This document shows positions 1 to 64,000 of a stretch of DNA of 64,000 nt, piece after piece. Within the stretch, counting starts at the first letter, position 1; each line of letters opens with the position of its first letter. The notes beneath the pieces are model-generated. The model had not been told where the DNA came from, searched no databases, and saw nothing but the letters and a program-made list of their open reading frames with translations. The position numbers were made by a program, and so were the translations under genes. Source of the stretch: a virus; IMG/VR virus record IMGVR_UViG_3300008110_000034, positions 96,001 to 160,000 of that record. One strand, 5' to 3'.

Positions 1-35
1 ACAGATATATTTATTGGAATTTATTATCTGGGTGT

Positions 36-479
36 TTAATTGATAAGCCCGTTATCCTGGTCAAATTTAAATCTTAGGGCTTCGGAAATGTTATAAGGCA
101 AGTAAGTCAGTGAACACTCAATTTGAATACCTGTTTCGTACTGTGTTACAATTATTTGATCTGCTCTAACACGCGGATCATAGTTAATGATAGTTTCAAC
201 ATTTTTTGTTATCAAGTTTTTCACTTGATCAGTTAATGGTTCAAACAATAAATCCCAAATTACAGTACCAAATTCGGGCTGCTCTAATCGTTCACCTTGT
301 CTGATATGGAAATGATTAATGATATCCTGTTTAATCAAGTTAAGATCATAGAGAGTATATGAGTTAGTATCACTAGAAAGTGTACTGAACCCACGATATG
401 TCCGTGCGCCAGGGATAAAGTTAGCCTGCTTAGGAGCAGGTAAAGTTATATTTTCATATAATCTGTTTCCAGTAACCAT
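36..479 (-). CDS. gp25: Baseplate wedge subunit, T4 gp25-like
   Basis: 147 aa with the gp25/GPW signature (IINHFHIRQGERLEQPEFGTVIWDLLFEP...IINYDPRV); last gene of a minus-strand baseplate operon. Confidence 0.85.
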   Translation of the reverse strand: MVTGNRLYENITLPAPKQANFIPGARTYRGFSTLSSDTNSYTLYDLNLIKQDIINHFHIRQGERLEQPEFGTVIWDLLFEPLTDQVKNLITKNVETIINYDPRVRADQIIVTQYETGIQIECSLTYLPYNISEALRFKFDQDNGLIN

Positions 480-486
480 AAACTAT

Positions 487-2064
487 TTAACTCCCTTTTC
501 TAAATGTATCAACAATGCTTAGTTTTTTCCACTGTGGTGCTGCTGATGATAGAGATGTTGATTGTCCTTCGTATCTACCGTCAACATCTCTATCAGTTTT
601 TGTAGGTTTAACTTCAGTAGGATTTAAATTTTCGTGTTGAGGATATGGTTCATGCGTTGGCATTCTTCGCATAATCATGTTTCCTTTACTACCAGTATCA
701 GTAGGCAACAGATGTGTTTTTAATTCTTTAGGAACTTGAGCTTCAACGGCGGCTGTTGCAGATGGTCCGTTCATATGAATTTTGCTTGCTGTTTCAATAT
801 GTTGGCTTCCACTCTTAATATAAGTGTAAGCTCCGGCAGTAAATGCATTATTTTTTGTAGTTTTCCAATCAACATTGCCTTTTGTAGTGTGTTTAAAATT
901 TTCATTAACTGTAGACTCAACGTTCTTTTTAACTAAAATTCGTTGATTCTCATCTACAATTAATACACTATCTTTATTGACATGTGTGTGCATTTCACCT
1001 GCAACCTTAGTATTAAAATTGCGTCCGGCCTGCATATTAATATCACGCTCTGCAAAGAAATTTAAATCCTGTGCAGTATGTACACTTATACTATCTTCAG
1101 CATAGATATCAATTTTTCCATCACTTGATAACTCAATCCAGCTGGTTCCTCTAGCATTACCAATGTAGATTAAATCTTCACTATTATGTAATAGTATTTG
1201 ATGCCCAGTTCGAGTGCGAATTCTAATCAATTCATTATGTGGAATTTTTTTGTCGCCGTCTGTTTCATCTGCTTCTACATTTGCATATTCAGGAGGGCCT
1301 TCACTAGCAGTTTTTTTTCTTAAAAACTTATCGTCGCCATCATCCATGACTAAAGTTGACCCGCCTAATCTACTGACAAATGCTCCTGCAATCTTATGTT
1401 CAAATTTTCCAACTTTGCCTCTTTTTCCGGACTTATCTACTGGTCCGGGGGTTGACACTCCAAATACTGCACTAGGAACTTCTCGGCGGGCACTAGATGT
1501 TGTAAGACCTCTAATATCATCTTCTAATAACCCTTGAGTTTCTAAAACATCTTGCAGATAAGTGTGTACTGGTTTTTTAATTTTAGTTGGATCTTGAACT
1601 GCTTCGTTTATATCTTTGTTATATTCTGCAACCGGCACTGTAGGTTTCTTGCCATCTTTACTATAGCTTGTTGATGCCATTCCTGGCACCATAAAATTCA
1701 TATATCTGTCTTGAACACAGCCTATCCAGAATCCTTTTTTAGGATCACCGTTGGCAAATATAACCATTACTGTAGTTCCTATGTCCGGTGGAATCATCCA
1801 CCAGCCATAACTTTTTTGAGTTTCATCGTAAGTATCGTTGTCAGAATCTTTTCCTAAAAAATCTGCACTAGTGACTCCATAAAAAGGACTTAGATATTTG
1901 ACTTGGAATACCTGTCCTTCCCTTGAATCACTGTTTCCCACAGGATGTAATAGTTCTACTTCTAATGTCCCCATGTACTCTGTATCGAGGTGGCTGACAA
2001 TTTTTGCCAGAAACGGTCCTGGATTTGGTAATGATTCTTGCGATGATCTAGTTAACTCTGGCAT
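487..2064 (-). CDS. Baseplate central spike, gp5/VgrG-like (OB-fold plus beta-helix repeats, no lysozyme domain visible)
   Basis: N-terminal OB-fold motif (YGWWMIPPDIGTTVMVIFANGDPKKGFWIGCV), RTRTGHQILLH, IELSSDGKIDIYA, repetitive beta-strand C-terminus ending IHMNG; lies next to gp25. Confidence 0.8.
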   Translation of the reverse strand: MPELTRSSQESLPNPGPFLAKIVSHLDTEYMGTLEVELLHPVGNSDSREGQVFQVKYLSPFYGVTSADFLGKDSDNDTYDETQKSYGWWMIPPDIGTTVMVIFANGDPKKGFWIGCVQDRYMNFMVPGMASTSYSKDGKKPTVPVAEYNKDINEAVQDPTKIKKPVHTYLQDVLETQGLLEDDIRGLTTSSARREVPSAVFGVSTPGPVDKSGKRGKVGKFEHKIAGAFVSRLGGSTLVMDDGDDKFLRKKTASEGPPEYANVEADETDGDKKIPHNELIRIRTRTGHQILLHNSEDLIYIGNARGTSWIELSSDGKIDIYAEDSISVHTAQDLNFFAERDINMQAGRNFNTKVAGEMHTHVNKDSVLIVDENQRILVKKNVESTVNENFKHTTKGNVDWKTTKNNAFTAGAYTYIKSGSQHIETASKIHMNGPSATAAVEAQVPKELKTHLLPTDTGSKGNMIMRRMPTHEPYPQHENLNPTEVKPTKTDRDVDGRYEGQSTSLSSAAPQWKKLSIVDTFRKGS

Positions 2065-2067
2065 ATT

Positions 2068-4542
2068 TTAAATTGTAAATGGTTGTCTAACTGGCGGTGT
2101 TACAGGTACTACAGTTCCTTTATTATCTACTACATTTTTCTCACCAGTTTGGTTAGTTTTAGTAATAGCAGCAAGAACATTAGCTTGTGTCTGTTCCCAT
2201 GTGGGAGGATTATCCGAAGCAACTGCAAGAGAAGGTGTAGCAGGAGCTTCATCTTTAAGTTCTTGTATCATTCTTCGTGTCATACTTAATTGCTGTACAA
2301 ATTTACCCCTAGAAAAATTACTAACAATAGTTTGAACTTTATAAAGTCCGCTGTACTCTGCTACTAATTTATCCGGACCAAATTCGTAAAATCCGGTATT
2401 TTCATTCAAATCAACTGGTGTTCTAAAATTTAAAACTAAATCTACTTCGCCACTTTGATAATCTATAGTACCGTCTGCATTAATATTAATTAAGCTTGTT
2501 TCTGGTGCAGTATAATTACCCATTCCACTATCACCAAGATAGTACGGATCTCCGATAATTTCCATATCAACAGCAAGCATGTCTGCGCCTTCAGTTAAAA
2601 TATCATGGAACTGTCTGGCGATTCGTGTTTCTACAGTTTCAATTCCGCCACCGCCGGCGTTATCAGTACGAGTACTAATTGCATCGTATCTTCGTTGAGT
2701 GCCCATTGAGTTATCTGGTATCACTGTATTCCCAGTAGAATTTTGTGCTCTTTCTACTGTTTCGTCAACTGCGCCGCTTTCTTGTGTTTGTTTTTTAACA
2801 TCTTGATTAAGAATACCAGAATCAGCAGTATAACTTTGATAAAAGCCTGCGTTAAAGTGCATGTTAAAACTTAAAACATCTAGATTTTTACCGGTAAACA
2901 CATAGTTGTATTCTTTAATTGCTTGTTTTTTAAGTTTATCAATCCCTGGAGGAGGTGTATTAGGTGGCATAAATCTACTCGAGTGTACTAGATACGGCAC
3001 TATCCTATATACTATTATTTTAGGTTTCTCTCCAGTTTGTCCTAAGTTAGCATCAGTTGATTTATTGTAAACTTGTGTTTCAATTCTCCACCAAGGAATC
3101 ATTCCTTCATTAGTAATTTGATTATTACTAGTTGCTTGTCTAGCATAATCGCTTTGTAAAATAACTTGATTGATTACATTGGTTATATTGCTACCCTGTT
3201 TAAATCTAAAATCAGAAGTGTTTACTGGACTTACAACTCCTGCTCGATTATAATATCCGCTTGATTCATTGTATGCAGCATTATCTTTGGCAAATTCTTT
3301 ATCAGCTGCTCGAGAACTATCAAATGCCATCTGAGCTGATCCAATTTTGTTTACTGAGGATTGAGTGTAATATGCAGAATCCCCTCCCTTGCTAATTCCT
3401 AATTTGTTTTCAATAGTAGTTGCAGCACCTACTTGATTAGGATTCGTTGTAGCAGAGGTTGTTGATGTTGTTGATACGTTGCCTGTTGTTTTTAAATCTG
3501 TAGGAAATAAAATTACAACTTCATCAGGAACAGAAACCTGAGCTTGTGTGTCTTTATTTGCAGTTTCTCTAATTCTATCATTTATTTGTTTTTGAAGACT
3601 CTTTGGTCCTGATTGCAACATTTCTTGTACTGTTGCTCCAGCAATGTTAACTTCTGTCAGTAGCATTGAGTAAGAATCTGCGAACCCTTGTTCGTTCCAT
3701 GGGTATGCTTCAACTGCATATGTTGCACCTTTAGCATCAACTGCCATCTCAACTTCTCTTAATTTTAAAGGAATATATCGAGTAGTTCCTGGTATATTAA
3801 CTGATGTATTATCGCTGTCTACATGCCCTGCAAATTCAATTTTAAGTAAAAAAGGTGCTGTAAGATAATTTTGATGTCCGGCATTTTTAGCTGCAATTTG
3901 GATAGCCTGCATAAACAATCCCATGCTATAAGTTTCTGTAATTTGAAAACTTAATCCAGTAGCATTTGTATTTCCTGTAGTTTTATCAAACCCCATTGCG
4001 CCTTCGATACGCAAATTATCCATAAAGAAATCAAATTTTCCCGAAGGGTTATTCTGTGTTGTTATAGCTGTAGGGATTCTGTTATCCGGAAGTCCGCTAC
4101 CGCTTCTAAGGACGATAGTGTTTGGACGAAATATTCCTTTTCGATATGTTTCATCAGGAAAATTAATTTCTTCATCAGTCAATACCGACAGGGTAAAAAT
4201 GTAGTTTACTGTAGAGTAAACACCTAAAATGTTAGGAAACGGTGGCGTTTCATTTATAGGGACTATAGTTTTTTCTGCTGCGCTGTATTCTGATAACTTT
4301 CCAACATCTGCTAACTCTGAAATTTTAACATTAGGTAAGGAAGGAATCCCTGGTAAATTATTAGCTGCTATCTGCTTTAATGCATTGCCGCCGGCTGATA
4401 CTAGATCTTTAACATTTCCAGAAACTGACAGATTCTTTGCTAGTCCTGTATTGCCTACTGTAGTATTACTGCCAGTTGATGCTGTAGTTGCACCTGGGTA
4501 ATTAGGGCTTGTATAGCCTGGAGGGAAAAAACCTGGTGGCAT
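2068..4542 (-). CDS. Baseplate hub protein (gp27/gp44-like)
   Basis: 824 aa; C-terminal MEIIGDPYY...SGLYKVQTIVSNFSRGKFVQQLSMTR is typical of contractile-tail hub proteins; between the gp53-like and gp5-like genes. Confidence 0.6.
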   Translation of the reverse strand: MPPGFFPPGYTSPNYPGATTASTGSNTTVGNTGLAKNLSVSGNVKDLVSAGGNALKQIAANNLPGIPSLPNVKISELADVGKLSEYSAAEKTIVPINETPPFPNILGVYSTVNYIFTLSVLTDEEINFPDETYRKGIFRPNTIVLRSGSGLPDNRIPTAITTQNNPSGKFDFFMDNLRIEGAMGFDKTTGNTNATGLSFQITETYSMGLFMQAIQIAAKNAGHQNYLTAPFLLKIEFAGHVDSDNTSVNIPGTTRYIPLKLREVEMAVDAKGATYAVEAYPWNEQGFADSYSMLLTEVNIAGATVQEMLQSGPKSLQKQINDRIRETANKDTQAQVSVPDEVVILFPTDLKTTGNVSTTSTTSATTNPNQVGAATTIENKLGISKGGDSAYYTQSSVNKIGSAQMAFDSSRAADKEFAKDNAAYNESSGYYNRAGVVSPVNTSDFRFKQGSNITNVINQVILQSDYARQATSNNQITNEGMIPWWRIETQVYNKSTDANLGQTGEKPKIIVYRIVPYLVHSSRFMPPNTPPPGIDKLKKQAIKEYNYVFTGKNLDVLSFNMHFNAGFYQSYTADSGILNQDVKKQTQESGAVDETVERAQNSTGNTVIPDNSMGTQRRYDAISTRTDNAGGGGIETVETRIARQFHDILTEGADMLAVDMEIIGDPYYLGDSGMGNYTAPETSLININADGTIDYQSGEVDLVLNFRTPVDLNENTGFYEFGPDKLVAEYSGLYKVQTIVSNFSRGKFVQQLSMTRRMIQELKDEAPATPSLAVASDNPPTWEQTQANVLAAITKTNQTGEKNVVDNKGTVVPVTPPVRQPFTI

Positions 4543-4543
4543 A

Positions 4544-4843
4544 TTATACTCCTAACACTGCTTTTAAACTTGACCCTTTAGGTATATAAATTTGTTTTCC
4601 TGGAGTAAAATCAAATATAGGGTCTTGTAAAATATCTAAATTTCTTTGTATAAAGACCCACCACAATCTTGGAGTGCCGTATAGGTCATAAGCTAATAAA
4701 TCTGGTCGGTGTGTATATTGACTTTCAATGGTATAAAGAAAGTCATCGGGTTCGGCACTTACTGGACGTATTGCTAGTAAATCTAAATAACCATTAGTAA
4801 ACGATGTAGTAAACCAAGGACTGGTAGTAGAATATTTGGCCAT
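4544..4843 (-). CDS. Baseplate wedge / LysM-like protein (gp53-like)
   Basis: RPDLLAYDLYGTPRLWWVFIQRN...GKQIYIP motif of gp53/tail-X LysM-like proteins. Confidence 0.75.
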   Translation of the reverse strand: MAKYSTTSPWFTTSFTNGYLDLLAIRPVSAEPDDFLYTIESQYTHRPDLLAYDLYGTPRLWWVFIQRNLDILQDPIFDFTPGKQIYIPKGSSLKAVLGV

Positions 4844-5793
4844 TATACGAATCCTACAGGGTTATTAACATATTCACCGTTAACAAATTTTTGTAAACTA
4901 AATTGTCTAACAGTTTCTCTACTGTAAACAGGTTGTAGAGTTATTGTTATCTCACTCTTAGTAGGAACATGTGTTGTTCCCATCGGAGGACCTTGATTAG
5001 TTAAAGAAGAACTAGAAGGAAGAGGTGGTGCTCCAAAGGCTCCGCCAACTATATTATTTTGTAGTCCAGGAATTGACAACGAAGGTCTTGAGCTTGTTTG
5101 GGAGCCCGGGGCTCCTACTTTTGTAGTAATGTAGTTAACATCGGCAGGTAATCCTATTTGAAAACTTTTTACCACCACAGGAATATTCTTAAATACGTAA
5201 TCTCCATAGCCATTAAGCTTTAAAATTACAGGAGGATTACCAGCATTTTCACTCTGTCCTGAAAACATTTTTGTAGCACTCCGTAAAAAATGTACCACAG
5301 CAAGCCAATACGCTGCCTGTACGCCATCTTCGGAATAGAATGTACCTTGAATAGATATCTGATCAACCTTTGAATTTTCATATGCAAAAAATCCAAAGTT
5401 TTGATGCACTGGAGATTGATCGCCGTAACTGGCAGCACCGGACATTGTTATACTAGGAGTATAAGGAAAAATTAGCCCGCCAGCATCAATTAACGGTTTC
5501 AGTACCGGACTTTTATCAAAAAATGTACCTGGCGGTAGGCTAAGACGAACACGCCAGTCTTGTCCATCACTAAAGCTAGCACTTGCTCCGCCAAACGATC
5601 CTAGGATATTTCCACCTGGTGGTAATCCTATACTTCGAAGACTTGATAGTAGCTTTTGTGGATCGGATATGTTGTTAAGTGCTGCGCCTAAGTTAGCAGC
5701 TAGTCCGAGTCCAGCAGAAATACCGGACCCAATAGTTCTTGCAGTTGTACCGGCAGTTCTTGCAATTGATGCCGGATCAAAATTTGTTGGCAT
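4843..5793 (-). CDS. Baseplate/tail-tube initiator protein (gp48/gp54-like)
   Basis: LIFPYTPSI, PPVILKLNGYGDYVFKNIPVVVKSF and VPTKSEITITLQPVYSR tube-fold motifs. Start moved to ATG 5793 (MPTNFDP), downstream of the minus-strand TAAATA at 5814-5819. Confidence 0.6.
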   Translation of the reverse strand: MPTNFDPASIARTAGTTARTIGSGISAGLGLAANLGAALNNISDPQKLLSSLRSIGLPPGGNILGSFGGASASFSDGQDWRVRLSLPPGTFFDKSPVLKPLIDAGGLIFPYTPSITMSGAASYGDQSPVHQNFGFFAYENSKVDQISIQGTFYSEDGVQAAYWLAVVHFLRSATKMFSGQSENAGNPPVILKLNGYGDYVFKNIPVVVKSFQIGLPADVNYITTKVGAPGSQTSSRPSLSIPGLQNNIVGGAFGAPPLPSSSSLTNQGPPMGTTHVPTKSEITITLQPVYSRETVRQFSLQKFVNGEYVNNPVGFV

Positions 5794-5813
5794 TCGACGT
5801 TCTCCTTGTCCAT

Positions 5814-5819
5814 TATTTA
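5814..5819 (-). promoter_or_regulatory. T4-type late promoter (TAAATA) for the baseplate operon
   Basis: TATTTA on the + strand about 20 nt upstream of ATG 5793; the same hexamer precedes most structural genes. Confidence 0.6.
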
Positions 5820-5848
5820 TTGACAAAATTAAGTGCATAGTTTATAAT
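5820..5848 (+). promoter_or_regulatory. Consensus sigma70 promoter for the gp55-gp47-gp46 operon
   Basis: TTGACA (5820-5825), 17 bp spacer, TATAAT (5843-5848); 20 nt upstream of ATG 5869. Confidence 0.85.
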
Positions 5849-5868
5849 TTTACAACAAAGGATTCATA

Positions 5869-6696
5869 ATGACCGTAAAAATCAATTATCTTAACAATAA
5901 AGACTTATTAGACGAAATACACAAATCAAAAAATACATATTCCAGCTATTCTAAACCAGAATATCACAGATATGATATAATTTTACCGCATGTTGACAAA
6001 ATTAATATTCGAACAATCGCAGAAGCTAAACGTAACCAAGCGAAAAGACTTGGTCAAATAGAATATGAACGACGTAAAGCTGCCAAGGAAAAAGTAAAAC
6101 AAGCCGACTGCGAAGTTGATTACAAAAAAATTCTGAAAACTGATTTGGTTTTTAGAATCATGACTTACGATCATATTCCATTAAACGCCACTAGAAAAAA
6201 GAATCCTAAAACAACTGCTGATGGCAGGGACAAAGTAAACTTTCCTCCATTCCAACACTGGAAATTTGACGAAAACGACATACTAGTGTGTGTAGGAAAA
6301 AGCCACTGGAAGGGCGATCTAGAAAAAGGAAAGTTCAGTAAGGATCATGGACAAATAACAAATACCCTAGCCCGAATGTATATTAAACTTTGCGAACGTT
6401 ACGCCACACGAGGTAATGTTAGAGGTTATACATACAACGATGAAATGCGCGGACAGGCTATTTTACAACTAACACAGATAGGACTACAATTCGATGAGTC
6501 AAAGTCAGATAATCCTTTTGCTTATTTCACTGCTGCTGTTACTAATAGCTTCGTTCGAATAATCAATATTGAAAAAAGAAATCAAAGTATTAGAGACGAC
6601 ATACTGGAAATAAACGGAATGAATCCTAGTTATACTAGAACGGGGCAGGCAGAGTATGCTGCTGCTTCAAAGCGAAACGAGGGGTACGATGACTAA
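5869..6696 (+). CDS. gp55: Late-transcription sigma factor, T4 gp55-like
   Basis: N-terminal YLNNKDLLDEI and C-terminal RGYTYNDEMRGQAILQL...FDESKSDNPFAYFTAAVTNSFVRIINIEKR; sits directly upstream of gp47/gp46 as in T4-like phages. Confidence 0.8.
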   Translation: MTVKINYLNNKDLLDEIHKSKNTYSSYSKPEYHRYDIILPHVDKINIRTIAEAKRNQAKRLGQIEYERRKAAKEKVKQADCEVDYKKILKTDLVFRIMTYDHIPLNATRKKNPKTTADGRDKVNFPPFQHWKFDENDILVCVGKSHWKGDLEKGKFSKDHGQITNTLARMYIKLCERYATRGNVRGYTYNDEMRGQAILQLTQIGLQFDESKSDNPFAYFTAAVTNSFVRIINIEKRNQSIRDDILEINGMNPSYTRTGQAEYAAASKRNEGYDD

Positions 6697-7702
6697 CCTG
6701 TTTAAGAAAGCAGCGTGTTTCACTGACATACATTTTGGGTTAAAATCAAATAGCAGCATACACAATCAAGACTGCGAAGATTTTGTAGACTGGTATATTA
6801 CTAAAGCAAAGGAGGAAGGCTGTGATACTGGAATTTTTCTCGGCGATTGGCATCATAATCGCAACAGTCTTAATATCACTACGATGGATTATAGCCTTAG
6901 AGCCCTTGAAAAACTGGGCCAAGCTTTTGATCAATTTTATTTTTTTCCTGGTAATCACGATCTTTATTACAAAGATAAACGGGATATACATAGTGTAGAA
7001 TTTGGAAAGTACATTCCTGGTATTACAGTTGTACACAAACCAGTAACCATAGGTGATGTAACAATGTGTCCGTGGTTAGTAGGCGATGAATGGAAAACTA
7101 TTGGCAAGTCAGGGGGCAAATACATCTTTGGCCACTTTGAATTGCCGACGTTTTTTATGAATGCCATGGTGCAGATGCCGGACCACGGAGACATTAAATT
7201 AAGCGATTTTCAAAACTATGAATTAGGATTCAGCGGACATTTTCATAAACGTCAGCAACAAAAGAATATGATTTATATTGGCAATGCATTCCCGCACAAT
7301 TACGCAGATAACTGGGACGACGATCGTGGAATGATGGTACTTGAATGGGGTAAGCAACCTGAATACCATACATGGCCAGGGCAACCTACATTTAGAACTA
7401 CTAAGCTTAGTGACTTGATTGATCGTGCAGAAGATATTATACTACCTAAAGCACATCTTCGTGTTAGCTTAGACATTGACATCAGCTACGAAGAAGCTAG
7501 TTTTATTAAAGAAAAATTTATGGGCGATTATGACATTAGAGAACTTACTCTAATTCCCGAAAAGAAAGAAATTGAAATCAATACCAATATTGATATTCGA
7601 GCATTTGAATCAGTAGATCAAATAGTGTCCAGTCAACTAGTAAACATAGAAAGCGAGACATATGATTCAAAAGTTTTACTATCAATCTACAATAATCTAT
7701 GA
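6689..7702 (+). CDS. gp47: Recombination endonuclease subunit (Mre11/SbcD-like)
   Basis: Metallophosphoesterase motifs DIHFG, GDWHH, GNHD, GHFE, SGHFH. Start taken at ATG 6689, overlapping the gp55 stop. Confidence 0.92.
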   Translation: MTNLFKKAACFTDIHFGLKSNSSIHNQDCEDFVDWYITKAKEEGCDTGIFLGDWHHNRNSLNITTMDYSLRALEKLGQAFDQFYFFPGNHDLYYKDKRDIHSVEFGKYIPGITVVHKPVTIGDVTMCPWLVGDEWKTIGKSGGKYIFGHFELPTFFMNAMVQMPDHGDIKLSDFQNYELGFSGHFHKRQQQKNMIYIGNAFPHNYADNWDDDRGMMVLEWGKQPEYHTWPGQPTFRTTKLSDLIDRAEDIILPKAHLRVSLDIDISYEEASFIKEKFMGDYDIRELTLIPEKKEIEINTNIDIRAFESVDQIVSSQLVNIESETYDSKVLLSIYNNL

Positions 7703-9480
7703 TTAAAATAAAAAATCTAACTGTTAAAAATTTTATGAGTGTGGGTAATCAAACCCAAGCTGTAGATTTTGAACGAGAGCAATTAACACTTGTACTAGGC
7801 GAAAATCTAGACATGGGCGGCGACGATGGTGGCAGTCGCAACGGAACTGGTAAAACTACTATTGTCAACGCCTTAAGCTATGCATTATTTGGTCAAGCAT
7901 TGACAAATATTAAAAAAGACAATCTAATTAATAAAATTAACAATAAGAATATGTTAGTTACCCTGTCTTTTGAAAAAGATGGAATAGATTATAGGATTGA
8001 ACGAGGACGTAAACCTAATATCTTAAAGTTTTATATCAACGATGTAGAACAAGAAGGCGATGAAACCGACGACGCTCAAGGAGATATGCGCGAAACGCAA
8101 AAAGATTTAGACGATCTTTTAGGTATGAGTCACGATATGTTTAAACATATTGTAGCTCTTAATACCTACACTGAGCCGTTTTTAAGTATGCGAGCTAATG
8201 ATCAGAGATCAATTATTGAGCAACTATTAGGTATAACTCTTCTAAGTGAAAAAGCAGAGTCGCTAAAAGAGCAGATACGAGAAACTAAAGAACAAGTGCA
8301 GCAAGAAAACGCAAACATTGAAGCTGCAAAAAAGTCAAACGAAAAAATTGAACAAAGCATTGCTGGGTTAGAGACTAGAAAGTCAGCTTGGCATAATCAA
8401 AGAGAGATTGATTGTCTTAAACTAGCTGAAAAAATTGTTGAACTACAGTCAGTTGATATAGAAAAAGAACTAGAGCAACATGCAAAATTAAAAAGTTATG
8501 ACGAACTGGCAGCAAAAATAAAAAGTTTAAACAAAGAAAAGGCTACGCTAGAAACTGCAATTATACAGGCAGATAAGACTGTTAAAAAATATGAAAAAGA
8601 AGTAGAAAAACTTAAAGATCATAAATGTCCATCATGCGAACAAATGCTGCAAGATCACAAGCATGACGAAATGAAAATTTTAGCAGAAAAAAATCTAGAA
8701 GATGCGTGTACTTACTTAGAAAGTGTATCTAACAATTATGCACAGACTGTAAAAGAACTTGAAGAGATAGGTGATATTAACGGCAGACCTTCAACTTTTT
8801 ACGATACTATTGAAGAAGCACTTAAACATCAAAACAATCTTGAAAGTTTAATAGAATCTTTAGGTAAAAGACAACAGGAGACTGATCCCTATACTGAACA
8901 AATTGAAGATTTAAAAAATACTGCCTTACAAGAAATTACTTGGGATCAAATAAACGTCTTGAATAATCTTAAAGAGCACCAAGAGTTTCTGTTAAAATTA
9001 CTGACTAACAAAGATTCTTTTATTCGTAAAAAAATTATAGATCAGAATTTAGCTTATCTAAACAACAGGTTGTCGTTCTACTTAGACAAAATGGGCTTAC
9101 CGCATCAAGTAACATTCTTAAATGACTTAAATGTAGAAATTACACAACTAGGTCAAGATTTAGATTTTGATAATTTAAGTAGAGGCGAACGAAATAGACT
9201 TATACTAGGCCTAAGTTGGAGCTTCCGAGATGTATGGGAAAGCTTATATCAGAATATTAATCTGTTATTTGTTGATGAACTTATTGACAACGGTCTAGAT
9301 GCAATAGGTGTTGAAAATGCTCTTGGCGTCTTAAAGAAGATGGCTAGGGAACGTAATAAAAACATCTATCTAATCAGTCATAAGGATGAGTTAGTAGGGC
9401 GTGTAAACAATGTTTTAAAAGTTATTAAAGAAAACGGGTTCACATCTTATTCTTCAGATTTAGAGATTTTAAATGACTAG
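7699..9480 (+). CDS. gp46: Recombination ATPase subunit (Rad50/SbcC-like)
   Basis: Walker A NGTGKTT, coiled coil with zinc hook CPSC, signature LSRGE, Walker B LFVDE, H-loop ISH. Confidence 0.93.
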   Translation: MIKIKNLTVKNFMSVGNQTQAVDFEREQLTLVLGENLDMGGDDGGSRNGTGKTTIVNALSYALFGQALTNIKKDNLINKINNKNMLVTLSFEKDGIDYRIERGRKPNILKFYINDVEQEGDETDDAQGDMRETQKDLDDLLGMSHDMFKHIVALNTYTEPFLSMRANDQRSIIEQLLGITLLSEKAESLKEQIRETKEQVQQENANIEAAKKSNEKIEQSIAGLETRKSAWHNQREIDCLKLAEKIVELQSVDIEKELEQHAKLKSYDELAAKIKSLNKEKATLETAIIQADKTVKKYEKEVEKLKDHKCPSCEQMLQDHKHDEMKILAEKNLEDACTYLESVSNNYAQTVKELEEIGDINGRPSTFYDTIEEALKHQNNLESLIESLGKRQQETDPYTEQIEDLKNTALQEITWDQINVLNNLKEHQEFLLKLLTNKDSFIRKKIIDQNLAYLNNRLSFYLDKMGLPHQVTFLNDLNVEITQLGQDLDFDNLSRGERNRLILGLSWSFRDVWESLYQNINLLFVDELIDNGLDAIGVENALGVLKKMARERNKNIYLISHKDELVGRVNNVLKVIKENGFTSYSSDLEILND

Positions 9481-9718
9481 TGATATTCACGAACAAATAA
9501 TTAGAACCTTTATAAAATATTTTGAGGCGAATCAGCGTTGGGAAACTAAACAGACGCATACTTCAGGCATTGAAGCTAGGGCACTGCTATCTGAAATTAG
9601 AAGATTAGCTACAATTAGACGAGTAGAAATAGGCGAAGTAAGAAAAAACAAACCAAAAATTAAATCACCAAAATACAAACAATCACTTTTACAGGACAAA
9701 CAAGACGACGAGGCATAA
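9473..9718 (+). CDS. Small basic protein, possibly histone H1-like (Hc1-type) DNA-binding protein
   Basis: 81 aa; WETKQTHTSGIEARALLSEIRRLATIRRVEI resembles, by eye only, the F..KGNKAAGTRARKAL.E..KL.K.RR.EI pattern of Hc1-like proteins. Confidence 0.35.
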   Translation: MTSDIHEQIIRTFIKYFEANQRWETKQTHTSGIEARALLSEIRRLATIRRVEIGEVRKNKPKIKSPKYKQSLLQDKQDDEA

Positions 9719-9723
9719 ACAAG

Positions 9724-10188
9724 TTGATGTCATGGTATTATCAAAATCAACTTGTTACAGAATTGCCTGAAGACTGTGTGGGATTCGTGTATCTTATCAC
9801 TAATACAGCTACAGGCAGAAAATATATAGGCAAAAAACTGGCAAAATTCAGTAAAACTAGCTATAAAACAGTAACACTTAAAAACGGTACTAAAAAAAAG
9901 AAACGCATTAAGTCAAAAATAGACTCCGATTGGCAAAAATACTATGGCTCAAACGACAGGCTCAATCAAGATGTTACAACATTAGGTCCTGATCGCTTTC
10001 TCAGAGAAATTCTCTTTTACTGTAAAAGCAAGTCAGAATGTAGTTATATTGAAGCAAGAGAACAATTTGATCGTAGAGTTCTCGAAACTGACGACTACTA
10101 TAATGGCATAATCAATGTACGTGTAGGCAGTTCACCATCGCTTAGACAGGCTCTTCTAGAACACAATTTAAAATCATCTAACACTTAA
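9724..10188 (+). CDS. Minimal GIY-YIG endonuclease
   Basis: GFVYLITN...KYIGKK, YYGS, conserved Glu (YIEAREQ) and YYN; 154 aa with no recognisable C-terminal DNA-binding domain. Confidence 0.85.
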   Translation: MMSWYYQNQLVTELPEDCVGFVYLITNTATGRKYIGKKLAKFSKTSYKTVTLKNGTKKKKRIKSKIDSDWQKYYGSNDRLNQDVTTLGPDRFLREILFYCKSKSECSYIEAREQFDRRVLETDDYYNGIINVRVGSSPSLRQALLEHNLKSSNT

Positions 10189-10189
10189 G

Positions 10190-10560
10190 GTTAGCGGGCC
10201 AGTTTGTAATACCGCTGTGGAAAAACCGACGTAAGAAATCGGACACGTAACATATTGATGCACTCCCGTGGAGTTAATCCACTATCCTGAAAAATTGGAA
10301 GCGAGTCAGAGGGTTCGAACCATATGCCCAACGCATTGATATAGTATGAATGTTAGCATACGAAAAACCGTGCTATAAAAACTTAGACACTAGGAACGAG
10401 GTCTAAGGCGCTTTTTAAGCGTATCGACGTAGGTTGGGAAAGGTCAGAGCCCATTAGTACACGGTAAAAACACCTACTTCCACGTATGGCTGGGGCAACT
10501 CACATGAAAATTGGAACCTGTAGGAGGTTCCGTTTGACCTAAACAATCTACATGAATTTT
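10190..10560 (+). ncRNA. Putative large structured non-coding RNA (family unassigned)
   Basis: No ORF of 60 aa or more in 10189-10680. At least ten helices found by eye, e.g. 10193-97/10212-16, 10252-61/10333-42 (tandem G-U), 10268-72/10278-82, 10344-48/10357-61, 10382-88/10401-07, 10429-34/10472-77, 10513-19/10525-31. Boundaries approximate. Confidence 0.6.
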
Positions 10561-10565
10561 AAACA

Positions 10566-10653
10566 GTTATCACATACGTGATAACTTCTAATTATATCAT
10601 TAAATAAAGAAAAGCTCGAGCGTTAGCGAAGAGCAGATGAACGCAGTTCATCT
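10566..10653. repeat. Cluster of short inverted repeats
   Basis: GTTATCAC-atac-GTGATAAC (10566-10585), GCTC...GAGC (10614-10634), AGATGAAC-gca-GTTCATCT (10635-10653). Confidence 0.7.
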
Positions 10654-10680
10654 TAAATCATTCTAAATAAATAAAATATC

Positions 10681-10980
10681 ATGAGAATTTCTGATCTTAT
10701 CGCTGAAGCTGGTCCTACTAGTTATGTACCCGCTAGTCCTGGAAGCCCTATTGTGGTGCCTACTCCACTAACACCACCAGCTACACCTACACCAAGTCCT
10801 AGTGCGCCTGCACCAACACCTTCAGGTCCTGATCCTGATAAAAGAGCAGAACGTCGCAGTAAGGTAGAGCGAGGTAGAAAAATACAGAGAAAAATACAGT
10901 CAGGTAAAAATTATCTAATTGATCTAATTCAAGAACGTAGGAACGAGCCTGCATACAATAAGCTGGGCAGAGCTATTTAA
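10681..10980 (+). CDS. Hypothetical Pro-rich protein (probable N-terminal part of a frameshifted gene)
   Basis: MRISDLIAEA start preceded by TAAATA; Pro/Thr-rich tract; the -1 frame opens at 10962 and continues into the next ORF. Confidence 0.55.
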   Translation: MRISDLIAEAGPTSYVPASPGSPIVVPTPLTPPATPTPSPSAPAPTPSGPDPDKRAERRSKVERGRKIQRKIQSGKNYLIDLIQERRNEPAYNKLGRAI

Positions 10981-11066
10981 GATGGCTAGTTCGTGCGTTT
11001 GGTCTAGTAGAAACTGCTGCCACTGGCGGTCTCGGAATTGGATTATTAATTGCTTCTGAAATTGCT

Positions 11067-11423
11067 ATGACTTATTTTATGACTTGGGCCACCAGTGATG
11101 AAGGCAAGAAAACTATAGCAGAGATTATTACCTATCCAATCATTGGAGATATTAAAGCCAGCGATGCAATTGGCTTCCTAGCAACTGCACCAATTGACAA
11201 AGTCAAATCACTATTCAGTACATGGACTAAGAGTGATGCAAAGCCTAACAAGCCTGGAGATCCTGCAAAACCAGATCAAGGACAGGGAACACAGCCAGCT
11301 GATGGTAAATGGAAACCTAATGGTCCTAAACCAGATCCTGCTAAACCCGGAGAACCAGGTTCCTACAGTCAGTTTGCAACAGATCCAGAACTGAAAAAAG
11401 CTCTACAGGCTGCTGGTCTTTAA
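11067..11423 (+). CDS. Hypothetical protein (probable C-terminal part of the same gene)
   Basis: Frame is open from 10962 and encodes a hydrophobic, protein-like stretch before ATG 11067; no Shine-Dalgarno evident at 11067. Confidence 0.5.
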   Translation: MTYFMTWATSDEGKKTIAEIITYPIIGDIKASDAIGFLATAPIDKVKSLFSTWTKSDAKPNKPGDPAKPDQGQGTQPADGKWKPNGPKPDPAKPGEPGSYSQFATDPELKKALQAAGL

Positions 11424-11644
11424 ATTAAAGGAAGACCAGCTTCTTGGCTGGCTTTGAGATTTTCATCAATGATGTTGGCCAGTATTTCTCTATCTTCATA
11501 ACTGTAGAGATAGAACAGGTCAGTGCTGCTGACACCTCCCCGCATATACCAACTTATTCTAAAAATTTCGTGTTTTATCTGCTTGATTTGATTTTCAAAG
11601 CGGCTGATCAGTTTTTCAATGTCAGAGTTTGATTTAGTGATCAA
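11420..11644 (-). CDS. Small tail/baseplate assembly protein; probable -1 frameshift extension of the upstream gene
   Basis: TTG start with no evident RBS; in the -1 frame relative to 11641..12465, right after a slippery run; FRISWYMRGGVS...YSYEDREIL motif. Confidence 0.55.
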   Translation of the reverse strand: MITKSNSDIEKLISRFENQIKQIKHEIFRISWYMRGGVSSTDLFYLYSYEDREILANIIDENLKASQEAGLPLI

Positions 11645-12465
11645 GCTTGATCGAAAAAATTTGCTTGATCCAATGTGATTTCAAGATCTACTTGATGTCC
11701 GCAATTAGAACACTTAGCAGGAAATTTAGGAATCTCTAATGCTGCCTGTGCTCGATCAAAGAATTCAGTGACCTTGGCAAACAGTTCTCTATCTGAATTT
11801 CTAATCCATTCAGTAATGTGTTCAACATTATCAACAACATTTTCTAATGTTTCTACACTTTCTATACGAGCAATTATAGATTCAGCTTTGATTGCAGCCA
11901 TTTCTTCGTAGACTGTATCAACAATTTTTTGCTGTTCTTCTTGATCTTGAAGTTCTAGTGCTTGATATAATTGCCTACGAATTGCAAAATTTCTTAGATT
12001 AATTTCGGTGATTTGTTTGTAATTTAAAGGTCTAATATTAATTTTTATAGGGTCAATTATTAGAGTATTTTCTGCTTTAATGGCGCCTAAATGATCAATT
12101 ATTGTTTTCAAATCAGCTTCGTAACTATTTTCATGCTGGCATTCACTACAGGTATGATCTATAGTCATTTTGTCCCCATAGGTTGCAATTCTAATGGCCA
12201 CTAATAATAATTCTAGATCAAGACTAGGAACATTCCAAGCACTTTTAATATAAGGACAACAGCTTTCTATAATTTTTACAGTAGCCTCACCGTTCAACAG
12301 CGCATCAGGGGTTTTGGCTAATACTTCATCCATGCCTGTCATGCCCATAATTGGTACATTATTAGAATCGCCGATAAACGAACCATTAGGATAATACATG
12401 CCTCTGCTGGGCAGTGACACAAATACTTTAGGTTGTCTAAAGTATTTTTGTAGCGGATTACTCAT
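11641..12465 (-). CDS. Baseplate hub assembly protein / tail chaperone (gp26/gp51-like)
   Basis: NPLQKYFRQP...LPSRG.YYP start, LLVAIRIATYG, two CxxC pairs (CSEC, CSNC), ends NFF; divergent from the tape measure gene. Confidence 0.7.
   Translation of the reverse strand: MSNPLQKYFRQPKVFVSLPSRGMYYPNGSFIGDSNNVPIMGMTGMDEVLAKTPDALLNGEATVKIIESCCPYIKSAWNVPSLDLELLLVAIRIATYGDKMTIDHTCSECQHENSYEADLKTIIDHLGAIKAENTLIIDPIKINIRPLNYKQITEINLRNFAIRRQLYQALELQDQEEQQKIVDTVYEEMAAIKAESIIARIESVETLENVVDNVEHITEWIRNSDRELFAKVTEFFDRAQAALEIPKFPAKCSNCGHQVDLEITLDQANFFDQA
11653..11662 (-). promoter_or_regulatory. Putative -1 ribosomal frameshift site (A AAT TTT TTC)
   Basis: Minus strand reads GCA AAT TTT TTC GAT CAA GCT TGA, with overlapping X XXY YYZ heptamers; the -1 frame stays open to 11420. 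Confidence 0.55.
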
Positions 12466-12478
12466 TTTTTACTCCAGA

Positions 12479-12506
12479 TAAATATAATACGAGTATTTAT
12501 ATACTC
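12479..12506. promoter_or_regulatory. Overlapping opposed late promoters with a small palindrome
   Basis: TAAATA on + (12479-84), TAAATA on - (12494-99), GAGTAT-ttat-ATACTC (12491-12506), all in the 60 bp gap between divergent genes. Confidence 0.55.
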
Positions 12507-12525
12507 ATATTTTAGGAAAAAATAA

Positions 12526-14877
12526 ATGCCTTTAGACCGCGGCGACATAGACATTATAAGCGAAGCATTTAAACGTGCTATGAAAGATGGCGGGCCGTCA
12601 ATGCCTTCGGCTCCGTCTGTTCCAGGCGGAAAACCTCCTTCGCAGTGGACCAAAACAATAGATGCAGTAGGCGGTGAATTACTAGGATTAGGTAAAGCAG
12701 CTACTGGTATTGCGTCTGAAGGATTTGGCAAAATGCTGCAGGGCGGCGTTAAAGTATCTGATGGATTTAACATTGTCAGTCAAAATCTTATAGCATCAGA
12801 CAGCCACATAGGTAAAGCACTTGGCGGTATAGCAAAAGTGGGCGGTAACATTGTTACTTCGCTTGAAGACACTATAACCACATTAGACGGACTCAGTAAC
12901 ACCGGTGCTTCTTTTGGAAATAGTCTAGTAGAATTAAGAATGGCCAGTGCAGGTACAAGATTACCTCTTAGAGAGTTTAGTGAGGTAATTGCTAAGAACA
13001 GTACAGCATTTGCAAAACTACCAGGTGGTGTTAATGAAGGAGCAAAGTTATTTGCTAAAGCTAGTGAGGAGATGTTTGACAAAAGCGGTCTAATTGATAA
13101 TTTGACCAAAATGGGATATACCTCTACAGATTTGAACAGTATCCTAAGCTACACAATTAGTCAACAAAAACGCTTAAATTTAAATGACGCTGAAGCAACA
13201 GCTAATGCTATAAAACAAGCAGAATCATTAGCGTTTGAGATGGATGCTATTGCCAAGATAACAGGCAAAAGTCGTAAAGAACAAGAAGACGAGTTAAGAA
13301 AACAAAAAGAAAACGGACAAGTAAGAGCAGCAGTTGACCTTGCCTTAAGAAAAGGTGGCGAAGGTGTAAAAACAGCATTTGATTCTATGACCGCAGCCAG
13401 TAAAATAGCAGGACCAGACTTTGCTAAACTACAAGAACAGATGTTTGCTATGGGTCGTCCTTCTAAAGACATGGCAGAAAAGTTCGCTATGGCCGGAGGT
13501 GAAGCTCAAAGATTAATGAAAGCATCAGCTGATGCAGCTAAACGCGGCGACGAAGCTACTGCTAAACGTCTGACACAAGAAGCTGCTATAGCCTACGCTG
13601 CGAATCAAAGATCAGAAGCTATGATGACTCTAGCATCGCAAGGAAATCAGTCTGCTATAGAATCTAATCAGAATGTAGCAGCGTTTTCTGATCGGATGGC
13701 AGCTACTGCTAAAGAACTTAAAGTTGATCTTAACACTCGAGAAGGTCAAAGAAAAGTTTTAGAAAAGATTAATGCAGATACTGCTAAAGAGCAAAAGTCA
13801 AACGGCGACGGTGTAACTAGGACAACAAAAGCTGTAACCAACAATCTAAACGATCTTTCTGCAGGCGTACAAAAAGCAACTTACGGACAATTACAGAATA
13901 ACAAAGTTATTGGCAAAGCATTTGACGATTATTACAAGACTCTAGATGCTGCAAAAGGTAAAGATAATAAAATACGAGCAGAAGCCGAACAAAAAACTGA
14001 TAAAGCACTTACAAACTTGTTAGGTATGATTTCTGATCAAAGACCAGACAGTAAATCAATGATAGACGCAATACAAAAGGGGCTAGCTGAGTCAAAAGAA
14101 CGAGGTACAGGACTAACTGCTGACTCTGCAGAGATGAGAGGCTTACTGGCGTTCTTGAAAAATGATAAAAGTAAAGATGCATTAATGGCTACAATGGAAA
14201 AACAAGCCAAGGCTCAAAATATGGATACTAATAAGTATCTTCAAAACATATTAGCACAAGGTCCTGGTGCAACTAAACAACTTGTTGACGCTGCTCTATC
14301 TGAAAGTAACAGACGGACTGCCGAAGAGCAAAGAAAAGCTCGACAGACTCCTGGAGAAAGTAGATTAGAAGACGTTCAAAATAGACGAAGAAAGAAAGAA
14401 GAAGCGGCTGCTGAGGAAGCAGAAGGTGGCGGAGATACAGTGTCGTCACTTATGAGACTAGCAACTGGCAATCAAGGATTAAACGTTCGAGTATTAAGTA
14501 TGCCAGGAATGCCTCAAAGACAAAACGGATCTGTAGGCAGTGTAGGTAAACTTATAGAAGATTTTGGCTCAGGTACTATGGCAATGCTGCACGGTAAAGA
14601 AACTGTTATGACTGAAAATCAATTGGCTAATCTTGCCAAGGGTATTAGTAAAATGAATATGGCCGAAGTGCCTCAGCCTACCAAAAAGGCAGATACGCCA
14701 TCAGAAACAACTGCAATAAATTCTGGAACTGCTACTCTTAACGACCTCAATACATCACTACAAAGCTTAAATATGCTAATGGCACAGATGCTTTCAAGTA
14801 CTAATAACATGGTCGACAATACTAAGCGACAGATTAAAGCAACCAAAGGACTAAATGGCAACATTTACGCTAGATAA
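12526..14877 (+). CDS. Tape-measure-like tail protein
   Basis: 783 aa, Ala/Lys/Gln-rich and predicted helical; C-terminal FGSGTMAMLHGKETV motif; beside the hub chaperone gene. Confidence 0.65.
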   Translation: MPLDRGDIDIISEAFKRAMKDGGPSMPSAPSVPGGKPPSQWTKTIDAVGGELLGLGKAATGIASEGFGKMLQGGVKVSDGFNIVSQNLIASDSHIGKALGGIAKVGGNIVTSLEDTITTLDGLSNTGASFGNSLVELRMASAGTRLPLREFSEVIAKNSTAFAKLPGGVNEGAKLFAKASEEMFDKSGLIDNLTKMGYTSTDLNSILSYTISQQKRLNLNDAEATANAIKQAESLAFEMDAIAKITGKSRKEQEDELRKQKENGQVRAAVDLALRKGGEGVKTAFDSMTAASKIAGPDFAKLQEQMFAMGRPSKDMAEKFAMAGGEAQRLMKASADAAKRGDEATAKRLTQEAAIAYAANQRSEAMMTLASQGNQSAIESNQNVAAFSDRMAATAKELKVDLNTREGQRKVLEKINADTAKEQKSNGDGVTRTTKAVTNNLNDLSAGVQKATYGQLQNNKVIGKAFDDYYKTLDAAKGKDNKIRAEAEQKTDKALTNLLGMISDQRPDSKSMIDAIQKGLAESKERGTGLTADSAEMRGLLAFLKNDKSKDALMATMEKQAKAQNMDTNKYLQNILAQGPGATKQLVDAALSESNRRTAEEQRKARQTPGESRLEDVQNRRRKKEEAAAEEAEGGGDTVSSLMRLATGNQGLNVRVLSMPGMPQRQNGSVGSVGKLIEDFGSGTMAMLHGKETVMTENQLANLAKGISKMNMAEVPQPTKKADTPSETTAINSGTATLNDLNTSLQSLNMLMAQMLSSTNNMVDNTKRQIKATKGLNGNIYAR

Positions 14878-14880
14878 TAT

Positions 14881-16611
14881 ATGAGTTGGAAAAAATACTT
14901 TACACCGGTACCGGCCGGATCTCAACAAGGAACCTACAGCCCTTTGACGCTGTCGTCTAATCGTGCAGGTCCAGCTAAAACTAATTACAGTTCGTACCTT
15001 CCAGATGTATACGTTGGCGCTCCTAATCGTATTGAGCGTTATCTTCAATACGATACTATGGATATGGATTCAGAGGTCAACGCAGCCTTAGATATTCTAG
15101 CAGATTTCTGTAGCCAAAAAGACAAGTCTAATCATACACCGTTTTTTATATATTATAAGAATAAAGCCACTAACACTGAAGTTAGGATTCTAAAAGAATA
15201 CCTGCAACACTGGTCAAAAATGCAAAAATTTGAGACTAGAATTTTTAGAATCATGCGAAATCTTTTTAAATTTGGAGATGTATTCTTTGTTAGAGATCCA
15301 GAAGACGGCAAATGGCACTATGTAGATGCTGGGAAAGTTGTTAAAGTTATAGTCAACGAAAGCGAAGGCAAAAAGCCCGAGCAGTATGTAGTTAAAGATT
15401 TGAATATTAATTTTCAAAACTTAGTTACAACACAAATAAGTCCAAATACAACTAGTACTAACAATAGAGGAACAGCATACGTAGCAGGTGGCGCAGCCGT
15501 TCGAGGCATGGTAGGATCTTACCCACAAAGCTCAGGTACACGATTTTTTAATAACGACAACGAATTTGCAATTGATGCAACACATGTAGTGCATCTAAGT
15601 CTTAGTGAAGGTTTAGACAATAACTTTCCTTTTGGTAATAGTTTATTAGAAAATATTTTTAAAGTTTATAAACAAAAAGAATTACTTGAAGACGCTATTA
15701 TTATCTATCGAGTGCAACGTGCTCCAGAGCGTAGAGTTTTTTATATTGATGTAGGTAACATGCCCAGTCACTTGGCCATGGGATTTGTTGAAAGAGTAAA
15801 GAACGAAATCCATCAACGAAGAATTCCTAGTCAAACTGGCGGCGGCACAAATGTTGTAGACTCGGCATATAATCCATTAAGCATCAATGAAGACTTCTTT
15901 TTCCCTCAGACTGCTGAAGGTAGAGGTTCAAAAGTAGAAACGTTACCTGGCGGCACTAACTTGGGCGAAATTGACGATTTAAAATATTTTACTAATAAAC
16001 TATTCCGCGGCTTACGTATTCCAAGTAGCTATCTACCTACTGGTGCAGACGACAGTCAAGCACAGTATAATGATGGTCGTGTGGGAACTGCTTACATACA
16101 GGAACTTAGATTTAATAGATATTGCGAACGACTACAGAGTCTAGTTCAAGATATGTTTGATCAAGAATTTAAACGATACCTACATAAGAGAGGTGTTAAT
16201 ATTGATTCTGCATTATTTGAATTAAAGTTTCAGCCTCCACAAAATTTTGCCAGCTATCGACAAGCAGAATTGGATACACAACGAATTAGTACATTTGCTC
16301 AGTTATCGCAAGTACCGTTTATGTCAAAACGTTTTGCATTAAAACGATTCTTAGGAATGAACGAAGAAGAAATTGCAGAAAACGAACGTTTATGGGCTGA
16401 AGAAAACGGTAAAGCTAATCCTATACCTACTGACAGTTCGGCAGAAATGCGGGGCGCAGGAGTAAGTCAAGCCGGCCTAAGCGCAGACATGGGCGCACTA
16501 GCAGATCAACCGGTTCCACCTGAAATGGCACCTGCAGAAGCAACACCAGCAGCAGCAGTTCCGGGCGCTGGTGCAGCACCAGCAGCACCAGCAGCTCCAC
16601 CGGCAGCATAA
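14881..16611 (+). CDS. gp20: Portal protein
   Basis: LEDAIIIYRVQRAPERRVFYIDVGNMP, EDFFFPQTAEGRGSKVETLPGG, DDLKYFTNKLFRGLRIPSS: diagnostic T4 gp20 motifs. Confidence 0.95.
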   Translation: MSWKKYFTPVPAGSQQGTYSPLTLSSNRAGPAKTNYSSYLPDVYVGAPNRIERYLQYDTMDMDSEVNAALDILADFCSQKDKSNHTPFFIYYKNKATNTEVRILKEYLQHWSKMQKFETRIFRIMRNLFKFGDVFFVRDPEDGKWHYVDAGKVVKVIVNESEGKKPEQYVVKDLNINFQNLVTTQISPNTTSTNNRGTAYVAGGAAVRGMVGSYPQSSGTRFFNNDNEFAIDATHVVHLSLSEGLDNNFPFGNSLLENIFKVYKQKELLEDAIIIYRVQRAPERRVFYIDVGNMPSHLAMGFVERVKNEIHQRRIPSQTGGGTNVVDSAYNPLSINEDFFFPQTAEGRGSKVETLPGGTNLGEIDDLKYFTNKLFRGLRIPSSYLPTGADDSQAQYNDGRVGTAYIQELRFNRYCERLQSLVQDMFDQEFKRYLHKRGVNIDSALFELKFQPPQNFASYRQAELDTQRISTFAQLSQVPFMSKRFALKRFLGMNEEEIAENERLWAEENGKANPIPTDSSAEMRGAGVSQAGLSADMGALADQPVPPEMAPAEATPAAAVPGAGAAPAAPAAPPAA

Positions 16612-16619
16612 ATATTATT

Positions 16620-16859
16620 ATGATATTGCGAGAATTATTTTATATTGATCCAGACATCAAAGGTCTTGGTAATGACATGAGATATGATCCTTCTAAGGAT
16701 GAAAGCGTACTCTCGCGACAAGACACAAGAAAAACAAGATTAACACTAAAACAAATTAATGAATTAAGAAAAAGCTCTGAACAGCATATATTAGAACAGG
16801 AAGAAGAGCTTGAATTCATTACTGACATGTACAAAGTTCCTGAAGCACCACCTGCATAA
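16620..16859 (+). CDS. Conserved small hypothetical protein in the head module
   Basis: 79 aa (DTRKTRLTLKQINELRK), preceded by TAAATA 16609-14, directly after the portal gene. Confidence 0.6.
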   Translation: MILRELFYIDPDIKGLGNDMRYDPSKDESVLSRQDTRKTRLTLKQINELRKSSEQHILEQEEELEFITDMYKVPEAPPA

Positions 16860-16866
16860 CAAATAA

Positions 16867-17442
16867 ATGAGAAGTTTTGTACTTGGAAACGGGCGCAGCC
16901 GCCTCTGCATTCAACCAGAAGAACTTAGACCCCACGGGACAATTTACGGGTGCAACGCCCTATATAGAACCTTTAACCCGGATTATCTAATAGCTGTAGA
17001 TGTTAAAATGATATTAGAAATTTCTAAAACAGGGTACCAACTAAACAATCAAGTTTGGACAAATAACAGTGCTCGATTTAAAGATATTCAAGGATTGAAC
17101 TTTTTTAAACCTAGTCTAGGATGGAGTTCTGGACCAACTGCACTGCAATTGGCCTGTACTCACGGAGCAGATGAAGTGTTTATTTTAGGGTTTGATTTTA
17201 CAGGAACCGAAACTCATTTTAATAATGTATATGCAGATACAGAAAATTATAAACGCTCTACAGATCATGCTACATACTATGGAAATTGGCTTAGACAAAC
17301 AGAAAATGTTATAAAAAAACATCCACATACAAAGTTTTATAGACTAGTTTTAGAAAAATATCACGATCCATTGTGGAAGTTTAAAAATTTTAAACACATG
17401 CAGTATTCTGAATTTCGAAGACTAATGCAAGTATGGAATTAA
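16867..17442 (+). CDS. MptE-like/DUF115 (Maf/Cst-II-like) nucleotide-binding or glycosyltransferase-like protein
   Basis: FVLGNGRSR...IYGCNALYR..PDYLIAVD...WSSGPTAL...VFILGFD pattern typical of this family. Confidence 0.5.
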   Translation: MRSFVLGNGRSRLCIQPEELRPHGTIYGCNALYRTFNPDYLIAVDVKMILEISKTGYQLNNQVWTNNSARFKDIQGLNFFKPSLGWSSGPTALQLACTHGADEVFILGFDFTGTETHFNNVYADTENYKRSTDHATYYGNWLRQTENVIKKHPHTKFYRLVLEKYHDPLWKFKNFKHMQYSEFRRLMQVWN

Positions 17443-17530
17443 AAAACTTAATTTTTACACCATTATAGTACTATTTTTTGAAATATCACGTAAATAAATC
17501 GACAGCCTTTTAACTTACAGGAGACCTAAT

Positions 17531-18397
17531 ATGACTGATCGCGCTAAATTCGAGCAGATGCTTGAATACCTAATTAACGAAGACCAAGAAAAAGCCAAAG
17601 AAATTTTTCACACTATTGTAGTAGAAAAATCTCGCGAAATCTATGAAAATCTTTTAGCAGAAGACTTTGACGATATTGAAGAAGCTAAAGATGAAGACGA
17701 CGAAGAAGTAGACGAGTCTACTGGCGACGAAGACGACGAAGAAATGGAAGAAAATTTTGCGTTTGACGAAGCAGGCGACGACATGGAAATGAGCATGGAC
17801 GACGAAGATGATGATTCAATGGATGCTACAGATGATTTCATGGGCGATATTGAAGCAGGCGACGACATGGACGGCGAAGGCGATGTAGAAGATCGCGTAC
17901 AAGATTTAGAAGATGCTCTAGAAGATCTAAAAGCAGAATTTGAAAAACTAATGTCCGATGACGACATGGGTGACGACATGGGCGGTGACGACATGGGCGA
18001 CGACGACATGGATATGGGCATGGACGACGAAGAAGATTCAAAAATGGAAGATGATATGTTTATGCGTGAGTACGTAGAAAAAGTACCAGCAGGACATGGC
18101 GCTGAAAAGAAAGGCGCAGGCGAAAAAGCTGACAACACAAAAAGCATTGTAGCTGGTAAAAATAATATGGGCGGAACAACTGCTAATATTACAAAAGGCG
18201 GAGTAGAACCTGAAAGTGCAAGCACCAAAGGTGGACTATTAAATCCTTCAACCAAAGAAAACAATGCAGGTAATGTTAACACTCCAGGCAGCAAAAGTGC
18301 TACCAAGTGGAACAATACCAAAGGTCACGGCGCAGAAAAAAAGGGCGCAGGTGAAGTAGGCGGAACAAATACAAAAAGTATTATTGGCCGCCGTTAA
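17531..18397 (+). CDS. Acidic prohead core/scaffold protein (gp67/gp68-like position)
   Basis: Very Asp/Glu/Met-rich; SD GGAG; TAAATA at 17491-96; immediately upstream of the protease gene. Confidence 0.6.
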   Translation: MTDRAKFEQMLEYLINEDQEKAKEIFHTIVVEKSREIYENLLAEDFDDIEEAKDEDDEEVDESTGDEDDEEMEENFAFDEAGDDMEMSMDDEDDDSMDATDDFMGDIEAGDDMDGEGDVEDRVQDLEDALEDLKAEFEKLMSDDDMGDDMGGDDMGDDDMDMGMDDEEDSKMEDDMFMREYVEKVPAGHGAEKKGAGEKADNTKSIVAGKNNMGGTTANITKGGVEPESASTKGGLLNPSTKENNAGNVNTPGSKSATKWNNTKGHGAEKKGAGEVGGTNTKSIIGRR

Positions 18398-18409
18398 TAG
18401 GATCGTTAG

Positions 18410-19045
18410 ATGACAATAACATCATACCTAAGAGAAAATTTATCGTTTGATCAGGCGAAGATTATCGTTGAGTCTGATCCGCACGATGGCAAAAATCTTT
18501 ACATGAAAGGTATTTGCATTCAGGGCGGAATTAGAAATCAAAATCAACGAGTTTATCCTGTAAACGAGATCGGCAAGGCTGTCAAGACCCTCAATGATCA
18601 AATCGGCGGTGGATATTCGGTTTTAGGTGAAGTTGATCATCCTGACGATTTGAAAGTAAATTTGGACAGAGTTAGCCACATGATTACTGAGATGTGGATG
18701 GACGGTCCAAATGGTTATGGAAAATTAAAGATTCTACCTACCCCAATGGGCCAATTAGTTAAGACCATGTTGGAGAGTGGAGTCAAATTAGGAGTATCGA
18801 GTCGCGGATCCGGAAACGTCAAAGAAGACGGTTCCGGTGAAGTGTCAGATTTTGAGATCATCACAGTTGATGTGGTGGCTCAACCAAGTGCTCCAGGCGC
18901 TTACCCTACACCAATTTATGAACATTTGATGAATACCCGAGGAGGGTATCGCAGCATACGTGTTGCTAAAGAGGTGCAAGGTGACCCTAGAGCGCAGCAG
19001 TATCTCAAAGAGAGCTTATTAGGTATAATAAGCAAACTCCAATAA
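18410..19045 (+). CDS. gp21: Prohead protease
   Basis: NQNQRVYP, LGEVDHP, LDRVSHMI, LGVSSRGSG (catalytic Ser), DVVAQPSAPGAY. Confidence 0.95.
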   Translation: MTITSYLRENLSFDQAKIIVESDPHDGKNLYMKGICIQGGIRNQNQRVYPVNEIGKAVKTLNDQIGGGYSVLGEVDHPDDLKVNLDRVSHMITEMWMDGPNGYGKLKILPTPMGQLVKTMLESGVKLGVSSRGSGNVKEDGSGEVSDFEIITVDVVAQPSAPGAYPTPIYEHLMNTRGGYRSIRVAKEVQGDPRAQQYLKESLLGIISKLQ

Positions 19046-19057
19046 AAGGAGAATCAC

Positions 19058-20152
19058 ATGTTGGAAGCACTAAAAACCCTGATGGAAAACAATGTGATTT
19101 CGGAAGAGATCAAAGCAGAGATTGAGGCTGCTTGGGATGCGAGACTTACAGAGAATCGCGAACAAGTAACCCAACAACTACGCGAAGAATTTGCACAACG
19201 CTATGAGCATGACAAAGAAGTTATGGTGGAAGCCATTGACCGTATGTTAACTGATAGACTAGCAGAAGAAATCGCAGAGTTTGAAGATGATCGCAGAGGC
19301 TTAGCAGAAGCAAAAGCCAAGTATGCAGTTAAAATGAAAAAAGATGCTGAAAAAGTGAAAGAGTTTATTGCTCGTCAACTAGCAGCTGAAGTTCGTGAAT
19401 TGCATGAAGATCAAGTTCAAATGGCTGACAAGTTTATGAAACTTGAAAGCTTTGTTGTCGAAGCTTTGGCTCAAGAAATTGCAGAATTTTACGCAGACAA
19501 ACAAGACCTAGCAGAGACTAAAGTACGAGTAGTACGCGAAGGTCGTGAGCAATTTGAAAAGATTAAAGAGGCATTTATTAAGAGAGCAGCAAAATTAGTT
19601 GAAGCTACAGTTGAAAAAGGTCTAACTCAAGAACTAAAACAACTGAAAGAAGATATCGATGTTGCTCGTAAAAATGATTTTGGACGTAAAGTGTTTGAAG
19701 CATTCGCTAGCGAATACCAAACAAGTTACCTAAGCGAAAAATCAGAAACATCAAAACTGCTAAAAATCGTAGACAAAAAAGATTTAGAAGTTGCTGAAGC
19801 TAAAGCAAGAGCAGCAGAAGCACAAAAAATTGTCGAAGGTAAAAATGCAGAAATTAAAGCTCTTATGGAGAGCAAAGAACGTCAATCAGCAATGAACGAA
19901 TTATTAAGTCCGCTAAGTGCAGACCATAAAGAAATCATGGTTGAATTGTTAGAAAGCGTACAGACATCAAAACTACATGATAGTTTTAATAAGTACCTAC
20001 CAGCCGTAATAGCTGGCAATGCTCCACAGAAGAAACAGGCACTTGTCGAGGCAAAAGAAGTTACAGGTAACAAAAACGAAAATCAATTCGGTAGTAGCGA
20101 GAACGACTCAAATATTGTAGATATACGACGTCTCGCTGGATTAAAAATTTAA
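19058..20152 (+). CDS. gp22: Prohead core scaffolding protein
   Basis: 364 aa Glu/Lys/Ala coiled coil between protease and capsid genes; SD GGAG. Confidence 0.8.
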   Translation: MLEALKTLMENNVISEEIKAEIEAAWDARLTENREQVTQQLREEFAQRYEHDKEVMVEAIDRMLTDRLAEEIAEFEDDRRGLAEAKAKYAVKMKKDAEKVKEFIARQLAAEVRELHEDQVQMADKFMKLESFVVEALAQEIAEFYADKQDLAETKVRVVREGREQFEKIKEAFIKRAAKLVEATVEKGLTQELKQLKEDIDVARKNDFGRKVFEAFASEYQTSYLSEKSETSKLLKIVDKKDLEVAEAKARAAEAQKIVEGKNAEIKALMESKERQSAMNELLSPLSADHKEIMVELLESVQTSKLHDSFNKYLPAVIAGNAPQKKQALVEAKEVTGNKNENQFGSSENDSNIVDIRRLAGLKI

Positions 20153-20163
20153 GGAGAAATTAA

Positions 20164-21330
20164 ATGTCAGAACTACTACACGGCCGTTGGAATGAAACAA
20201 GAGAGGCCCTTTTAGAAGGTCTTTCCGGCACTCGTAGATCAACAATGTCAATCACTCTTGAGAATACTCGTAAGTATTTGATGGAGAGTCCTTCTGCTGG
20301 TGCTACTTCTGCTGGAAACGTTGCAACACTGAATCGCGTTATTCTACCGGTTATCCGCCGAGTAATGCCAACAGTTATTGCTAACGAACTAGTTGGTGTA
20401 CAACCAATGACTGGACCTGTTGGTCAAATTCACACTTTACGTGTTCGCTATGCTACAACTTCAGCAGGTGCTGGTGTTGTTGCTGGTGAAGAAGCATTAA
20501 GCCCATTCAAGATTGCTGAAGCATATTCCGGTAACGAAAGTACCGGTAAAGGTGCATCAACAGCAACTCTAGAAGGTGCTGCTGGAAACAAACTAAGCAT
20601 CCAAATCCTAAAGCAAACTGTCGAGGCAAAAACTCGTAAGTTAAGTGCTCGTTGGACTTTTGAAGCTGCTCAAGATGCACAAGCTCAACAAGGCATTGAC
20701 ATCGAAGCAGAAATCATGGCTGCTTTAGCACAAGAAATTACCGCTGAAATCGATCAAGAAGTTCTAGCTAGTCTAACAACTCTTGCTGGTTCAGCTGTTG
20801 AAACATACAACCAAGCTGCTGTATCAGGTACAGCTACATTCGTTGGTGACGAACACGCTGCATTAGCTGTTCAAATCAATCGTGTTGCTAACTTGATCGC
20901 TCAGCGTACACGTCGCGGTGCTGGTAACTGGGCAGTTGTTAGCCCAACAGCATTAACAATCCTTCAAAGTGCTACAACTTCTGCGTTCGCAAGAACAACA
21001 GAAGGTACATTCGAAGCACCTACAAACACTAAGTTTGTTGGTACATTGAACAGTGCAATGAAGATCTATGTAAACAGCTATGCAACTACTGATAACGTTC
21101 TAGTTGGTTACAAAGGTACAAGCGAAAGTGATGCTGCTGCATTCTACTGCCCATATATTCCATTAATGAGCAGTGGTGTTGTTCTAGATCCAGCAACATT
21201 CGAACCAGTCGTAAGCTTTATGACTCGTTATGGATATGTTGAATTAAGCAACACAGCAAGTTCTTTAGGTAACGCAGCTGACTACCTAGGTCTTGTTAAC
21301 ATCACTACAGCTAACGTTAAGTTTAGCTAA
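20164..21330 (+). CDS. gp23: Major capsid protein
   Basis: LPVIRRVMP...ELVGVQPMTGPVGQI, AKTRKLSARWTFEAAQD, AAFYCPYIPL, FMTRYG: gp23 family motifs. Confidence 0.96.
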   Translation: MSELLHGRWNETREALLEGLSGTRRSTMSITLENTRKYLMESPSAGATSAGNVATLNRVILPVIRRVMPTVIANELVGVQPMTGPVGQIHTLRVRYATTSAGAGVVAGEEALSPFKIAEAYSGNESTGKGASTATLEGAAGNKLSIQILKQTVEAKTRKLSARWTFEAAQDAQAQQGIDIEAEIMAALAQEITAEIDQEVLASLTTLAGSAVETYNQAAVSGTATFVGDEHAALAVQINRVANLIAQRTRRGAGNWAVVSPTALTILQSATTSAFARTTEGTFEAPTNTKFVGTLNSAMKIYVNSYATTDNVLVGYKGTSESDAAAFYCPYIPLMSSGVVLDPATFEPVVSFMTRYGYVELSNTASSLGNAADYLGLVNITTANVKFS

Positions 21331-21365
21331 TCTAAAAACTTTACAAAAGTTTTTAATTTTAAAAA

Positions 21366-21389
21366 GGGCTCTTCGGAGTCCTTTTTTTT
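21366..21389 (+). terminator. Rho-independent terminator with C(UUCG)G tetraloop
   Basis: GGGCTC-TTCG-GAGTCC followed by T8, after the capsid gene. Confidence 0.9.
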
Positions 21390-21403
21390 AGGTAAATATT
21401 TTT

Positions 21404-21916
21404 ATGCTTACTGAAATTAGAAAAACCCCACAAACTATTTTTCAAATGCCAACCGGCGACGACAATGTAAATTGGACAAACTTAGATGCAATAAAAAGAC
21501 CTGATGGGTTTGCACTTACTGATAAAGAATTATACTATATTTCTGGAGTCACTAATGTAAGTTTTAGAAATTCTGCAGCACAAGTCTGGGCAACAGAATT
21601 TAATTTTGAAAATTTAGGTACTATTTTAGGAATAGAAGTTCAACTAGTTACACAACGTCTTTCAAGAATACAAGATAAACTTATATCTTTATGTTATCAA
21701 GATCAAATCATAGAGGAAAACAAGTTTAATCTTAAAGCTGAAAATGATCAAACTTACGGATCAAATAACGATCTATGGGGCAGAGTTTGGACAGCCGAAG
21801 AAATCCAAGATCCATCGTTTGGTGTAGTAATAGAACTACAACCTCATTTATTTTACCCCCACAGTGAGCTAGGTCTAATAGATTTTATAGCTATTAAAAT
21901 ATACCACGATTCGTAG
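21404..21916 (+). CDS. Hypothetical protein (possible virion beta-sandwich protein)
   Basis: 170 aa ORF after TAAATA 21393-98; no motif recognised. Confidence 0.55.
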   Translation: MLTEIRKTPQTIFQMPTGDDNVNWTNLDAIKRPDGFALTDKELYYISGVTNVSFRNSAAQVWATEFNFENLGTILGIEVQLVTQRLSRIQDKLISLCYQDQIIEENKFNLKAENDQTYGSNNDLWGRVWTAEEIQDPSFGVVIELQPHLFYPHSELGLIDFIAIKIYHDS

Positions 21917-21931
21917 AAATCTCCGCACGGA

Positions 21932-22020
21932 TAAATACTATGTCTATTATAGAACTCAGCAATGAGACTTATGCGGTAGCCCGCCGCGTAGACTTAGAAC
22001 GTCAACATAAAGGAGAAAAC
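21932..22020 (+). promoter_or_regulatory. Late promoter plus structured 5' leader
   Basis: TAAATA 21932-37; CTCA-GCAA-TGAG (GNRA hairpin, 21955-66); GCGG-TAGC-CCGC (21973-84); GTCTA/TAGAC closing helix (21942-46/21989-93); SD AAGGAG near 22010. Confidence 0.45.
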
Positions 22021-22022
22021 AA

Positions 22023-22439
22023 ATGGGACGCCCTCTTAACAAAAGACACTTCGGGTCTTTAAGCAACGAAAATCCAGATCAATCAATCAAATGTAACTTC
22101 CACGATGGAACTGCTATTAGACAGGATAGAAATATTCTAAAGCAGACAAGTCGTAATAAATTTGCTTGTAAAAACAATACCACAGGTTCTAACTCAGCCG
22201 TTACTACAATTGAAGCAGAAATAACTGCTGGTACAGCATTTGTCTGTACTAATGTTGACGTAGCAACTGGTTCATTAACTGCTGGACAAATGAATATTAT
22301 TGGTGCCGTAGTTGGCGCAGGATCTGTTAGAGTTAAAAGACTAACAGCGCACTATGCATACGACTGGAGTGACAATCGTTATACATGGACTGTTGACGAC
22401 GATTCAACATCGACACAGTTAACATTAACCGCAGTATAA
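22023..22439 (+). CDS. Hypothetical virion-associated protein
   Basis: 138 aa starting MGRPLNKRHFG; strong SD; first gene of the fibre block. Confidence 0.6.
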   Translation: MGRPLNKRHFGSLSNENPDQSIKCNFHDGTAIRQDRNILKQTSRNKFACKNNTTGSNSAVTTIEAEITAGTAFVCTNVDVATGSLTAGQMNIIGAVVGAGSVRVKRLTAHYAYDWSDNRYTWTVDDDSTSTQLTLTAV

Positions 22440-22452
22440 TTAGGAAATAAAC

Positions 22453-23445
22453 ATGTCAAAGATAGTTAGAGTAACTGGCGGCGACTACAAAATAGTCGTT
22501 GATAATGGTAGTAGTATATTTTTAGATACGTCGGACGGAAATGGGCTTATTACCGTAAACGGCGATCTATTAGTTACCGGATCAACGACTACAGTTCAGT
22601 CAACTAATCTAACTGTCACTGACAATGTTATTGAAATTAATGCCGGCGAACAAGGTAACGGAGTTTCTCAAAACGGGAACTCTGCCGGTGTTAATATTCA
22701 ACGTGGTGCGTACAGCGATGCAAGATTATTGTTTAAAGAAACAGAATCTCATTACGATCCTTCAACTGCTCTAACTACTTTTGGTACATGGGTTTTTGAG
22801 GAAGCTGACGGATCTTTATTAGGTATTAAAACTAACAGCATTAAAACAGGAACCAATCAAGATCTAAATCTTATAGGTAACGGTACTGGAGTTATAACAG
22901 TTAAAAATACAGTTAACTACGAACAACAAGTTATTAACTATAGTGCGATTCCGTATACAAGTAAAGGCGATGATATAGTTCCAAACATGAAAGCATTAGT
23001 AGATTATGTACAATCTTATGTAACTAATACTACTAGTGATAGAATAAAATCAGGAAGCAATCCGTTAATTACATCAGTTCAAGTAACAGATACTGGCGCA
23101 GTATCTTTAGCAAATAAAGTTGATTTTCTAGTACACGGAGTACAGAAAGCCTTTATTAACTCAACTGGTCTTAATGTAAACAATTTAAATTTATCTAGCA
23201 GTACTGTTACAACTACTACAGGTAATTTAATTATTACAGCAACTACAAATAATATTGATTTTGATGCTTATATGAATTTAGAAAATCAAGCATCTGACCC
23301 TGCACTAAGAGCTGGCTACAAAAAGATTTACGCAAAAGCAGGAGAAGGCAACGGCGGCACAGGATTATATTTTATTAACGAAGGCGGAACAACAGATGAA
23401 TTAATCAGTAAAACAAAATCTTTGTTGTACTCATTAATTTTATAA
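22453..23445 (+). CDS. Tail fibre/baseplate-associated structural protein
   Basis: Gly/Thr/Asn-rich; GDLLVTGSTTTVQSTNLTVTDNVIEIN fibre motif; ends DELISKTKSLLYSLIL. Confidence 0.65.
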   Translation: MSKIVRVTGGDYKIVVDNGSSIFLDTSDGNGLITVNGDLLVTGSTTTVQSTNLTVTDNVIEINAGEQGNGVSQNGNSAGVNIQRGAYSDARLLFKETESHYDPSTALTTFGTWVFEEADGSLLGIKTNSIKTGTNQDLNLIGNGTGVITVKNTVNYEQQVINYSAIPYTSKGDDIVPNMKALVDYVQSYVTNTTSDRIKSGSNPLITSVQVTDTGAVSLANKVDFLVHGVQKAFINSTGLNVNNLNLSSSTVTTTTGNLIITATTNNIDFDAYMNLENQASDPALRAGYKKIYAKAGEGNGGTGLYFINEGGTTDELISKTKSLLYSLIL

Positions 23446-23454
23446 GGAATTCAA

Positions 23455-23772
23455 ATGGCAATTAAAAACACACTTTTAACTGGAAGTAATCAAAACATAA
23501 TTCCTACAATTGCAGCAGGTACTAGTATTGCAGTGACTACAGTATTTTTATGTAATAATAGTGGTGCAGGTGTAACCGTAGACTTATATGTTTGCGAGCC
23601 ATCAGCATCACCTAGTGCAACTAATATAGTATTGAGTGCTGTACCAATTGATCCAAACGATACATTTGTGTTTTCAGCAGAAAGAATGATTTTATCAACC
23701 AACAGTTCTATTCAAGCTAGTTGTTCAACACCTAGCGTAGTAGCAGCGACAGTGAGTTATGTGGATATTTAA
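23455..23772 (+). CDS. Small beta-rich fibre accessory protein
   Basis: 105 aa, all-beta composition, within the fibre operon. Confidence 0.55.
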   Translation: MAIKNTLLTGSNQNIIPTIAAGTSIAVTTVFLCNNSGAGVTVDLYVCEPSASPSATNIVLSAVPIDPNDTFVFSAERMILSTNSSIQASCSTPSVVAATVSYVDI

Positions 23773-23774
23773 TT

Positions 23775-24269
23775 ATGGCAGGTACACTATTAAGACAAAG
23801 TTTAAGTGGTAATTTAATAACTGCTAACAGACTAGTAGTTACGTCTGACGGCAATATTGAGCTAAATCCAACTTCAACAGTAACAGTAAATGGCGGTTTA
23901 CTAGTTGCAAACACTATTCAAGCATCATCATTAACTTTATCTGGGACAATATCTGCAACTGGCGGACTGATTGGAGACTTAATAGGTTCAGTATTTGCTG
24001 ACGATTCAACTACAATTATTGACGGACTGACCGGTAATGTATATGCAACCGAATTAAGTTTAGGAACAGATTTAGCAGTGCAATATGGAGGCACTGGCGC
24101 TGGAACATTTACAGCGAACGGTATAATATTTGGAAACACTACTGGCGCATTACAAGTTACTGCCGCTAGTAATCCAGGATCAAATGCCACAACAAGTTAT
24201 GGAATTTTAACCACTGACGGTTCAAACATACCAACATGGACAGACGTCATTGACGGAGGAACAATTTAA
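23775..24269 (+). CDS. Short tail-fibre module protein
   Basis: DLIGSVFADDSTTIIDG, LAVQYGGTG and IDGGTI fibre motifs. Confidence 0.6.
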   Translation: MAGTLLRQSLSGNLITANRLVVTSDGNIELNPTSTVTVNGGLLVANTIQASSLTLSGTISATGGLIGDLIGSVFADDSTTIIDGLTGNVYATELSLGTDLAVQYGGTGAGTFTANGIIFGNTTGALQVTAASNPGSNATTSYGILTTDGSNIPTWTDVIDGGTI

Positions 24270-27200
24270 TGTCAACTCGTATTAGACACAAACGGTCAAC
24301 AACATCTGGTGTAGCTCCCACAGGCGTGCAACTTGACACTGGAGAATTTGTAATTAATACGGCTGACGGTAAAGTTTTCATTAAAAAAGAAGATACAACT
24401 GTTAGTGATATTACAAAACGATCATTCCAAGGCGACACAAAAATAGAAGCTTACGATGATGGTGTTACAACAAGCAATATTAAGGCTACAATTGACGGCG
24501 CTGATCAACTTATCATAACCCCAACAGAAGTCCAATCGCACGGCGACATTGTAGTCGAAAATGCCAACAGTATAAAATTAAGTGAACTTACTGCCAATGG
24601 CTCCAATTATATAGGCATCAAAGCACCTGACACTCTTATTGCAGATTACACCTTAACATTACCTACAGCAACAGGATCTATTGGACAAGTATTAGGAACT
24701 GATGGATCAGGTAATCTTAGTTTTAGAGATGTAGATACATTTGGCGGTAATAGAATTTATGTGTCAGATGCTAAAGGTAACGATTTAAATGACGGAGTTA
24801 GTGCTCCGGTTAAAACTGTTAAACGTGCGCTACAACTAGCTTCGGCACTTGTTTACACGTCGGGGGGAGCAGTTAACGGTACTAGAGTAATTGTTTCAGT
24901 AGCAGCCGGCGACTATTCTGAAGACAACCCAATTATTGTACCAGACAATGTTGTTGTTAAAGGTGACGGTCTAAGAAGTTGTATTATTAGACCACTGAAT
25001 GCAAATAAAGATATGTTACGTGTGCGTAACGGTTGTTATTTTGCAGAAATGACATTTAGAGATGCAGTTGATGCCAGCTTTGTTCCGCAATTTACATGGG
25101 ACTATACAGTATCGTTTGACGATTACACCGATGCAGGTACTAGCAGAGTAGGTTACACATATCTACCAAGCACAAAACCAGTTATTACAACTTCTCCATA
25201 CATTCAGAACTGTTCTATTATCAGTTTCTTAGGCGGTAATGGTGTATTGATTGACGGTAGTAAAGTTATAGATCCTAACACTTCACCGACCCAGTTAGAA
25301 GTTGAAAATCCCGTAAGCGGTCCGGCACCAAGTCAAGGTAAATCCATGGTTGCTAATGCGTTTACCATGTTAAGTTTTGGCGGTACAGGTTGGCGAGTTA
25401 TTAACGATGCATACTCTCAGATTGTTAGCTGTTTCCAAATTTTCTTACTTAACGGTGTTTACTGTCAAAGCGGCGGCTATGTTTCGATCACTAACTCTGC
25501 TACTAACTTTGGTCTATATGCCTTAAGATCTAGCGGTTACAGTCCTAGTGCATTTGATTTTGATAAGTCGATAGCAGTTGCTACAGGTACAGTTGACGGT
25601 TTTCAGACTTTAGAAATAATCGGGTTAGGACGAGCAGGTCCTCCAATTGAACAATTTGTAATCAGAGTCAGAGACGGCTCAAATGTTGACATTACCAGCA
25701 GTTTTGCACCAGCAACTACTACAGTGTCATTTAATTCTGCTACTGCTGTAGATACTGTAACAAATATTTTTACAATTAACAGTCACGGATTTTTAAACAC
25801 TGATGCAGTAGTATACGACGCCAATGGCGGAACTATAATTAGTGGGCTTGACGACGAACAAACATATTATATAGGGTATTTGACTGCTAATACATTTAAA
25901 TTATTTTATGATGAAAGTTTAGCATTTGAAGTTAATGTTCTAGCAGTAGGATCAGGAACCCAATACTTTATTACAGGTGTTGAAGAGTTCTTCGTAAATG
26001 ATATCATTGAAGATCATACCACTTATCAAACACTTACACTAGCAGCTGGAGTGTATAATTTTGTTCCAGGAAGAGCAATTACCGGAGTAACCGGAGCCGA
26101 TCCAAACAGTGCATATGTTTATAGTTATGATCCTTTGACCTATGAACTGGTAGTTTCTATTAATAATGTTATCATCGGCTCTAGTACTGTAAGAAAATTA
26201 TTCACAGGATCTAGTACAATTGACGCTGATCATACTAACCCTACTCCAGTGACTTCTATTGGGGTATCGTCAGTTGTGTCAAAAACTGATTTAGGTAGTG
26301 CAAGATTTTCAATTAATTGTACACAAGTTGGCGGAGTATTAACTAATCTAAGCAATTTACCAGAAAATCAAATCTGGTTCCATAGACCAAGTATTGTTAA
26401 TAGTTCAGGACACACCTGGGAATACGCTGGTTCAGGAACAGACTATAATGCGTTACCACAAAACGGCGGTGAAGGCAGAGCAGAATATGAACAAGTTCGA
26501 GAATTACCTGGACGAGTTTATACTTCAGGTACTAACGAACTAGGCGACTTTAAAGTTGGTGATTTTATTACAGCGTTTAACAGAACAGGTAATATTACAT
26601 TTAATAATAAAGTTACTGTAGGTACTTTAGATACTTTAAGATTAAGTTTATCAAATGTTATTATTACAGCGATTTCAACAGATCCTGATTTAGGCGACAA
26701 TGATCCAGGCGGTGCTAGCGACAGTAGACTTAATACTCAGTTAGCTGCTAGATCGTTCATGAACAATAGACTAGGTCCGTTTATTGACCAAAGCGTAAGC
26801 ACAAATGCAATTCCGGGAGCATTAATTCAATTAAATGCTAACGGATTGATCAACAGCGATTTATTACCAGCTACACGAACATTTGTAAGTACAACCGTGC
26901 TTGGTTACGGAGAAAGAGTAAATCAGTGGGAAGATGTTCCTCCGTCAGATTTGTTAAACGGTGATATTACTAGCGAAGAATACGAACAAAGAAATTTAAC
27001 TCTAAGTTCTGCAATAACAGCATCTGATGGTGCAGTAATTACACAGGCAGTTACTGGAGCAACAGGATATTTAAAAGGGTCAGTAACTAGTTCGACTAGC
27101 ATTGTAGTTGCAAGTACAAGAGATACTTTTAATGCAACATTTAATGCTGTAAACAATTTAACTATTAACGGGGATGCAACTCCGTCAGATACTAACACTG

Positions 27201-30200
27201 CGGTTAATCCTACCGTTGTGGGATCAACAAGTGCAACGGTTGACAATTATTTCTTAGCCTATAGCTTAGAAAGTCAGTTCTTAAAACTTAATACATCGGG
27301 CACTTATAATTTTACTAACGTATCTATTAGCACCGTTGCTAGAAATGGTAGTAATGTAGCTACCATTGTTACTGCTACAAATCATAATTTAGCTAACGAT
27401 AGTTTTGTAAAGATTGTATGTAGTGATTCAACATTTGACAGTGTTGCGGAAATTACAGTCGTTGATCCAACAACATTTACCTACACTAATGCAGGAAGTG
27501 TAGTAACAACAACCGCAGCCACAGGAACTGTTCGAAGCGTTATTACTAGTGCATCAACTGGAGCACAGGGCGTACTAACTGAATATAGACCAGGCGCAGT
27601 TGCAACAGTTAACAATGCAGGCTTAACAGCAGGTTCAGGATATTTAACTGCCGGAATTTATAGAAGTGTATCATTAACTACTAGCGGAGCAGGAACCGGA
27701 GCAAAAGCCGATATTACTGTATCTGCCGGTGGCGCAGTTACTAGTGTTGATATAGTCAGAAGCGGTAGCGGATATATTGTTGGTGATACACTGTCAGCGG
27801 CTGATGCAGATATTGGCGGAAGAAGCGGCGGAACAGCATTTAGTATTACAATATCTCAAATTGAAAAAAGAGCATATGTTGACTTAATTGGCGGCCAAAC
27901 GTTTATTGCAAGCTCAGGAAGTCCAGACTTTGTTGCAGATAACAATGCAACTGTAAACACTATTACATTAACCGGCTCTTTAGCAATTTCTTTCAACGCA
28001 GCGGATATAGGTACAGGTGGCGATGTAACATATGCTACTAGCAAAATTACAAAAACTGGACACGGATTCAATAATGGGGATCCATTAAGATATATAAGTG
28101 CTCCTAATGTCGCTATTGGCGGATTAACAAACAATACCGTTGTATACGCAAAAAGATTAGATGCAGATAATTTAGAATTATACTCAGATTATAATTTATC
28201 AACACAGATTACGTTTACATCATCTAGTAGCGGTACACACAGTCTTACTCGATATGTGATTGATACAGTAAGCAACACAATTGTAATATCATCACACGGG
28301 TTAAGCACAGGCAATGCTATTCAAATTACTGGTGCTAGTCTTTTTAGTATTGATGGTGTTGCAATTAGTTCTGATACTTATTATTTTGTAGGTAGTATAA
28401 CTACAAACAGCTTTACTATTCATACTTTAAGATCCGATGCTTTAATTAGTACCGGTGGATTAGTAACTAATCCTCTAAATATAACTGCGCAAGGCAGCAG
28501 CACTGCACACATAATCACACAAAATGTTCAAGTGGTTGCAATTGTTAATACTAGTTCTAGAACAGCAGGAAACTGGAATAGTTTATCAGCAAGTACTATT
28601 GATGCAAGTAATATTGTAAGCGGAGTAGTAAGTACTTCTAGGCTAGCATCAGCAGGAACTGCTAATAGCTCAACATTCTTAAGAGGCGATAGTTCTTGGG
28701 CCCCAGTTGTACAAAGCGTAGATAAAGCATTAAACAGTCCTTTAACAGTCACTGGCACTGGATCTGGTCCTTATACTGGAACAGTTACATTAGATGTAAA
28801 CAGAGTTGACCTTGCCTTAGCCAGCGGAAACTATTCAAACGAAGGTGTGGCTAGTTTTAATACAGATCAATTTAATGTTGGTACCGTTGGAACTGTTGGT
28901 AAGGTATTCATCAAGGCAGGTGTTATTGACGCTGGCACATTAGACACCTACGACAGCAGTTATTTCTTGGATCCGGGTAATTTAACCAGTGCAGTTCCTA
29001 CATCTAAAGGTGGTACTGCTCTAACCAGTTATGCAACTGGCGATATAATTTATTCTAGCGCAACTAATGTTCTAAGTAAGTTAGCCATTGGTGCTACTGG
29101 AACAGTGCTTGATAGTTCTGGTACCGCACCCCAGTGGAGTCCAAACTTAACGCTAGCAAAAGGACTAACAGTAAATAGCAACTCTATAACAGTTGGCTCA
29201 GTATCAAAAGCATCAATATTTGATACCAATGCTCGGACTGTTAGTGTTGGATCGGCTGCAGGTTCGACCTTTATCGGCGAGTCAAGTACAAGTATTGATT
29301 TAGCATCAGATGTGGTCAGCTATACGGCAGCAACTAGTGTATATGTATCAGTTAACTTAGCAACATTTACAAAAGCCACTAGCGCAACTTCAGGCAACGG
29401 AACTGCAATTTTATTTTTTGCGGATACCACTAGCATACGAGTTGGACAGGTAGTAACAGTAGCAGCAGGTACTATACCAGCAAGTACAACTGTTACTGGA
29501 TTTGGATCCGCCGGGGAAGTTTATCTAAGTGCAACCATTACCAGTTCAATACTGTCAGCGGTAACAGTTACATTCCAAGAAACTCCTGTTAGTGTTGGTA
29601 TAAGCGAGGGCGATTATGTTACGATTGCAGGTTCTACTCTTACTAATTTAGACGGAACATGGCCAGTATACGGTGCATCTGCAGCAGCAAACAGTTTTGT
29701 AATTAATACAAGTAATGTTGTTACTGCATCGGCAGTAACACAACTTGGAACTATTGTTAGAATAAATTCAATTGTATTAAGGACTAGTAGATTAGTAGTA
29801 GGAGCATCGGGAGCAGCAGCGCCTGCATTTGGTGCAACAATCAGAGGTTGCGACGCCATGGGTGTTAACGTCACAGCATCTGATCTAGTAATACAACCAG
29901 GACTAGCAACCGGCTCGGGCACTAGCGGAAATTTTGTTGTTAAAGTTGGTACTGGCGGAGTCACAGGGTTTACACAACATCCTACTGGTACTGCTCGACT
30001 AACAATCAGCAGTACAACAGCAACCTTTGCAACCGATGTTGCAATCAACGGCGGCGATCTTACAACATCAGCATCAACATTTAATATTGGTAATACCGCT
30101 ACTACCACACATACTACAAATTTAGATACTGCTGCCACTGTTAGCGGTGCAACAAAAACTATAAACATTGGAACAGGCGGCGTTAGCGGTTCTACAACAG

Positions 30201-30613
30201 AAATTAATATTGGAACATCTGTTAGCGGTGCTACCTCTAATGTTAATATTAACGGTAATTTAACAATCAGTGGAGCAAGCATTGGTACAAGCCCCGAGGT
30301 TACAGGTATAACCAATGCAAGCACAACTGTAGTAGATACATGGGCCGTGGCAACTTATCGTGTGGTAAAATATATTGTATCAATAACTTGTACTGCAGGA
30401 ACCGATAACGGCACTTATCAAACTAGCGAGTTATTAGTCATACACGACGGAACAACTGCTACTCTAACAGAATATGCAGTGGTAAAAACAGGATCAAACG
30501 AATTAATTACATTTACCTGCGACATCAGTGGCGGTAATGTAAGATTACTAGGACAAGCAACTACAGGTAATACAGTTAAAGTGAGACCAAATAGAACACT
30601 AGTAAACTTATAA
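24269..30613 (+). CDS. Giant tail fibre/tailspike (2114 aa) with putative beta-helix depolymerase domain
   Basis: Mtd-N-like N-terminus (IRHKRSTTSGVAP...GEFVINTADGKVF); RIYVSDAKGNDLNDG...PVKTVKRAL and GDYSEDNPIIVP..V.VKGDGLR pectin-lyase-like motifs; repeated HG[FL]..GD modules; C-terminal DTWAVATYRVVKYIVSI domain. Confidence 0.8.
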   Translation: MSTRIRHKRSTTSGVAPTGVQLDTGEFVINTADGKVFIKKEDTTVSDITKRSFQGDTKIEAYDDGVTTSNIKATIDGADQLIITPTEVQSHGDIVVENANSIKLSELTANGSNYIGIKAPDTLIADYTLTLPTATGSIGQVLGTDGSGNLSFRDVDTFGGNRIYVSDAKGNDLNDGVSAPVKTVKRALQLASALVYTSGGAVNGTRVIVSVAAGDYSEDNPIIVPDNVVVKGDGLRSCIIRPLNANKDMLRVRNGCYFAEMTFRDAVDASFVPQFTWDYTVSFDDYTDAGTSRVGYTYLPSTKPVITTSPYIQNCSIISFLGGNGVLIDGSKVIDPNTSPTQLEVENPVSGPAPSQGKSMVANAFTMLSFGGTGWRVINDAYSQIVSCFQIFLLNGVYCQSGGYVSITNSATNFGLYALRSSGYSPSAFDFDKSIAVATGTVDGFQTLEIIGLGRAGPPIEQFVIRVRDGSNVDITSSFAPATTTVSFNSATAVDTVTNIFTINSHGFLNTDAVVYDANGGTIISGLDDEQTYYIGYLTANTFKLFYDESLAFEVNVLAVGSGTQYFITGVEEFFVNDIIEDHTTYQTLTLAAGVYNFVPGRAITGVTGADPNSAYVYSYDPLTYELVVSINNVIIGSSTVRKLFTGSSTIDADHTNPTPVTSIGVSSVVSKTDLGSARFSINCTQVGGVLTNLSNLPENQIWFHRPSIVNSSGHTWEYAGSGTDYNALPQNGGEGRAEYEQVRELPGRVYTSGTNELGDFKVGDFITAFNRTGNITFNNKVTVGTLDTLRLSLSNVIITAISTDPDLGDNDPGGASDSRLNTQLAARSFMNNRLGPFIDQSVSTNAIPGALIQLNANGLINSDLLPATRTFVSTTVLGYGERVNQWEDVPPSDLLNGDITSEEYEQRNLTLSSAITASDGAVITQAVTGATGYLKGSVTSSTSIVVASTRDTFNATFNAVNNLTINGDATPSDTNTAVNPTVVGSTSATVDNYFLAYSLESQFLKLNTSGTYNFTNVSISTVARNGSNVATIVTATNHNLANDSFVKIVCSDSTFDSVAEITVVDPTTFTYTNAGSVVTTTAATGTVRSVITSASTGAQGVLTEYRPGAVATVNNAGLTAGSGYLTAGIYRSVSLTTSGAGTGAKADITVSAGGAVTSVDIVRSGSGYIVGDTLSAADADIGGRSGGTAFSITISQIEKRAYVDLIGGQTFIASSGSPDFVADNNATVNTITLTGSLAISFNAADIGTGGDVTYATSKITKTGHGFNNGDPLRYISAPNVAIGGLTNNTVVYAKRLDADNLELYSDYNLSTQITFTSSSSGTHSLTRYVIDTVSNTIVISSHGLSTGNAIQITGASLFSIDGVAISSDTYYFVGSITTNSFTIHTLRSDALISTGGLVTNPLNITAQGSSTAHIITQNVQVVAIVNTSSRTAGNWNSLSASTIDASNIVSGVVSTSRLASAGTANSSTFLRGDSSWAPVVQSVDKALNSPLTVTGTGSGPYTGTVTLDVNRVDLALASGNYSNEGVASFNTDQFNVGTVGTVGKVFIKAGVIDAGTLDTYDSSYFLDPGNLTSAVPTSKGGTALTSYATGDIIYSSATNVLSKLAIGATGTVLDSSGTAPQWSPNLTLAKGLTVNSNSITVGSVSKASIFDTNARTVSVGSAAGSTFIGESSTSIDLASDVVSYTAATSVYVSVNLATFTKATSATSGNGTAILFFADTTSIRVGQVVTVAAGTIPASTTVTGFGSAGEVYLSATITSSILSAVTVTFQETPVSVGISEGDYVTIAGSTLTNLDGTWPVYGASAAANSFVINTSNVVTASAVTQLGTIVRINSIVLRTSRLVVGASGAAAPAFGATIRGCDAMGVNVTASDLVIQPGLATGSGTSGNFVVKVGTGGVTGFTQHPTGTARLTISSTTATFATDVAINGGDLTTSASTFNIGNTATTTHTTNLDTAATVSGATKTINIGTGGVSGSTTEINIGTSVSGATSNVNINGNLTISGASIGTSPEVTGITNASTTVVDTWAVATYRVVKYIVSITCTAGTDNGTYQTSELLVIHDGTTATLTEYAVVKTGSNELITFTCDISGGNVRLLGQATTGNTVKVRPNRTLVNL

Positions 30614-30643
30614 TAAATAGAATAACGGTGGAAAGGGAAACCG

Positions 30644-32224
30644 ATGGCAACAGCAGATTTTAGAGTCAAAAATGGCCTTGTGGTCAACGAAAAACTTCAG
30701 GTTCTGTCTTCAACAGATTCTACAAGTGCGTCAGATACAGCAGCCGCGGTATATTCCCCAGGTGGCGCCGCAATAACAAAAAAATTATTTGTAGGTACAG
30801 ATTTTCAAACTAACGGCACTACTATTAATTTAGGAACCAGCACAGGCAGTGCTACTACGACTACAGTAGGCGGCGCAATTACTGGCAACATTTTAAAAAT
30901 TGCCAGTACAACATCAGGCACTGCAAATCTTACCACAGATGTAACTACTGGTACAATTAATCTTTTTGCATCTTCTACTAATCAAATTGTTTTAGGATCA
31001 ACCGGTGCAGTAAAACTACCGGTTGGTACTAACGCCAATCAACCAACAGGCGCTAACGGTCTAATAAGATACAACACTGATAAAACTTCTTATGAAGTGT
31101 ATAACAGCACTGCCTGGTTTAAACAATTTGACGGCAAAAATTTTGTAACTACATCAACAAGCACGCCTACTACACCAGATGTTGGACAAATATGGTTTGA
31201 TAGTTCTGATGAAAAAATATATCAAAGATTTAATGACGGCACAAGTAGTTTTTGGGTAGAAACTGGGGGAGCTGCCGGAGCTAGCAGCAGTAACATAGCA
31301 AGTGCATTAGTGTTAAGAGATGCTTCGGGTAACTTTGCAGCAGGAACCATTAGTGCAGCATTAAGTGGTAATGCTACTTCTGCTACCAATGTACAAGGTG
31401 GCGCTGCAGGCAGCCTACCTTATAATACTGCATCAAGTACCAGCACATTTTTAGGCATTGGCGGCGCAAATACAGTTTTGCAAAGCACAGGCACAGCACC
31501 GCAGTGGACTAATACACTTACTTTGTCCGGCGGAGTTACAGCAGCTTCTGTAACGGCTACAACTAATTTTCAAGTTGGCACCGGAGTTGCTACAAGAACA
31601 CTGACTGCTGATAGCATAGGAAGATTAACTTTAAGATTTGATGATAACAGTTTAAATTATCCAATTACTATTCAAAATAGAGGTATTAGCGCAGTTGGTC
31701 ACGGCACTGGAATATTATTTCAAATAGCAAATGGTGGAGGTACTGCTGTTAATGCTGCAAGTATTGAAATATTGACAGAACAAACATCTTTTACTGGATC
31801 AACAGCAGATGCAAGTTTTGTGATAAAAACTGCACAAGACGGTGTGTTAACTGAAAGATTCAGGATTGACTCTGCTGGTAATGTTACTTTTGCGGCCAGT
31901 ATTACTACAGTTTCAGTTAGTTTAGGTGTAGCTGCGAACAGTACTACTCAAGGATCAGCAACCGGTTTAACGTCTAATATTAACGTAGTTACTAGCGCAA
32001 CCGCAGCAGTTAATGATGCTATTAGATTACCATCATCAGCAGCTGGTGCTAGATTTACTATCGTTAATAATACCGCAGTTAATTTAAGTCTGTTTCCTGC
32101 TGTGGGCGCACAAATTGACGTACAAGGAACTAATATTGCGTTCCCACTTGAAGCAGGCGTTAAACTTGACTTTGTTTCAGTGTCTACCACACAATGGTAC
32201 ACTCTAAACTCTACATATGCGTAA
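30644..32224 (+). CDS. Tail fibre protein
   Basis: ADFRVKNGLVV start; GAVKLPVGTNANQPTGANGLIRYN, GQIWFDS, VLRDASGNFAAGTISA, ERFRIDSAGNV fibre motifs. Confidence 0.75.
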   Translation: MATADFRVKNGLVVNEKLQVLSSTDSTSASDTAAAVYSPGGAAITKKLFVGTDFQTNGTTINLGTSTGSATTTTVGGAITGNILKIASTTSGTANLTTDVTTGTINLFASSTNQIVLGSTGAVKLPVGTNANQPTGANGLIRYNTDKTSYEVYNSTAWFKQFDGKNFVTTSTSTPTTPDVGQIWFDSSDEKIYQRFNDGTSSFWVETGGAAGASSSNIASALVLRDASGNFAAGTISAALSGNATSATNVQGGAAGSLPYNTASSTSTFLGIGGANTVLQSTGTAPQWTNTLTLSGGVTAASVTATTNFQVGTGVATRTLTADSIGRLTLRFDDNSLNYPITIQNRGISAVGHGTGILFQIANGGGTAVNAASIEILTEQTSFTGSTADASFVIKTAQDGVLTERFRIDSAGNVTFAASITTVSVSLGVAANSTTQGSATGLTSNINVVTSATAAVNDAIRLPSSAAGARFTIVNNTAVNLSLFPAVGAQIDVQGTNIAFPLEAGVKLDFVSVSTTQWYTLNSTYA

Positions 32225-32256
32225 CTTATATCAATAAATAACGGAGAATTAAAAAA

Positions 32257-32430
32257 ATGGCATTCCCAACAACACCTACAAATGGACAACAATATACCAG
32301 TAACGGTATTATATATCAATATAACAGCACTAAAGGGGCGTGGCAGGCACTAAACACTGCTAGCACCACCCAATTTAATGAATATATTCAGACGCAGAGT
32401 TTAACTTATAGTGTAGTTTTTGGAGTATAA
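32257..32430 (+). CDS. 57-aa fibre-module protein not in the ORF track
   Basis: MAFPTTPTNGQQYTSNGIIYQYNSTKGAWQALNTASTTQFNEYIQTQSLTYSVVFGV*; preceded by TAAATA (32235-40) and GGAG (32243-46). Confidence 0.7.
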   Translation: MAFPTTPTNGQQYTSNGIIYQYNSTKGAWQALNTASTTQFNEYIQTQSLTYSVVFGV

Positions 32431-32440
32431 AGGATAAAAA

Positions 32441-35400
32441 ATGGCAAGAACAAGAATTTATAATTATGTGTTTACTCCAGGCGGAGCCGGTTCAGGTACT
32501 GTTAAGCTTCCCGGTAGAGTGTACTTAGGTGATCTGTTATTAATTACCAATTCAGTAACCGGTACAATCCTATACAATTTTAGCGACCCAACTAAAGGCG
32601 GTGTAATAAGCTTTAGTGGTACAGATACCTCGTTAACTGATGAAGGTGCAACTACACTAACATTAGATGTCAGTACTACTGGTCAAAGTAGCAGCGATGC
32701 TCTACAAATTTTTGTAGAAGCTGCAACATTATCAACATCTCCATCTGAAACGTTTCAAGATCCGGTACAAAAACTACGTGTCAGTACTCCACAGTCTATT
32801 ATTGATACTGACTTTGAATATGGTATTCAGGCAATTAAATGGGAGTTCTTAGGTCTTAATAACAACACTCCAGCTTATTATGTAAGAACATCAGATAGCC
32901 CATTAATTGTTTCAGATATGGGAGCCGGTGAATTAATTAACCCAACTGGACTTGTTGGCGCTGGTACAACCACAGTCACAGTATCAATTGCCAGTGCTAG
33001 AAATGTTCCAACAGGCTCTACAGTCTACATTTTTAATACGTCAGCAACAGCAGCTAACGGTGTATTTACTGTACTTTCAGGCGGCGCCAGCGTTACTAGT
33101 TTTACTTATACTGCTACTGCTACAGTTACAGCAGGATCAAAGTATCAAAGTACTACAAGGGTAGGTATTACCAGTGCAAATGGTACAAACGTACATTTCA
33201 AAACTACAGCCGATATCAGTCTTACAGGATTAAATGTCAATATTGGACAGCCAATTAACGTGCAAGAATCTGGAAACGAAACTCTAGCAGACGGTAGTTT
33301 TTTAGTTCAGTCAGTCGATCAAGATGCTAAGATTGTCAGTTATGAATCTAGAGGAACTTTAACTGCATCGTCAAATTTCAGTAATGCATTTACTACTGTT
33401 TATATTGGTAGATTTTACGGAGAATTATTAGCAGGCTCAGCTATACCATTGATTCGTCAGTCTAGTGCAGCAGTTGGCGGAATTACTGCTAACGGTACAA
33501 CCACCGTAACAGTTAACACTCTTGGCCCTCATAATTTATATGTATCAAGTCCAGTTTTTATCACTGGATGCACTAATGAAGAAGCCAACGGTCCATTTAC
33601 AGTTCAAACTATTCCTACTGCTACGTCATTTACTATTACAACGGCAAACACTATTACTTCAGGAGTTATCAGTCAGGGAGCTGTGCAGGCGTTTCCATTA
33701 GGAACACAGGTATATGCTAGACCAGATGCAAACATTAATCATAGATTCTCAGACGGCGGTGTTCAAATAAGAACATCAAACAACGTAATTGGGCAACAAG
33801 CAATTAGACAAACTCGTAGATATTTCCGTTATCAATCTGGTAAAGGTATACAATTTTCTACAGCCTGTTTGTTCAAGCCAGCATTTGATGTTTCTAATAT
33901 AACAGCCTCAGGAAACGTAGCCACAGTGACTACAGAAGTAGACCACGGTTTAAATATTGGTGCTACTATCAAAGTAGAAGGTATAACAGTAAGTTCAGGT
34001 GTAGATTATTACACAGGAGAATGGCCAGTTGCTTCAGTTACTGGTAGTAAAACTTTTACCTATGTAATGACCGGCGGTACTCCAACCGATACACAACCTA
34101 GAGTAACTGAAAAAGTAACAGTGGTACAGGCAGCAGGATTAACCACAAGAACAGGTCTATTTGATGAACAAAACGGCTTCTTTTTTGAATATTCAGGATC
34201 AAATAACACTCTTTATGCTGTTAGAAGAAATTCAACTACACAACTTAGAGGTACATTAACAGTATTAACAGGTTCGGCTCGTGTTGATGGTACTGGAACT
34301 TTGTTTAATGAAGACTTGCGAGTAGGAGATTACATCGTAATCAAAGGAGCTAGTTATCAAGTCAGTAGAATCGTAAGTGCAACCGCTATGGATATTAGTC
34401 CAGCATACCGAGCACCAACTCCGGCAGCTGTTAGTGGCGCAACAGGACAATTATTATCCAGTGCTGGAATTACTGCTGTTTCCGGTTCAGCAACAACCAC
34501 AGTTAATACTAGAGCAGCACATAAATTAAGCGCAAGTAATCGAGTGTTTATCTATAATTCTGCATTACCAACAATTAACGGTGAAGCTACAGTAGTTACT
34601 ACACCAACCACAACTTCGTTTACTGTAAACGCAGCAGCCAACAGCCCAGTAACTGGACTAGTTTCTAACTATACTACATTAACAGGAACACTAAGTGCTG
34701 GTTCTAACCAAGTTACTAGTGTAACCCCTCTTGCTTCAGGAACATTAGGTAGTATTGTAGGACAAATACTACAAAACGGTAATCTTGATGCAGGAACTTA
34801 TGTTCAAGCAATCACCGGCGGCGGCATCACTACTGGTACTGCAGGCATTACTATATCTAACGCTGGTTCAGGATATAGAAATAACCAGCGTTACAATAAC
34901 GTATTGTTAAGAAATGTTACAGCTACAGGTAGCGGAGCTAGAGCAACTATTAGAACAAATAGCTCAGGAGCAGTTGACAGTGTTAATATAACCTTATCTG
35001 GATCTAGTTATGCAACTGGCACCACAGTAACAGCATTGTCAAGCGACATTGGCGGCACTGGTAGCGGACTAGTAATTACTATTAATAGTATTACGGCTGG
35101 TACGGTAGTTATGAATAAACCAGCCATAAGTAGCTCTGCCGGAGCAACTATTGGTATTGAAGGCGCTCGAGTATATAGTCAAGAAACTAACGTTAGGTAT
35201 AGTAAAACAATTGATGCAAGAGTACCTACTAGCCTATGGAATATTGATAGAGTAGACGGTACTGGACCAAGCGGATATGTGATAAATCTAAATAAAATAC
35301 AGATGATCTACATTGACTATCAGTGGTACGGTGCTGGGTATATTAGATTTGGTATGAGAGCAAAGACTGGTGAGGTTTACTACTGTCATAAGTTTTTACA

Positions 35401-36547
35401 CAATAACTTCTTAACAGAAGCTTATATGAGATCAGGTAACGTACCTGGAAGATTTGAAGTGAGCACACTTCCACCAAAAACTTATCTAACAGCAGATCTG
35501 TTATCTGGCGCATCTTCTATGACTGTAAACAGTACATCAGATTTTCCTTCAGCAGGGCGGGTGCTAGTAGATCAAGAATATATTGATTATACTGGTAAAA
35601 CTAATACATCTCTTACTGGTTTAACAAGAGGAGTTGCCGGAGGCAGCGCAGCAGCACTGCATACTGGTACACTGGCATCATCAACTGGACAGGCCACGGT
35701 ACTGCTAACAACTCAACAGTGCGCTCCCGCACTAAGTCATTGGGGTGTTTCAGTTATTATGGATGGTAGATTTGATGATGATGCTTCTTATATTTTTACT
35801 ACCCCTAAGCAAAGTGCAAGTACAGTTAGTCCCGGTGTTGCTACCCCAATCATGAGTATTAGAACAGCACCTAGTGTAGATAGTGGAACTCCAAGACCCT
35901 ACGGTGTAAGAAATTTACTTAATAGAATGCAATTGAAATTAAATTCATTAGGTATCTACGCTAATGCTCCGCTGCTAGTTCAAGTTAAGTTGAATTGTTT
36001 TAGTCCGGTGTTTAGGAACGAGTCCTGGTTAGTTGACCCAGTTGGTTCAAACAGCCTTAGCCAAGTTATATATCATGGAACTAGCGATGTTGTAACAGGC
36101 GGCGATCTAGTGTTTGCGTATTACACTGAATCAACAAATCCTGATTCTTACGCAGCTTCAACAGTAGATTTAACTAAAGTTAAAGACTTAGGTACTAGTA
36201 TTATTTCAGGTGACGGTGTGTTTCCGGATGGTCCTGAGGTCTTAACTATATTCGTTACTAATCTAGGAACCAGCGTTACTACATCAACATCTAGTAACCC
36301 GGTAAGCGGGTCGTTTGCTCTAGTTGTTGGTGACGGTACGGACTTGGAGCCAGGATTAGTAGTTAACTCTGGTGCAACAGCAGCTAGCGTGTCATCTAAC
36401 GCAAAAATTGTAAACTTAAATATCAATGCCGCAAGCTTTACAGTTAATCTAAGTAAACCAAATACAGGAACAACCGGGGGTAACGTAACTTTTGAACAGG
36501 TTGCTAACGTATTTGCTCGTTTATCATGGACAGAAGCGCAGGCTTAA
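32441..36547 (+). CDS. Large tail fibre/baseplate structural protein (1368 aa)
   Basis: YNYVFTPG...GTVKL start; DPVQKLRVSTPQSIIDTDFEYG; RQTRRYFRYQSGKG; repeated TVNT..PH.L modules; YIDYQWYGAGYIRFG lectin-like segment. Confidence 0.7.
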   Translation: MARTRIYNYVFTPGGAGSGTVKLPGRVYLGDLLLITNSVTGTILYNFSDPTKGGVISFSGTDTSLTDEGATTLTLDVSTTGQSSSDALQIFVEAATLSTSPSETFQDPVQKLRVSTPQSIIDTDFEYGIQAIKWEFLGLNNNTPAYYVRTSDSPLIVSDMGAGELINPTGLVGAGTTTVTVSIASARNVPTGSTVYIFNTSATAANGVFTVLSGGASVTSFTYTATATVTAGSKYQSTTRVGITSANGTNVHFKTTADISLTGLNVNIGQPINVQESGNETLADGSFLVQSVDQDAKIVSYESRGTLTASSNFSNAFTTVYIGRFYGELLAGSAIPLIRQSSAAVGGITANGTTTVTVNTLGPHNLYVSSPVFITGCTNEEANGPFTVQTIPTATSFTITTANTITSGVISQGAVQAFPLGTQVYARPDANINHRFSDGGVQIRTSNNVIGQQAIRQTRRYFRYQSGKGIQFSTACLFKPAFDVSNITASGNVATVTTEVDHGLNIGATIKVEGITVSSGVDYYTGEWPVASVTGSKTFTYVMTGGTPTDTQPRVTEKVTVVQAAGLTTRTGLFDEQNGFFFEYSGSNNTLYAVRRNSTTQLRGTLTVLTGSARVDGTGTLFNEDLRVGDYIVIKGASYQVSRIVSATAMDISPAYRAPTPAAVSGATGQLLSSAGITAVSGSATTTVNTRAAHKLSASNRVFIYNSALPTINGEATVVTTPTTTSFTVNAAANSPVTGLVSNYTTLTGTLSAGSNQVTSVTPLASGTLGSIVGQILQNGNLDAGTYVQAITGGGITTGTAGITISNAGSGYRNNQRYNNVLLRNVTATGSGARATIRTNSSGAVDSVNITLSGSSYATGTTVTALSSDIGGTGSGLVITINSITAGTVVMNKPAISSSAGATIGIEGARVYSQETNVRYSKTIDARVPTSLWNIDRVDGTGPSGYVINLNKIQMIYIDYQWYGAGYIRFGMRAKTGEVYYCHKFLHNNFLTEAYMRSGNVPGRFEVSTLPPKTYLTADLLSGASSMTVNSTSDFPSAGRVLVDQEYIDYTGKTNTSLTGLTRGVAGGSAAALHTGTLASSTGQATVLLTTQQCAPALSHWGVSVIMDGRFDDDASYIFTTPKQSASTVSPGVATPIMSIRTAPSVDSGTPRPYGVRNLLNRMQLKLNSLGIYANAPLLVQVKLNCFSPVFRNESWLVDPVGSNSLSQVIYHGTSDVVTGGDLVFAYYTESTNPDSYAASTVDLTKVKDLGTSIISGDGVFPDGPEVLTIFVTNLGTSVTTSTSSNPVSGSFALVVGDGTDLEPGLVVNSGATAASVSSNAKIVNLNINAASFTVNLSKPNTGTTGGNVTFEQVANVFARLSWTEAQA

Positions 36548-36548
36548 T

Positions 36549-36845
36549 ATGTTTGATAATTTTAGTTTAGACAACGAATTAGAAGTGCTTAAATCTTTTA
36601 TGCCAGCAGCATTAAAAGAAGGGGCACTTCTAGTAGAATTTAAAGAAAATTTAGATCAAGATATTTCTAAAGCATCAGTATTGACGTTGAATGAAGAAGA
36701 AACTGTAGGTTCAATGCCAGAAGAAAATCAAGACGATTGTGGTACTTGGTGTTTTAATTTAAAAAGAAGATATTGGATGTGGCTTAGTTATAAAGATATT
36801 GAAGCTGTACAACCTTGGCCGTTGATAGATTCTGAATTACAATAA
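36549..36845 (+). CDS. Small hypothetical protein, possible WYL_2/SH3-like fold
   Basis: Start moved to ATG 36549; LLVEFKE...VLTLN...WCFNLKRRYWMWLSYKDIEAV loosely resembles small SH3-like phage proteins. Confidence 0.4.
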   Translation: MFDNFSLDNELEVLKSFMPAALKEGALLVEFKENLDQDISKASVLTLNEEETVGSMPEENQDDCGTWCFNLKRRYWMWLSYKDIEAVQPWPLIDSELQ

Positions 36846-37286
36846 ATCCATAATATCAAACACTGCCTCTAATTTAATTCTTAGAGTTTTATTAGCAAGA
36901 CTATTCCTTAGTCCTTGATGTAAAGGCTTCGGAGTGTGGTCTAAGTTGGTCCACGCCCAGGCCATATGTTCACTGCTGAGATCAGGAATAAATTCGTCTT
37001 CAATTACACAAAGATATGTGTAAAAATTAAAAAGATTATCGTTACTTACAAATTTTTCCAAAGGAATAGTTTTAAGTATACTAGGCAAAAAACCAATTTC
37101 TTCTTGAATTTCTCTTTGAAGTCCCTGCCAAGCAGACTCGTCCTGAGTAGTTGTACCGCCTACTAATCCCCATATTCCACGATGCTTTCCTGTGGCCTTT
37201 TGTATCAGTAAAAATCTTTTAGTAGATTTAGCATAAAATAGTGCTCCTGAGCAAACTATTTTTTCTGTCACAGCTCTAATCTCCAT
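36837..37286 (-). CDS. NUDIX hydrolase
   Basis: Nudix box WGLVGG-x6-SAWQGLQREIQEEIG and SEHMAWAW. Confidence 0.88.
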   Translation of the reverse strand: MEIRAVTEKIVCSGALFYAKSTKRFLLIQKATGKHRGIWGLVGGTTTQDESAWQGLQREIQEEIGFLPSILKTIPLEKFVSNDNLFNFYTYLCVIEDEFIPDLSSEHMAWAWTNLDHTPKPLHQGLRNSLANKTLRIKLEAVFDIMDLL

Positions 37287-38728
37287 TTACCCGCAGTATA
37301 CTCGCCTTCAAATGATTTGACCCAACTTATGCCATTCCATTTGTATTGAACGCCTGGGCCGTTGGCAAAAAGATTAGTTTGGTATACAATGTAATCTGAG
37401 CTTGCTGCCGCCGAAAAAACAATGTGCCAGTGTTCACCGTCCCATTCAATTATATCATTTTCTTCAGCTATAAAATCGGTATTGTCTAAATTTTTCCATG
37501 CATCAGGACCGTCTTCGTTGTCTATAGATCCTATGTTCTCTAGTATCAAGTATCTTGTACCAGATATAGGATTGTTTGGCCCTGATCTTGTAGGGTCAAC
37601 AATTGCATCAAATGTTCCTCTTGATATACTCGAATTAAATTCAGTGTCTATACCTTCAATAAATCCGTTAGAATCAATTCTAGTGTTAGTATTAAACGTA
37701 TCAGTATCCCAATTAATACTTAAAACACTTTCGTCAAGCGGATTAACTGCAATAGTTCCCCGTACTTCGTTACCATCATCTTGAACTAAAACAATAGTAC
37801 TAACATCTGCTCGATATTTTCCTGGATATTGATCTAATAATTTTCTCCAGTTAATATCCTCGCCTAGTTTTAATGGAATTTCAACCTGAGTATTTGTAGC
37901 TGTAATAGCCTCAGACTGATCTAATATTTTAGCTTCACCATTAAACACTACTATACCAAATTGACTAGGAGCATAAAATACTTTAAACAATATATCTCCA
38001 AATGCTGGAGCAGGCTGATTGAGGTCTGTACCTAGCCCATCAATATAATCGCCGCCAACATCAGTGAATCCCCCAGTTACATTCATAACAATATTAGTAA
38101 TAACACCAAGCCGCTTTACTTTAGATGGTGGGCTTATAAAGATTGGAGTAGATAATTCTAGTGTAGCAATATCTATATTAGATTCTGCACCAACCGGTAT
38201 TGAACGATTTGAAAATGTAATATTATTCAAATCAACTACGCTTAAACTAGTCCAGTCAATATAGTTGTCTGTGGTCTGTATTTCTAGACTAGGATTGAAC
38301 AGCATTAAAATCTGTTCCATAATTTGCAGTTTTTGATCAGTGTTAGCACTCCATATGTCTGCTTTGAAACTAAGTTTATAAGGAGTAGGCATTAATCGCT
38401 CTACAGTGTAATTTCTTCCTTGAGTACTAGTGTAAACACCATCTTCTACATCTCTTTCTCTAATGTGCATTTTGCCTACATAAGTAGCATCTGCTAATCT
38501 ATTTCTATCTAGTTCTAGTGCAGTGATATAAACAGCGATCCTTGGAGCAGAATTTACTACATTTTCACTGTTTTGACGCATGATAGTAGCTACTTGTCTA
38601 TCAGGATCTCCGTACATTACGGGAACTTGAACTAAAGTACCGTCGCTGTATTTTACAGTAAAATTAGAAAGTAATCTAATAACCTGTGTTAAGTATCGTC
38701 TTATTTGTCCGTCGTAAAAATGCAACAT
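37268..38728 (-). CDS. gp15: Tail sheath stabiliser/completion protein
   Basis: FYDGQIRRYL, QVPVMYG, PRIAVYI, MPTPYKLSFKADIW, QIMEQILMLFNP: gp15 motifs, with a C-terminal extension. Confidence 0.8.
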   Translation of the reverse strand: MLHFYDGQIRRYLTQVIRLLSNFTVKYSDGTLVQVPVMYGDPDRQVATIMRQNSENVVNSAPRIAVYITALELDRNRLADATYVGKMHIRERDVEDGVYTSTQGRNYTVERLMPTPYKLSFKADIWSANTDQKLQIMEQILMLFNPSLEIQTTDNYIDWTSLSVVDLNNITFSNRSIPVGAESNIDIATLELSTPIFISPPSKVKRLGVITNIVMNVTGGFTDVGGDYIDGLGTDLNQPAPAFGDILFKVFYAPSQFGIVVFNGEAKILDQSEAITATNTQVEIPLKLGEDINWRKLLDQYPGKYRADVSTIVLVQDDGNEVRGTIAVNPLDESVLSINWDTDTFNTNTRIDSNGFIEGIDTEFNSSISRGTFDAIVDPTRSGPNNPISGTRYLILENIGSIDNEDGPDAWKNLDNTDFIAEENDIIEWDGEHWHIVFSAAASSDYIVYQTNLFANGPGVQYKWNGISWVKSFEGEYTAGKWRLEL

Positions 38729-38729
38729 A

Positions 38730-40031
38730 TTAGAAGTCTGCCCTAGGTTTTAATGTCTTACTTAATGCCTGTCTTTCAGGTATATCATCTCCGGCTATTT
38801 GGCTTACCTTAGTGTTATTAATAAATCCTGTTTTTTGTGTTGTTCGATTGTTAGTATTAGTCATAGTCATTCTAACATTATCTTCGAACTTCACCCATCT
38901 AGATCCATCATATCTAAACAACCGATTAGGCATAAAATCTGTTCTTAAGAAATAATCCTCTTTACTTGGAGCACTAGGAAATTTAATACCGTGGCCAAAA
39001 GCATGACCATTAGGAGGAATACCGTCGCCTAATAGATAACCAGTATATCCTTCTCTTTCTGGTCGTTTAGTTATTGAACTAGCATCGGGATTACTAATAG
39101 CATCGCTTACATCTAATTGCGTACTATCTACTGTCTCCAATGCTGGCTTACCTTGATCATCAACAGTGAGTGTATAGAATTGTTGAGTCTCATATCCGCT
39201 TAACGGAGCATCTGCTTCTGCTTGTTCAATAACCGCAGCGTTGATTTCTAATTCTTTAGCACGAGTACTTAAGATATTTTGTAATGTTGTGCCAGAGTAT
39301 AACGTAAAATAATTGGTATCAGGTGGTAAGTTGCCAGTTGTTTCTGCAACCACAGTATACAACGACCCCTGATACCTTACGATTTGACCAGGCTTATAAG
39401 TAACTGTTGGATCTAAATCTCCTTCAAAGTTAGCATCAGTATCAGTAGGAGAATTTAAAATATCAGAAAACTGCTGAGAGTCAACTATCTTCTTTAACTT
39501 TAATCTGTATAAATGCGGATACCATGTCATTGAAAAGCCACTAGATTCTCTAGCTACATCTTCTACAACATAATATCGAGGTAGACTTACATCAAAGTCA
39601 TTTAATGCAAATTCGTCTCTAAGATGAGGCAATTCAACGACATCCCCGCTAATAGGTTTTCTTCCTATGGTCTTTATAAAATCGTTAATGTGTATTGACA
39701 TGAATAATGTATCATTATCAATGAATAATCCAAATTGACTTAAATTAAAATCTAAGTTTTGTACGTTATAAACGCCTCTTATTCTATAGATACTTGAATC
39801 GTATTTTCTATCACGATTTTCAAGTAACAGTAAATCTTGAATATTTGCAACCCCTACGTTTGCATAATGAGGCTGATCAGCAGTAGCATCCTCAACTGGG
39901 GTATTTTTTGGACCTAAGTATTTGTGCAAGTAAAGGTCAGTTCCGCCAATCTGAAACATCTCAGAAATTGAGCGATCAATAAATTTATAATCTTGTCCTT
40001 TTTCAGGACGATAAAGGCTTAGTCGAGGCAT
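38730..40031 (-). CDS. gp14: Head closure/neck protein
   Basis: ISEMFQIGGTDLYLHKY, FNLSQFGLF, GRKPISGDVVELPH. Start moved to ATG 40031 (MPRLSLYRP), downstream of minus-strand TAAATA 40039-44. Confidence 0.75.
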   Translation of the reverse strand: MPRLSLYRPEKGQDYKFIDRSISEMFQIGGTDLYLHKYLGPKNTPVEDATADQPHYANVGVANIQDLLLLENRDRKYDSSIYRIRGVYNVQNLDFNLSQFGLFIDNDTLFMSIHINDFIKTIGRKPISGDVVELPHLRDEFALNDFDVSLPRYYVVEDVARESSGFSMTWYPHLYRLKLKKIVDSQQFSDILNSPTDTDANFEGDLDPTVTYKPGQIVRYQGSLYTVVAETTGNLPPDTNYFTLYSGTTLQNILSTRAKELEINAAVIEQAEADAPLSGYETQQFYTLTVDDQGKPALETVDSTQLDVSDAISNPDASSITKRPEREGYTGYLLGDGIPPNGHAFGHGIKFPSAPSKEDYFLRTDFMPNRLFRYDGSRWVKFEDNVRMTMTNTNNRTTQKTGFINNTKVSQIAGDDIPERQALSKTLKPRADF

Positions 40032-40038
40032 AGTACAA

Positions 40039-40054
40039 TATTTAGCGATAAATA
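40039..40054. promoter_or_regulatory. Back-to-back late promoters for the divergent neck genes
   Basis: TAAATA on - (40039-44) and on + (40049-54), separated by GCGA. Confidence 0.7.
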
Positions 40055-40072
40055 TATACGGAGATACCATTT

Positions 40073-40843
40073 ATGTTAACTGCTAGTTCATCCAAAGAAG
40101 AACGTCAAAACGTCTATAATTATTGCCGCGCTATGCTAGGCGACGGTATGATTGACGTTGAACTTGATCCTATACACTACGATACTGCACTAAATCGTGC
40201 ATTAACAAGATTTAGACAGCGTAGTCCAAACGCTGTAGAAGAAAGTTATTTTTTCTTAGAACTAAAACAAGATCAAAATAGCTATAAATTGCCTGATGAA
40301 ATTGTTGAAGTCCGACAGCTTTTTAGGAGATCCGTGGGATCACGTAGCGGCATGGGTAGCGGCGGTACCTTGTTTGAGCCGTTTAACTTAGCCTATACAA
40401 ATACCTATCTTTTAAACGGAACTATGTTGGGTGGTATAGCAACATATGAATTATTTGCACAGTATCAAGAGCTTGTTGGTAGGATGTTTGGTAGCTATAT
40501 TGAATACACTTGGAATCCTACTACTAAAATTCTAACTATTTTACAACGCCCTTTCATGGAGGGTGAAATGATTCTTTGCAGAACATATAATTATAAACCA
40601 GATTTTGTGATTATAAATGATTTGTATGCTAAACAATGGATACTTGATTATACTCTAGCAAACTGTAAACTTATTCTTGGCGAAGCACGTAGTAAGTTTT
40701 CAAGCATTTCTGGACCAACAGGTGGCGGCAATCTTAATGGTGCTGATTTAAAATCAGCAGGTAAAGAAGAGTTAGAAAAACTAGATAAAGAATTAGAAAC
40801 ATTTATATCCGGCGGCACAGGTTATACATTTATTATTGGTTAA
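40073..40843 (+). CDS. gp13: Neck/head-tail adaptor protein
   Basis: LGDGMIDVELDP, WILDYTLANCKLILGEARSKF...GNLNGADL: gp13 motifs. Confidence 0.85.
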   Translation: MLTASSSKEERQNVYNYCRAMLGDGMIDVELDPIHYDTALNRALTRFRQRSPNAVEESYFFLELKQDQNSYKLPDEIVEVRQLFRRSVGSRSGMGSGGTLFEPFNLAYTNTYLLNGTMLGGIATYELFAQYQELVGRMFGSYIEYTWNPTTKILTILQRPFMEGEMILCRTYNYKPDFVIINDLYAKQWILDYTLANCKLILGEARSKFSSISGPTGGGNLNGADLKSAGKEELEKLDKELETFISGGTGYTFIIG

Positions 40844-40844
40844 C

Positions 40845-41228
40845 ATGAAAATTTACGAAATTATCACTGAAGCAAAAGTAAAACAGGCTAAAATGACCAA
40901 GCGTCAAAATCAACCTACTCGAGGTGTTCATACTTTTGGGGATGCTGAACGGGCTAACAGTGACTATGTTCAATTTCGTGTGGGCATGGCATTGGCTAGT
41001 ACTGACGGAAAAACTAAACCTAATATAGATGCTAAAAGTTGGATTGGTAAACGTAAAGCCGCATTTCCCTATACAAAAGAAGAAGCAGACATGCTCAAGA
41101 TGGCCTACAAAGCCGCTGGCGCCGACTATCAAGATGTTAATGACGGCGATATGAATAGTAAAGAATTAAACACTACAAATAAAGTAAGCCCTGTCGCTAA
41201 ACCAAAACGCAACAAATACGGAGTCTAA
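40845..41228 (+). CDS. Hypothetical protein, possible internal head protein
   Basis: Start MKIYEIITEA at 40845; basic, 127 aa. Confidence 0.55.
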   Translation: MKIYEIITEAKVKQAKMTKRQNQPTRGVHTFGDAERANSDYVQFRVGMALASTDGKTKPNIDAKSWIGKRKAAFPYTKEEADMLKMAYKAAGADYQDVNDGDMNSKELNTTNKVSPVAKPKRNKYGV

Positions 41229-41232
41229 TTTG

Positions 41233-41261
41233 TTGACAAGTTAAACAAAATATAATAAATT
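41233..41261 (+). promoter_or_regulatory. Sigma70-type promoter for the dNMP kinase gene
   Basis: TTGACA (41233-38), 17 bp spacer, TAAATT (41256-61); TATAAT also at 41251-56; SD GGAGG before ATG 41280. Confidence 0.6.
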
Positions 41262-41279
41262 ATAGTGCTAGGAGGCACT

Positions 41280-41927
41280 ATGATTGTTGGATTTGTTGGT
41301 TTCATTGGTTCAGGTAAAGACACTGCTGCGGACTATCTAGTTAATTTTCACGGATTTAGAAGAGACAGTTTTGCATCAACATTAAAAGATGCAGTAGCTT
41401 GTATTTTTGGCTGGGATAGGACTCTGCTAGAAGGGCGCACTAAAGAAAGCAGAGAATGGCGTGAGCAAGAAGATGCTTGGTGGTCAACTCGTTTAGATAT
41501 GAAAATAACTCCTAGATGGATATTGCAAAACTGGGGTACAGAAGTTTGTCGTAACGGATTCCATTCAGATATTTGGATTGCAAGCTTAGAAAATAAGATC
41601 CGCAAAACTCAAGATAATATTGTTATTACAGATGTTCGCTTTCCTAACGAAATAACTGCAATTAAAAATGCAGGCGGAAAAGTGTTTAGAATTAAAAGAG
41701 GTCCGGACCCTGATTGGTTTGAGGATGCTATAAACTATAATCAAGGACCTACAAACATGCGCTGGGCACTAAGTAAAATGCATTTATCTCAATTACAAGT
41801 GCATGCCAGCGAAAGTAGTTGGATTGGGAATAAAAATATAAGTGTAGAAATTGATAACAACGGTACTATTGATGACCTATTCCAACAACTTAAAAATCAG
41901 GTACAAGATCACCCTGCCGCCACTTAA
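41280..41927 (+). CDS. Deoxynucleoside monophosphate kinase (T4 gp1-like)
   Basis: P-loop GFIGSGKDT, FASTLKD, PRWILQNWGTEV.R, VITDVRFPNE, HASE. Confidence 0.9.
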   Translation: MIVGFVGFIGSGKDTAADYLVNFHGFRRDSFASTLKDAVACIFGWDRTLLEGRTKESREWREQEDAWWSTRLDMKITPRWILQNWGTEVCRNGFHSDIWIASLENKIRKTQDNIVITDVRFPNEITAIKNAGGKVFRIKRGPDPDWFEDAINYNQGPTNMRWALSKMHLSQLQVHASESSWIGNKNISVEIDNNGTIDDLFQQLKNQVQDHPAAT

Positions 41928-42231
41928 TGCCTTCTTTGTGTAAAATTCTTTGACAATTAGCACATACTGTTTTTAAGTTTGAAAATTTAGTGTTGTTAGC
42001 ATCGCCATCTACATGAAAAACATTAAACTGTTCTAAGTGTTTAGATTTAAAGCCGCATTTTTCACAGAAGTCTTTTTGCCTATAACCGTCTCTATACCAC
42101 TTAGGAGATCCTTTGGCTACCCCATTATATCGAATACACACATCGCATTTTTTGCGATAGAATATCCTATCATTTTTTTTATAATTTATTGCTGCGGGTC
42201 TTTGACCGCAAATACATAAAGGTCGATGCAT
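41890..42231 (-). CDS. HNH-type endonuclease with zinc ribbons
   Basis: CICG, CDVC, CEKCG and VFHVDGDANN...NLKTVCANCQRILH; has its own minus-strand TAAATA at 42237-42. Confidence 0.75.
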   Translation of the reverse strand: MHRPLCICGQRPAAINYKKNDRIFYRKKCDVCIRYNGVAKGSPKWYRDGYRQKDFCEKCGFKSKHLEQFNVFHVDGDANNTKFSNLKTVCANCQRILHKEGIKWRQGDLVPDF

Positions 42232-42333
42232 ATTATTATTTATTGCCCTTTTTGGTGCCTTTTCTCGTTGAATATCCTATATCTTTTTTACCAAATGCGG
42301 TAAATAAATGTAGATTACCATTAGGAGAATACA

Positions 42334-45300
42334 ATGGCCTTAAGCTCACCCGGCGTACAAGTAACAGTTATCGATGAAAGTTTTTATACTCCTGCAGAAC
42401 CAGGAACTACACCACTAGTTGTAGTTGCTAGTGCCGAAAATAAAAAGAACGGCGCAGGAACAGGAACTGCACCTGGAACACTAAAAGCAAATGCAGGAAA
42501 AGTTTATACAATTACAAGCCAAAAAGATTTAGTTGACAACTTTGGAGATCCTGTATTTAAGACAGACTCTAACAACAACCCAATTCATGCTGGCGAACAA
42601 AACGAATACGGATTACAAGCTGCATACAGCCTGTTAGGCGTAAGCAATCGTGCATTTGTAGTACGTGCAGATATTGATTTGAATCAATTAGATGCAAGTG
42701 CAGATGCACCAGCTGGTGAACCAGTTAATGGAACTTATTGGTTTGACACTGCTAGCAGTCTATTCGGTATATTCCAATGGAATGGTGCAGCATCAACAAC
42801 ACCGGGCGGACAAAAATTTGAAAATAAAGTACCTCTTGTTATTACAGATCCTACAAAAGTAAGTTCTTTAGGCTATCCTGTCACTAGCATTGGTAAAATT
42901 GGTGATTATGCTATAGTAGCTACTACTAATGAAAACAAATTATATTACAGAGAAAGAACAGGAGCCTGGGTACAAGTAGGGGATGCGGAATGGTTCCAAG
43001 GCTGGCCAGTAGTAACAGGTAGTAAATCAATTGCAGTAGACGAAGAATTAACTTCAGGACATAGTTTAATTATTAACGGTACTGAAGTTGTTGTTCCTAA
43101 TATCCCTGATAATACTATTGGAGGATTAGCAGACGCAATTAATAATGAAGAAATTACAGGCATTACCGCAGCCGTAATAGGCAATAAATTAGAAATTTAT
43201 TGCAACGGACAAATTGGCGATGATATTGTCGAAGATGATGTATCAAACGCTGTAATTATAGAAATTGGAGAAGGTAATTTAATAGCATCTTCTGCAGCAG
43301 CTAGCGACATAGGAATTGCAGCTGACACATACTATGCTCCTAGATTCGTAATTGGACCACATACATCAGTACCAACATTCAAGGCAACTGATTTAGCACC
43401 AAGACCAACAGGTTCTGTATGGTTAAAGACTACTGACCCTAATCTAGGTTCTAAGTGGAGAGTTAAAAAATACAACAGTACTTCAAAACTTTGGGAAACT
43501 ATTGATTCCCCACTGTACACCTCTAATACTTCTGCACTAAAAGGTCTAGATCCAACTGGCGGCGGACAAAATCTAGCAGTAGGAACATTATATGTAAGAC
43601 CAAACTGGACAGAAGCTGACGGTACTGATGCAACACCAAGACTTGGTAATTTTAAAATTTATCGTCGTAGAGCTACAGGCGCAACAACTATTACTACAGA
43701 CATTATTACAGGATCAACTTGGCCAGAAATTGAAGATGCTTACAGTTTTATATTAGCAGAAAGTCTTAAAGGCCAAGTTGCACTAGACACTGGCAAGATC
43801 CTTGAGTATGTTCCAACAGGAACAGCCGCAGAAGATGCAAATACCTTCGCCGGTATAATTAATGATGCAGGATTTACAAATATTGTAGCAGAAGTTACTG
43901 CACAAAATAGAGTAGTAATTAAACATACACTTGGCGGCGAAATTAGATTTTTAGATGGCCTAGGAACTCCGTTAAATGCAGCCGGACTAACAGCTTATAA
44001 TCCTTCAACAGGCACTGGAACTTTAAATTTATATACATTAACAGAAGATCCAGATTATGAATTTGTAGCTTCTTTATGGGAACCTCTAGTATACACTGCT
44101 AGCGACTCTGAGCCAACAAGCTTAGCCGAAGACGGTCTGTTATGGTACAGTAGCGTCGTTGACGAAGTTGATCTAATGGTACACGACGGCGATACTTGGG
44201 TAGGATATAGAAATTATCTTCCTGATACAGATGCTGACGGTCCTATTGTTGCTGCAACAGAGCCTACTTCACAATCTGATGGCGTAACTGCGTTAAAAGA
44301 CGGTGATATTTGGATTGACACCAGTGATATTGAAAATTATCCAGTAATCTACAAGTACAATGGAACCACTCTTGCATGGGACTTAGTAGATAAAACAGAT
44401 CAAAGTACAGAGAATGGTATTTTATTTGCTGATGCACGTTACAATGTGTCAGGAGCATCAAGTGACGAACCAGGTACTATCACAGACATGCTGTTAAATG
44501 ATTACTTAGATCCAGATGCACCTGATCCAGCACTATATCCTAAAGGAATGTTGCTATGGAATCTACGTCGATCAGGGTTTAATGTAAAACGTTTTGTAAG
44601 AAATAGTGTTGATATTACTGACGAAAACATTCGCTTTGGTGACGAAAGTATGGCAGCATATTATCCACACCGCTGGGTTACAGAATCCGGAAATCAAGAA
44701 AACGGTGCCGGTACATTTGGTCGCAAAGCACAGCGCAAAGTAATTGTACAGGCAATGCAGGCTTTAGTTAATTCTAATCAAGATATTCGCGATGAAGAAA
44801 GACTAGTGTTTAACTTACTAGCTGCACCTGGATATCCAGAACTAATTGGAGAACTAAACAGTCTTAACACAGATAGAGGCCTAACTGCATTTGTAGTTGG
44901 CGACAGTCCAGCAAGACTACCTGCTACTGGAACAGATTTATCTAATTGGGGACAGAATAAAGAACTAGCTGTTGAAGATAACGATCTTGGCCTAGTTAGT
45001 TTTGATGAATACCTAGGAGTATTTTATCCATGGGGATTCACAAGTGACAACTTTGGTAACAATGTTGTAATTCCACCAAGTCACATGATTTTAAGAACTA
45101 TTGCATTAAACGATCAAGTTGCTTATCCTTGGTTTGCTCCTGCTGGTACACGTAGAGGCGGAATTACTAATGCAACTGCTGTTGGGTACATTGACGGTGA
45201 AGGAGAATTCCGTTCTGTTGCACTCAATGAAGGCGTAAGAGATACTATGGCTAGCATCAAAGTTAATCCAATTACTTTCTTAACAGGTAGCGGACTAGTT

Positions 45301-45663
45301 AACTTTGGACAATATACTCGTGCAAGAAATGCTAGTGCATTGGATCGTATTAACGTAGCTCGTCTAGTAGTTTACCTACGCAGACAGTTAAATGCTCTTG
45401 CTAAACCTTATATCTTTGAACCAAATGATAAGATTACAAGAGATGAAATTAAAGCAGCAGTAGAAAGTTTACTGTTAGAGCTAGTAGGTCAGCGAGCACT
45501 TTACGATTATCTAGTAGTTTGTGATGAGTCAAACAATACACCAAGTAGAATTGATCGTAACGAACTTTACGTTGATATTGCTATTGAACCAGTTAAAGCA
45601 GTGGAATTTATCTATATCCCACTACGCTTAAAGAACACTGGTGAAATTGCGAGTTTAGGCTAA
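42334..45663 (+). CDS. gp18: Tail sheath protein (1109 aa)
   Basis: LSSPGVQVTVIDES start; WFAPAGTRRGGI, INVARLVVYL, YIFEPND..TR, YLVVCDESNNTPSRIDRNELYVDIAIEPVKAVEFIYI C-terminus. Confidence 0.95.
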   Translation: MALSSPGVQVTVIDESFYTPAEPGTTPLVVVASAENKKNGAGTGTAPGTLKANAGKVYTITSQKDLVDNFGDPVFKTDSNNNPIHAGEQNEYGLQAAYSLLGVSNRAFVVRADIDLNQLDASADAPAGEPVNGTYWFDTASSLFGIFQWNGAASTTPGGQKFENKVPLVITDPTKVSSLGYPVTSIGKIGDYAIVATTNENKLYYRERTGAWVQVGDAEWFQGWPVVTGSKSIAVDEELTSGHSLIINGTEVVVPNIPDNTIGGLADAINNEEITGITAAVIGNKLEIYCNGQIGDDIVEDDVSNAVIIEIGEGNLIASSAAASDIGIAADTYYAPRFVIGPHTSVPTFKATDLAPRPTGSVWLKTTDPNLGSKWRVKKYNSTSKLWETIDSPLYTSNTSALKGLDPTGGGQNLAVGTLYVRPNWTEADGTDATPRLGNFKIYRRRATGATTITTDIITGSTWPEIEDAYSFILAESLKGQVALDTGKILEYVPTGTAAEDANTFAGIINDAGFTNIVAEVTAQNRVVIKHTLGGEIRFLDGLGTPLNAAGLTAYNPSTGTGTLNLYTLTEDPDYEFVASLWEPLVYTASDSEPTSLAEDGLLWYSSVVDEVDLMVHDGDTWVGYRNYLPDTDADGPIVAATEPTSQSDGVTALKDGDIWIDTSDIENYPVIYKYNGTTLAWDLVDKTDQSTENGILFADARYNVSGASSDEPGTITDMLLNDYLDPDAPDPALYPKGMLLWNLRRSGFNVKRFVRNSVDITDENIRFGDESMAAYYPHRWVTESGNQENGAGTFGRKAQRKVIVQAMQALVNSNQDIRDEERLVFNLLAAPGYPELIGELNSLNTDRGLTAFVVGDSPARLPATGTDLSNWGQNKELAVEDNDLGLVSFDEYLGVFYPWGFTSDNFGNNVVIPPSHMILRTIALNDQVAYPWFAPAGTRRGGITNATAVGYIDGEGEFRSVALNEGVRDTMASIKVNPITFLTGSGLVNFGQYTRARNASALDRINVARLVVYLRRQLNALAKPYIFEPNDKITRDEIKAAVESLLLELVGQRALYDYLVVCDESNNTPSRIDRNELYVDIAIEPVKAVEFIYIPLRLKNTGEIASLG

Positions 45664-45690
45664 GCTAAATATATAAGATAGGAGCAACGA

Positions 45691-46317
45691 ATGGCTATTT
45701 CAACCTTAAACAAATTTACAGTTCCATTAGCTAGCAATCAGAGCAGCAGCTCACAAGGCATGCTGATGCCTAAACTAAAATATCGCTTTAGAGTTAGTTT
45801 AGAAAATTTTGGAATTTCAACTCCAACTACTGATTTAACTAAGCAAGTTAAAGATGTTACAAGACCAACTGTAGCATTTGAAAAAATTACACTAGATATG
45901 TACAACTCAAGAGCATATCTAGCTGGTAAACATTCATGGACAGCAATAACAATTAACCTACGAGATGATGTTACTGGATCAGTAGCAAAATTAGTAGGAG
46001 AGCAGTTACAGAAACAGTTTGATTTTTATGAGCAAAGTTCAGCAGCTAGTGGCGTTGATTATAAATTTACAACTAGAATTGAAGTATTAGACGGTGGTAA
46101 CGGAGCAAATGTTCCAACAGTGCTTGAGACCTGGGAATGTTACGGCTGCTACATTGAGAACGCTAACTACGGTAACTTAGCATACTCAGAAAATGCAGAA
46201 GCAACAATTCAATTATCAATCGTCTATGATAATGCACAGCAAACACCACAAGGAACTGGTATTGGTTCTGTAGTAGGAAGAACTGTAAGCACTTTAGTTA
46301 CAGGCGCTGGAAAGTAA
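45691..46317 (+). CDS. gp19: Tail tube protein
   Basis: PKLKYRFRV, YLAGKHSWTAITINLRDD, IEVLDG, WECYGC; directly after the sheath gene. Confidence 0.88.
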   Translation: MAISTLNKFTVPLASNQSSSSQGMLMPKLKYRFRVSLENFGISTPTTDLTKQVKDVTRPTVAFEKITLDMYNSRAYLAGKHSWTAITINLRDDVTGSVAKLVGEQLQKQFDFYEQSSAASGVDYKFTTRIEVLDGGNGANVPTVLETWECYGCYIENANYGNLAYSENAEATIQLSIVYDNAQQTPQGTGIGSVVGRTVSTLVTGAGK

Positions 46318-46322
46318 TAAGG

Positions 46323-46348
46323 AAAGGTCGCAAAAGCGGCCTTTTTTT
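46323..46348 (+). terminator. Rho-independent terminator
   Basis: AAAGGTCGC-AAAA-GCGGCCTTT followed by a T-run, after the tube gene. Confidence 0.8.
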
Positions 46349-46393
46349 ACGACCATTTATTATATACGCAGTTAATGTTCAATAAATAATATT

Positions 46394-47485
46394 ATGGCAA
46401 ACAAAGCACTGCGACAATTTATATCCGGAGTAACTAACCCAAAGGGGTATGTTGCTGATTTTAGACATGCAGCTAGAACCTTCACGGATGATACCTTTAG
46501 GCTCGCTCCTAAATTAAAGTTTAATTTTCACGTGGCGTTTTTTATTAACCCCTACGCTTTAAAAACTTTAAATTTAAGAGAACGACATAGATACGAAATT
46601 AATGTATTAGTTAAAAAAGCAGATCTTCCTAAATTTAGCATTCCGCTTGAAACAGCGAATCAATATAATAGAAAAAAATTAATACAAACTAAAATTGATT
46701 ACCTGCCGCTGAATATTTCATTTCACGATGATAACTTGAATATAGTATCAACCATGTGGAAAAATTATTATAGCTACTATTATGCAGATCATAACACTGC
46801 ACAATTAGATGACGGTGTTAGTACCTACATGAGAAGCGCAACACTAAATTCAAACTATAGTTCAAGATATAGATACGGGTTAGATAATAATTCTTCTATA
46901 CCTTTCTTTGATAAAATTATATTATATCAAATGGGCAGAAAAACTTATCAAAGTTATACATTAATGCGTCCGATGATTTCTGCATGGAATCATGATACTG
47001 TAGATTTTGGACAAAGCGGTGCAGTCGAAAATTCAATGACTATTAATTATGAAGGCGTACACTACAAAGAAGGTGTAGTCTATAGAGGAGATCCAGTAGG
47101 ATTTGCAGTTGATCATTATGATACCACACCTAGTCCTATTACACTAGCCGGTGGAGGTACAAGAACCTTATTTGGTCCTGCAGGTGTGCTAGCAGGAGCA
47201 TCTAGTGTATTTGGTGATCTTTACGCTGCAAGTCAAGGTCAAAGTGTAAATCTATTTGCTACAGCGATCAATGCTGTAAATACCTACAACAACACTTCAC
47301 AACTAAGTGGTAGGGGTGTTAATGAGGAATTGACTAGAACTCTAATAACAGGCGTAACAGCCCTTGGAACGAACAGAGGCGCAGTAGGAACACAGGGTGT
47401 AAGCGGAACTAGAAATATTCAATTTCCTGTAAACGATGCAACTAATAACACTCCAGGTATACTTAGAAATATAACGGGTAGATAA
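46394..47485 (+). CDS. Tail-tube-like baseplate/tail protein (gp54/gp48/gp3-like)
   Basis: LVKKADLPKF...NQYNRKK...DYLPLNISFHDDN, YTLMRPMISAWNHD: tube-fold paralogue. Confidence 0.65.
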   Translation: MANKALRQFISGVTNPKGYVADFRHAARTFTDDTFRLAPKLKFNFHVAFFINPYALKTLNLRERHRYEINVLVKKADLPKFSIPLETANQYNRKKLIQTKIDYLPLNISFHDDNLNIVSTMWKNYYSYYYADHNTAQLDDGVSTYMRSATLNSNYSSRYRYGLDNNSSIPFFDKIILYQMGRKTYQSYTLMRPMISAWNHDTVDFGQSGAVENSMTINYEGVHYKEGVVYRGDPVGFAVDHYDTTPSPITLAGGGTRTLFGPAGVLAGASSVFGDLYAASQGQSVNLFATAINAVNTYNNTSQLSGRGVNEELTRTLITGVTALGTNRGAVGTQGVSGTRNIQFPVNDATNNTPGILRNITGR

Positions 47486-47486
47486 C

Positions 47487-47849
47487 ATGGCTAACTTTCC
47501 TACAAGTAATACTGATTCTTCAACTGAAGTCAAACAATTTTTTGACAAATATTTTAGACATCAAATCACCTTTCCAACAAACCAAGTAGATGCAGTTATC
47601 GGATTCTTTATGAAACGAGGATTCGAAGAAGAATCTGCAAAGAGTACTGCAATTATTTTATTAAATCAAGCAAAATTAGATAGCGTTAATGTTTTTGAAC
47701 TATTAGACACTCTAAAGGGTTACACTGAAGTGCAATTAAGTCAGATTGTAACTGAAGTTGTAAATGCTTACAGAGAAAAAACTAGTTTATTAGGTTATAA
47801 AATATTCGAAGAAACAGAAACGCTTGATTCTAGAAACATAAGACAATGA
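47487..47849 (+). CDS. Hypothetical protein
   Basis: 120 aa, tightly packed in the operon; no motif recognised. Confidence 0.6.
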   Translation: MANFPTSNTDSSTEVKQFFDKYFRHQITFPTNQVDAVIGFFMKRGFEEESAKSTAIILLNQAKLDSVNVFELLDTLKGYTEVQLSQIVTEVVNAYREKTSLLGYKIFEETETLDSRNIRQ

Positions 47850-48274
47850 GATTTGCAAGAGGCAAGTTCATACCTTCTAACCCAGAAAAGTATATAGGAC
47901 ATAAACAACCAACCTATAGATCAAGTTGGGAATGGACTTTTATGAGATTTTGCGACAACAACGAAGCCATTCAAAAATGGGCATGTGAAGCAATTAGTAT
48001 CCCTTACAGAGATCCCTTAACCGGTAGACAAACTATATACGTTCCGGATTTTTTTATACAATATGTAGATAAAAACGGAAAAATGAATGTAGACCTCTTA
48101 GAAATTAAACCAGAAAATCAAACGATACTTGAAAAAGTAGGAAAGAATAAAGTAAATCAAGCTCAGTTTATAAAGAACAAAGCCAAATGGGAAGCAGCAT
48201 ACGCATGGTGCAAAAAACAAGGGATACGCTTTCGAGTTATCACAGAAAGAGAACTGTTTTATAACGGAAGATAA
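47846..48274 (+). CDS. gp4: Head completion nuclease (T4 gp4-like, TnsA-N fold)
   Basis: GKFIPSNPEKYIG...YRSSWE..FM.FCD, YVPDF, EIKP, KWEAA..WC...G..FRVITE. Confidence 0.85.
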   Translation: MRFARGKFIPSNPEKYIGHKQPTYRSSWEWTFMRFCDNNEAIQKWACEAISIPYRDPLTGRQTIYVPDFFIQYVDKNGKMNVDLLEIKPENQTILEKVGKNKVNQAQFIKNKAKWEAAYAWCKKQGIRFRVITERELFYNGR

Positions 48275-48282
48275 GTATTGAT

Positions 48283-48765
48283 ATGACAAAAAAGTTAGAA
48301 GAAATATTAAACTTGCCCGAAAGCAAAAAAATCATTAAAAAAGACGAGGATGCTGCTGTACAGCCCGACGTGGTTCCTGCTCTATTAAGAGACATTGAAG
48401 ACTTCGATAAAATTAGTGCAGCATTACCTCAGGTTAAAGGATTAGGTGATTTATCTGATACAGAGTTTGATGATTTGGCTAAACGAGCAACTGATGCATA
48501 TGACGATCTAATGGACTTAGGTATGAATGTTGAAGCTAGATATAGTGGAAGAATTTTTGAAGTTGCGGGCACTATGCTTAAAAATGCAATTGATGCTAAA
48601 TCTGCAAAGATTGATAAAAAGCTAAAAATGATCGAATTGCAAATTAAAAAGCAAAAAGTTGATCAAGATAACAGCGGTGATCGCGAAGGGATTAATCTTC
48701 CCACTAATACTTACATTGTGTCAGACCGTAACAGCCTATTAGAAAAATTGAAGAATATGAAATAA
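48283..48765 (+). CDS. Probable terminase small subunit (gp16-like)
   Basis: MNVEARYSGRIFEVAGTML...RNSLLEKL helical pattern; upstream of the large terminase. Confidence 0.5.
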   Translation: MTKKLEEILNLPESKKIIKKDEDAAVQPDVVPALLRDIEDFDKISAALPQVKGLGDLSDTEFDDLAKRATDAYDDLMDLGMNVEARYSGRIFEVAGTMLKNAIDAKSAKIDKKLKMIELQIKKQKVDQDNSGDREGINLPTNTYIVSDRNSLLEKLKNMK

Positions 48766-48784
48766 ATACACTATAGGATTTGTT

Positions 48785-49423
48785 ATGAAAAATTTTAAAG
48801 AATATATCACTGAAAGCACAAAGGTTTACCCTTTTAAAGTTAAGATTGCAGGAGACATTCCTGAAAACTTTGAAAAAAACATGAAGTCTGCGCTATCAAA
48901 ATTCAGCGTAGAAAGCATGAGTAAAGGTAAACGTACACCAATACAATCTACACCTTTAGATTTTCCTAATTTAAAGGATACTGAAGTTACAATTTATGAA
49001 ATCAATCTAAAATATCCAGTTACTAGCTACGGTTTAGCTGAATATATTTCTCATAACTTAGGCATTGTATCTGAAAAAGTAAGAGTTAGAAATCCTGCCG
49101 AACAAGCAGAAATAGATAAACAACAGGAACATTTATTAGATTCATTCAGCACAGATCCAAAAGGCTCATTATTAATGCAAGACTATGACACTGAGGATAA
49201 TCAAAAAACTGTAGGCGATAAACGAATCAGTGAATTTATGAAAGAATTATCGGCAGTTAGAGGCAAACATTCTGGTATTAACTATACCGGAGTAAATGAT
49301 CAAATACTTGCTGACGGTGCACCAAAAGAAAAAGAGCCACCAACAACTGAAGATACCGGTAAGACTAGCCCTGTTGGGTCTCGTCAAAATAAAATACCAG
49401 ACCCACGTAAAGGAAAAAAATAA
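48785..49423 (+). CDS. Hypothetical protein, possible internal head protein
   Basis: Starts MKNFKEYITES, resembling the T4 capsid-targeting sequence; TAAATA at 48763-68. Confidence 0.55.
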   Translation: MKNFKEYITESTKVYPFKVKIAGDIPENFEKNMKSALSKFSVESMSKGKRTPIQSTPLDFPNLKDTEVTIYEINLKYPVTSYGLAEYISHNLGIVSEKVRVRNPAEQAEIDKQQEHLLDSFSTDPKGSLLMQDYDTEDNQKTVGDKRISEFMKELSAVRGKHSGINYTGVNDQILADGAPKEKEPPTTEDTGKTSPVGSRQNKIPDPRKGKK

Positions 49424-49424
49424 A

Positions 49425-49988
49425 ATGAATTGGCAAGATTTATATAAAAGAATTGCATTCTTAGATCAAGAAATCACCGAGGCAAAAGACAAAGGTGATA
49501 TGGACAAAGACGGCGAAAATGAGCCTGATGACAAAGAATATCGTGACAACAAAGATGCAGCAATTAAAAAGGCGACCGGTGATAAAGAAGTAGACGAATC
49601 ACTAGACGAATGTGGCCCAATGGGCAGTACTGGTTCACAACCAGACAACGTTAGTATGAATGTTAGTTTAAACGGATCAGGCGCTGGCGGAATCCGAGAT
49701 CTTATGGATGTTCTCCGAAGCATTGAAAAAGGAAATCACGATCACGATCACGATCAAGATTCCGACATGGACAAAATTGCATTAAAATTAAACAGTGAAA
49801 ATGAAGAATTTGACAATGAGCCTAAACCAGAATATAAAGACATAAAATACATGACTAAAGATATTTCCGGCGGACTGAACAAAGAACACGGACAATACAA
49901 AAAAGAGTATCCTGGCGATAATCCAATGGCAGTCAAACAATTAGAAAATAAACTAGGCGCAATGTACGAAGCATATAAAAGTAGATAA
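49425..49988 (+). CDS. Acidic hypothetical protein, possible internal head protein
   Basis: Start moved to ATG 49425 (MNWQDLYKRI); Asp/Glu/Lys-rich with EF-hand-like DMDKDGENE. Confidence 0.55.
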   Translation: MNWQDLYKRIAFLDQEITEAKDKGDMDKDGENEPDDKEYRDNKDAAIKKATGDKEVDESLDECGPMGSTGSQPDNVSMNVSLNGSGAGGIRDLMDVLRSIEKGNHDHDHDQDSDMDKIALKLNSENEEFDNEPKPEYKDIKYMTKDISGGLNKEHGQYKKEYPGDNPMAVKQLENKLGAMYEAYKSR

Positions 49989-50015
49989 TAATATTTGACA
50001 CAAAGTCATTCAAAA

Positions 50016-50037
50016 GCGGGTTATGCCCGCTTTTTTT
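50016..50037 (+). terminator. Rho-independent terminator
   Basis: GCGGG-TTATG-CCCGC followed by T7. Confidence 0.85.
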
Positions 50038-50052
50038 ATCTTAAATACAGTT

Positions 50053-51651
50053 ATGGCAAGCAAAAGTTTAGATGGTGTTTTAACCAAAAAAGCACACACA
50101 AAAGAATCATTCACAGAACAACAACTTGAAGATTTGTTGATGTGTGCCAATGCTGATTCTGGTTACCACTATTTTTGTAAAAACTTTTTTTATATTCAGC
50201 ATCCTGTAAGAGGAAAGATGCTGTTTGAACCTTTTGAATTTCAAAATAGATTATTAGATGCATACCACGGACATAGATTCAATATCAATATGTTACCTAG
50301 ACAGATGGGCAAAACTACCTGTGCTGCTGGATACTTATTGTGGTATGCAATGTTTCACCCGGACCAGACTATACTAATCTCTGCACACAAATATACAGGC
50401 TCGCAGGAAATTATGCAACGTGTGCGTTATGCTTATGAACTGTGTCCGGACCATATTCGCTGCGGTGTTATTAACTACAACAAAGGTAGTATAGAATTTG
50501 ACAACGGTAGTCGTATAGTTAGTACTACAACTACTGGCAACACTGGCCGTGGTATGAGTATATCATTACTCTACTGTGACGAGTTTGCATTTGTGCCTCC
50601 TAACATTGCCGACGAATTCTGGACTTCAATATCTCCGACACTAGCAACTGGCGGTAAGGCAATTATTACTAGTACACCTAACAGCGACGAAGATACTTTT
50701 GCCAATATCTGGAAAGAAGCGAACAAAAAATTTGACGAATACGGTAACGAGCAACTGATTGGCATTAATGGGTTTTTTCCTTTTACTTGTCATTGGAACG
50801 AACATCCAGATAGAGATGATGCATGGGCAACACAAGAACGTAATCGTATTGGAGAAGAACGATTCCGACGAGAGTATAACTGCGAATTCTTAGTATACGA
50901 CGAAACTTTAATTAACAGTATTTGTCTTGCTGGTCTTGAAGGGAAAGATCCGAGTCTAAGGATGGGACAAACAAGGTGGTATAAAACACCTACAAAAGAT
51001 GGTATCTATGCAATCGCACTCGACCCAGCATTAGGCACCGGCGGCAACTATGCTGCTATACAAGTATTTGAACTCCCAAAATTTGAACAAATTGCCGAAT
51101 GGCAGCACAACATAACTCCAGTCCAGGGGCAAATTAGAATTTTAAGAGACATCTTAAAGTATATTCTAGATTGCATAGGGGAAGAAAATTCAGGAAATAT
51201 CTATTGGAGTGTTGAAAATAATACAGTAGGTGAAGCAGCGTTAGTGTGTATTAAAGACGTAGGTGAAGAAAATATACCTGGGTTATTTATAGCAGAGCCT
51301 ATACGTAAAGGACATGTACGTAAGTTTCGCAAGGGATTTAATACAACACATAAGAGTAAAATATCTGCTAGTGCTAGACTAAAATACCTAATAGAATCAG
51401 GTAAAATGAAGATATACAGCAAACCTTTAATATCTGAATTAAAAGCATTTATTGCACAGGGTATAAGTTTTAAAGCAAAAGTTGGTGAAACAGATGACTT
51501 AGTTAGTGCCCTATTACTTATAGTACGTATGAGCCAAGTACTGTCTGATTGGGATTCAAGAGTATTTGAAAATTTCAGTAGCAACGACCTCAACGATGAT
51601 GAGCAATTTGAGCCGCCAATGCCGATCTACATTTCATCATTTCTAGGATAA
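50053..51651 (+). CDS. gp17: Terminase large subunit
   Basis: Walker A PRQMGKTT, Walker B LLYCDEFAF, IITSTPN, RFRREYNCEF, nuclease ALDPALG and DDLVSA; start ATG 50053 after TAAATA 50042-47. Confidence 0.95.
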   Translation: MASKSLDGVLTKKAHTKESFTEQQLEDLLMCANADSGYHYFCKNFFYIQHPVRGKMLFEPFEFQNRLLDAYHGHRFNINMLPRQMGKTTCAAGYLLWYAMFHPDQTILISAHKYTGSQEIMQRVRYAYELCPDHIRCGVINYNKGSIEFDNGSRIVSTTTTGNTGRGMSISLLYCDEFAFVPPNIADEFWTSISPTLATGGKAIITSTPNSDEDTFANIWKEANKKFDEYGNEQLIGINGFFPFTCHWNEHPDRDDAWATQERNRIGEERFRREYNCEFLVYDETLINSICLAGLEGKDPSLRMGQTRWYKTPTKDGIYAIALDPALGTGGNYAAIQVFELPKFEQIAEWQHNITPVQGQIRILRDILKYILDCIGEENSGNIYWSVENNTVGEAALVCIKDVGEENIPGLFIAEPIRKGHVRKFRKGFNTTHKSKISASARLKYLIESGKMKIYSKPLISELKAFIAQGISFKAKVGETDDLVSALLLIVRMSQVLSDWDSRVFENFSSNDLNDDEQFEPPMPIYISSFLG

Positions 51652-51659
51652 ATATCATT

Positions 51660-53948
51660 ATGGAACGAAATCTTGACGAAATTGCTAAGAGTCTGTTTGA
51701 TCAAATTAGATCACAGATTCCTAAAATAAAAATGGAAGATGCTCAGGGAAATGCTACAATTAAACCTGAGCAAGCCCGTTTTTTTGAGTTTAACTATGTA
51801 GTAAATGGTGCTGTTTTTGGACTAGTAAACATTGATGTTTCTTCTGAGGATGGAGTTGTTGTAATTTACCCTAATGATATTACACAAGGACAAAAAAACT
51901 TCAATAAGAAAAAATGGTTTAACTTTCTAAAAGAAATACGAGAATGTGCAAGACAGCATTTGTTAGACTTTAATGTTAGAGATATTAGCAAACAATCATT
52001 AGATAAAAGAGATAAAGAATATATGTCCAGTCAAAAGGAAACAAACATGAGTGAAAGTAAATTGTTCGGCACCAGCAAAACTAGTTACCAAGATTTAGGT
52101 AACAGCACAATTATTGTTAGGCACAGTGCTCCAGTAAACTATAATCATCCTGCGGGAAGAACACAAAGAATTGAAAGCATTTATATTGAAAATGTACAAG
52201 GTGAAAGATTTAAGTATCCCTTAAGACACCTTAACGGCGCACGAGCACTAGCACAACATATTGGCGAAGGCGGCACCCCTTATGATTCAATTGGCCGCTA
52301 TGTGATTGGACTATCTGAAGAATTATCAAAGTTACGATTCTTTAAAAATTACGTTGATCGTAGCCCAACAATTTCTGAGTCTATGAGCACCGTACATACA
52401 AAAGTAATTGAAAGAATTGATCAAATTAAAAAAGAAATTCATCATTTGCAGAACAATAGTTACTATCAAACATTCTCTGAATCATTTACTGAAAATAACG
52501 ATTCAGACGTTCCTGAAGAAATTATGAATGATTGGATTGATAGATTAACTATTAAAACATTTAACGAAGAATTAAAAACTGTATTTCCTTACATCTATAA
52601 ACTTGTTGACGAATCAGAAATACCAGTTAAAGAACTTGATATCAGTGAGATTATCGACAATGACGATGAATTAGAGTACGAAGGAATTGACCACAGCGAA
52701 GCACCAGAATTAGAAAGTTATATTAGCTACATTAATTCTATACAAACAGAAGAAGAAGAAAAAGATACACAAGAAGCTCCTCCTGAGATTCCTGCAGGAA
52801 TAACCCCAGACGCTGCTCAAATAATAGTTGATCAGTTGAATCAAGGTGTTGGCATTACTGATATTCTTAAAGGAGAATCTTCAGGGATTCCTGAAGAGGC
52901 ATTAGAAGGTTTAAGAAGTATGGTAGCAGACATGGCTATTGATATGGAACTACTAGATGAAAAAGAAGTAAACGATATTAGCGAAAAAGTAGCAGATATA
53001 TTATATCAAAGTGCTCAAGAACCAGCACCAGCACCTGAACCTGCAGCAGCGCCTGCACCTGATCCAGCAGCAGCACCAGCAGCACCAGCAGCACCAGCAG
53101 CACCGGCACCTGATCCAGCAGCAGCAGTACCACCTAGTCTACCAATGACACCAGGAGTAGCAATGGCAGAAAATTTAAAACGCTTGATCGAAAAGGCTAG
53201 ACTGGCTGGCGCAACACCTAGCACAATAATTAATTTTGGCGGAACTGATTTATCTTTAGGTGAAGCAATTACCAAAGCCGGATTTCAAATTGAAAGTTTC
53301 TTTGATCAAGATGACCAACACAATAATGAGTCAGAGTTAATTGAATTTATTAAAAGTATGTTTGATGCAGAAACAGGTAAATTTCCTAAAGGTGAAACAG
53401 GTGTGTTAATAGCCTGTGAGAAAAAATTTGGTGAAGGTGCTGTTTCAAAAGCAAAGAATGTTGTTAACGAACTAGAGTCTAGAGCAGATCTTAGAAGAAT
53501 TCGTGAATTATCCGGACTTTCAAATCAAGAAGAAGGATTCGGAGATGAACTAGCTTACAAAGCAGGCAACGTAGTTGGAAAAGTTCAAAAAGGAGTAAAA
53601 GACACAGTCGGTAATATTCGTCAAGGTGTATCAGATTTAGCCTCCAATTTTAAATCAGGGCAGCAGGCAGGACAAGGAGTAAGTGGTCAGTCTGGTCAAC
53701 CAGATAACAGTAGGCTTGGACAGACTCCACCTGGTCAAGACAGTAGCAAAATGACGCAACCGCCAGGCCCTGGGGATATTACAGGCCCTAGGGATATGAA
53801 ACCTAAAATGGGACAAGGCGGTCTCCCCCAACCTAAACCACAAAGTGGAAATTTTGCACAATCTGTTCAGCCTAAAATGGGACAAGGTGCTCAAACTCAA
53901 AAAGAAGACCTACTTGATAAACTTCGAAAAATGGCAGGAATAAATTAA
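51660..53948 (+). CDS. Large acidic hypothetical protein (probable virion/internal protein)
   Basis: 762 aa after TAAATA 51649-54; globular N-terminal half, Pro/Ala tract, Gln/Gly/Pro-rich tail, ends LDKLRKMAGI (cf. gp22 ending IRRLAGL). Confidence 0.6.
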   Translation: MERNLDEIAKSLFDQIRSQIPKIKMEDAQGNATIKPEQARFFEFNYVVNGAVFGLVNIDVSSEDGVVVIYPNDITQGQKNFNKKKWFNFLKEIRECARQHLLDFNVRDISKQSLDKRDKEYMSSQKETNMSESKLFGTSKTSYQDLGNSTIIVRHSAPVNYNHPAGRTQRIESIYIENVQGERFKYPLRHLNGARALAQHIGEGGTPYDSIGRYVIGLSEELSKLRFFKNYVDRSPTISESMSTVHTKVIERIDQIKKEIHHLQNNSYYQTFSESFTENNDSDVPEEIMNDWIDRLTIKTFNEELKTVFPYIYKLVDESEIPVKELDISEIIDNDDELEYEGIDHSEAPELESYISYINSIQTEEEEKDTQEAPPEIPAGITPDAAQIIVDQLNQGVGITDILKGESSGIPEEALEGLRSMVADMAIDMELLDEKEVNDISEKVADILYQSAQEPAPAPEPAAAPAPDPAAAPAAPAAPAAPAPDPAAAVPPSLPMTPGVAMAENLKRLIEKARLAGATPSTIINFGGTDLSLGEAITKAGFQIESFFDQDDQHNNESELIEFIKSMFDAETGKFPKGETGVLIACEKKFGEGAVSKAKNVVNELESRADLRRIRELSGLSNQEEGFGDELAYKAGNVVGKVQKGVKDTVGNIRQGVSDLASNFKSGQQAGQGVSGQSGQPDNSRLGQTPPGQDSSKMTQPPGPGDITGPRDMKPKMGQGGLPQPKPQSGNFAQSVQPKMGQGAQTQKEDLLDKLRKMAGIN
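53020..53130 (+). repeat. Imperfect tandem 9-bp repeats (GCACCAGCA) coding PAPAPEPAAAPA...
   Basis: Visible tandem gcaccagca units; the same unit occurs at the portal 3' end (about 16573-16600). Confidence 0.8.
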
Positions 53949-53976
53949 AAACGGCGAAAAAAGTCTGTTATTTCTC

Positions 53977-54044
53977 TTGCAAGACTAAATAAAAACGCAT
54001 ACAATAACATGTATGCGTTTTTTGTTTGATAGGTGTCAAACAAA
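53977..54044 (+). promoter_or_regulatory. Sigma70 promoter with embedded late promoter and two tandem hairpins upstream of ssb
   Basis: TTGCAA (53977-82), 17 bp, TACAAT (54000-05); TAAATA 53986-91; AAACGCATAC/GTATGCGTTT (53993-54020); TTTGTTTGA/TCAAACAAA (54021-44). Confidence 0.7.
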
Positions 54045-54080
54045 CTAAAGGCAAATATAGGCTAACAATAGGAGATAACC

Positions 54081-55055
54081 ATGGCAACTTTAGCTGAAAT
54101 CAGAGCAAAATTAAAAGAACAAGAATCCCGCGGTAGCGGCGACAACAAAACCGGAGGCGATAATTCAATTTATCCATTCTGGAATCTCAAAGAAGGTCAA
54201 GAAGCAACAGTACGCTTTTTACCCGATGGCAACACAGATAACACATTCTTCTGGGTAGAACGTGCAATGATCAAACTTCCCTTTGCTGGAATCAAGGGAG
54301 ATGCAGAAAGCAAAAATGTCATTGTACAAGTTCCATGCATGGAAATGTACGGACCAGGAAATGTATGTCCTATTCTTTCAGAAGTGCGTCCTTGGTTTAA
54401 GGATCCTAATCTTGAGGATATGGGGCGTAAGTATTGGAAGAAAAAATCTTATATTTTCCAGGGCTTTGTAGTTGACGATCCAATGAAAGAAGAAAAGCCA
54501 GAAAATCTAATTCGTAGATTTATCATTGGTCCACAGATCTTCCAACTTATTCGTGCGGCATTGATGGATCCAGACATGGACGACTTGCCAACTGACTACG
54601 TAAACGGAGTAGACTTCCGTATTGCTAAAACCAGTAAAGGTGGCTATGCTGACTACTCAACTAGTAAGTGGGCTCGTCGTGAACGACCACTAGAAGAAGC
54701 AGAATCAGCTGCTGTTCAAGCACACGGGCTATTTAATCTTAATGATTACTTGCCTAAGAAGCCAACCGATGTTGAGCTAAAAGTAATCAAAGAAATGTTT
54801 GAAGCAAGTGTTGATGGCGAAGCATTTGACATGGAACGTTGGGGACAATATTACCGTCCAGCGGGTGTGAGCTCTAATACCGGCGATCCTAACACAGCTA
54901 AATCAGCAGCACCTAGTACTCCTCAAACTAGTCCGGACTTAGAAGATGATTTTGAAGCACCAGCAGCAAAATCTCCTAAGAAAGAAGAATCTACAACTAC
55001 TTCTAGTACTAAAGCAGAAGACATTCTTGCAATGATTCGCAGCCGTCAAAAGTAA
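54081..55055 (+). CDS. gp32: Single-stranded DNA-binding protein
   Basis: ATVRFLP, zinc ligands PCMEMY...CPI, YWKKKSYIFQG, DFRIAKT..GGYADYSTS; strong SD AGGAG. Confidence 0.9.
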   Translation: MATLAEIRAKLKEQESRGSGDNKTGGDNSIYPFWNLKEGQEATVRFLPDGNTDNTFFWVERAMIKLPFAGIKGDAESKNVIVQVPCMEMYGPGNVCPILSEVRPWFKDPNLEDMGRKYWKKKSYIFQGFVVDDPMKEEKPENLIRRFIIGPQIFQLIRAALMDPDMDDLPTDYVNGVDFRIAKTSKGGYADYSTSKWARRERPLEEAESAAVQAHGLFNLNDYLPKKPTDVELKVIKEMFEASVDGEAFDMERWGQYYRPAGVSSNTGDPNTAKSAAPSTPQTSPDLEDDFEAPAAKSPKKEESTTTSSTKAEDILAMIRSRQK

Positions 55056-55062
55056 TACGCAT

Positions 55063-55097
55063 AAATAGGATACGGATTTATTCGTATCCTATTTTTT
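55063..55097 (+). terminator. Rho-independent terminator overlapping a TAAATA motif
   Basis: AAATAGGATACG-gatttatt-CGTATCCTATTT followed by Ts; TAAATA at 55062-67. Confidence 0.75.
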
Positions 55098-55100
55098 ATT

Positions 55101-55865
55101 ATGACTATGGACTGGAAACTAATTGAAAAAGCGCAATGGAAATTGCGACAACACCCTTTAACAGCAAGACAAAGTATAGGTTGTCTAGACGATCTAAAAG
55201 TCTTTATGGAAAATCATGTCTACGCTGTTTGGGATTTTATGTGTCTTACTAAACAACTACAGCATCATCTTGCGCCTAGCGGTAGCCCGTGGGTTCCAAA
55301 ATACTCTGCAGAATCTCGTCGATGGGTAAATGAAATTATCCTTGGAGAAGAAAGCGATATAACAGTTGACGGTGTAAAACACCTAAGCCATTTTGAAAGC
55401 TATATTGTAGCCATGGAAGAAATTGGCATGGACACTACTTGGATTAAACAATGGCCGAATCTGGTTGCCGAAGTTGGTTGGGAGGAAGCACTTAATCATC
55501 CAAGCGTACCTGAGCCTGCAAAATTCTTTATGTCAGAGACTAAAAGTTTTGTAGACAGTGATAAACCTTGGATTATTTGCTCTGCATTAGCATTAGGTAG
55601 AGAAGATCTTTTACCTGAACAATTCCAATCTGTGTTAAATCAATTAGAAGTTATGGAAATACCTAGTCCAACTTTCCGTTGGTATCTAGCAAGACATGTC
55701 GAAATTGATGGCAATGAGCACGGTCCAGCAGCTAGAAGATTACTAGTAGAACTTTGTGCCGGAGACCCTGAGCGCGAAGTTGAAGCAACAGAAGCAGCGT
55801 TACGGGCAATTAAAGCTCGAATGAAATATTGGGATATGATTATTCAACGGAATTATCTAACGTAA
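55101..55865 (+). CDS. DUF3050-like heme-oxygenase-fold (di-iron) oxidase
   Basis: FMENHVYAVWDFM.L.K.LQ, RRWVNEIILGEESD, SHFE.Y..AM, YLARHVEIDGNEHGP: DUF3050 pattern with E/H metal ligands. Confidence 0.8.
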   Translation: MTMDWKLIEKAQWKLRQHPLTARQSIGCLDDLKVFMENHVYAVWDFMCLTKQLQHHLAPSGSPWVPKYSAESRRWVNEIILGEESDITVDGVKHLSHFESYIVAMEEIGMDTTWIKQWPNLVAEVGWEEALNHPSVPEPAKFFMSETKSFVDSDKPWIICSALALGREDLLPEQFQSVLNQLEVMEIPSPTFRWYLARHVEIDGNEHGPAARRLLVELCAGDPEREVEATEAALRAIKARMKYWDMIIQRNYLT

Positions 55866-57292
55866 TGGCAAATGTAATTTTTTATAGTCAACTTGGCTAT
55901 CGTCCTTTTATTTGGCGACCAGTAGCTTGTTATATTCTTGCCAGATGGTTAGAAGAACATGGTTATACTTGTCAAGTAATTGAGTTCACTCACTTGTTCT
56001 CGCCTGACGAACTAATAGAACATACAAAAATGTTCATTGACAAAGATACAATGTTAATTGGCGTGAGTAGTACAATGTGGGCGACATGGAATGCCGATCT
56101 TGGACAACAAAGTCGAGTTGAAAGTATACCAGAAAATATCAAAATTGCAATTACAGAATTAAAAAAAGAATTTCCGAATATAAAAACACAGTTAGGTGGT
56201 CCTAGAGCTCATGATCATATTGTAGGCGTAGATTTATTTGACTTTGCTACTACTGATGCGTACGGCGAAGACGGTCTACTAAAGTTGATGGATGAACTTA
56301 GCAAACAAACTGGTATAACAAAAATTAATCGCAAAAAGTTTGATATCAGTAGTCACAGATTTGTTTATAAAGATCATGACTGTATTCTACCTGGGGAAAC
56401 TTTGCCAATTGAGTGGGGAAGAGGTTGTATATTTCAATGTCCCTTTTGTCGCAGTCCTAATTTAGGTAAACGTCCCGGAGCAGACGAAAAAGATATTAGT
56501 CTTATGGTCGATGAATTCACAGAAATGTATGAACGATTCGGAACGACGAACTATTATTTTATTGATGAAACATTTAATGCAAATAATGATAGAATTGAAC
56601 GATTAGGCGAAGTATATCAAAAGTTACCTTTTAAATTAGAATTTTTAGCATACAACAGAGCAGACTTACTAGATGCACACCCGTGGACGCAAGATGTTTT
56701 ACACGAGTGTGGTCAACGAGGTGCATTATTTGGAATAGAAACTTTTCATCCGGACGGTGCAAAATTAGTTAAAAAGCCGTGGAGTTCTAAAAGAGGTAAA
56801 GACTTTCTGTTACACTTACAAGATAAATGGCCGAACACACACATAGACGTAAGCTTGATTGCCGGATTACCAAATGTTCCAAAAGAATATTTGTATGAAA
56901 CTGCCGACTGGTTATTAACTACAAAGTTAGGATTCTTTTGGTTCATGACATTACAGATGGTAGAAAATGAAAAACAAGGAGTATGGGAATTAAGCGCAGA
57001 AAAACAAGGAATAACCTGGCCAAGCAAGAAATACCCACTGTATTGGGAATGGGGAGATATGAGTTTTATTAAAGCTTATAACTTAGCCAGCGAATTAAAC
57101 CGTTATGTAAAAACACAATCACGATGGGCTATGTGGGGACTAGGTCCTTTAAAAACTATTGGCTTAGATTTAATGAATTGTGTAAACAAAAGCAGTGCTG
57201 AAATTTTTGCACAAACAGGCGATATGTACGATCATGAAGATAGACTTTTTGAGATGTACAAAGAAAAACTTAAAAAAATTGCAGGCAGATAA
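55865..57292 (+). CDS. Cobalamin-binding-type radical SAM enzyme
   Basis: N-terminal B12-like domain (LARWLEEHGYTCQVIE...LIGVSST...LGGP), CxxxCxxC (CIFQCPFC), YFIDETFN, FGIETF. TAATG overlap with the upstream stop. Confidence 0.85.
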   Translation: MANVIFYSQLGYRPFIWRPVACYILARWLEEHGYTCQVIEFTHLFSPDELIEHTKMFIDKDTMLIGVSSTMWATWNADLGQQSRVESIPENIKIAITELKKEFPNIKTQLGGPRAHDHIVGVDLFDFATTDAYGEDGLLKLMDELSKQTGITKINRKKFDISSHRFVYKDHDCILPGETLPIEWGRGCIFQCPFCRSPNLGKRPGADEKDISLMVDEFTEMYERFGTTNYYFIDETFNANNDRIERLGEVYQKLPFKLEFLAYNRADLLDAHPWTQDVLHECGQRGALFGIETFHPDGAKLVKKPWSSKRGKDFLLHLQDKWPNTHIDVSLIAGLPNVPKEYLYETADWLLTTKLGFFWFMTLQMVENEKQGVWELSAEKQGITWPSKKYPLYWEWGDMSFIKAYNLASELNRYVKTQSRWAMWGLGPLKTIGLDLMNCVNKSSAEIFAQTGDMYDHEDRLFEMYKEKLKKIAGR

Positions 57293-57301
57293 TCAATTAT
57301 T

Positions 57302-57330
57302 TTGACATTAGTTGATTATTAATATATTAT
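57302..57330 (+). promoter_or_regulatory. Sigma70 promoter for uvsX
   Basis: TTGACA (57302-07), 17 bp spacer, TATTAT (57325-30). Confidence 0.75.
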
Positions 57331-57354
57331 TACTTTTAAATAGGGACAAACATT

Positions 57355-58413
57355 ATGACAAAGGCATTCGATTTATCAAAATTTCGTAAAAGCATTACTA
57401 AATCTATTGACGGTATATCCGTTGGATTTCAAGATCCTACAGATTGGATCAGCACTAACAACTATGCACTCAACTATCTTATCAGCGGAGACTTTAGCAA
57501 AGGTATTCCGATGGGGAAAGTTACAGTGTTTGCTGGAGAATCAGGCGCAGGTAAAAGTTTTATCTGTTCAGGGAATCTCGTAAAAAATGCACAAGAACAA
57601 GGTATCTATGTCATTCTAATTGACACAGAAAATGCATTAGATGAAGCATGGCTACATGCACTAGGCGTTGATACTAGCGAAGACAAATTACTTAAATTAA
57701 ACATGGCAATGATCGACGATGTTGCTAAGATGATTTCTGAATTTGTTAAAGAATACAAAAATTTACCAGAAGAAAACAGACCCAAAGTCCTATTTGTATT
57801 AGACAGCCTTGGTATGTTACTCACACCTACAGATGTTAATCAATTTGACGCTGGCGACCTTAAAGGTGATATGGGTCGTAAACCTAAAGCACTTACAGCA
57901 CTGGTTCGTAATTGTGTAAACATGTTTGGAAGTTTAAACATTGGATTGGTTTGTACAAATCACACATATGCAAGTCAGGACATGTTTGATCCTGATGACA
58001 AGATCTCAGGCGGACAAGGATTCATTTATGCAAGTAGTATCGTAGTTGCCATGAAGAAATTAAAATTAAAAGAAGACGAAGATGGCAACAAGATTAGCGA
58101 AGTGAAAGGTATTCGTGCTGCATGTAAGATCATGAAGACACGCTACGCTAAACCTTTTGAAAGTGTACAAGTTAAAATTCCTTATGAAACTGGTATGAAT
58201 CCTTATAGTGGATTAGTTGATTTGTTTGAAGGAAAATCATTGTTACTAAAAGACGGTAATCGACTAGCGTTTACTACAAATGACGGTGAAATTGTTAAAT
58301 ATTATCGCAAAGAATGGGAACGTAACGAAGACGGGTGTCTTGATACAGTTATGAAAGAATATAAAATTAACCCACATAGAATAAAAAATAGTGAGATCGT
58401 TGAGGAGACTTAA
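57355..58413 (+). CDS. uvsX: RecA-like recombinase
   Basis: Walker A GESGAGKS, LIDTENA, FVLDSLG, DMGRKPK, TNHTY, SGGQGFIYASS. Confidence 0.93.
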   Translation: MTKAFDLSKFRKSITKSIDGISVGFQDPTDWISTNNYALNYLISGDFSKGIPMGKVTVFAGESGAGKSFICSGNLVKNAQEQGIYVILIDTENALDEAWLHALGVDTSEDKLLKLNMAMIDDVAKMISEFVKEYKNLPEENRPKVLFVLDSLGMLLTPTDVNQFDAGDLKGDMGRKPKALTALVRNCVNMFGSLNIGLVCTNHTYASQDMFDPDDKISGGQGFIYASSIVVAMKKLKLKEDEDGNKISEVKGIRAACKIMKTRYAKPFESVQVKIPYETGMNPYSGLVDLFEGKSLLLKDGNRLAFTTNDGEIVKYYRKEWERNEDGCLDTVMKEYKINPHRIKNSEIVEET

Positions 58414-58416
58414 TAA

Positions 58417-58653
58417 ATGAATGAAAATCAATTAGCCGACATCTGGATGTTGTTTAAAGAACACATCGATAAAAAACAACAAGAATCAGTAGCAGAGCGT
58501 TATATTGATTTGTTAGCTGATTACGGAGTTAGCGACAAAACATTTGAAGCAGCTACGGGAGTCGATGACATTCTTGATCAGGCGATTGAATATTATCTTG
58601 ATATTAAGGATGAAGATCAAGATGAGGACTGGGAAGACGAAGACAACTATTAA
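58417..58653 (+). CDS. Small acidic hypothetical protein
   Basis: 78 aa between uvsX and uvsY, with an acidic C-terminal tail. Confidence 0.6.
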   Translation: MNENQLADIWMLFKEHIDKKQQESVAERYIDLLADYGVSDKTFEAATGVDDILDQAIEYYLDIKDEDQDEDWEDEDNY

Positions 58654-58655
58654 TT

Positions 58656-59111
58656 ATGACTTGGTACTCAAAAATATCTAAAGATATATCCTACATACCC
58701 GATGCTGTCGAGTATTATAACAACGAGCTTAACGATGCCAGGATAGAAGTAAAAATTTCTGGTAATATTGAAAGAGCTAGTGCAAACATGCCTGGAATTG
58801 TAGAACATAGATTTGGTCAGCTTCAAGAAATTGAAGCAATTCTTGAGTATTTAAATATCGAGTTGCGTAGATTAAGAAGTCAACATTTTCGAAAATATCT
58901 TGAAAACTATCAACGTGCTCTTACTAGCAGAGATGTTGAAAAATATGTAGAAGGTGAGGCAGATGTAGTTGATTTTGAAAAAATTATCAATGAGTTTGCC
59001 TTACTTCGAAATAAATGGCTAGCAATAACTAAAGCTCTTGATCAGAAACAATGGCAGCTTACTAACATAGTAAAACTAAGGGTTGCCGGCATGGAAGATG
59101 CTACCTTGTGA
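58656..59111 (+). CDS. uvsY: Recombination mediator
   Basis: YLENYQRALTSRDVEKYVEGE...KALDQKQWQLTNIVKLRVAGMED: UvsY motif. Confidence 0.85.
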   Translation: MTWYSKISKDISYIPDAVEYYNNELNDARIEVKISGNIERASANMPGIVEHRFGQLQEIEAILEYLNIELRRLRSQHFRKYLENYQRALTSRDVEKYVEGEADVVDFEKIINEFALLRNKWLAITKALDQKQWQLTNIVKLRVAGMEDATL

Positions 59112-59954
59112 ATTATTAAACAATTCATCATGCGGAACTTCGTATGGATGGCCCTGGTAAAACAGGGCTTTTTCTTGAGCACTACCGTCGTACCATTCAT
59201 CTACATTATATTGACACCATGCAACATGTTCGTGCCATACATCTCTATTAACTGGTTCTAACGGATCTCTCCAATTGGCTAATGTACTTTCACATGCTAT
59301 CCAAGTTGGACACGGGCCTAGACTAATAACTTTTTTACCGTACCAGAATGCTTCTGATGTGATGGCAGAACTATGACTAACAACTAAATCTGCCCATTCA
59401 AAATCGCCGTCAAACCCAAACACGCCTTTAAATCCAACACTAGGATTTCCGTAATGTTGTACTCCTTTTTTACCAACCTTGTATCTAATTTTTACATTTA
59501 CACCCTGTGATTCAAAAAATATTTTTAATTTTTCAGACCATTCTGTGATATCAACTCCTGTAAAAATTCCTTGACTTTTTCTACTTGGAGCGATCAATAC
59601 GTTTTTAATTTCTTTAACTTTCCAGGGCTGTTTTTCTAATCTAGTAGTATTCCATCGAGAATAGGGAATTGATTTTAATTTAGTCGGGGCAAAAGAATTT
59701 ATACTCACCCTGACTGCTACTCTACGTTTTGAAACCCAAGATCCAAGATAGGGACGATTGACTGCAATAAATGGATACTTTGCTTTCATCCATTCTCCAA
59801 TTGATCCTAACGGATTTGCAGGCACTATTAATGGTATACCCGGATCTGCTTTCAATACATCAAAGATATGAATTAGTCGTCCTGTAAAACGCTCCCAACC
59901 TTTGATAAAAGGTTCATCAAACTCGTTGACTAATATTTGATATTTTAGTGCCAT
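59076..59954 (-). CDS. Glycosyltransferase-like protein (capsule-biosynthesis KpsS/GT-B-like)
   Basis: VLIAPS, VKIRYK, ADLVVSHSSAITSEAFWYGKKVI; start moved to ATG 59954, downstream of minus-strand TAAATA 59969-74. Confidence 0.55.
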   Translation of the reverse strand: MALKYQILVNEFDEPFIKGWERFTGRLIHIFDVLKADPGIPLIVPANPLGSIGEWMKAKYPFIAVNRPYLGSWVSKRRVAVRVSINSFAPTKLKSIPYSRWNTTRLEKQPWKVKEIKNVLIAPSRKSQGIFTGVDITEWSEKLKIFFESQGVNVKIRYKVGKKGVQHYGNPSVGFKGVFGFDGDFEWADLVVSHSSAITSEAFWYGKKVISLGPCPTWIACESTLANWRDPLEPVNRDVWHEHVAWCQYNVDEWYDGSAQEKALFYQGHPYEVPHDELFNNSQGSIFHAGNP

Positions 59955-60073
59955 TTTTCTCTCTTTAATATTTACCATTAAATAGTCTAATAAAATCTGA
60001 ACGATTCTTTTCATATCAGCATTTATAGTTAACTGCGTAGATAAATATTACCGTATTTTATAATTTTAAACAT

Positions 60074-60838
60074 ATGAAAAGAATTACATTAGCTACAGGA
60101 GGGTTTGATCCTCTACATTCCGGCCACATAAAATATCTTGAAGCTGCCTGTGAGTTTGGCGACATGTTAGTAGTTGGCTTAAATTCTGATGCTTGGCTTA
60201 CTAGAAAAAAAGGTACACCTTTTATGCCTTTTGAAGAAAGACAAGCAGTTGTATCAGGGCTTTTTGCCGTAGATTACACTATAGAGTTTGACGACACTGA
60301 CGGTAGTGCAAAAGATGCCATCTTAAAACTTAGACAACAATTTCCAGAAGATAAAATTATTTTTGTCAATGGCGGAGATCGAACATTGTCTAATATTCCA
60401 GAAATGGATATTATTGACGATAATCTAGAATTTCAATTTGGTGTTGGCGGAGATAATAAAAAAAATTCAAGCAGTTGGATATTACAAGAGTGGAAGTCCC
60501 CAAAAACAAAACGTCCATGGGGGTACTATCGAGTTCTTCATGAAAGCGGCCAAGAAGTTAAGGTTAAAGAATTAACAGTTGAGCCTGGACAATCATTAAG
60601 TATGCAACGTCATGAAAATAGAGCAGAACATTGGTTTATTATAGAGGGCACTGCTGAAGTATACACTGTAAATAGAAGTTCAGATTATGAATTTTTAGGA
60701 GTGTATCATAAGCATCAAAGTTTGCACATAAACACATCTCAATGGCATCAATTATGTAATCCATCAAATGAGCCTTTGAAAATTGTTGAAATACAGTACG
60801 GTAGTATCTGTACTGAGGAAGATATAGAAAGAAAATGA
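60074..60838 (+). CDS. Bifunctional cytidylyl/nucleotidyltransferase plus cupin (mannose-6-phosphate isomerase type II-like)
   Basis: HIGH-like GGFDPLHSGH, VVGLNSD, NGGDR, then RPWGYY...VKELTVEPGQSLSMQRHENRAEHW...WHQLCNP...IVEIQYG...EEDIER. Confidence 0.85.
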   Translation: MKRITLATGGFDPLHSGHIKYLEAACEFGDMLVVGLNSDAWLTRKKGTPFMPFEERQAVVSGLFAVDYTIEFDDTDGSAKDAILKLRQQFPEDKIIFVNGGDRTLSNIPEMDIIDDNLEFQFGVGGDNKKNSSSWILQEWKSPKTKRPWGYYRVLHESGQEVKVKELTVEPGQSLSMQRHENRAEHWFIIEGTAEVYTVNRSSDYEFLGVYHKHQSLHINTSQWHQLCNPSNEPLKIVEIQYGSICTEEDIERK

Positions 60839-61524
60839 GAGATATTATTCCAGTTTTCATAGGGTATGATCCTAGAGAGGCAATTGCATATCATACATGC
60901 GCTAATAGTATAATTAGAAATTCTTCTAGACCCGTAGCATTGATTCCAGTAGCTCTTAATATGTTTAAAGACTATACAGAAACGCATAACGACGGAAGTA
61001 ATCATTTTATCTATACAAGATTTTTAGTTCCATATTTAATGCAATGGCAAGGCTGGGCAATATTCATAGATGGAGACATGATTGTTCGAGGCGACATTGC
61101 AGAACTATGGGATGCACAGTCTATAGGATGTGATGTAATGGTTGTAAAACACGATTATAAAACTAAGATGAAGGAAAAGTATCTTGGCTCTAAGAACGAA
61201 GATTATCCTAGAAAAAATTGGTCAAGTGTAATTTTGTGGAATTGCAATAGTTTTCCTAACAGAAAATTAACTCCTGAGTTTGTTATGCAAGCTACAGGTG
61301 CAGAACTCCATCGATTTACTTGGCTAGATGATTCAAGAATAGGAGAGTTGCCAAAAGAATGGAATTGGTTACCAGATGAATACGGTACAAATCCTGATGC
61401 AAAATTACTTCATTATACACTAGGTACTCCTTGTTTTCACGAATTTGCAGATACTCCAATGTCAGAAGAGTGGCATCGAGAAAGAATTTTTACAGAATAC
61501 TGCCAACAAATTAATATCAAATGA
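60835..61524 (+). CDS. GT-A (family 8-like) glycosyltransferase
   Basis: FIGYDPRE, FIYTRFLVP, DxD motif FIDGDM, YPRKNWSSVILWN, LLHYTLGTP. Confidence 0.8.
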   Translation: MRDIIPVFIGYDPREAIAYHTCANSIIRNSSRPVALIPVALNMFKDYTETHNDGSNHFIYTRFLVPYLMQWQGWAIFIDGDMIVRGDIAELWDAQSIGCDVMVVKHDYKTKMKEKYLGSKNEDYPRKNWSSVILWNCNSFPNRKLTPEFVMQATGAELHRFTWLDDSRIGELPKEWNWLPDEYGTNPDAKLLHYTLGTPCFHEFADTPMSEEWHRERIFTEYCQQINIK

Positions 61525-62288
61525 ATTTAGTTTTAGACCATTTTATAAAATCAACTAAAGGTTCTGTAACTAAAGACTTTGATAAAAAAGATATTCCTTT
61601 GGCGTTTAGGGGTATATTAAAGAAAAAATATATAGAAGAATGTTTTAACATCGGCAGACCTTTCTATTATATAGATACTGGTTATTTTGGAAATTATCCT
61701 AGTCCAGGAAATCCCCTAGGAATTAAAAAATGGCATAGGATAATTAAAAATAATCTTCAAAATTGTAATGTGTCGTTTTCCTATTCACGAGACAGACTTA
61801 ATATCTTAGAAAAATCTGATCCCCAATTAATTTGGAAAGGATGGAAAACAACCGGTAAAAATATTTTATTAGTAGCGCCTTCTGAAAAACCTTGTAAATA
61901 TTACGAAATTGATAAAACTCAATGGCTGAATGACACTATTAATGAAATTAAAAAATATACAGATAAGCAAATCATAATTAGAGAAAAATCTTCTCGATCA
62001 GAAAGAGTAAGAAAAAATACTATATACGATGCATTTAATCAAGATGTATTTGCAGTAGTAACATATAATAGTATAGCAGCAGTAGAAGCAGTAGCATACG
62101 GGATACCATCTTTTGTCTTGGCGCCAAGTGCAGCAGGTATTGTATCTCTATCAGACATTTCTAAAATAGAAACCCCATATTATCCAGATGATCATTTAGT
62201 TGAGCACTGGAAGCGAACATTGACGTACAATCAATTTACTGATAATGAAATAATTACTGGAAAAGCCTGGAGCATAATTAATGTCTAA
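61521..62288 (+). CDS. Glycosyltransferase-like protein (paralogue of 59076..59954)
   Basis: YIDTGYF, ILLVAPS, IIIREK, VVTYNSIAAVEAVAYGIP, TLTYNQFT..EI..GKAW. Confidence 0.55.
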   Translation: MNLVLDHFIKSTKGSVTKDFDKKDIPLAFRGILKKKYIEECFNIGRPFYYIDTGYFGNYPSPGNPLGIKKWHRIIKNNLQNCNVSFSYSRDRLNILEKSDPQLIWKGWKTTGKNILLVAPSEKPCKYYEIDKTQWLNDTINEIKKYTDKQIIIREKSSRSERVRKNTIYDAFNQDVFAVVTYNSIAAVEAVAYGIPSFVLAPSAAGIVSLSDISKIETPYYPDDHLVEHWKRTLTYNQFTDNEIITGKAWSIINV

Positions 62289-63204
62289 AATAAAATTTAC
62301 AGTGGCCCATCGCGTTGATAACAATAATGTAGGAGACATGGCAAGTAATCCTCTACAATATTTTTTAAAAGATGATGAATATAATGTAGTCGATGTAACA
62401 AAAATATCAGAGTCGTATATAGATCCTAATATTCCATTAATTGTTGGCGGCGGAGGTCTTCTTAATAACGAGTTCATAGGAAATATTTTTAAAGAAATAT
62501 TATATCCTGCAGATAGATTAGAATTAGAAAGAATGTGGCTTGATTCGTGGAATTTAAAAAATTCTAATTATGCTCAAGACCATAGTGAATTTATGGAAAA
62601 ATATAGAAATCTGTTACACGAATATCTTCAAAAAATTGAATATCCAGAGATGAGTAAATTTGTATGGGGTGCTGGATTCAATAGCCCAATTACAGAAGAT
62701 TCTCAAAGCCCTGAATATCCAACTGGACTACTAAATTTTAAACTTGTTGGGCTTCGAGATGTATTTACAAATATGAAACACCAATGGGTGCCTTGTGCAA
62801 GTTGTATGCATCCAACTTTGAGAAAAAAACATACCATTAAAAATAAAGTTATTTGGTTCGAACATAAAAAACAATTAATAAAAGACTTCGGAGACGATTC
62901 TATACCTCGCTTTGTAAATAGTGGATCAAATATTGAACAGACAATTGAATTATTAGGTAGTGCCGAAACTATTCTTACAAACAGTTATCACGGTGCATAC
63001 TGGGGAACATTATTAGGTAAAAAAGTAATTGTTATTGGACAATGGAGTAACAAATTTCTTTTAATGAAACATCCGCCTAGATTTTTAGGAAAAAAGGAAA
63101 ATTGGAAGGATGTTGTGGAAAGTATAGAACCTAATGTTAATGCACTAAATGAATGTATTTCTGCAACTGAAAACTACTGGAAGCAAATTAATTTGTTATT
63201 ATGA
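62281..63204 (+). CDS. Polysaccharide pyruvyltransferase-like protein
   Basis: NVGD, IVGGGGLL, VWGAG, VGLRD, VPCASC, ILTNSYHGAYWGTLLGK. Confidence 0.65.
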   Translation: MSKIKFTVAHRVDNNNVGDMASNPLQYFLKDDEYNVVDVTKISESYIDPNIPLIVGGGGLLNNEFIGNIFKEILYPADRLELERMWLDSWNLKNSNYAQDHSEFMEKYRNLLHEYLQKIEYPEMSKFVWGAGFNSPITEDSQSPEYPTGLLNFKLVGLRDVFTNMKHQWVPCASCMHPTLRKKHTIKNKVIWFEHKKQLIKDFGDDSIPRFVNSGSNIEQTIELLGSAETILTNSYHGAYWGTLLGKKVIVIGQWSNKFLLMKHPPRFLGKKENWKDVVESIEPNVNALNECISATENYWKQINLLL

Positions 63205-64000
63205 ATGTAGCAATATATCATAGTTCTGTACCTAATTTAAAAAATCAAGAAAAAGTTGATTTGTTAAATTTTTACGGACAAGGAGTTAGAGCAGTAGGCG
63301 ATACAGTTGTAGATGTAAGATCTCTTAACTGTGTTAATGCTGACGTGTCTGTAATTCAAGGCTGGGTTGATCAAAAACCTAATACTAATAATCATTTACT
63401 ACTAAGATATAATGTTATTAATAATTCTCAGAGATTTGGAAAATATGTTGTAGCAGTAGACAGCAATTTGTTTTTATATGCAAATACTACCAATCCTTTG
63501 CATTATTTGAGATATAGCTTCAATGGTGTGTTTCCAAATACTGGAATTTACTGTGACAATGTTATTGATCCAACTCGCTGGAAAAAAATTAGTAAAAATT
63601 TAGATTTAAATCTTAAAGATTATAGATCTAATGGCGATCATATTCTATTGATGTTGCAAAGAAATGGCGGCTGGAGCATGGGAACCTATGATGTTCAAGA
63701 ATGGGTTAACAGTGTTATCCATGATTTAAGAAAAGTCACAGACCGGCCAATCGTTGTTAGATCTCACCCAGGCGACAAGGCTGCAAAGCATTACCTAGAT
63801 CCAAATAGTCCACAGTGTAAGATCAAATGGTCAAAACGTGTTCGACTAAGCCACAATAAAAATTTAGTAGATGATTTAAAAAATTGTTGGGCAGCAGTTA
63901 ATCATAATTCTAGCCCTTCGGTAGGAGCAGCTATAGAGGGTGTTCCTATTTTTATCACTGATATTGAAAAAAGCCAATGTAAAGAGATAGCTAATATAAA
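63201..64000 (+). CDS. Glycosyltransferase-like protein, third paralogue (truncated by the window end; not in the ORF track)
   Basis: ATGA overlap with the previous stop; open to 64000: MNVAIYHSSVP...HILLMLQ...RPIVVRSHPGD...AAVNHNSSPSVGAAIEGVPIF. Confidence 0.7.
   Translation, partial: MNVAIYHSSVPNLKNQEKVDLLNFYGQGVRAVGDTVVDVRSLNCVNADVSVIQGWVDQKPNTNNHLLLRYNVINNSQRFGKYVVAVDSNLFLYANTTNPLHYLRYSFNGVFPNTGIYCDNVIDPTRWKKISKNLDLNLKDYRSNGDHILLMLQRNGGWSMGTYDVQEWVNSVIHDLRKVTDRPIVVRSHPGDKAAKHYLDPNSPQCKIKWSKRVRLSHNKNLVDDLKNCWAAVNHNSSPSVGAAIEGVPIFITDIEKSQCKEIANI

What the first reader, a model, noticed from the sequence alone, without database searches (positions are those of the whole stretch)
9724..10560. 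Minimal GIY-YIG nuclease immediately followed by a ~370-nt ornate RNA: candidate RNA-partnered nuclease system
Seen in sequence: the longest non-coding gap in the window starts 4 nt after the stop of a 154-aa GIY-YIG protein and is dense with helices. These include AGCGG/CCGCT (10193/10212), CCGA/TCGG (10226/10239) and a 10-bp long-range ATATTGATGC/GCATTGATAT (10252/10333) with tandem G-U pairs that work only on the + strand. That helix encloses GTGGA/TCCAC and a T-loop-like GG-UUCGAA-CC. Further helices are GTATG/CATAC, CTTAGAC/GTCTAAG, TGGG/CCCA and GGAACCT/AGGTTCC. Two long-range pairings cross each other, suggesting a pseudoknot: CCGTG-CTA/TAG-ta-CACGG (10368/10455) and GTAGGT/ACCTAC (10429/10472). 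AGGTCA/TGACCT (10441/10535) is another long-range pairing. The helices are linked by A-rich joiners. Established: GIY-YIG homing nucleases such as I-TevI and Seg proteins carry separate DNA-binding domains, which this protein lacks, and compact RNA-guided nucleases (IscB, TnpB) have their RNA beside or overlapping the gene. Inference: protein and RNA may be co-transcribed partners, such as a guide/scaffold RNP, a ribozyme or a phage ornate RNA. It does not match tRNA, tmRNA, RNase P or group I/II cores as I recognise them.
Basis: partly seen in the sequence, partly recalled or inferred. Interest (0 to 1): 0.85.

Follow-up and report, generated by a model that had tools for sequence, protein, structure and literature searches.

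The report
Twin-box phage RNA beside nuclease gene
The 470 gene-free bases behind a small GIY-YIG nuclease gene of this uncultured giant T4-like lake phage encode a real, knotted non-coding RNA that carries one 7-letter word twice. It is not the nuclease's dedicated guide, and its job is still unknown.

Summary
Window 9727-10188 encodes a 154-aa SegE-type GIY-YIG protein, and 10189-10657 is a structured + strand RNA, about 100 nt longer than reported. It is conserved in about 300 uncultured phage loci. On 76 distinct relatives the fold is 89.8% paired, with 862 compensatory cells against 267 in shuffles (0/500). The T-loop-like hairpin and AGGTCA/TGACCT are not.

The RNA matches no Rfam family. 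Its 3' core is homologous to the uncatalogued extension of RNAs whose 5' third is Rfam Polynucleobacter-1, and this window has a different 5' body. Earlier agents of this scan met the same "twin-box" family on other DNA.

Two boxes (10502-08 and 10550-56, ACAUGAA here) are identical in 183 of 188 distinct RNAs across 17 words, and they change together.

The nuclease-partner reading is not supported:
- The RNA occurs without GIY-YIG. A PDDEXK nuclease or unrelated genes sit upstream, and one locus has its own promoter.
- GIY-YIG homologues occur in complete phage genomes that lack the RNA.

Best reading: a stand-alone RNA whose two boxes are read by one complementary strand. That strand was not found, so the function is unknown.

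The parts
9727..10188 (+). GIY-YIG nuclease gene. 154 aa counted from the TTG at 9724; the ATG at 9727 is the likely start. Catalytic domain only, no second domain found.
   Evidence: Pfam PF19835, E 1.7e-32. PHROG 447 and homing-endonuclease PHROGs. Translation.
10189..10657 (+). Whole twin-box RNA: 5' body, pseudoknotted core and 3' hairpins.
   Evidence: The iterated nhmmer profile covers 10189-10657. About 300 loci carry it. Covariation.
10189..10342 (+). 5' body of the 'window type'. It comprises hairpin 10193-97/10212-16 with a near-invariant 14-nt loop, hairpin 10226-29/10239-42, and the closing helix 10252-61/10333-42. The closing helix encloses 10268-72/10278-82, 10285-87/10297-99 and 10311-14/10326-29.
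   Evidence: No RF01718 hit. A profile of this body does not hit major-type RNAs.
10344..10361 (+). Hairpin GUAUG/CAUAC with a conserved UGUUAGC loop. The loop may pair with 10490-93.
   Evidence: The stem has 4 of 5 compensatory pairs and is 100% paired. The loop pairing is 86.8% paired with mostly one-sided changes. The equivalent pairing in the major type has 6 compensatory pairs.
10368..10464 (+). Long-range helix 10373-75/10455-57, with a weaker 10368-72/10460-64. It encloses hairpins 10382-88/10401-07 and 10409-13/10417-21.
   Evidence: helices 11-14.
10426..10477 (+). Knotted core of three mutually crossing helices: 10426-28/10443-45, 10429-33/10473-77 and 10435-38/10450-53.
   Evidence: helices 15-17: 100%, 100% and 97% paired, each with compensatory changes.
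10502..10508 (+). Box 1 (ACAUGAA), preceded by an invariant CUC.
10512..10532 (+). Conserved hairpin between the two boxes (UGGAACCU/AGGUUCCG).
   Evidence: 99.6% paired, with G-U changes on one side only (helix 18).
10550..10556 (+). Box 2 (ACAUGAA), preceded by an invariant UCU.
10565..10586 (+). Variable hairpin. Here it has a 9-bp stem; most relatives have a short UUCG-capped stem.
   Evidence: Sequence and alignments.
10587..10613 (+). A/U-rich spacer of variable length.
   Evidence: 72-78% A+T in the 40-nt windows at 10540-10619. Alignment.
10614..10653 (+). Two 3' hairpins. The first is 10614-17/10631-34, with a conserved GAGCG..AGCGAA interior. The second is 10635-42/10646-53.
   Evidence: The last hairpin has 8 of 8 compensatory pairs (helix 24).
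10667..10674 (+). AATAAATA, a T4-type late-promoter-like box between the RNA and the next ORF (10681-10980).
   Evidence: Sequence. ATAAATA-like words recur just after the 3' hairpin in relatives (columns 630-700).

Best explanation
This is a stand-alone structured non-coding RNA of the 'twin-box' phage family, not a cofactor of the neighbouring nuclease.

Expression (inferred). In this phage it is made as the 3' end of the early gp47-gp46-o81-nuclease transcript. In other phages it has other upstream genes or its own promoter. A late-promoter-like box that follows it argues against a role as leader of the next gene.

Fold (shown). It folds into a 5' body, a core of crossing helices and two 3' hairpins.

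Working parts (inferred). The active elements are the two 7-nt boxes that flank a conserved hairpin. They change often between relatives, yet stay identical to each other, so both are most likely read by base pairing with one and the same complementary strand. The fixed differences next to the boxes fit this. CUC against UCU before them, and mostly G against A after them, are all transitions. One partner of the form 5'-U w' U z' A U y' x' GGG U-3' could therefore pair with about 12 nt at either box using G-U wobbles.

Who the partner is (open). It was not found in the RNA, in the flanks or in the phage DNA searched. My odds:
- a trans RNA or DNA of phage or host, about 0.3
- the template DNA strand of the RNA's own gene, giving an R-loop as in ColE1 RNA II or the T4 origins, about 0.2
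- alternative pairing inside the RNA, about 0.1
- a protein, about 0.1
- something else, the remainder

The nuclease gene sits in a slot where free-standing endonuclease genes turn over.
For: The RNA is real: about 300 loci, 188 distinct sequences; covariation, 0/500 shuffles.

It is a + strand RNA: U-G/G-U pairs are conserved in 10256-57/10337-38 and in the 10512/10532 pair.

It is independent of the nuclease.

Box identity: 183 of 188 distinct RNAs across 17 words. The top mutual-information pairs are identities with no exception. On a tree built without the box columns the word changes at least 50 times. Independent pairs on supported branches change the same way 14/14 (x), 6/6 (y), 9/9 (z) and 7/7 plus 2 unchanged (w).

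Flanks: -3, -2 and -1 are C/U, U/C and C/U in 187 of 188. Position +7 is G/A in 126. The only non-identical class is box 1 G with box 2 A.

Against: No complementary strand was found. It is not inside the RNA. It is not within several kb of flank in 183 loci. It is not a repeated motif of the 181-kb record. The predicted partner words seen in five related records lie in non-homologous contexts and occur at chance frequency.

G000 is only about 51% complete, and hosts are unknown.

No expression data exist. The RNA ends, any processing and the single-strandedness of the boxes are inferred.

GIY-YIG is adjacent in 207 of 304 loci, and a second nuclease family fills the same slot. A looser functional link to a nuclease is therefore not excluded.
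Confidence: 0.55

Rival explanations
1. RNA-partnered nuclease. The RNA scaffolds or guides the adjacent minimal nuclease, and the variable boxes act as short guides. GIY-YIG and PDDEXK would be interchangeable effectors.
For: GIY-YIG is adjacent in 207 of 304 loci, and upstream within about 1 kb in 62 more. A non-homologous PDDEXK_15 nuclease fills the same slot in L216, L091, L249 and L206. The protein has no detectable DNA-binding domain. The boxes are variable segments between invariant flanks.
Against: The RNA occurs with phosphorylase-like, amidoligase-like or unknown neighbours, and with its own promoter. GIY-YIG homologues are present in 445 cultured-phage records. Three complete genomes that carry one lack the twin-box signature. 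Five metagenomic GIY loci lack the RNA. Seven nucleotides is too short for a DNA guide. Turnover of endonuclease genes in one intergenic slot is typical of free-standing homing endonucleases (established knowledge of T4 seg and mob genes).
Confidence: 0.1
2. Origin or R-loop RNA. Box 1 of the nascent RNA pairs with the template strand at box 2, where the sequence is the same. This holds a persistent RNA-DNA hybrid next to the A+T-rich stretch, primes or marks DNA replication, and works like ColE1 RNA II or T4 oriF/oriG.
For: It explains why the two boxes must be identical without any separate complementary element. The only tolerated mismatch, box 1 G with box 2 A, would be an rG-dT wobble. 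An A+T-rich stretch follows box 2. The locus lies in an early operon beside the recombination and replication genes gp46/gp47, 4-5 kb from a strand switch and a local minimum of cumulative GC skew. T4 origins use transcripts that form R-loops in A+T-rich unwinding elements, lie near strand switches, and oriE carries direct repeats (PMC3016281). The ColE1 G6/C6 precedent is from my own knowledge.
Against: The invariant CUC/UCU flanks would give rC-dA mismatches, so the hybrid would be only 7-8 bp. Nothing in this model explains the need for a 470-nt multiply knotted fold. Transcription is convergent just downstream. The skew shift coincides with a change of gene orientation. There are no replication data.
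Confidence: 0.2
3. Cis-acting leader or conformational switch. The 5' segment after the first hairpin (UGUGGA, 10216-21) pairs alternately with box 1 or box 2 and so controls the downstream gene.
For: GUGG/UCAC is 100% paired in all 76 window-type RNAs, and the same segment can pair with UCUACA at box 2. The major type has CUGGA at the same place, and there y is mostly G.
Against: The pairs are invariant within each type, so there is no covariation. Major-type RNAs with y = C keep CCUGGA. This pairing covers only x and y, not z and w. The downstream genes belong to unrelated families and sit behind their own late-promoter-like box.
Confidence: 0.1

Closest known systems
Polynucleobacter-1 RNA motif (Rfam RF01718; Weinberg et al. 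2010, PMC2864571)
   Same: In the commoner ('major') type of this RNA family the first 141 nt are RF01718: L041 scores 121 bits, L024 112, L033 88, L006 83 and L240 64, against a cut-off of 37. The window's RNA shares the 3' core with those RNAs. A search with the window sequence alone already hits them from about position 296 onward, E down to 3e-12. The 5' plan is also similar. It has a hairpin with a long conserved loop, a second hairpin, and a closing helix around two hairpins that include the shared ACUAUCC...GGA(A/C)G motif.
   Different: The window gives no RF01718 hit, even at E<=10, and its 5' body profile does not find major-type RNAs. RF01718 covers only the first third. The knotted core, the twin boxes and the 3' hairpins are uncatalogued. 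Rfam and the 2010 paper list the motif as an orphan from Burkholderiales and fresh water, not as a phage RNA.
Large ornate orphan RNAs often carried by phages (GOLLD RF01998, ROOL RF03087)
   Same: Several hundred nucleotides long, with many covarying helices and pseudoknots. Phage-borne, non-coding and of unknown function.
   Different: No Rfam match to any of them. None is known, to my knowledge, to carry two short words that co-vary by identity.
T4 Seg-type free-standing GIY-YIG homing endonucleases (SegE family, Pfam PF19835)
   Same: The neighbouring protein matches the family's GIY-YIG domain end to end. It sits in an intergenic slot of a T4-like genome, and in some relatives another nuclease family occupies that slot.
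   Different: At 154 aa it has no recognisable DNA-binding domain. It is far more widespread and syntenic than a typical mobile gene: over 600 metagenomic loci and 445 cultured-phage records. No cleavage data exist.
ColE1 RNA II and the T4 oriF/oriG origin transcripts
   Same: These are transcripts that act on their own template. In ColE1, an upstream RNA segment pairs with template DNA downstream where the sequence is repeated (my own knowledge). T4 origins combine a promoter with an A+T-rich unwinding element, and oriE has direct repeats (PMC3016281).
   Different: No evidence here for a hybrid or an origin. The T4 origin transcripts are not known to be elaborately folded.

Membership tests
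Rfam RF01718 Polynucleobacter-1 | Covariance-model score at or above the gathering cut-off (37 bits). | tested here: not met
   No hit in the window at gathering, at E<=10 on 9700-10750, or in the whole 181-kb record. Positive control: five major-type relatives score 64-121 bits.
Rfam RF01718 Polynucleobacter-1 | Architecture: 5' hairpin with a conserved loop, a second hairpin, and a closing helix around internal hairpins. | tested here: inconclusive
   The window's 5' body has an analogous plan and shares the ACUAUCC...GGA motif. The order of hairpin and closing strand differs, and sequence profiles do not cross-detect.
Twin-box phage RNA (scan-internal name; extended Polynucleobacter-1 family) | Homologous 3' core detectable by sequence profile. 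| tested here: met
Twin-box phage RNA (scan-internal name; extended Polynucleobacter-1 family) | Two identical 7-nt boxes, preceded by CUC and UCU, flanking a conserved hairpin. | tested here: met
   Window 10499-10508 and 10547-10556. Family statistics.
RNA-guided nucleases with an adjacent guide or scaffold RNA (IscB/TnpB type) | Obligate co-occurrence of nuclease and RNA. | tested here: not met
RNA-guided nucleases with an adjacent guide or scaffold RNA (IscB/TnpB type) | A variable guide of useful length (about 16 nt or more) at one end of a conserved scaffold. | tested here: not met
   The only variable single-stranded segments are internal, 7 nt long and duplicated. Other variable parts are self-complementary hairpins.
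Free-standing GIY-YIG homing endonuclease (Seg type) | GIY-YIG catalytic domain. | tested here: met
   PF19835, E 1.7e-32. Motifs visible.
Free-standing GIY-YIG homing endonuclease (Seg type) | A separate DNA-binding domain. | tested here: not met
   The single Pfam domain covers residues 4-130 of 154. No informative match to a solved structure.
Free-standing GIY-YIG homing endonuclease (Seg type) | Cleaves the endonuclease-free allele and spreads by gene conversion. | not testable with these tools
   Needs mixed infections or in-vitro cleavage assays.
Group I intron carrying a GIY-YIG ORF | Match to the intron core, and an interrupted host gene. | tested here: not met
   No RF00028 hit at E<=10. 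The flanking ORFs (o81 and the downstream genes) are complete and unrelated, and the downstream genes belong to different families in different loci.
R-loop origin transcript (T4 oriF/oriG, ColE1 RNA II) | A transcript that forms a persistent hybrid in an A+T-rich unwinding element, with origin activity. | not testable with these tools
   Only circumstantial: an A+T-rich stretch after box 2 and a nearby skew minimum.

The most novel reading that the evidence does not exclude
The twin boxes are a programmable address, a short sequence written twice that recognises a nucleic-acid target purely by base pairing. On this reading the RNA is one of two things. It could be a self-templating R-loop maker that marks a replication start. 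Or it could be the targeting subunit of a new RNA-directed system in which interchangeable small nucleases (GIY-YIG or PDDEXK) are the effectors. The boxes would change quickly because they track a changing target.
Probability: 0.2. Interest if true: 0.9.

Novelty: new variant of a known kind. Interest (0 to 1): 0.66.

Why it matters
A 470-nt, multiply knotted RNA is shared by hundreds of uncultured giant T4-like phages of lakes. That makes it one of the more widespread phage non-coding RNAs with no known function. Only a third of one subtype is catalogued.

Its two boxes show a rare kind of constraint: identity rather than complementarity, held through at least 50 word changes. This points to a recognition mechanism not described for any known RNA class.

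Settling it would either add an RNA-based step to phage replication or host takeover, or reveal a new programmable RNA.

For annotation, the result also warns against reading "small nuclease next to structured RNA" as an RNA-guided nuclease.

Tried and rejected
- Known RNA families. Rfam at gathering and at E<=10 gave nothing. The weak hits were miRNA, RgsA and snoRNA look-alikes on the minus strand. ARAGORN found nothing.
- Cultured phage genomes. blastn with the window RNA or with a major-type RNA found no match.
- Coding. There is no conserved ORF, and indel lengths are not in multiples of 3.
- Group I intron with an ORF in a loop. Rejected: no core match and no split host gene.
- tRNA-like T-loop. 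The GGUUCGAACC word is not conserved (L002 lacks it) and the proposed pairing is 59% paired.
- Boxes as promoters or a genome-wide motif. The word occurs at chance frequency in the 181-kb record.
- Boxes as matched stop codons or a ribosome-hop pair. No ORF enters them, box spacing varies (48-58 nt seen), and rare words such as ACAGGAA break the stop-codon reading.
- A partner inside the RNA. The conserved UUUGAUUGUUUGAA segment can wobble-pair with some words but does not co-vary, and Rfam's model pairs it elsewhere. The 5' CCUGGA segment does not co-vary within the major type.
- A partner in the flanks. None lies at a consistent position.
- A predicted 'GGG' partner in phage genomes. The words found in three records lie in non-homologous contexts.
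- Genome-contig scan for bacterial copies. None of the 120 loci returned is a true member, so nothing can be said about bacterial genomes.
- A second RNA copy in the 332-kb relative G001. There is only one twin-box locus per record (a search that was also too loose).
- Cumulative GC skew. There is a local minimum 4-5 kb upstream, but it coincides with a switch of gene orientation, so it does not bear on an origin.

Full report
**What is there.** Window 6656-9480 encodes the T4 gp47/gp46 recombination nuclease pair (Metallophos; AAA_23/SMC_N). An 81-aa ORF follows. Then comes a 154-aa protein (9724/9727-10188) that matches Pfam SegE_GIY-YIG end to end, E 1.7e-32. The 492 nt that follow (10189-10680) are the longest stretch of the window without an ORF of 80 aa or more. 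The host record is a 180,861-bp virus fragment with 36% G+C, estimated to be about 51% complete. A relative of the same family is a 331,654-bp record that is 95% complete. The phage is therefore a giant T4-like phage. The related loci came from IMG/VR viral contigs.

**The RNA is real.** I fetched 80 loci encoding relatives of the GIY-YIG protein. The window's intergenic sequence alone matched full length in L002, L003 and L062, and through its 3' part in many others. An iterated profile of 453 positions, equal to window 10189-10657, matched 69 of the 80 loci. Six of the 11 misses are contigs that end right after the gene. Two motif scans brought in more than 230 further loci. In all there were 305 profile hits and 188 distinct full-length sequences.

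The result was 89.8% paired cells against 77.6% in shuffles, 862 compensatory cells against 267+-15, and a covariation score of 0.288 against 0.122. None of 500 shuffles reached these values, and slid controls scored 0.052 or less. Conserved U-G/G-U pairs exist only on the + strand. Indel lengths show no preference for multiples of 3.

- The RNA runs to about 10657, not 10560.
- The T-loop-like hairpin is replaced by GGGU/GCCC (10311-14/10326-29).
- AGGTCA/TGACCT is not supported (73% paired, almost no compensation). A GAC/GUC helix (10426-28/10443-45) is supported instead. It crosses both GUAGG/CCUAC and UGGG/CCCA, which makes a knotted core.

**Relation to known RNAs.** No Rfam family matches the window. 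The family has two 5' bodies joined to one homologous core. In the commoner type the first 141 nt are Rfam Polynucleobacter-1, at 64-121 bits in five loci. That motif was listed in 2010 only as an orphan from Burkholderiales and fresh water, and no later paper in the held library mentions it. The window's body has a similar plan and shares an ACUAUCC...GGA motif. The Rfam model does not detect it, however, and its own profile does not detect the other type. Earlier agents of this scan met the same family on other DNA and named it 'twin-box'. I had found the boxes before reading those notes, and I re-tested the Polynucleobacter-1 link myself.

**The twin boxes.** The strongest mutual-information signals, apart from hairpin pairs, are identities between two columns 48 nt apart. 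Box 1 (10502-08) and box 2 (10550-56) read ACAUGAA here. In 183 of 188 distinct RNAs the two boxes are identical, across 17 different words. On a tree built from the core without the box columns, the word changes at least 50 times. Independent pairs on supported branches change the same way in both boxes: 14/14, 6/6, 9/9 and 7/7, with two unchanged in the last set.

The flanks are informative. CUC always precedes box 1 and UCU always precedes box 2. The letter after the box is mostly G in box 1 and A in box 2. The only non-identical class has G in box 1 and A in box 2. All of these differences are transitions. A single partner strand carrying GGG and U at those places could therefore pair with about 12 nt at either box. 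I could not find such a strand:
- not in the RNA
- not in the flanks of 183 loci
- not in the 181-kb record
- not at a homologous site in four related records

**The nuclease is a neighbour, not a partner.** Of 304 RNA loci, 207 have GIY-YIG directly upstream, 46 have a gap of 120-320 nt and 16 have a whole ORF in between. Nineteen came out as having no GIY-YIG upstream, of which three are artefacts of how the RNA start was projected. In L216, L091, L249 and L206 an unrelated PDDEXK_15 nuclease (E 1e-25 to 2.5e-29) sits between the 81-aa gene and the RNA. In L275 and L240 the upstream genes are phosphorylase-like and amidoligase-like.

In L116 the RNA lies in a divergent intergenic region behind a sigma-70-like promoter. 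Just before the RNA, only the last codons of a GIY-type gene remain, reading ...SNT-stop as in the window.

Conversely, five GIY-YIG loci in other contexts lack the RNA. GIY-YIG homologues occur in 445 cultured-phage records, mostly cyanophages. In phage Melnitz the homologue follows nrdB with no room for the RNA. Three complete genomes that carry it lack the twin-box signature, while the positive control in G000 is found.

**Transcription context.** A consensus TTGACA-17-TATAAT promoter lies at 5820-5848, upstream of the + strand block that ends with gp47 and gp46. No promoter-like site lies between the nuclease gene and the RNA, so here the RNA is probably the tail of that early transcript. 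An AATAAATA late-type box at 10667-74 separates it from the next ORF, and similar words follow the 3' hairpin in relatives. The downstream genes fall into several unrelated families with no Pfam or PHROG match. A leader function is therefore unlikely.

**Mechanism.** Shown:
- a conserved, knotted + strand RNA
- two boxes kept identical through many changes
- independence from the nuclease gene

Inferred: the boxes are read by base pairing with one common strand. The main candidates are a trans target, and the template DNA of the RNA's own gene. In the second case the RNA would form an R-loop next to the A+T-rich stretch that follows box 2, by analogy with T4 origins (PMC3016281) and ColE1 RNA II. 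The flank pattern favours a common strand over the R-loop reading. The failure to find that strand keeps both open.

Noticed in passing
window 21954-22025 (+): The only Rfam gathering-level hit in the window is freshwater-2 RNA (RF02980), 52.5 bits against a cut-off of 49.9.
   Followed up: no
L240:3911-4304 and L240:5169-5240: This phage contig carries a twin-box RNA at 8395-8840. About 4 kb upstream it also encodes a permuted tmRNA (RF04321, 92.5 bits; also matched as alpha_tmRNA) and a tRNA.
   Followed up: no
L216:3963-4481, L091:1520-2071 (-), L249:338-853 (-), L206:1201-1719 (-): A roughly 173-aa PDDEXK_15 'phage putative endonuclease' (PF24608) replaces the GIY-YIG gene in the slot between the 81-aa gene and the RNA. 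This is non-homologous nuclease turnover at one site.
   Followed up: partly
L116:4198-4320 (-) compared with window 10170-10200: About 17 nt upstream of the RNA start are conserved between L116 and the window (TCTAACAC(C/T)TAAGGTT), although L116 has no GIY gene. Either this is a remnant of a deleted gene, or the RNA's 5' end reaches into the nuclease ORF.
   Followed up: partly
window 5820-5848 (+): A perfect TTGACA-17-TATAAT promoter lies upstream of the + strand block that ends with gp47 and gp46. A local minimum of cumulative GC skew lies close by, around G000 position 102,000.
   Followed up: no
window 10681-10980 (+): The ORF after the RNA encodes a 99-aa protein with a Pro/Thr/Ala-rich low-complexity stretch and no family match. 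In relatives this position holds ORFs of 255-516 aa from several unrelated clusters.
   Followed up: partly
L436 (Methylophilales phage Melnitz, MZ577097.1) 3498-3938: The closest cultured homologue of the GIY-YIG protein (54.6% identity) sits directly after the ribonucleotide reductase small-chain gene and is annotated as hypothetical. Other records label this family 'NAD synthetase', which looks like a propagated misannotation.
   Followed up: no
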